Of a stretch of DNA of 27,412 bases, positions 1-27,412 are shown piece by piece; position 1 is the first letter of the stretch; each line of letters opens with the position of its first letter. The notes below the pieces were generated by a model. The model was not told where the DNA came from. It was given only the letters and a program-made list of their open reading frames with translations, and searched no databases. The stretch lies in contig JBHLKY010000035.1 of NCBI GenBank assembly GCA_048886185.1, forward strand, positions 1 to 27,412, in the 5' to 3' direction. A program made the translations under genes and the position numbers. Source of the stretch: Candidatus Hermodarchaeota archaeon. GTDB taxonomy: Archaea; Asgardarchaeota; Heimdallarchaeia; Hodarchaeales; Hodarchaeaceae.

Positions 1-299
1 ACATAGAGAGTTTGACTTTTTAATTGATTTTTTTCATTCATTGAAACTCTTTTTCCACCAGGAACTACTAATTTTAATTTTTCTAGCGTATTTAAGTATC
101 TGTAAAGCGTAATATCCGATTTCTTTTCTCCTTTTATTCTGTATGCAGCACTTATTTCATTTAATGTCATAGGCCCTTTTTGAAGAATTTTTATTACCTG
201 AACTAGCTTTTCATTATTCCATACTTCAGCTTCTTTACCACGGAGTACTTTAACAAATCGTTGTTTAAATGAAATTGCGTCTTGTGGAGTATCTGACAT
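1..299 (-). CDS. Winged helix-turn-helix (ArsR-like) transcriptional regulator, 5' part; runs off the window start
   Basis: Not in the ORF track. Manual translation from ATG at 299 is open to base 1: MSDTPQDAISFKQRFVKVLRGKEAEVWNNEKLVQVIKILQKGPMTLNEISAAYRIKGEKKSDITLYRYLNTLEKLKLVVPGGKRV...; IKILQKGPMTLNEI...TLYRYLNTLEKLKLV is a wHTH pattern similar to 13339-14040. Confidence 0.78.
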   Translation of the reverse strand, partial: MSDTPQDAISFKQRFVKVLRGKEAEVWNNEKLVQVIKILQKGPMTLNEISAAYRIKGEKKSDITLYRYLNTLEKLKLVVPGGKRVSMNEKNQLKSQTLY

Positions 300-858
300 G
301 ATAAATACCAATTTTCAATAGTTTGGTAAAATTATTCTATTAGTTATTTCAAATAATAGATGAGTTTTTTTTCATTACGATGAAAAATAAATGTTATTAC
401 ATAGAAAATAAATAATTAGCATTTCAAAATTAAAAGCTTCTTAACCTTCCTCTTTAACCCTGTAATTTCTTGTCAATCTTTCTCGTTTTTTGTTTGGGTA
501 ACTTATTTCTTGTTAAGGAAGCAATTTGTATTAGATCGGCTAGGAGCGAAGAATGTACTTCTTCATCGAACCTGAATTCTGATTTTTTTCTTCTTCTACT
601 AGGTATTTTTCTCTCTTCCCAATCTATGAATTCATTGATAGCTTTTTCTGAATTTATTTAACAGTATTATAACAATTATAAGTTATAATTTTTGTTTTAC
701 TCACTTTTTTTTTGAAATATGGCATTGATGAGAATTACTCCTTGTCATTTGTAGTTCATGAATAAAACAATTCATTGATAATCTATTTTCATTACCGTAA
801 CAATAGACTATTAATAGAGTGAAACTATAGTCTTACTTATTTGAAAAAGAGGTTTTTT

Positions 859-2244
859 ATGGAAATATTTCAACCAGAGGAAAAAATTTTTGATCCAAAA
901 GCTGATAGTACTCAAAGAATCAGATCTAAATTAGTATCTACTTCGTTTATGCGCTTTTTAGGTGTTACTGAGCTTCCGTTGCGATCTCAATGGTTAATTC
1001 AGAAATTTCTTCTTATTGCAAATTTACAAACGTCTTTAATTATTATTTCTAGTACTTTCTATGTCTTGTTTGTTATTGATAGAATTGGTTTCAGTACTTT
1101 GGGTTTGCTTCTTTCTATTAGTTTTATTACACAAGCGATTCTAGATTATCCAACTGGTGTTATTGGAGATTGGATTGGACAACGTTGGAGTCTAGCTATC
1201 GCTTTTTGTGGCTATGGACTTTCTTATTCAGTTATTATCCATGCTACATCTGTTACAGATTTTTTGTTAGTATATCTCCTGAATGCTTTTGCTAGCTCAC
1301 AGCAATCTGGTGCTTTAGGGTCTTGGTTTGATAATAATTACAAGGTGTCAGTAGGTAAAACAGATATTGATCGAAAAACCTATCGAGAACTTTTTGGGAG
1401 GCAAGCAATACTTTCTAGGTTTGTAACAGCAGCAATGATAATTTTAGGTGGAGTCACAGCAACAGTTTTTTTTCGGGAATTACTATTTGTGGTACAAGCA
1501 TTTGGTATGTTTGGATTAGCTTTATTGTGTTTGATTCTTATAAAAGATTATCCTGAGATTTCTAAGCCCGAATTATCTTTTAGAAAATATTTCAATCTTT
1601 TGGGAGAAGGATTACAATTCAGTTTTGGTTCCAAACACATGTTATTTTTCATTGCAGGTGTAAGTATTGCTAGTACTACTTTTTTAATTTGGGGTAATAT
1701 GATTCTTTTTCCTATGTATTTTGGATATACTGGATCTGATGGGGGAGCTGCATTTATTCGTTTTAGTTTTTATGTCCTAACTGCTTTCACTATGCCAAAA
1801 GCTGGAAAATGGAGTAAAAATCTTAATGCCCGTAAATGGATTCCACGCTTGCGACTGATTCATACAGTTATTTTTTATGCATGTTTTATATTGATTTTTA
1901 CCATTTTCCCCTTTAAAAATGATTTGAACTTATTGGCAATTGTAGTAGTAGGATTTACTTTCCTTCTTACAGAATGCTTATTAGCTACTGACCTTTTTCT
2001 AAGACAACGATTGCTTATTGACGTGGTTCCTGATACGAACCGAAATTCTGTTTACAGTTTACTACCCACATTGAATTTTTTAGTTTCAGCTCCATTCATA
2101 TTCATATCTGGTACTATTATTGAATTAATGGGTGTCCCTTTAACTTTAATCGGTTGTATGTTATTGGGATTTATCTCTTCTGGCTTCTTCTTTCTCTCTC
2201 TTCGATCTCTACCCAAAGGTATTTTAAAAGAAGAAGAGGAGTAG
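859..2244 (+). CDS. Major facilitator superfamily transporter
   Basis: About 12 hydrophobic segments; MFS motif A-like DYPTGVIGDWIGQRW. ATG at 859 follows GAGGT (849-853), so it is preferred over the track's TTG at 841. Confidence 0.88.
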   Translation: MEIFQPEEKIFDPKADSTQRIRSKLVSTSFMRFLGVTELPLRSQWLIQKFLLIANLQTSLIIISSTFYVLFVIDRIGFSTLGLLLSISFITQAILDYPTGVIGDWIGQRWSLAIAFCGYGLSYSVIIHATSVTDFLLVYLLNAFASSQQSGALGSWFDNNYKVSVGKTDIDRKTYRELFGRQAILSRFVTAAMIILGGVTATVFFRELLFVVQAFGMFGLALLCLILIKDYPEISKPELSFRKYFNLLGEGLQFSFGSKHMLFFIAGVSIASTTFLIWGNMILFPMYFGYTGSDGGAAFIRFSFYVLTAFTMPKAGKWSKNLNARKWIPRLRLIHTVIFYACFILIFTIFPFKNDLNLLAIVVVGFTFLLTECLLATDLFLRQRLLIDVVPDTNRNSVYSLLPTLNFLVSAPFIFISGTIIELMGVPLTLIGCMLLGFISSGFFFLSLRSLPKGILKEEEE

Positions 2245-2757
2245 ATAAAAGGCAAAATTATCTTGACAATAGTGATTCTTTAGCAAAAAAGCATGTTATC
2301 GCTAAGAATCTGCTAAAATTGGGGAAATCACAGGAAATTTGAAATGATGAAGTTAATAAGATATACACCCAATGTTACGGAAAAATATGACTTAGATTTC
2401 ATTCTCTATTTGAAAAACTTCACTTAGATGAAGTATGAAGAGAGTAGGTCAATTCATATACAGTCAAATTATTGTCTGATGACCGTTACTACCTCAATCA
2501 ACAAGTGAAGCTATCGCTTCCTCAGATTATATAAGCAATGAACTCATTACTAAAAATTCAGAAACCCAAGAAATCATTGTGTTCTTACTTGAAATTTCCG
2601 TATGGGACCCATTTCAGGTATTTACCCTAATAAATACCTTCCATAACCTATCCAAGGAATTGTTTCAAAAAAAATGTGATATAGGAATAATTTTCATTTC
2701 ATTGATGTCATATTATTTACTAGCTATTCTAAAGTATTAAAAATTAATCTATTAAGA

Positions 2758-4065
2758 GTGGATTATTTGAAAGTAGCAATTATCGGATCAGGAATAGGTG
2801 GATGTTCTGCAGCATACTTTTTAAAGGAGCTAATAACTGAATCCATTGATATTACTGTTTTTGAGAGTAACAATAAAATCGGAGGACGCTTACTTAACAG
2901 AAAAATAAAACCAGTTGTAGTAGAATTAGGAGGAACTTTCTTTCATTCAATGAATTTAAATATGCAATATTTTGTGGAAAAACTTTCCTTACAAAAAGAA
3001 AAGTTCATCTTACCTAAAATTGGGGTCTGGAATGGATCAAAATTCATCTATAAATCTAGTTCCATGACTCTAGTAACTAATCTCAAATTATTAATTCGGT
3101 ATCGAAGAAGTATGTTAAATTTATTGAGTATATTAAAGAGAGCAAAGCGAGAAATATTAAGTGTTTATGCAAATAATAGATTAGACAAGCATTATAATAC
3201 ATGTGAGGAATTATTCGGATCCCCTTTCCTTCTAGATTGCACCAGAAAAACCTTGGAAGAAGTTCTCAAAGAGAATGGAATATCTTCAAAACTGATTAAA
3301 GAGATAATAGAACCAGGTACTAGGTATATTTATCATCAAGACATAGACATTGATGGTTTTGCAGGTCTTGCAACGATAATCGCTTCTGACGGTTCTCCGA
3401 TTTATAAAATAAAAAATGGAAATGTTCAGCTTAATAAAGCTCTTCTAAAATCAGTAAATGCTAATGTTAAAATAAATCAGAGAATTGTTAAAATAAGTAG
3501 GATCGAAAATAAAGCTTTCCTATTAACAACACAAAAAGGGGACTCAGAAGAATATGATGCGGTTTTTATAGCAGCACCCCTAGAACAAGCAGATATAGAA
3601 TTTGAAAACTTAGCTATACCTGATTTAGAGAAAAGAGAATTTCGTAAAGTCTATATAAAACTCATCGAAGGCCAAATAAATCCAGAGTATTTTGGAATGA
3701 CTAGTGTTTCAGAGATACCTGAATTACTACTCACTACTGCTGATTTTACAGGTCCTTTCGATAATCTTGAAACTTTAGGGAAGTCTAAAGCAGGAAACTT
3801 TGTGTATAATCTTTTCTCTCCTCGTCCCATACCCAATGATTTAATTGAAAAAATGTTTAGAGAATGTGTAATTGAAGAAGATTTCTACTGGGAATATGCC
3901 CATCCAGTACCTAAACCAGTAACACAGAATTTTCAACCGTTTCTCTTAGAGACTCGGCTTTTATATATTAATACTGTGGAGTCAGTAGCCTCAACAATGG
4001 AGACAATGACAGTAGCTGCTAAAAATGCTGTTTTATTATTAAAGAAAGAGTTGGAAAAAGAATAA
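2758..4065 (+). CDS. PCYOX1: Prenylcysteine oxidase/lyase homologue (FAD-dependent; Prenylcys_lyase family)
   Basis: N-terminal FAD motif [15 protein letters not shown] and GGRL. Collinear similarity to human PCYOX1 as recalled: [21 protein letters not shown] ~ [45 protein letters not shown] ~ [49 protein letters not shown] ~ [25 protein letters not shown]. Confidence 0.85.
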   Translation: [435 protein letters not shown]

Positions 4066-4106
4066 CACTGAGGTCAATCTTCTTGGAAAATAGGTTTTCA
4101 TTCTTA

Positions 4107-4135
4107 TATATAGCAGATGTGTAATAACCAACGAT
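4107..4135 (+). repeat. Dispersed repeat, left (L) motif, orphan copy
   Basis: TATATAGCAGATGTGTAATAACCAACGAT matches 12276-12304 at 24/29 without gaps; its 3' 21 nt match 22235-22255 at 17/21. Confidence 0.7.
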
Positions 4136-4367
4136 CACCAACAATTTATCAATTATCTTTTAATTAATTTTTTTCCTTAACCAACATAAGTATTCCTAAA
4201 AAAAGTTGATTTCTTTCGCCTATGACAATCTCAATAATGTATAATCTGATAAGGAATAACTAGATATCCAAAATCCAAATATGTTGTCAATTCAGCTAGT
4301 TTTCTCTGATCGAGTTTCCATTACATCAAAAAATCTGCCCATTACTTTTTTATTTAATCAATAATAT

Positions 4368-5099
4368 TTAGGACAATAGGTTAATGATTTCTGTAATTTC
4401 ACAGTCTTTAGCTTTCGTTTTTAGTTGAATAACAATGTAGTAGATTATTATGAAGAATAAAAGGCCAATAAACGAGGCGATAAAATAATATAATTCTGAA
4501 ACATAAAAATCAATCAACCACATGCTCAAGAATTGAAGACCATCGATTAGTAAAATGAAAACAGCAAGTAATGAACGTTTTTCAACTAATTCAATAAATT
4601 CAAATGTTTCAGGAGATTTACAAAACTGTTTACTTGATTTTATTCGGAGATATAACTGAATAACAAAATATTGGCCTATCGAAATGGTAATTGCTTGAAA
4701 TGTGAACACTATCAGAATAAGTTCTTGAAAATCAAGTACAGCTAAAATGATATTTGAAATCAACGCAGTGCTAATTATTACTATGAAATATTTCTCCAAA
4801 AGATTTCTACGATTTGAAAAGAGCGTTAAATAAAAAAATGCCAATTCAAGATAAAATAAATTATAAAAACTACCTAAAAATGCTAATTGATTATGGGTGA
4901 AAATAAAAGGAACTTCTAAAACAAAAATTATATCATAAATAAGAAGAAGTAATCCTGAATAGGTAGTAAATAAAGTTAGATGCATTAATGCTTCTTCTCG
5001 CACCTTCAACCAAGTTTTCAAGAGATCATAGGCAATTAAAAACACAAAAATAGATCCTATCATTAAAAAGCTGAAACTAATAATTGACAGTAAGCTCAT
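4368..5099 (-). CDS. Polytopic membrane protein, about 7 TM helices, unknown function
   Basis: Seven hydrophobic stretches; polar loop between TM5 and TM6; no Lys in TM7; start overlaps the RHH stop (ATGA, 5096-5099). Confidence 0.8.
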   Translation of the reverse strand: MSLLSIISFSFLMIGSIFVFLIAYDLLKTWLKVREEALMHLTLFTTYSGLLLLIYDIIFVLEVPFIFTHNQLAFLGSFYNLFYLELAFFYLTLFSNRRNLLEKYFIVIISTALISNIILAVLDFQELILIVFTFQAITISIGQYFVIQLYLRIKSSKQFCKSPETFEFIELVEKRSLLAVFILLIDGLQFLSMWLIDFYVSELYYFIASFIGLLFFIIIYYIVIQLKTKAKDCEITEIINLLS

Positions 5100-5293
5100 T
5101 TTATACCTACATCCTCATAGATACGTTTTGCGTATTCTTTAACCCAATCTTCCAATGAATCCTCAAGAACCATCGTACATAAGCTACTTGGCCGCAATCT
5201 AAGAAGCTCTCCATAATGTTCGATTTTTTCTCGTAACTCTGTCCGAAGACGTATTGTAATACAAGTTGTTCTCGTAATTCTGTTTTCCTCCAA
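5096..5293 (-). CDS. Ribbon-helix-helix (CopG-like) DNA-binding protein
   Basis: Alternating strand TCITIRL followed by two helices (TELREKIEHYGELL; PSSLCTMVLEDSLEDW); 65 aa; ATGA overlap with the downstream gene. Confidence 0.7.
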   Translation of the reverse strand: MEENRITRTTCITIRLRTELREKIEHYGELLRLRPSSLCTMVLEDSLEDWVKEYAKRIYEDVGIK

Positions 5294-5440
5294 TTACATT
5301 TTCTAGATTTTTCTAGTATTAAAAGAAATGTGTACATTGCACTCTTTGTACACCGATATTTATAAGCTTAATTCTCCATTGATGAAACAAACATTAGATT
5401 TGAGATAATGTTAAGAATTTATTAATTTGTGGGATCAAAA

Positions 5441-6154
5441 ATGGCGTCAAAAGAACAACCTGCTTTAGTCCTTATGGATGTACATCGTGATTTTGTTTTG
5501 GGTGAAACTATAGTTCATGCCCTTTGTGGAGTCACATTGGAGGTATTTGAAGGTGAATTTGTTGTTATTCTTGGGCCAAGTGGATCAGGAAAAACAACAT
5601 TGCTAAATCAAATTGGAGGTATTGATTCCCCTACAAAAGGGTTCATAAAAATTAAGGGAGAAGAAATTACTCAATGGGGGCCAGCAAAATTATCTGAATA
5701 TCGTCGGCATAAAGTTGGATGGATCTTTCAGTTCTTCAACCTTATTCCTTCATTACGAGTATGGGAAAATGTTGGTCTTGCACTGGAATTTAAAGGTGAT
5801 CACAAAAATGTGAAAGAGCGTTCTTGTAAAATATTGGAGGCAGTAGGGCTTGGTGATAAAGTAAATCGCTTCCCAAGTCAACTCTCTGGAGGAGAACAAC
5901 AGCGCGTCGCCATCGCGAGAGCACTCGTGAAAAATCCTGATATAATTGTGGCTGATGAACCTACTGGAAATTTAGACTTTATTACAGGCAAAAAAATCGC
6001 CGACCTGTTGAAACAACTTAATAAAGAATCTCATGGAACATATATCATCGTTTCTCATGATGTAAATATGACAAAAATAGCTGAACGTGTATTTCACCTC
6101 AGAGATGGGAAGATTGTTTCCAGCAATGAACAAATTGCTAATATTAAAAACTAA
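5441..6154 (+). CDS. ABC transporter ATP-binding protein (LolD/MacB/SalX type)
   Basis: Walker A GPSGSGKT, signature LSGGEQQRV, Walker B IIVADEPT, H-loop VSHD. ATG at 5441 preferred (track GTG at 5429). Confidence 0.95.
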   Translation: MASKEQPALVLMDVHRDFVLGETIVHALCGVTLEVFEGEFVVILGPSGSGKTTLLNQIGGIDSPTKGFIKIKGEEITQWGPAKLSEYRRHKVGWIFQFFNLIPSLRVWENVGLALEFKGDHKNVKERSCKILEAVGLGDKVNRFPSQLSGGEQQRVAIARALVKNPDIIVADEPTGNLDFITGKKIADLLKQLNKESHGTYIIVSHDVNMTKIAERVFHLRDGKIVSSNEQIANIKN

Positions 6155-6170
6155 ACTAGGGGGAAAATGA

Positions 6171-8612
6171 TTGAAAATCCTGACGAAAAAGATTTTTCGT
6201 GAGATACGCTTTAATAAATTCAGATCTATGGTTATAATTCTTACTGTAATGCTTACTATTACTTTAGGAATCGGTTTATTTACTTTAAAGCAATCACTTG
6301 ATGAATCTTTAGCGGCTCACCACAAAACTTTGAATAATGCTGATCTTCGAATTCGTTTAAACAACTATAATCTTACAGAGAATAATGTATTAGCATGGTT
6401 GGAAAATCCTAAGATACATGAAGCAGGCATTTCAGATTTAGAAGGACGGATATTTCATTATTCTTCTATAATATATAAAAATAAAACCTACAAAGCTTAC
6501 TTAATTGGGATTGGGGAACATAATACAATAAATCAATTAAAACTCGTGAAAGGAACTGATCAGTTATCAGATTCACAGCCATTGATTAATCAGCTTTCAA
6601 CAAATCAGGTGCTTCTAGAAAGACATTTTGGGAAGATGTTATTTGGTGGAGGAGCAGAGCTTAATGATGAACTTACAATTCAGATAAATAATACATCAGC
6701 AATCTCTATGGAAATATCAGGATTTGTGGTCGATTCTGACTATCTATATCCTGTAGATGAACAAACAGGATTAGCTGCTGTAGGTAATTTACCAATAATC
6801 TACATGCCACTTAAAATCCTTAAAACTCATCTTCAAGTGAATGGAATCAATGAAATTTTAGTAAAAACTATCACACGTTCTCATAGCGCTAGTCAAATTG
6901 CTGATCAAGCCCTTAATACTATTATTGGTGGTAATCAAATTGAAACTGTTTTATATTGGGATAAAACTCCCGATATGGAATTCTATGAATTTGATCAACC
7001 TATGGAAAAATTGGGTTTAGTTTTTGGGATCTTTGGATTGATAGCAGGTGCAACAGCGATATACAATTCATTATCGAAACTTATTTTGGCTCAAAGGACT
7101 TATATTGGAGTTTATGGGGCACTTGGAGCAAAAAAACGTTCCGTTTTAACTCATTACATTGGATTTGGAATTACACTGGGGATAATCGGAACAGGATTAG
7201 GATGGATGGGGGCTACAATCATTAATTTTGCAATAGTAGAATTCTATACATTCTATTATGGCTTTCTCACCACGAGAATTGGATTTAATCCAGTGATTTG
7301 GATCGGTGGTTCATTATTTGGATTGATAATTATTTTCATTTCTTCATTAATTGCAACCTTACCTGTTCTTCACCTCACACCTCGTGAAGCTATGGTTGCT
7401 CCTTATACCAAAACCCAACTCGGAAAAGAACCATTATTAGAAAAAATAGCTTCTAAAATAGGTCTATTCAAGAGCTCAACTTCCAAACTTCCTCTTAGAA
7501 CAGTATTTATGAATAAAAAACGCTCTTTGACTACGACAATTGCTATAGCAACGTCAATGATCATTTTCGTCACATCAATCAGTCTGGTCTCAGATATTCT
7601 ATATAGTATTGATCAGGATTACTCACATTATGAGAAATATGATGTAAAGATTTCGTTACGAGAACCTACTTCAGAAAAAGAGATTAAGGATTGGTGTGAT
7701 CAAATTGGGGGAATAAATATCGTTGAGGGGTATATTTCAACACAAGTATTTGTATCAGATTCTAATAGTGACCCACAAAGGGTCCCACTTGAAGCGTTTC
7801 ATACTAATTCCTCTTTACGAGAATATCATATTATCAAAGGAAATATTAAAGAGAAAAATGATCTTACCAAGGATAAACTCTTGGTTGGTAGCACTCTTGC
7901 AGAGGATTTGAATGTGAAAGTTGGAGATAAGCTAAATCTGACTATTAGTCAAGATAGTATAATTTCTCTGAAAATAGTTGGGATTACTGGCGAATTGTAC
8001 GACAATGCTCTATTATGGACCGTTGAAGCATTACGAGAGTATATTGGAATTTCAGAAAATGTCAATGCATTAGTTTTTAGTTATACAAACGGGTTAATGG
8101 AAAACGAGAAGGCTCAAATAGAACTTCAAATAAAAGAAAAATGGGATCCATACATCTATGCGGAAAGTGGAGAAACTTTAAAGACAATGAAATCGATGAT
8201 AGAAACCTCAACAAGTATTCTCTTCCTTATTGGTTTTTTGGGTCTTGGAGCTCTAGTACTATTTACATTTTCTAGCATGTCCTTAGCAATGATAGATCGG
8301 GAAATGGAATTCTTAGCTCTTCGAGCCATGGGCTCAAAAAAAAGAAATATTCTTAAAATTCTCTTTTTAGAGAATTTTTTCTATGGAATTTTTGGAATTA
8401 TTCTCGGTGTTCCATTAACACTCTCATTATTACGTCCTGCTTTCGATTTTATACAGAATGATATTTATATTACAGTTTTTGTCCCTATTGAACTATGGTT
8501 AAGTGTGGCGGGATTGATTTTGTTTTCAGTTTTATTATCTACTAGCATTCTTACATGGAGAACCTGGCGGAGTTCTTTGCCAGATATGCTTCGAAATAGG
8601 ATGATTTCATGA
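6171..8612 (+). CDS. ABC transporter permease, duplicated FtsX/MacB-type domains
   Basis: Two large extracytoplasmic domains each followed by FtsX-like TM blocks (IGVYGALGAKKRSV; REMEFLALRAMGSKKRNI); 16 nt downstream of the ATPase. Confidence 0.92.
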   Translation: MKILTKKIFREIRFNKFRSMVIILTVMLTITLGIGLFTLKQSLDESLAAHHKTLNNADLRIRLNNYNLTENNVLAWLENPKIHEAGISDLEGRIFHYSSIIYKNKTYKAYLIGIGEHNTINQLKLVKGTDQLSDSQPLINQLSTNQVLLERHFGKMLFGGGAELNDELTIQINNTSAISMEISGFVVDSDYLYPVDEQTGLAAVGNLPIIYMPLKILKTHLQVNGINEILVKTITRSHSASQIADQALNTIIGGNQIETVLYWDKTPDMEFYEFDQPMEKLGLVFGIFGLIAGATAIYNSLSKLILAQRTYIGVYGALGAKKRSVLTHYIGFGITLGIIGTGLGWMGATIINFAIVEFYTFYYGFLTTRIGFNPVIWIGGSLFGLIIIFISSLIATLPVLHLTPREAMVAPYTKTQLGKEPLLEKIASKIGLFKSSTSKLPLRTVFMNKKRSLTTTIAIATSMIIFVTSISLVSDILYSIDQDYSHYEKYDVKISLREPTSEKEIKDWCDQIGGINIVEGYISTQVFVSDSNSDPQRVPLEAFHTNSSLREYHIIKGNIKEKNDLTKDKLLVGSTLAEDLNVKVGDKLNLTISQDSIISLKIVGITGELYDNALLWTVEALREYIGISENVNALVFSYTNGLMENEKAQIELQIKEKWDPYIYAESGETLKTMKSMIETSTSILFLIGFLGLGALVLFTFSSMSLAMIDREMEFLALRAMGSKKRNILKILFLENFFYGIFGIILGVPLTLSLLRPAFDFIQNDIYITVFVPIELWLSVAGLILFSVLLSTSILTWRTWRSSLPDMLRNRMIS

Positions 8613-8856
8613 AAATCACGATCTATCCAGCCTTTAGCTCGTTTATTCTATTCAACTAAATGGATCTTAACCTTTTTCTTGAAAATAAATATACTCCAGC
8701 TGATTCGGGATGTTACTAGTAAAATTTTTGCGTTCGCGTTATACGTTATACATAGTATATCTTAATGGTTCTAGTCGGTTTTTTCTACTGCGATTGACTT
8801 TACTCTTAGAATAAAGCTGATACCATTTCTTCAGAGAAGTAGAACATACGGAGGTT

Positions 8857-9131
8857 TGTGTGTAATACCAACGATATGTGTAGAATTATATAGCGTTTTA
8901 TATAAAATGGTAGTCCTATCCAACTTTGATGAAATTTTTTTCCGTAAATTTTCCAGTTAAACTATTTTTGTAAACTAATCGAAGTTATATGCCATTTTAC
9001 ATATGTTTTTACATAAATTCAGTACTATATCCAACGCTCTATATAATTGGCTTAGAGACACGTATCATCGTAAGGTTATATGACTTTTTATATAACGTTT
9101 TATATAAAAAACTAGTTATATCCAACGATAT
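8857..9131 (+). repeat. Cluster of three degenerate direct repeats (38-52 nt) plus L-motif fragments
   Basis: 8887-8924 vs 9089-9126 match 32/38; 8998-9035 vs 9089-9126 match 25/38; the preceding 14-mers 8984-8997 and 9075-9088 match 12/14; GTGTAATACCAACGAT at about 8860-8875 is the L motif with a 1-nt deletion. Confidence 0.7.
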
Positions 9132-9147
9132 TTGAATAATTTTCTGG

Positions 9148-9366
9148 ATGAATACGAACTTGATAACAGATGACCAATATCGAATAGAAGAACTCTTAAG
9201 CCAATCAAGGTATGAGGAAGCGCAAGTAATTGTACAAAAATTGGAACAGATAGAAAATCTCCGTGTGGATGAGTACTTGAGATGTTTACTGTATAAAACG
9301 CGAATTTTGATTGGAAAGGAAGCTCTTCGAACTCAGGTTGGGACAAGACATAGAGGACAACAATAA
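9148..9366 (+). pseudogene. Truncated tetratricopeptide-repeat-like protein N-terminus
   Basis: IEELLSQSRYEEAQVIVQKLEQIENLRVDEYLRCLLYKTRILIGK resembles a TPR-like helical N-terminus; from codon 59 (9322) the frame reads through the dispersed R repeat and stops; no continuation seen. Confidence 0.6.
9311..9355 (+). repeat. Dispersed repeat, right (R) motif, orphan copy
   Basis: 9321-9355 AGCTCTTCGAACTCAGGTTGGGACAAGACATAGAG matches 22341-22375 at 31/35; TTGGAA precedes both copies. Confidence 0.85.
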
Positions 9367-9483
9367 TCGTATAAGTGGTTGTTCTAGATCATTTTTGCAG
9401 AATGTTTTTATTTATGAATTTCTAATATTAAGAGGTCACTTCGCCATTAAGTTGAGTGAATGTTAAGAAAGGTTGTGAAAGAT

Positions 9484-9759
9484 ATGAGCTATAAATCACT
9501 TTCAATAATACAAGTTTTCTTTATTGCATTAGCTGCAATATCGGTATTTGATTTTGGATATATATGGACTGTAGATCCCTTAGGAACAGAGGATAATGAT
9601 GGTATCCTTTTTAATAAGATTCTGTTTGATGAAGATGAAGGGATAATAGGGCCTATATTTAAAGATATTGATTTTTGGGGAGTGATTCAGTTTTGGGCCT
9701 ATTGTTTCTTCATCGTAGCAATTTGTCAGCTGATAAAAGCCTTAACGGTGAAACCATAA
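9484..9759 (+). CDS. Small membrane protein (2 TM, acidic loop), unknown function
   Basis: Two hydrophobic helices flanking DPLGTEDNDG...DEDEG; ATG at 9484 is in frame with the track start at 9460. Confidence 0.6.
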   Translation: MSYKSLSIIQVFFIALAAISVFDFGYIWTVDPLGTEDNDGILFNKILFDEDEGIIGPIFKDIDFWGVIQFWAYCFFIVAICQLIKALTVKP

Positions 9760-9991
9760 TAGTTACAACAATTTCTCCATTTTTTTGATTCTCATGTTAA
9801 AAAAAACGATAATGGAAGCTTTTTCCATAAAATTATCTGTATTTCAAGCATGAAAGTTTACCATAGTCACATGCCATTTTCTGTAAGTATTTACGGACAT
9901 TGATTGACACATATAAAGATTTTTGTAAGTAAAGTATGATCTAGAGGATTTCAATCCAAGAAATTCTTAATCTAACGAATAAAAGTGATTA

Positions 9992-10891
9992 TTGTTGCAA
10001 ATCTCAGAGACCACAATGACCGATTGGTCCTTTTGGCATAGAGCATTATATGTTTTTTTTCCTCGTTTCTTAATTCCACGCTTTCTGAGTACATTTTTCC
10101 AATTTGAGGTGCATCATAAGAATAATTTGAACAATTTTCCTGAAGGAAGCCCAGTCATCTATTGTATCAACCACCGAAGTCATCTTGATGGCCTTATTGC
10201 GGCTAGTGCTGTCGTAGTACCACGTGGACCAAGAACTTGTATTGCTCTTATGGGTGCAGGAAATATAATGCAAGAAAATTGGCTTTTTAGACTGCTTCCT
10301 TATTTTGGTGCTTTTCCTATTTATCCAGAAAAGTCAGAGGTAGCATTAAATTTCGCGGCCAGACTATTGAAAAAGGGGATTGGCATAATTATTGCCCCCC
10401 AAGGTAAACGTATTATTCGCACTCCTTATGATGATTATTTCAATCTGGCTCGAGAAGGTAAAACAGGTGTAGGTAGACTTATATTAACACTTAATGGAAA
10501 AATTCCAGTAATACCAGCGTATATTCATGGAGCAGCAGAGGCTTTATCCCGAGGTAAAATTATTCCAAAGTTTGGTTGTTATATTTCTATTTCATTCGGT
10601 CCTCCTATTTTTTGGCATGAGTATTCACGTAATGGTGGTTGGAAAACTACTGATCCTGATTTTTTCTCAACTGCGCGAAAAATTACAGATAAAATAATGG
10701 AAAAAATCCGAGATCAGCTATTAATCCAAGAACAATCTCTTTTAATCATTCTTGAACAAAGTTTTGGAACGCCAATCAATAAGATTTCTATTCCCTCAAG
10801 CCAGAAAAGTAATTTTGATAAACTGGTTTATAAACTAGTTAGAGTTCATCCTAAGCGACTTCAGCAACTTATTAGTTCAGAATTTAAATAG
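9992..10891 (+). CDS. plsC: Lysophospholipid acyltransferase (PlsC/LPLAT family)
   Basis: Catalytic NHRSHLD (HX4D), GAFPI, APQGKR (PEGxR-like), KTGVGRL and IPVIPAYI blocks in the expected order. Confidence 0.88.
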   Translation: MLQISETTMTDWSFWHRALYVFFPRFLIPRFLSTFFQFEVHHKNNLNNFPEGSPVIYCINHRSHLDGLIAASAVVVPRGPRTCIALMGAGNIMQENWLFRLLPYFGAFPIYPEKSEVALNFAARLLKKGIGIIIAPQGKRIIRTPYDDYFNLAREGKTGVGRLILTLNGKIPVIPAYIHGAAEALSRGKIIPKFGCYISISFGPPIFWHEYSRNGGWKTTDPDFFSTARKITDKIMEKIRDQLLIQEQSLLIILEQSFGTPINKISIPSSQKSNFDKLVYKLVRVHPKRLQQLISSEFK

Positions 10892-11335
10892 AAACATTCC
10901 CAAAAGTCTTGTATAAAGTATTCTCAACTTCCAAAAGGCAGGATTAACACCAAAAATCTCCGAATTAAGACTCCCACTAGTTTCGAGAAAAGATTATCTG
11001 TTTTTTAAATTTTTAATCTTTGATGATGATCCATCAATGCAAAAGTGTCATGGATGCATTTTCCTTTACTTATTTTCTCAAATTTGTAAAAAGCTGGATT
11101 AACATTAATTGTTGTCACTATTATTTGTGGTTATTCAAACATAGATAGCTGACGATTGGATGTTTTTCTATATATAACCAAATTGTAATGTAATTGGATC
11201 CGCTCAAGTTATAGAACGTCTTTCCAAGCACATAATATATATTTGATAACAGAGAAAGCTCGTACATCCAAAGTTTGAATAAACCATCTTTCCCCCTAAA
11301 AAACTCCCTCTATAAGATAATTTGTAGTGAAAACA

Positions 11336-12097
11336 TTAAATTTTTCCCAAAAAATCTAACAAACGCGAGTTGAAGAATTTTGGATGTTCATGGGCTATTC
11401 CATGATCAAATGAGACTTTTTCTATAATGCAATGCTCTGGTAGGTATTTTTCCAACAAATAGAATGTCTCCTGAGGCACTATAGAATCTCCAGTTCCGTA
11501 AATGAGAAGAATTGGTATACACAAACTCTTTATCCGTCTAAGTAGGTTATTTGGATTTTCATTTAGTTGTGAGCTAACCCGATGAAGAAACAACCTATTA
11601 TGTTTCTTAATTCTATTCCAAACTAAATCAGTTAATATCGAAAAAAAATCTGATGCTTCAAGTGTTTTTTTTAATTTAAAGTTACTAATTCCATACGATT
11701 GAATTGTTGAAAACATAAATGGGATGGGACTAAGAAGTACAAGTCCTTTGATTTTTTTTGGAAATAATAGCGTATAAACTAATGCTAAAGCGGCACCAAC
11801 ACTATATCCAATGATAATTAGTGGTTTATCGATTTTTAAAACATTATTCAAGAAAATATAAGTATCTAAAACAATTTCTTTTGTCTTGGGGGCTTCATAG
11901 ATCTTATTTGAAGATAGCCCGAATCCACGAATATCATATGATATTAGGTGATATTGAGAAAATAGACTTTCACTTCGAAGCTGATACCGCCAATGCTTCC
12001 AAGAACTACCCAAAAGACCATGTATGAAGAATATAGGCTCACCTTTTCCAATTGAGTAATAGTAAAGCACACGTCCTTTATTTGTAAAATAAGGCAA
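11336..12097 (-). CDS. Alpha/beta-fold hydrolase (esterase/lipase-like)
   Basis: FIHGLLGS oxyanion loop, YDIRGFGLS, nucleophile elbow GYSVG, YGTGDSIVP (Asp), DHGIAHEHP (His). Confidence 0.9.
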   Translation of the reverse strand: MPYFTNKGRVLYYYSIGKGEPIFFIHGLLGSSWKHWRYQLRSESLFSQYHLISYDIRGFGLSSNKIYEAPKTKEIVLDTYIFLNNVLKIDKPLIIIGYSVGAALALVYTLLFPKKIKGLVLLSPIPFMFSTIQSYGISNFKLKKTLEASDFFSILTDLVWNRIKKHNRLFLHRVSSQLNENPNNLLRRIKSLCIPILLIYGTGDSIVPQETFYLLEKYLPEHCIIEKVSFDHGIAHEHPKFFNSRLLDFLGKI

Positions 12098-12275
12098 GAA
12101 AGAATCCCTTCTTAGTTTTACTTCATAGGCTAAGAATATTCATTACTCTGTCTCTTACTTTCTTCAACAGATATATAATTCCCTACAATAAAAGAATTGA
12201 TAGAAGTTTGGTTTTATGATTTAAGTATTACCTGATTTACCTGATTTGAGAATGGATTTTCTCCTTTAGTTTTTT

Positions 12276-12412
12276 TATACAGCGGATGTGTAATAACTGA
12301 CGTTATATGACATTTCAAAAGAAATATCCAAGAAAAATAAGGGGAAAAACTCCCTCTATCCACGAACTAAACCCTATTGCGTATAGCGCTGTTCGACTTC
12401 AGATTGAGATAA
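12276..12412 (+). repeat. Two-part dispersed element, copy 1 (MITE-like or structured-RNA-like)
   Basis: L motif 12285-12313 matches 22236-22264 at 21/29; R motif 12383-12412 matches 22337-22366 at 25/30; L-to-R spacing is 103 nt here and 106 nt in the other copy. Confidence 0.65.
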
Positions 12413-12584
12413 AGTAAGTTAATTAAAGGAAAAACTAGTATTCAAAATTTAAGGTATTAATGTGATTTTGCCTTTAAAAATGCTATCATAACTGGCTAAA
12501 TATCGAACCAAGAAAATAAAGTCAACCTAGCTAAAGAAGAGATTTAGGAAATCGTGAGATCAAAAATTATACGAGGATCGATAA

Positions 12585-12920
12585 ATGAAGGAGAAAAGTG
12601 ATTTAAAACTCATTTTTGATTACCAACGAAAATTTGATAGAAAACTTGGCTGGAACACCTATGAAAACCTTATTCAGGAACAAGAAATAATCAATTATTT
12701 ACAGCTCACCGTCTTAAAATTTACGGAAGAAGTCGGAGAAATTGCCCGGGAAATAAGAAAAATATTGAGGGACAAGAAATCATTTGATCCTGAAGCCTTT
12801 AAACACGAATTAGTAGATATATTCGTTTACTTAATTCAAGCATCAGTAGCACTGAAAATGGATCTGGCAGAGGAATACTACAAAAAAATGGAAATCAATA
12901 AACAAAGATTTCTAAAATGA
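12585..12920 (+). CDS. MazG-like nucleotide pyrophosphohydrolase
   Basis: LKFTEEVGEIAREIRK and ELVDIFVYL (EExxE...ExxD metal-binding pattern); C-terminal KKMEINKQRF. Confidence 0.88.
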   Translation: MKEKSDLKLIFDYQRKFDRKLGWNTYENLIQEQEIINYLQLTVLKFTEEVGEIAREIRKILRDKKSFDPEAFKHELVDIFVYLIQASVALKMDLAEEYYKKMEINKQRFLK

Positions 12921-13338
12921 TTACATTTGAGTACGGCAGTTTTTCCTTATTAGGTTTACTAGGATTAGATTCTACTTCTTATAAGTGTATCCCTTTTACA
13001 AGGAACCATAGTTTTTTATCGAGAATTAATTTGTCGTTAAAAATTCAATAGAGTGAAAAAATTGAGTTTTTTTTTAAATTTTAGGAATGAGGAAGAAGTT
13101 TTCAGAAAAAATATTATTATTGAGAAATTTTAAGTGATGAATTATATGCTCAACTGGACACTCAGACCCCCAAAACATCGAGGTCAAGCACAAAAAGCAA
13201 AATGAATTTCCACGATTTATTAATCTAGACAATTATGAATTTGAGTAACTTCAGAAAACAATTCATAGGTAATTTTTTATTCAGATTTCATATAGAGATT
13301 TTTCTAGGGATTAATGAAAGTGTCCAGCTCTGATCTTC

Positions 13339-14040
13339 TCATGGTAATGATTCAAATTTTAAAGTTTCTTGCAATTCCTTGAGGATTTGAATATTTTCAG
13401 GATTAATGGTGTCGATAATTTCCATAAATTTGAAAAATGAGGTCAGATCAATATTGTTCTCTACAATCAGGGATTCATATTGGATAAACCATTTGGAGAT
13501 TCTTTCACTTCTCTGTTTTTCATGAGTAAGATACCTCTGACGAAAATTATCGAGTTTTTCTACATTTAAATCTGGATTTTTTACTTTGACAAATTGTTTA
13601 ATTGCTGTAAAAGCCTGAGAGATCTTTTGTTCATGTTTTACAAGATCAGTGTGAAGAAAGATTCGTGCTGTTCTGCCATAGTAGGCTGTGTTATGACTTC
13701 CTTTCCGTAAAATAGTAACAGTCTGTATTAATTCAGCTTCTTCTAGTTTCTGTAAATGAAAGTATAGACTTTGTAAGCTGATATCTTTAGCTTTTGGGGC
13801 TTCTTCTTCGTCTTTGTCCTCCTCTGTTTGCATCTCCTTTAGAATAGATAATATTTCTCTCGCGTTTAACGCCCTACGCCTTCTACTGTTATCTAATCGA
13901 TCTAAAATTCCTTTACGTAATATTTGAATAATATGTAATCGCACTTTGTGACCGTAAACCTCTTCTTCTGGTCTCGAAATAATCTTCAGTGGAGGAAGAG
14001 ATTCCCAAAAACTGTATAATATTTCTCGTTTTTCATCCAT
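13339..14040 (-). CDS. Winged helix-turn-helix (ArsR-like) transcriptional regulator with C-terminal helical domain
   Basis: RLHIIQILRKG...ALNAREIL...SLQSLYFHLQKLEEAELIQ...TAYYGRTARIF; divergent from the GNAT gene. Confidence 0.85.
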   Translation of the reverse strand: MDEKREILYSFWESLPPLKIISRPEEEVYGHKVRLHIIQILRKGILDRLDNSRRRRALNAREILSILKEMQTEEDKDEEEAPKAKDISLQSLYFHLQKLEEAELIQTVTILRKGSHNTAYYGRTARIFLHTDLVKHEQKISQAFTAIKQFVKVKNPDLNVEKLDNFRQRYLTHEKQRSERISKWFIQYESLIVENNIDLTSFFKFMEIIDTINPENIQILKELQETLKFESLP

Positions 14041-14185
14041 TGTAATCTCGTCACAAAAATTGTGTGAAATGCCTGTACGGGGTTTGAATTATATATTATG
14101 CCAGTATAGTAAAGATTAAATACCTTTTGAATGAATAAAATTCATATTGAATCATTCAAGTTAATACTGAATGATTCCAATCTGA

Positions 14186-15202
14186 ATGGATTTATCATTT
14201 GATCAAGAAATTCTTACGAACAATTTATCATTAGAGAATAAGGAAAGAATAAAAATGGTCCAAGAAAGTTTAACTATCCGCAGTTATGAAAAAGGGGACG
14301 AAGAAGCCCAGACAGAAATATTTAACACAGTAATTATAGAAATGATACCTGAACCAGAACTCATAACAGCAGAAAAAGTTCGGAAACGTCACGAAGACCC
14401 AAATTTTATTCCAAAGCAAGTTCTATATCTTGTAAATCAAGATCAGAAGATTGTGGGGTATACTGAATGTCGGATTCATGGCGGCTTCCACGGCATTTTC
14501 TACCCTATGATTTTAAAGAAATACCGATCGAAAGAAACATTGGATCGATTGTTCAAAGCAATCTATGAATTTGCTAAAGAAGATTGTAAGAAAAATCCAG
14601 GAACGATCGAATCCCACTACGCATATGATTTCAAGAAAGCTCATGAATATTTCGAAAGTCAGACAATAGCAAAGGTAGTGGAAGTTCAAGATGCGCGTGA
14701 GATGCGTCTTCCAATAAACGAAATTAATTTTGAGATTTCGTCGGATTTTGAAATCAAACCTTTAACAAAAGATGATTTTTCAACGTTGATGACCTACCGT
14801 AAATCCAAGGAAAGTATTGTAGGCGAAGAAATTACGGTTGAGAATCTAACAGAGAGATTTGATAACGGAGAGATGTCATCAGAAGATTCTTTCCTCGTCT
14901 ACTGGAAAAGAGATTTAAAGGGATATATACATGTTGGAACATATTCACCTGCAGATAGAGGACAAAAAGACACCACGGTGTACGGTAATTTTGAGGGGAT
15001 GATTGTAGATCGAGAATTTCCAGATGGGGTAAGTCTTCGAAAGGCAATGATACAAGGAGCCAAGGATTATTTCACCAAACACAATGCAAAAGAAATGGTT
15101 GGAAGTATAGTACTTAACAATCCAGCACTTGAATTCTATAAGAAAATCGGTTTTAACATAAGTGAAGAGAAAGGGGCTAAACACTGGATCTATGAGCAAT
15201 AA
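14186..15202 (+). CDS. Tandem GNAT-family N-acetyltransferase-like protein
   Basis: TIRSYEKGDEE and EIKPLTKDD domain starts; C-terminal NNPALEFYKKIGF motif. Alternative ATG at 14255. Confidence 0.75.
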   Translation: MDLSFDQEILTNNLSLENKERIKMVQESLTIRSYEKGDEEAQTEIFNTVIIEMIPEPELITAEKVRKRHEDPNFIPKQVLYLVNQDQKIVGYTECRIHGGFHGIFYPMILKKYRSKETLDRLFKAIYEFAKEDCKKNPGTIESHYAYDFKKAHEYFESQTIAKVVEVQDAREMRLPINEINFEISSDFEIKPLTKDDFSTLMTYRKSKESIVGEEITVENLTERFDNGEMSSEDSFLVYWKRDLKGYIHVGTYSPADRGQKDTTVYGNFEGMIVDREFPDGVSLRKAMIQGAKDYFTKHNAKEMVGSIVLNNPALEFYKKIGFNISEEKGAKHWIYEQ

Positions 15203-15582
15203 GTGTAATTTTTCCCCTTATTCTTAATTGCTAAATGTTTCATGTTGTATCGGAGATCTTCGAGAAAAGAAGTAATGTAGATTCTTAAAAAGAACTACAA
15301 GTTCTTAAAAAGAAAATTTTACTAATCCATCAAGATCTGTCGTCAAAAAGCCTTCTTGAAATCTAAGCTTTAACATTAATCCAAACCAATATTATATGTA
15401 AAATCCTACTTCTTTTTATATGTTGAAGCACACCGATAAGTAGACACTGGCCGTAAAAAAGACAATATAGCTATCACTATTGTATAAAACAACAACCCTT
15501 AGCCTTACGTAGCACTCAACCTCTAGTAAGTAATACTCTTTCTGTTGATCAGATCACTACAAATTAACTCAAAATTTTCAAC

Positions 15583-16053
15583 CTAATCTGATTCGTATTC
15601 ATCAACATTAAAAGTAGCAAAATACGAAGCTTTTGGAATAATTTCTGTTGAGATAGGATATGGTTCCAGCTCCTTAAACTTTACATAATACCCCATAAAG
15701 GAAACTTTATGTACATTGCTTGAATTTAAAATGAAATCTCCTAGATCCTGACGCCTATATTGTATATTGATCAGTAGTGAAACTGTTCCTTCCCATACAC
15801 ATTCCACATCACTAGGACATCTGGAATCATCTAGGACATCTACAAACTTCAGTTTAATCCCATGATCTTTGATAATTACTGATTCTCCAATGTGAAGAGA
15901 AATATCAGTACCGATCTCACCAAAATTAACTTCTGTTGGTTGCGGCAATAAGAAAAATGCAATCATTGGTCCAATGATAATAGTAAATAAAGAAATGAGG
16001 TAAGAAATGAGGATAAAGAATACACTTTTTGAAATCAATTCAATTTTCTCCAC
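15583..16053 (-). CDS. Membrane-anchored protein with DSRCPxxxxCxWxG motif, unknown function
   Basis: N-terminal TM helix followed by a beta-rich domain containing VLDDSRCPSDVECVWEG. Confidence 0.75.
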   Translation of the reverse strand: MEKIELISKSVFFILISYLISLFTIIIGPMIAFFLLPQPTEVNFGEIGTDISLHIGESVIIKDHGIKLKFVDVLDDSRCPSDVECVWEGTVSLLINIQYRRQDLGDFILNSSNVHKVSFMGYYVKFKELEPYPISTEIIPKASYFATFNVDEYESD

Positions 16054-16663
16054 AAAATAACATGAATTATCAATCGAAAGACTTCAAATGATAAAATCAT
16101 TCATTTCTTAAGATACTAGTGTTTAGAACATGTGTTCTAAAAAGCGGAACATTTTCAGATTCTCTATTATTAAACAAATTGAGTTTTGAGTAAAGAATGG
16201 GGTTAATAATTGCATTTAAAAGATTAAAACTTAGATATACATCTAAAATCGGAGAAATGACCGAAGAAAAAGTGCTAAAGATAATCCTTGTAACACGATC
16301 TGCTATCATGGCATCCTAGAAACAAATTTTTGATCACAATCTTTATGCAGCTGATGTCTTATATACAGCTATAACCCTAGCTTCCCAGGTTAAGTTATTT
16401 ATTACTTTTCACGGCGATTTTTGTGGCAACTTAGAAATTTTCTCTATTTGGAATCCATTGGATCCCGAATTTAAGGAAAAATCATTAAATTTCAAAAAGA
16501 CTTCTTCAACTAGTAAAGTAAAACTACCTTGAATTGAGCTGTTCAGCCTCAGATCAATGTAAGAGATAGAGTAAAAAATCGAACCAAAGAGAAGATTAAT
16601 CAATACAGCTTTGAGTAAAGTATGCTTATAGCCTGTATTAAACGGTCAATGAGGAATAATTGT

Positions 16664-17374
16664 ATGCCCAATCGTTATTTCGCAGGCATTTGGCTCCTTC
16701 TCCTCTCCTTTCCTTTCTTTTTTCTGATTATTTTCCCTACTATTTCCACGATGAATGTCGAACTGAATCAAAAGGTGGTTGATCCTCACATATCTGAAGG
16801 TGTATTTGACTTGGAAGAGCCCATCTCCTATCACTTACAGTGGAGTGTCGTTTTTTCATTAAATGGTTACCCCTGGGGGTACTTAATATGGCCACATATG
16901 ATTAGTGGGGGGAATTGGTCGGCACCTTCTAGTCAAGGTTGGTTTGTCACAAATTTTTCAATGTGTCTTAATGATAAATTTAGTTATAATTTCTGGGTGA
17001 GTTTCCAAGTCCCCTATGATCCTTCTCCTACAAGTTATGGTTTTGCAGAGGTAGTAGAACCGTCTCTTGAAGAAGTTAAATATAATATAGATTTCTCTAC
17101 CTTACATTCTGGAGAAAATAATCTAACTATCAAGTGTCATTTCTATTCTAAAATTGAAAAAGCAGGTAAGGCAAACATGGATATTCATATTGGCCCTTTA
17201 ACTGTAGATATTACAGGACTTAGAGGAGCTGATGGGATACCTGATATGGCCCAACCCCTTCCAAGATTAAACGCTTATTTAGTAACTTTTATTTGTGGAA
17301 TAATATTCTTACCTGTAGCTGAGGCCGTTCGTTTCTATGGAAAATGGATGATACAGCAGTTAAAGCAGATTTAA
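16664..17374 (+). CDS. Membrane protein with N- and C-terminal TM helices and a beta-rich external domain, unknown function
   Basis: ATG at 16664 follows GAGGA (16651-16655); hydrophobic ends; aromatic, beta-rich middle. Track start 16622. Confidence 0.7.
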   Translation: MPNRYFAGIWLLLLSFPFFFLIIFPTISTMNVELNQKVVDPHISEGVFDLEEPISYHLQWSVVFSLNGYPWGYLIWPHMISGGNWSAPSSQGWFVTNFSMCLNDKFSYNFWVSFQVPYDPSPTSYGFAEVVEPSLEEVKYNIDFSTLHSGENNLTIKCHFYSKIEKAGKANMDIHIGPLTVDITGLRGADGIPDMAQPLPRLNAYLVTFICGIIFLPVAEAVRFYGKWMIQQLKQI

Positions 17375-17484
17375 TATCTGATTCATCTTTTAATAGAAGT
17401 TATAATCAGTTCTTGAATGATACCTCAAAAAATGGATAATGAAACTAAAATAAATTAGTTGTATAAGCAGCAAGGAACCAGTGT

Positions 17485-17916
17485 TTATTTTATGGCTTTA
17501 TCATTTGCTTCTGAAAGATGTTGTTGGCAAATTTTCCAACTTCCATCACGTTTCTCCAGAATACCAGTCCATCGAATATTTTTCGATCCCCAAGGTTCTC
17601 CATCGAATTCTCCTTCATCATCCACTATAGCAGAGAACCAAGCAACATCTTTATTTTGCGAGATTACAATCTTAAGGTTTCTTATTTCAAATCCTTTGGC
17701 GACATTACGTGGATCCATCCATCCCTCTAAAAATTTCTCAAATTCGTTCCAGCTTGTAGCTGTACTCTTAGAGTCCGGAAAATATGAAAAAAAATCATCA
17801 TCTTTTGCAAAGATACGTTCAAAGAGAGCACGATCCTTTGTCAAAGCCCACCCAAAAGCATCGTGGAGTATTTTGCTAATCTCCTGCTTAATTTTAGTTT
17901 CATTTAAAGAGGACAT
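17485..17916 (-). CDS. SnoaL-like / NTF2-fold protein
   Basis: LFERIFAKD, RNLKIVISQNKDVAWFSAIVD, RWTGILEKRDGSWKICQQHLS; ATG at 17916 preferred over the track start at 17964. Confidence 0.88.
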   Translation of the reverse strand: MSSLNETKIKQEISKILHDAFGWALTKDRALFERIFAKDDDFFSYFPDSKSTATSWNEFEKFLEGWMDPRNVAKGFEIRNLKIVISQNKDVAWFSAIVDDEGEFDGEPWGSKNIRWTGILEKRDGSWKICQQHLSEANDKAIK

Positions 17917-18134
17917 ATTAAGTTCAACAAAATTTATTTTTATTTCATTATAAATTTCGTACATTTATATTGTTTGGTGTCTCAGTTTCAGGTTTATACT
18001 TTAGAATATATTTTTCAAAACCTAACCGATGTCAAACGACATTAAGAATCCGAGGTTCACAGCCTCAAGAAAAAAGAGAAATGGTTGAAAATTCCCTCCA
18101 TCTACGACCTGGTCCATACATTAATCTAGAATAA

Positions 18135-18545
18135 CTAGAGAACTACTGGATCGATTACTTCTATATCTTTTATTCGACTAAATGCTTGGTCATGAGTCAC
18201 TAAATGTGTAATCCCTGCTTTTTTCATACAGATTAATATTGTCACATCACGCCCACCCAACCCAAGGTGTGAAACTCTTCTCATAGTGGCTAGTAACTCA
18301 TCCAAGTCTCGTGAAGTAAACTCCAATGTTTCAAATTGAGCTAATTGGAAAATATTACTCTTTTCAAATCCTTCTATAGACCCTAGTCTTTTAAAAAGAT
18401 AATGAGCAACCTCCACTATTATAATTGTGCTAACGGCAATATTTCCCGAATTAATCTGGGGATCAAGAAAAGAAACAACAGATTCATGTTCAGGAAGGTT
18501 TGCATCAAAATAGTATGCCCAAATATTACTGTCAACCATATACAT
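18135..18545 (-). CDS. vapC: PIN-domain toxin (VapC-like)
   Basis: PIN acidic residues in VDSNIW, IIVEVAH, GGRD and VTHD; start abuts the antitoxin stop codon. Confidence 0.9.
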   Translation of the reverse strand: MYMVDSNIWAYYFDANLPEHESVVSFLDPQINSGNIAVSTIIIVEVAHYLFKRLGSIEGFEKSNIFQLAQFETLEFTSRDLDELLATMRRVSHLGLGGRDVTILICMKKAGITHLVTHDQAFSRIKDIEVIDPVVL

Positions 18546-18782
18546 TTAGAGGTGAGGCCCCCATATTGATTTGAGCTCTAATGGATCAATTTTATGAGCT
18601 TCAACAGTAATACATGCTTTTAATTCTAATATAAATTTTTCAGGATCGATAAATCGCTTAATAATAAGGGCACCATCTTTTTCTCGAATAATAGCCTTTT
18701 GGCCAGGAGTTAAACCTAATCGTTCACGTTCTTCTTTGGGAATGGTAATTCTTCCACGATCATCAATTTCAATAATACCCAT
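18546..18782 (-). CDS. vapB: AbrB/MazE/SpoVT-family antitoxin (VapB-like)
   Basis: IEIDDRGRITIPKEERERLGLTPG AbrB motif; ATG at 18782 preferred (track 18812). Confidence 0.9.
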   Translation of the reverse strand: MGIIEIDDRGRITIPKEERERLGLTPGQKAIIREKDGALIIKRFIDPEKFILELKACITVEAHKIDPLELKSIWGPHL

Positions 18783-18814
18783 TGCATTACCCATTCCCAC
18801 TCTCAAACCCACTC

Positions 18815-18824
18815 ATTTATAAAA
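18815..18824 (-). promoter_or_regulatory. Possible archaeal TATA box for vapBC
   Basis: TTTTATAAAT on the minus strand about 33 nt upstream of ATG 18782; an ATTGATTAT direct repeat lies just upstream (18827-18835, 18843-18851). Weak in AT-rich DNA. Confidence 0.3.
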
Positions 18825-19199
18825 CTATTGATTATGAAAAAGATTGATTATATTAACTTGAGTATTTCAAGGACTATTCTAAAATTATGACTTCATAGGA
18901 ATATCGTCCTATTTTTTATAAAAAGACCCTATCAATTCATCATTTTACTAATCTTTAGAAAGCTCTAATGAACTGACAAATTAATAACCTATTTCAGTAG
19001 ATTAATCATTTTAAAAGTAATATCAAAGATTTATCACCATTTATTTTTATAAAGCTAAATCCAATGGTTACATTTGGCCTTTCGTGTGCTGAAAAACATA
19101 CCTAATGACATTGAAAGAACTCAAAGTTCATTTAGAAAGTTTTTGATGAATACCATTTGTGTAACTAGATTATTCCGATTTTTAGAAGAGTGGATAAAG

Positions 19200-20309
19200 A
19201 TGAATAAATTGTTAAAAGAAGCTAAAGAAATAGTAAAATATTTAGTTAATAAAATAGACGATATTGACTTAATTTATATATATGGAGGAATAGCTCAAGG
19301 AAGAGAACACCCACGATCTGATATTGAAATGGTTGCTGTTTCTCAAGAAAGATTAGTTCGATGGGAATTTATTTTGAATGATAGGCCTATTTTTATCTGG
19401 CCTTATAGTTGGGAACAGCTAGAACAAATCTCTACTGGAAGAAGTGGTTTCTGGAGCGTTGCTGGTGCTTCTATTGCACATAGTAAAATTCTATGGGCTA
19501 AATCTGCTGAAAAACATGCAAAGTTCATAGAAATTCAAAAAAAATCGATATTAGGTGCAGAATCTGCACTAAAGAGATCAATAAATTCATTTGATAAGTT
19601 ATATGGCAAGTTGTGGCGTATTCAAAAGGTTATTGAAACAGAAAGAAGAAAGGATACAACTTTTCTTATCTGGGATCTCGTGAAAGAAGTAGTGGATATT
19701 TTAGCTGCTCTTAACAGCAGATTTCTACTAAACAATTGGGGGCAACAAATACAAGAGATTAAAACATTTAATATAATTCCCTCCAATTTTTCTGAGAGAT
19801 ATTTGTCTCTAATTCAATCAGAACCTGAAGAAGCATTGAAAATTGCTTCTGATTTAGTTGATGATGTTAATATGCTTCTTAAGAATTTTATACTAGAGAA
19901 CCAAGTGTCATTTACCGAAGATTTGGTAGAAATCGTGACAGATTGGCCCACAGTTTTAGAATTTCTTAATAAGGCAATAACTGCGGAAGAGAACGGAGAT
20001 CTTTCTGCAGGTCTTTTCGCCTCAAGTGATAATGCATGGTTTAATCTTTGGGCGTTTACGACATTACGAAATATCAAATGGGACACTAGAAGCTTTTTTT
20101 CTGCCAGTGTAGAAATAAAAAGCTTACCAAACAATATTTCAAACAATTTAACTGTTTTACTGGAATCAAAAAATTTATCTGAAATTCAACAAGCAACTTT
20201 TCAACTATCAGAACAATTGCGAGTAGAATTAAAAAATGCAGGTTGCACATTGCCAGAATGTTTCTCCTTAGAGGAAGCTTTTAGATTTTTAAAGATTCAT
20301 TATAATTAA
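19200..20309 (+). CDS. Kanamycin-nucleotidyltransferase-like (Pol beta superfamily) protein with extended helical C-terminus
   Basis: IYIYGGIAQGREHPRSDIEMVAV resembles ANT(4')-Ia IGVYGSLGRQTDGPYSDIEMMCV as recalled; ATG at 19200 preferred (track TTG 19074). Confidence 0.72.
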   Translation: MNKLLKEAKEIVKYLVNKIDDIDLIYIYGGIAQGREHPRSDIEMVAVSQERLVRWEFILNDRPIFIWPYSWEQLEQISTGRSGFWSVAGASIAHSKILWAKSAEKHAKFIEIQKKSILGAESALKRSINSFDKLYGKLWRIQKVIETERRKDTTFLIWDLVKEVVDILAALNSRFLLNNWGQQIQEIKTFNIIPSNFSERYLSLIQSEPEEALKIASDLVDDVNMLLKNFILENQVSFTEDLVEIVTDWPTVLEFLNKAITAEENGDLSAGLFASSDNAWFNLWAFTTLRNIKWDTRSFFSASVEIKSLPNNISNNLTVLLESKNLSEIQQATFQLSEQLRVELKNAGCTLPECFSLEEAFRFLKIHYN

Positions 20310-20500
20310 TTCAGACAGAATTACACCCTAACTTCCTCCTTCTTTTCACACAGCTTCGTTCAGTATGTCTTCGTACTAATATATGGACCAAGTTGCAATA
20401 CTCCCTCAAGAACTAATTGTTATAATATGTTTGAGCGAGTTTGCTAGAAAATTGAAGCAGAAAGCGATAATAGATCGATTTCTTCGACAAAAAAAGCAGA

Positions 20501-21469
20501 CTAGATCTTTCTAGAAATTTCATAACTTTCATGTGAAGAAAGATAGATATGAAAGCTAAAGAAAAGCAGACTTAAGATTAAGATGAGAGGGAGTTCAAAC
20601 CAAATTTGATAGAGGGTTCCAAGAAAGAAAAAGATAAGGTGAAACCCTAGAAACGTGACACGAGGTATTATAGGTGCTGTGACCGTGTCATAAATCTCAT
20701 TGGTGAAAAAATCCTTCTTTTGATATTTCCAAGCAATTATTGGAATTAATATTCCAATTATCATTAATAAAATCGCTAAATATAATGTATTAAAATATAT
20801 AGCCTGATCCCAATCAGAATAGAAGCCAAAACCGAGTAATAAAATAGCTGTCTCTCTTATCATCTCTAGAGAAAAATATAACGGAATATAGCTTAGAAAT
20901 GGAGTAATTCCAAAGAAACAAGCCCCAATTTTTTTTGAGTTTGCCCAAAGACCCCTACCGTAACGAACAAAGTTTGAAAATATGAAAACAACCATCCACC
21001 ATCCGTAAAAATTTCCATAGGGAACTCCAAAGAAACTCACTTCGTCCAATGAAGTTGTTAACGGAACAAACCACGTCCAGAATCCCCCATCAAGACGAAT
21101 GGCTATAGCATCCATTGAAAGGTCTATTGTTAAAGCAAGGGTGGCATCCATGAATGGTCTTACATGATTGGAGAGGTTTTTACTGTCTGAAATTATCATT
21201 GATGAATAGATAATCAGTCCCCACGCCAAACCTATGCTTAATGGTATGTTCTGTGGAGGGATTCCGATTTGAAGGAGAAAAAGAACATTATAATGATATG
21301 TCTCAAAAAAAAGTACATTACAGAATTCCAAAGTTACACCAAAAATACTCGCCCCCCCGAGAGTAACCAGATCAAGCCAGCTTTTTCTTAAAAAAAGGGT
21401 TATAAAAACTCCAGTGGATGTAATAGTAACAAAGACTTCAAAGATAACGATGGCAAGCGGAAAAGACAT
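20501..21469 (-). CDS. CruF/DUF422-like carotenoid hydratase-family membrane protein
   Basis: IPLSIGLAW, DLSMDAIA...GFWTW and FFGVPYGNFYGWW motifs; multi-pass membrane protein. Confidence 0.75.
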   Translation of the reverse strand: MSFPLAIVIFEVFVTITSTGVFITLFLRKSWLDLVTLGGASIFGVTLEFCNVLFFETYHYNVLFLLQIGIPPQNIPLSIGLAWGLIIYSSMIISDSKNLSNHVRPFMDATLALTIDLSMDAIAIRLDGGFWTWFVPLTTSLDEVSFFGVPYGNFYGWWMVVFIFSNFVRYGRGLWANSKKIGACFFGITPFLSYIPLYFSLEMIRETAILLLGFGFYSDWDQAIYFNTLYLAILLMIIGILIPIIAWKYQKKDFFTNEIYDTVTAPIIPRVTFLGFHLIFFFLGTLYQIWFELPLILILSLLFFSFHIYLSSHESYEISRKI

Positions 21470-21684
21470 TAATATTGACTCTTAATAAAAATTATTAAAC
21501 TCTTTGCAGAACCCTTTTATTTCTAATGCCGTAAAATATTGGTTTAGATTACGAAAGTACAAACTCTGGTATATGCAAAGTGATAATACAGGTAGGTACA
21601 TTGATTTAAGAAAATTTAACCATGATAGACATTTGTACATAATCCCTTAACATAACTTATATAAAAAAATGATTAAAAAAGGCT

Positions 21685-21951
21685 GTGAAAAATCTCAAAG
21701 AACCTTTAAATGAGAGTATAACCGAGAAAAATCAGATAGCACGGCTAAAAACTCTACTTAGCGATGAAAAAATTTGCATGACCGTCTCAAGCATATGGTT
21801 TATTCTGATTTACTTAGCTTTGCCTTTCTTGGGATCAATTATTCAAGATCAAAATCTTCTATTAATTTTGATTACATTTTTTCCCTTTATGCATCTAATC
21901 ATTCCTTTAAGTGTAATTAAAATCATTTCGAATCAATTTCCATCACAATAA
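21685..21951 (+). CDS. Small 2-TM membrane protein, unknown function
   Basis: GTG start, charged N-terminus, two hydrophobic helices. Confidence 0.5.
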   Translation: MKNLKEPLNESITEKNQIARLKTLLSDEKICMTVSSIWFILIYLALPFLGSIIQDQNLLLILITFFPFMHLIIPLSVIKIISNQFPSQ

Positions 21952-21958
21952 GCTTCAG

Positions 21959-22120
21959 TCACGTCATTTTTTCATTTTTTCCATAAAGTATTAGTACGGG
22001 GCAATCTTGAGCTAATATAACATCTGAAATTTGATGATAAAAAGAGTGAAAGACTCCTTCATCAATCCATTAAAATGAAATGCTTCTGAAAAGAACTGGT
22101 ATTAACAATAGGACTTTCAT
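21959..22120 (-). pseudogene. Possible alpha/beta-hydrolase remnant
   Basis: MKVLLLIPVLFRSISF*WIDEGVFHSFYHQISDVILAQDCPVLILYGKNEKMT* with an internal TAA at 22070-22072; CPVLILYG resembles the hydrolase strand before the catalytic acid. Confidence 0.28.
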
Positions 22121-22234
22121 TTACTGATTACTCTATTTTAGTCATGGCAAAACTTTTCGAAAACAATGTATACATTACCACGTTTGATAGTTACTTTAAA
22201 GGACTCATTCCAAATAATGAATAACTAACAAAAT

Positions 22235-22375
22235 AGATGTGCAAAAACCAAGGTTCAACGACATCAGAACCATGATGAAAAAAGTGTGAATTCCCTCCTC
22301 ACTCTAACAAGTCACGGATTGAGGAAACTACTTGGAATAGAGCTGTTCGACTTCGGGTTGGGACAAGACATAGAG
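22235..22375 (+). repeat. Two-part dispersed element, copy 2
   Basis: L motif AGATGTGCAAAAACCAAGGTTCAACGACAT and R motif AGCTGTTCGACTTCGGGTTGGGACAAGACATAGAG; see matches to 12276-12412, 4107-4135 and 9321-9355. Confidence 0.7.
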
Positions 22376-22581
22376 AGCCGCGATACCAAAAATAGTGCCA
22401 AAGGGAAGAGGGTCAAGGCGGCAATGACCATAGTACCAATACGACTCGAATTTTGATACTGGAGAAGACGCTTACAACTAAGAATAACGACGAAAGCATA
22501 GACCAATACAACTAAAGCAATCCCAAAGAGGAAAACAGAGAGAAATGGGGTAAGACGATTAAGAATGGCAGGGCTATCCAT
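22312..22581 (-). CDS. Small 2-TM membrane protein whose last 21 residues are read from the antisense of the repeat element; possibly truncated
   Basis: Two TM helices, then LSMSCPNPKSNSSIPSSFLNP encoded by 22312-22377, which overlaps the R motif. Confidence 0.5.
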   Translation of the reverse strand: MDSPAILNRLTPFLSVFLFGIALVVLVYAFVVILSCKRLLQYQNSSRIGTMVIAALTLFPLALFLVSRLSMSCPNPKSNSSIPSSFLNP

Positions 22582-22708
22582 CTCAATCTCTAGCCAGTCA
22601 GAAATAAGAATATGAAAAGAAAAAGGTGAAAATTGAATATTGACTGTTTTTACTCTTTTTACTAAAAATGGTAAAGTATAAATAACCGTAAAATTACCCT
22701 AGCCAATC

Positions 22709-23185
22709 ATGTATTCCTTCGCTCGAAGAATTAAGTATCCCACAGACAAGCAGTTAATAATTTGGAAATTGAAGAGAGATCAATTGAACCAAAAAGAAAT
22801 TGCTGATAAAAGAGATGTGACAATCGGTTTCGTGAGTAAAAGCCTGTCTGAGGCCAATAGGAGAATTGAAGGATTACTTGAAAATGCAGCGAATGGAAAT
22901 AAGATATCTCTTAAAGTATTAAATGGAGAACTCGGGTATGCTCGTGGTAAAAGCCACATGTTTGATGTGAAGGCATACATTACTTTTTCACCAAAGAATG
23001 GGGTACAAGTCTGGTATGAAGACAAAGGAGATTGCATAAACTGCGGAAAATATGGTTATTGTCGTGAAGTAATTCAACAGGAGTTTGCAGAGCGAAATTT
23101 AAAATTGGAATCCCCATCTTTACAACCCACATTGCTCATTGAAAAATTAATCACGGAGATTGAAAAACGGTTGGAGGTAGAATAA
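22709..23185 (+). CDS. HTH DNA-binding protein with C-terminal Cys cluster (probable archaeal regulator)
   Basis: LNQKEIADKRDVTIGFVSKSLSEANRRI helix-turn-helix; GDCINCGKYGYC (CxxC-x5-C). Confidence 0.75.
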   Translation: MYSFARRIKYPTDKQLIIWKLKRDQLNQKEIADKRDVTIGFVSKSLSEANRRIEGLLENAANGNKISLKVLNGELGYARGKSHMFDVKAYITFSPKNGVQVWYEDKGDCINCGKYGYCREVIQQEFAERNLKLESPSLQPTLLIEKLITEIEKRLEVE

Positions 23186-23204
23186 CCTGACTCAGTACCA
23201 ACCT

Positions 23205-25766
23205 ATGTGTATGGATCCACCGAAACAAAAACGTTTAGTCATTAGTTATAAGGAACCCCTGATCCTCTTCGTCATTTTTTTGCTATTTCTGATCCCCCCA
23301 GTCGCCCCTCAGGAAGATACTACTCCTCTTATATTCTCAAATGCTTTCTATGAAGCGAACTATGATGGAATTGATCGTGTGAACGCTCTAGTCCAGACTA
23401 CAGATGGGGGGTTTGCTCTGGCAGGTAGTACCTATGGTGGTATGTGGTTGGTGAAAACCGACGCAAATGGAGTAATCCTTTGGAACAAAACTTATGGCGG
23501 ATCATACGCTTCCACTCTAGTCCAGACTACAGATGGGGGATTTGCCCTGGCAGGTATTGACAGCTACGAAATCTATTACAAAGCAAGATGGATATTGGTG
23601 AAAACCGATGAAAATGGTAACTTTCTTTGGAATCAGACTATTTTTGATAAACATGAAGCCAGAGAATGGAGGAATTGTCCTTCCGCATTGATCCAGACTA
23701 CAGGTGGAGGATTTGTTCTGGCGGGTACTACTCCATTTGTAGGACCTGACGCAAATGCAGATATATGGCTAGTCCAAACAGACGCAGATGGGTTAGTGCT
23801 TTGGAATCAAACGTATGGAGGACCATGGGTTGATGAAGCTTCCAGTCTAATTCAGACTGCAGATGGGGGGTTTGCAATCGCAGGAAAAACCTGTTTGTGT
23901 GGTGCTGCGGCCTGTGATATGTTGTTAGTGAAAACGGATGAGAATGGGGTTCCTTTATGGAATCAAACCTTTGAAGGACCAGAGGGGGATTATGCTTCCG
24001 ATCTAGTCCAAACTACGGACGGAGGATTCGCCTTTGTAGGAACTACTTGGTTAGATATGGTAGATGGTTTGGCAGACGTATGTTTGGTAAAAACTGACGC
24101 GAACGGAGTCATCCAATGGAACCGAACCTATGAGGAAACTGGAATTGTTCATGCTTCTTCCTTGGTACAAACACAAGATGGGGGATTTGCCCTCGCGGGT
24201 ACAAAGTACGGTTCTAACTCTGACATATGGGTGGCGAAAACTGAAACAAATGGGGAAATATTCTGGAGTCAGACTTATGGAGGAATATGGAATGAAGAGG
24301 CTTCTACTCTAATAGAGACTACAGACGGTGGACTTGCGTTCGCAGGAACCACTTCGTCATTTGGTGCTGGTGGGGTAGACATGTGGCTCGTAAAAACTAA
24401 TATGAATGGAGTAATAGAATGGCATACAGCGTATGGTGGTACAAAGACTGATGATCTTGATGCCACTAATTTGATTCAGACTCCGGACGGCGGATTTACG
24501 CTCGCAGGGGTAATCACTTCTTATGGTGTCGGTGGTCCTGCAGAGGACATATGTCTGGTAAAAACTGATACAAAAGGAACGATGACATTTATGAGGACTT
24601 ATGGAAAGAAAATGTATGATGAAACTTTCACCCTGATCCAGACATCAGATGGGGGATTTGCGCTTGCAGGAATCACCAGTTCATCTGCTATTGGTGGCGG
24701 GTATAGAACATGGATAAGCGACCCCCGGCCGTGGAAAGAAAACCCGACTGATGGAGAAATGTGGTTAATAAAAACTAATGCCAACGGGGTCGTTCAATGG
24801 AATCAGACTTATGGGAAAATAAATCCGTACGGTGACACTGCTCTCCTTCAGACGATAGATGGGGGATTTGCGCTTGTAGGCACCATCAAATCATCTGGTA
24901 CTGATAACGGGAGGATTTTGTTCTTAAAAGTAGACTCAGAAGGAAAAATATTATGCAACCAGACTTACAGAGACTTAGAGTATAATACTGTTTCTGTCCT
25001 AGTTCAAACAATAGATGGAGGGTTTGTTTTTATGGGAACCACGCAACAAGCTCCACTAGAGCCACCTGATGATCCTAGGGACATAATGTTGATGAAAATC
25101 GACGCGAACGGAACTGTACAGTGGAGTCAAACCTATGGAGAACTTGATGATGAGAGAACTCCCGTCCTAGTCCAAACCATTGAAGGAGAATTTCTCCTCG
25201 CAGGCGCCACTTATAGTGAAGATCCTTACCGTCAATGGTTTCTGAGGTTGACGAAAATCAACTCGACGGGTGTAGTATTATGGAGTCAGGATTATCGATT
25301 TCTTGAGTATCATTTTGTTTCGGCCCTAATCCAAACCGAAGACAGGGGATTTGCCCTCACTGGAGGTACTATTCCATGGGGTGATGGAAATCAGGACATT
25401 AGTTTGGTGAAGTTCAATGAAAATGGAGCTCCACTGTGGAGTCGAACCTATGAGGAAACTGGACAGGACCTTGGATCAGCCCTAGTTCAAACTGCAGATG
25501 GAGGATTTGCTATCGTTGGATCCACCACATCATATGGTGCAGGTGACTGGCGCATGTTGCTGGTAAAAACTGATGCGAGTGGATGGCCGATATGGATAAG
25601 GAGCTATGGAAAAGCTGGTAGCAAAAACTTGGGATCACTTGGGATAGAAAGCTCGAGATCACAATCGATTACAAATCATAGAACACCTGGGATGGAAGCT
25701 CTAACCACCTTTACAGTCATAATAGTCCTTATTTCGAAGATGACTAAACATAAAAGGAATAAGTGA
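23205..25766 (+). CDS. Secreted, C-terminally anchored surface protein with 14 beta-propeller-like repeats
   Basis: Signal-like N-terminus; 14 copies of L(V/I)QTxDGGFxxAG...D(M/I)WLVKTDxNG...WxxTYGG; tail RTPGMEALTTFTVIIVLISKMTKHKRNK. Confidence 0.85.
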   Translation: MCMDPPKQKRLVISYKEPLILFVIFLLFLIPPVAPQEDTTPLIFSNAFYEANYDGIDRVNALVQTTDGGFALAGSTYGGMWLVKTDANGVILWNKTYGGSYASTLVQTTDGGFALAGIDSYEIYYKARWILVKTDENGNFLWNQTIFDKHEAREWRNCPSALIQTTGGGFVLAGTTPFVGPDANADIWLVQTDADGLVLWNQTYGGPWVDEASSLIQTADGGFAIAGKTCLCGAAACDMLLVKTDENGVPLWNQTFEGPEGDYASDLVQTTDGGFAFVGTTWLDMVDGLADVCLVKTDANGVIQWNRTYEETGIVHASSLVQTQDGGFALAGTKYGSNSDIWVAKTETNGEIFWSQTYGGIWNEEASTLIETTDGGLAFAGTTSSFGAGGVDMWLVKTNMNGVIEWHTAYGGTKTDDLDATNLIQTPDGGFTLAGVITSYGVGGPAEDICLVKTDTKGTMTFMRTYGKKMYDETFTLIQTSDGGFALAGITSSSAIGGGYRTWISDPRPWKENPTDGEMWLIKTNANGVVQWNQTYGKINPYGDTALLQTIDGGFALVGTIKSSGTDNGRILFLKVDSEGKILCNQTYRDLEYNTVSVLVQTIDGGFVFMGTTQQAPLEPPDDPRDIMLMKIDANGTVQWSQTYGELDDERTPVLVQTIEGEFLLAGATYSEDPYRQWFLRLTKINSTGVVLWSQDYRFLEYHFVSALIQTEDRGFALTGGTIPWGDGNQDISLVKFNENGAPLWSRTYEETGQDLGSALVQTADGGFAIVGSTTSYGAGDWRMLLVKTDASGWPIWIRSYGKAGSKNLGSLGIESSRSQSITNHRTPGMEALTTFTVIIVLISKMTKHKRNK

Positions 25767-25785
25767 AGTATTTAAGGGATACAAG

Positions 25786-27129
25786 ATGAAAAATACATTT
25801 ACTACTAATACTATCAAAAGAATAGTTTATTTAGTATGTTTTATTGGATTAGTCCTCGGTTCCCAGAATTTGATTAATTTCACAGTAGCAGAACCGAGTG
25901 GAAATAACGCAAATACTATGTCAACAATAACGTTCAACACAGAATGGAATCAAATCTATGGAGGAAGTCACATTGAAATAGCTTTTTCGATGATCCAAAC
26001 AGCTGATGGGGGCTTTGCCCTAGCAGGATTTACTGAATCTTATGACGTTGGTCAAGGTGATTTCTGGTTAGTGAAAACCGATGCCAATGGGCAAGCGGAA
26101 TGGAATCAAACCTATGGTGGAAGTCTTCGTGAATGGGCTTTTTTTATGACCCAAACTACTGATGGCGGTTACGCACTAGTAGGGAATACAGCGGCCGGTA
26201 ATGGGGATATCTGGTTGGTAAAAACGGATTCAATGGGTCAACATTTATGGAACCAGACTTTCGGAGGAGCTGATTTTGAAGAGGCTAGATCAATTATCCA
26301 AACAGCTGATGGTGGATATGCTATTACAGGAAATACCCAGTCTTATGGCGCTGGTCTCATTGATTTATTGTTAATCAAAACGGATGTCAATGGGTCAATT
26401 GAGTGGAATCAAACGTACGGTGGAGCATTGGATGAAGGATTTAGTTCTAGATCAGTAATTCAAACAACAGATGCTGGTTATCTTATTGCTGGGAATACTG
26501 AGTCCTATGCAGAAGCTGGTGAGATCTGGTTAATAAAGACGGATATCAATGGGTCAGTCGAATGGGATAGGAATTATGTAGGAACACAAAAACCTACAGT
26601 GATCCAGACAACAGATGGTGGTTATGCTATTGGAGCTGGAGGATATGATTCCACAGTACAATTGATTAAAACAGATACCAGTGGGCAAGTAATATGGAAC
26701 CAAACCCTAAACGGACAATTGCAAACTGAATCTCCTCCAGTTGTTCAAACAGCGGATGGTGGATATGTTATAGGATCTGATGAAATATATTTAGTTAAAA
26801 CGGATGCTAATGGGCAAAAAGAATGGGAAAAAGAATTCGGTGGAGGTAACACTAGATCACTAGTACAAACAACAGATGGCGGATATGTTGTTGCAGGGAA
26901 TAATTACGGAATAAATGGAGGAGACATGTGGTTATTTAAGTTCAATATATCTGAAATAACACCAACAGCTACCACAACAACCACCAGTGTAAGTAAAGCA
27001 ACAACAACCACCAGTGAATCTGAAGCAACCACCGCCACCACAGCAGAAAGTAATCCAAGTTTTGGTCTGGAACTACTCATCTTAACTCTCTCTCTAGTTC
27101 TCTTCATTACGCGGAAACGAAGACGTTAA
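25786..27129 (+). CDS. Secreted surface protein with 7 beta-propeller-like repeats, Thr-rich linker and CTERM-like anchor
   Basis: Signal peptide; 7 QTxDGGY repeats; Thr-rich stalk; tail SNPSFGLELLILTLSLVLFITRKRRR. Confidence 0.88.
   Translation: MKNTFTTNTIKRIVYLVCFIGLVLGSQNLINFTVAEPSGNNANTMSTITFNTEWNQIYGGSHIEIAFSMIQTADGGFALAGFTESYDVGQGDFWLVKTDANGQAEWNQTYGGSLREWAFFMTQTTDGGYALVGNTAAGNGDIWLVKTDSMGQHLWNQTFGGADFEEARSIIQTADGGYAITGNTQSYGAGLIDLLLIKTDVNGSIEWNQTYGGALDEGFSSRSVIQTTDAGYLIAGNTESYAEAGEIWLIKTDINGSVEWDRNYVGTQKPTVIQTTDGGYAIGAGGYDSTVQLIKTDTSGQVIWNQTLNGQLQTESPPVVQTADGGYVIGSDEIYLVKTDANGQKEWEKEFGGGNTRSLVQTTDGGYVVAGNNYGINGGDMWLFKFNISEITPTATTTTTSVSKATTTTSESEATTATTAESNPSFGLELLILTLSLVLFITRKRRR
26968..27051 (+). 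repeat. Coding degenerate tandem repeat (about 27 nt) forming the Thr-rich linker
   Basis: ACAACAACCACCAGTG is identical at 26974-26989 and 27001-27016; protein ATTTTTSVSK/ATTTTSESE/ATTATTAES. Confidence 0.75.
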
Positions 27130-27202
27130 CTCGTTACCTTCCTATCACAAATATTTAGAGAAGAAAAGAAGGAAAAACTCCTTTATCGGAAATTATCTAG
27201 GT

Positions 27203-27412
27203 TTAACGAATACTCTTTCGCTTGGTGATGAAAATAATCAAGCTTAATCCTATTATTGTAGAGAAAATAGTTCCAAAGTTGGTAGGGGAGTTTGATTCAG
27301 ACCGTCCAAGATGTAAAAATACAATATAATCATCTAAAACGAAGATTTTTTGAGACCGTATCCCTGTTTTTGCAACGGTTTCAACCTCGTGAGTAGTAAT
27401 ATCGTATTTGTA
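27203..27412 (-). CDS. 3' end of a membrane-anchored surface protein with CTERM-like tail; begins beyond the window
   Basis: Not in the ORF track. Open for 69 codons from the window end: YKYDITTHEVETVAKTGIRSQKIFVLDDYIVFLHLGRSESNSPTNFGTIFSTIIGLSLIIFITKRKSIR*. Confidence 0.75.
   Translation of the reverse strand, partial: YKYDITTHEVETVAKTGIRSQKIFVLDDYIVFLHLGRSESNSPTNFGTIFSTIIGLSLIIFITKRKSIR

Follow-up and report, generated by a model that had tools for sequence, protein, structure and literature searches.

Prenylcysteine oxidase (PCYOX1) and plant farnesylcysteine lyase (FCLY) cleave the thioether bond of S-farnesyl- and S-geranylgeranyl-cysteine in an O2-dependent reaction that yields cysteine, an isoprenoid aldehyde, and H2O2. 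After the turnover of prenylated proteins in plants, the farnesal released by FCLY is fed back to isoprenoid recycling. To our knowledge, the only prenylcysteine oxidases characterised so far are those of animals and plants, where they carry out the last step of prenylated-protein turnover.

The residues required for this reaction have been probed by mutagenesis of PCYOX1 (PMC11530802). Specifically, the Y221A variant is inactive and no longer gains stability from the substrate, Tyr221 being the residue that contacts the cysteine head group; the V234W variant is inactive as well; conversely, Y433A keeps its activity, and residue 433 is a His in the active PCYOX1-like protein. A physiological analogue is found in the bacterial salvage of S-alkylcysteines by CmoO/CmoJ, which, according to the abstract of PMC10863075, employs two flavoenzymes and proceeds via an alkylcysteine sulfoxide C-S monooxygenase; the likeness consists in the flavin-dependent dealkylation of S-alkyl cysteines with recovery of cysteine, while the route differs. 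A full-text literature search, with most subscription journals outside its coverage, returned no paper describing archaeal, Asgard, or other prokaryotic PCYOX homologues. In public databases, several metagenomic relatives of the protein described here carry the automatic JGI annotation “prenylcysteine oxidase/farnesylcysteine lyase”, and NCBI names them “FAD-dependent oxidoreductase”.

The window, i.e., the whole stretch of 27,412 nucleotides analysed here, is contig C35 of a Hodarchaeales genome and contains a gene of this family (Table 1). Scans of the whole window with Rfam and for tRNA genes gave no matches.

Table 1. Position of the oxidase gene, its diagnostic elements, and neighbouring features in the window
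Feature	Position	Strand	Description and evidence
Upstream MFS transporter gene	841..2244	+	Pfam MFS_1; 513 bp from the oxidase gene; context only
Sole DNA homology with same-genus genome G008	2639..4109	+	92.5% nucleotide identity; blastn of locus L025 against the window
PCYOX/FCLY-family flavoprotein gene	2758..4065	+	435 aa, GTG start, TAA stop; ORF list and translation, PF07156, 9fxq, fold TM 0.90
FAD dinucleotide-binding beta-alpha-beta element	2767..2889	+	GxGxxG at G10, G12, G15; acidic residue E36 closing beta2; GGR 42-44; columns invariant or nearly so in 112 homologues; NAD_binding_8 at residues 8-74
Prenylcys_lyase (PF07156) region, residues 99-434	3052..4059	+	Pfam; identical span from the genome search
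Tyr192 codon, counterpart of PCYOX1 Tyr221	3331..3333	+	9fxq alignment and mutant data of PMC11530802
His382 codon, counterpart of PCYOX1 Tyr433 (His in PCYOX1-like)	3901..3903	+	9fxq alignment and 112-row alignment

Family membership, active site, and predicted localisation

The 435-aa protein is a true full-length member of the PCYOX/FCLY family, as the earlier note had proposed from the letters of the sequence. In the Pfam search, Prenylcys_lyase (PF07156) matches it with an E-value of 5.5e-58 and 197.2 bits against a cut-off of 27, and positions 2 to 356 of the 363-position profile are aligned. Far lower scores come from the generic profiles Amino_oxidase (62 bits) and NAD_binding_8 (48 bits), and NCBIfam yields nothing above its thresholds, the weaker N-terminal matches being to protoporphyrinogen oxidase and related families. 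Moreover, the top match among all PDB sequences is 9fxq, an ancestral PCYOX1 (E 8.4e-46), which aligns collinearly with residues 5-427 of the query over positions 12-457 of its chain at 27% identity, followed by amine oxidases at about 1e-7 that rest mainly on the N-terminal Rossmann part. The AF2 model, built from a 112-sequence alignment, has a pLDDT of 96.4 and a pTM of 0.94, and Foldseek again places 9fxq first (TMq 0.90, E 3e-39), with nicotine, monoamine, L-amino-acid, and protoporphyrinogen oxidases at a TMq of only 0.62-0.71. The best matches by profile and by structure thus belong to the PCYOX1 family rather than to protoporphyrinogen, polyamine, or monoamine oxidases, and the C-terminal block singled out in the earlier note is present and aligns with the C-terminus of PCYOX1. 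The likeness extends to the plant enzymes, which belong to the same Pfam family, are 29-31% identical to the archaeal protein, and have a thioether-oxidase chemistry that it presumably shares.

The mutated residues of PCYOX1 can be located in the archaeal protein, since the chain index of 9fxq and the numbering of PMC11530802 differ by an offset of 20, confirmed at all three positions: the counterparts of Tyr221, Val234, and Tyr433 are Y192, A205, and H382, respectively. The essential Tyr is therefore kept, and H382 has the same residue type as PCYOX1-like at that site. Of the 112 aligned rows, 102 have Tyr at position 192 (23/25 archaeal, 57/58 eukaryotic, and 22/29 bacterial, the other seven bacterial rows having Phe), and Q194, N222, W378, E408, S412, and E415 are nearly invariant across the archaeal, bacterial, and eukaryotic rows. 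This conserved pattern fits a retention of the chemistry. At position 205, whose PCYOX1 counterpart lines the tunnel, archaea have Ala (as in the window protein), Val, Ser, or Thr, the other rows have Val or Ile, and the substrate tunnel of the archaeal enzymes may differ from that of PCYOX1.

The start of the protein is well constrained. Downstream of the preceding in-frame stop, GTG 2758 is the earliest possible start, and the protein begins four residues ahead of beta1 of the FAD fold. No other start codon precedes this GTG in the open frame, so no signal peptide is possible, in agreement with the earlier claim that the protein begins directly at the FAD motif. The archaeal relatives, mostly 420-440 aa long, start at the same motif, and the window enzyme is probably cytoplasmic. 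Compared with mammalian PCYOX1, the archaeal protein lacks the signal peptide and a KTEL-type retention signal, is about 40-70 residues shorter, and has Ala in place of Val234; moreover, its host genome is devoid of a CaaX prenyltransferase and of CaaX proteins (see below).

A slight preference is given here to a function as an accessory cytoplasmic FAD-dependent oxidase of S-isoprenyl- or S-alkyl-cysteine thioethers, serving salvage or detoxification. This reading starts from the observed family, fold, retained Tyr, missing leader, distribution, and lack of CaaX machinery, and extends from there to a presumed chemistry, substrate, and role. By homology, the flavin would take a hydride from the carbon adjoining the sulfur of an S-isoprenyl-cysteine-type thioether, other S-alkyl cysteines being possible substrates too; the thiocarbenium intermediate would be hydrolysed to free cysteine and an aldehyde, and O2 would re-oxidise the reduced flavin with the formation of H2O2. 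The leaderless enzyme would work in the cytosol or on the cytoplasmic side of the membrane, and its gene would be a dispensable accessory moving among Heimdallarchaeia and Bathyarchaeia and retained by some archaea of sediments and soils. Its role would be the salvage or detoxification of lipid-cysteine thioethers that enter with peptides and detritus or are formed inside the cell, and not the turnover of CaaX-prenylated proteins of the cell itself. Among the options listed in the earlier note, scavenging is thus the favoured one.

Distribution, mobility, and gene neighbourhood

Within the Asgard archaea, a profile search of 400 genomes of the phylum found the family above the cut-off in 12, all of them in the class of the window. 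The holders span three families, with 6 of 22 genomes in the window's genus (its own genome counted), 2 of 3, and 4 of 12; all the other Asgard families in the search, including one represented by 135 genomes, had no match above the cut-off. A motif scan of 185,579 species genomes retrieved three Hodarchaeota/Promethearchaeota records and about 31 from Bathyarchaeota/Bathyarchaeia; the scan was built on a four-sequence alignment whose motifs favour archaea, so it does not provide a count of bacterial genomes. The Bathyarchaeia copies are mostly full length, show 30-35% identity, and occur also in the complete genome of Ca. Bathyarchaeum tardum, while in an even sample of this group the family is carried by 6 of 301 genomes. 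On the bacterial side, the family occurs in Actinomycetota, Chloroflexota, and Bacillota: the named members are Ardenticatenaceae and Bacillota MAG proteins, and in the ESM Atlas clusters, all of whose members carry PF07156, the commonest phylum is Actinomycetota. In an exhaustive profile-free search of the whole library, 2,035 cluster representatives matched at E <=1e-3, of which 286 reached E <=1e-30. The prokaryotic PF07156 proteins (Bathyarchaeia, Actinomycetota, Chloroflexota, and Bacillota MAGs) resemble the window protein in being leaderless, about 420-450 aa long, and composed of the same domains. The PF07156 family is not restricted to eukaryotes, and the earlier description of it as known mainly from that domain holds for the characterised enzymes, but not for its occurrence, given the roughly 31 Bathyarchaeia genomes and the bacterial clusters.

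In Asgard archaea, the oxidase is a patchy, non-syntenic accessory gene. Clustering of all the ORFs from 42 loci revealed no conserved neighbour, and hence no pointer to a pathway; a second apparently conserved cluster proved to be an antisense ORF inside the oxidase gene itself and was discarded. Among 119 genes flanking the oxidase at 35 loci, Pfam showed only scattered MFS (5), ABC (5), and UbiA (5) genes. MFS, EamA, and ABC transporters are frequent beside the gene across loci, which would suit a salvage role, but they are not orthologous to each other. Likewise, the MFS gene of the window is without a homologue at any of the remaining 41 loci and has at least five full-length paralogues elsewhere in its own genome.

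Comparisons within the genus point in the same direction. The DNA homology with G008 is confined to the gene and to short margins of about 120 bp on its upstream and 45 bp on its downstream side, and the flanks are unrelated. Relative to the window's genome, identities of the oxidase, of flanking orthologues, and of an RpoB domain are 92%, 69%, and 98% in G008, 61-62%, 76-81%, and 98% in G003, 48-49%, 67%, and 96% in G019, and 42-43%, 73-74%, and 94% in G004; in G018, they are 43-44% for the oxidase and 94% for RpoB, and no flanking orthologue was found. The oxidase identities are out of step with those of the other genes, which, for the few genes compared, points to gain, loss, and exchange of the oxidase gene within the genus.

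The UbiA neighbours bear on the main rival to thioether salvage, namely that the archaeal branch has shifted to another lipid and catalyses the C-S, C-N, or C-O oxidation of an archaeal isoprenoid metabolite, such as the product of a UbiA-type enzyme, in a biosynthetic or remodelling pathway. The gene immediately upstream, in the same orientation, encodes a UbiA protein in the Asgard locus L008 and in one close Bathyarchaeia lineage (L028, L029, L030, and L053), i.e., in two independent archaeal lineages, which together account for the five UbiA neighbours of the tally. The smaller residue at tunnel position 205 in archaea and the well-supported branch (100/98) that sets the archaeal clan apart would also agree with a changed substrate. 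Nevertheless, the UbiA of the Asgard locus is unrelated to those of the Bathyarchaeia lineage, no UbiA occurs in the window or at most loci, and the PCYOX1 Tyr contacting the cysteine head group is matched by a Tyr in 23 of the 25 archaeal rows; on balance, we regard a shift to another lipid as doubtful, and a thioether of cysteine stays the preferred substrate.

Phylogeny and rooting of the family

Trees were inferred with FastTree (224 rows) and with IQ-TREE under LG+C20 PMSF (105 rows); many of the rows termed eukaryotic are labelled by clade membership only. Both trees agree in uniting all the archaeal sequences, including the Bathyarchaeia copies, in the clan mentioned above. The bacterial sequences form one clan as well (97/88), which joins a group (97/95) that includes animal and plant sequences, and resolution is poor in the rest of the backbone, whose rows are presumed to be eukaryotic and carry names only in part. 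Nearest to the archaeal stem is a protist clade, whose named members are an MMETSP transcript, Ceratiomyxa, and a MAST-4 stramenopile.

Inside the archaeal clan, one subclade (81/83) comprises two Heimdallarchaeial families and some unlabelled sequences, and in the other (100/99) the Hodarchaeales genus is sister to Bathyarchaeia. Constraining the labelled Asgard copies to group together without Bathyarchaeia costs 18.9 lnL units (p-AU 0.19), a topology that is disfavoured and not rejected, so that transfer between Asgard archaea and Bathyarchaeia may have run in either direction.

The position of the root decides what the clan means. With four distant Amino_oxidase paralogues from the own genome as the outgroup, the root is placed within the eukaryotic backbone, and the protist clade becomes the sister group of Archaea (SH-aLRT 91); this root was not relied on, as the outgroup branches are very long and an alternative root on the archaeal stem, 4.2 lnL units worse, is not rejected (p-AU 0.40). 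When the 105-row tree is rooted on that stem, the bacterial clan is nested inside presumed-eukaryotic rows, most of them unnamed. The archaeal genes lie outside every named eukaryotic or bacterial subgroup, and to this extent the nesting that the earlier note had regarded as a sign of transfer or contamination is not seen; the same p-AU value is compatible with ancestry as well as with transfer.

A stem root would allow the archaeal clan to be sister to all the eukaryotic PCYOX/FCLY enzymes, inherited from a Heimdallarchaeial ancestor, with bacteria and Bathyarchaeia as later recipients, a scenario that we deem quite unlikely. Were it true, isoprenoid-cysteine thioether catabolism, and by implication some S-isoprenylated cysteine, would be older than eukaryogenesis, and the enzyme would be another eukaryotic signature protein with an Asgard root. 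The evolutionary weight of the archaeal oxidase hinges on the rooting of the tree, and the gene, being patchy and mobile and having an unsettled root, does not yet tell anything about the origins of eukaryotes.

Host genome and meaning of the enzyme

The own genome (4.84 Mb, 96% complete) contains 63 matches to the Ras family, and the oxidase loci of three GTDB genomes of the same genus are identical to loci of Promethearchaeota archaeon DZ2M.341 and of Candidatus Hodarchaeota archaeon WORE3 and YT2_004, which together bear out the attribution of the DNA to an Asgard archaeon; in addition, the named protein relatives are labelled “Hodarchaeota” and “Hodarchaeales”. Full-length copies of the gene were found in four sediment-metagenome runs of one study, possibly the source of this DNA, and no RNA run with the gene appears among the public runs listed.

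The search for a CaaX cycle in this genome gave no evidence of one. None of 113 candidates matched the PPTA alpha subunit (PF01239), and the Prenyltrans beta subunit (PF00432) had no match above the cut-off, the only trace being a sub-threshold 22-bit match inside a 1977-aa ORF. The C-terminus was inspected in 58 Ras-family matches extended to their stop codons: CaaX, CC, and CXC endings are absent from all of them, and two have a lone terminal Cys. The plant FCLY pathway, in which the lyase acts after prenylated-protein turnover, has no visible upstream equivalent in the archaeal genome.

Membrane methyltransferases of the ICMT family (PF04140) are represented in the own genome by the strikingly high number of 16 matches, 15 of them above the cut-off. 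The family is expanded throughout the genus: each of the 21 congeners has 3-25 matches, oxidase present or not, compared with 0-3 in genomes from the remaining families of this class. Prokaryotes that lack prenylation often have ICMT-family proteins too, as did 5 of 14 ordinary control genomes.

These observations bear on the earlier suggestion of endogenous protein prenylation, in which the enzyme would recycle isoprenoid-cysteines from the cell's own S-prenylated proteins, in an Asgard precursor of the prenylation cycle known from eukaryotes. The true family membership, the conserved active site, and the wealth of Ras- and ICMT-family proteins, the latter higher in this genus than in the rest of the class, speak for it; nevertheless, the prenyltransferase subunits and the C-terminal motifs are missing as described, the ICMT expansion is indifferent to the oxidase, the ICMT family occurs in control genomes as well, and 16 of the 22 genomes of the genus lack the oxidase, so that an own prenylation cycle is very unlikely on present evidence.

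The own genome also encodes a heme-copper oxidase (COX1) and a cytochrome bd oxidase, both on contig C1, and an O2-using flavoprotein is plausible in this organism. The exposure to O2 that the earlier note had deduced from the enzyme adds nothing beyond the usability of O2 that these oxidases already indicate.

Lastly, there is next to no chance that the gene entered the MAG through contamination with eukaryotic or bacterial DNA, in spite of an estimated contamination of about 5% and of the patchy, non-syntenic occurrence of the gene, because six genomes of the genus carry it, including MAGs recorded under separate titles, with some of the copies on contigs of >100 kb, all these homologues belong to a single archaeal clan free of eukaryotic and bacterial sequences, the GC content of the contig (34.2%) is close to that of the genome (35.2%), and the gene is intronless, compact, and prokaryote-like.

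The archaeal protein should be biochemically tractable, since good expression in E. coli was obtained for the ancestral PCYOX1. A leaderless version of the enzyme in Hodarchaeales, Bathyarchaeia, and several bacterial phyla suggests that thioether-oxidase chemistry may operate where no CaaX prenylation is recognisable. PCYOX-type enzymes in such organisms would therefore draw on a prokaryotic substrate pool of another origin, for which scavenged prenylcysteines, other S-alkyl cysteines, and archaeal isoprenoid thioethers are the candidates.

ICMT-family, Ras-family and terminal oxidase genes of the window's own genome

The ICMT-family (PF04140) membrane methyltransferases are greatly expanded in the genome that holds the window, with 16 matches, and range from 3 to 25 matches per genome in all 21 of the same-genus genomes (congeners), compared with 0-3 in the class's remaining families. 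This expansion shows no dependence on the presence of the PCYOX/FCLY-family (PF07156) oxidase. Ras-family (PF00071) matches number 63 in the window's own genome; none of its 58 Ras-family proteins, obtained by extending the matches to stop codons, has a CaaX, CC, or CXC ending, and two of the 58 end in a single Cys. In the same genome, the subunit I genes of a heme-copper oxidase and a cytochrome bd oxidase lie less than 6 kb apart on contig C1.

Further genes and composition of the window

A MacB-type ABC pair, consisting of an ATPase and a permease, lies 1.4 kb downstream of the oxidase, an adjacency that is not kept at other oxidase loci. Further along, the gene of a PIN-domain toxin immediately adjoins a MazE/AbrB-type antitoxin gene, forming a VapBC-like toxin-antitoxin pair. 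From about 32-34%, the GC content climbs to 40-43% in window 22001-27412, where two large ORFs have no significant Pfam family; this region may be foreign DNA.

Features of the window, other contigs of its genome (C numbers), and other oxidase loci (L numbers)
Feature	Location	Strand	Size or domains
MacB-type ATPase	window 5429-6154	+	
MacB-type permease	window 6171-8612	+	813 aa; MacB periplasmic core, FtsX
PIN-domain toxin	window 18135-18545	-	
MazE/AbrB-type antitoxin	window 18546-18812	-	
Large ORF	window 23205-25766		853 aa
Large ORF	window 25786-27129		447 aa
Short shared stretches	window 22288-22361, 22562-22626		
Short shared stretches	L025 9948-10012, 10457-10530		
ICMT-family examples	C8:973-1239; C2:241104-241373; C2:245780-246040		
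Ras-family, single terminal Cys	C12:150588-151109; C2:248076-248579		
Heme-copper oxidase subunit I	C1:45387-46727	-	
Cytochrome bd oxidase subunit I	C1:50928-52241	-	
UbiA gene, Asgard	L008 2892-3782	-	
UbiA genes, Bathyarchaeia	L028 728-1624; L030 4916-5812; L053 4910-5812; L029 4767-5930	+	
Divergent PF07156-like gene	L015 1462-2781	-	

Oxidase loci of other genomes and the isolated block of homology

In one Asgard family and one Bathyarchaeia lineage, the oxidase is directly preceded by a same-strand UbiA-family prenyltransferase gene, and BLAST detects no relatedness between the two UbiA types. In one Heimdallarchaeial genome (G079), the ordinary copy (L011/L014) is split or frameshifted, and there is a second PF07156-like gene, which has diverged strongly (24% identity, 46 bits).

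Two short stretches (66-78 nt, 77-85% identity) are common to the window and the congener locus L025, and are located about 18 kb from the oxidase in the former and 2.6-3.2 kb downstream of it in the latter; they may represent a short intergenic repeat or encode a small RNA. At the oxidase itself, window 2639-4109 and L025 5881-7351 share 92.5% DNA identity within unrelated surroundings, and this homologous block comprises the gene and extends about 120 bp before it and 45 bp past it. Judging from this sequence comparison, the oxidase gene with its short flanks would behave like a single-gene cassette.
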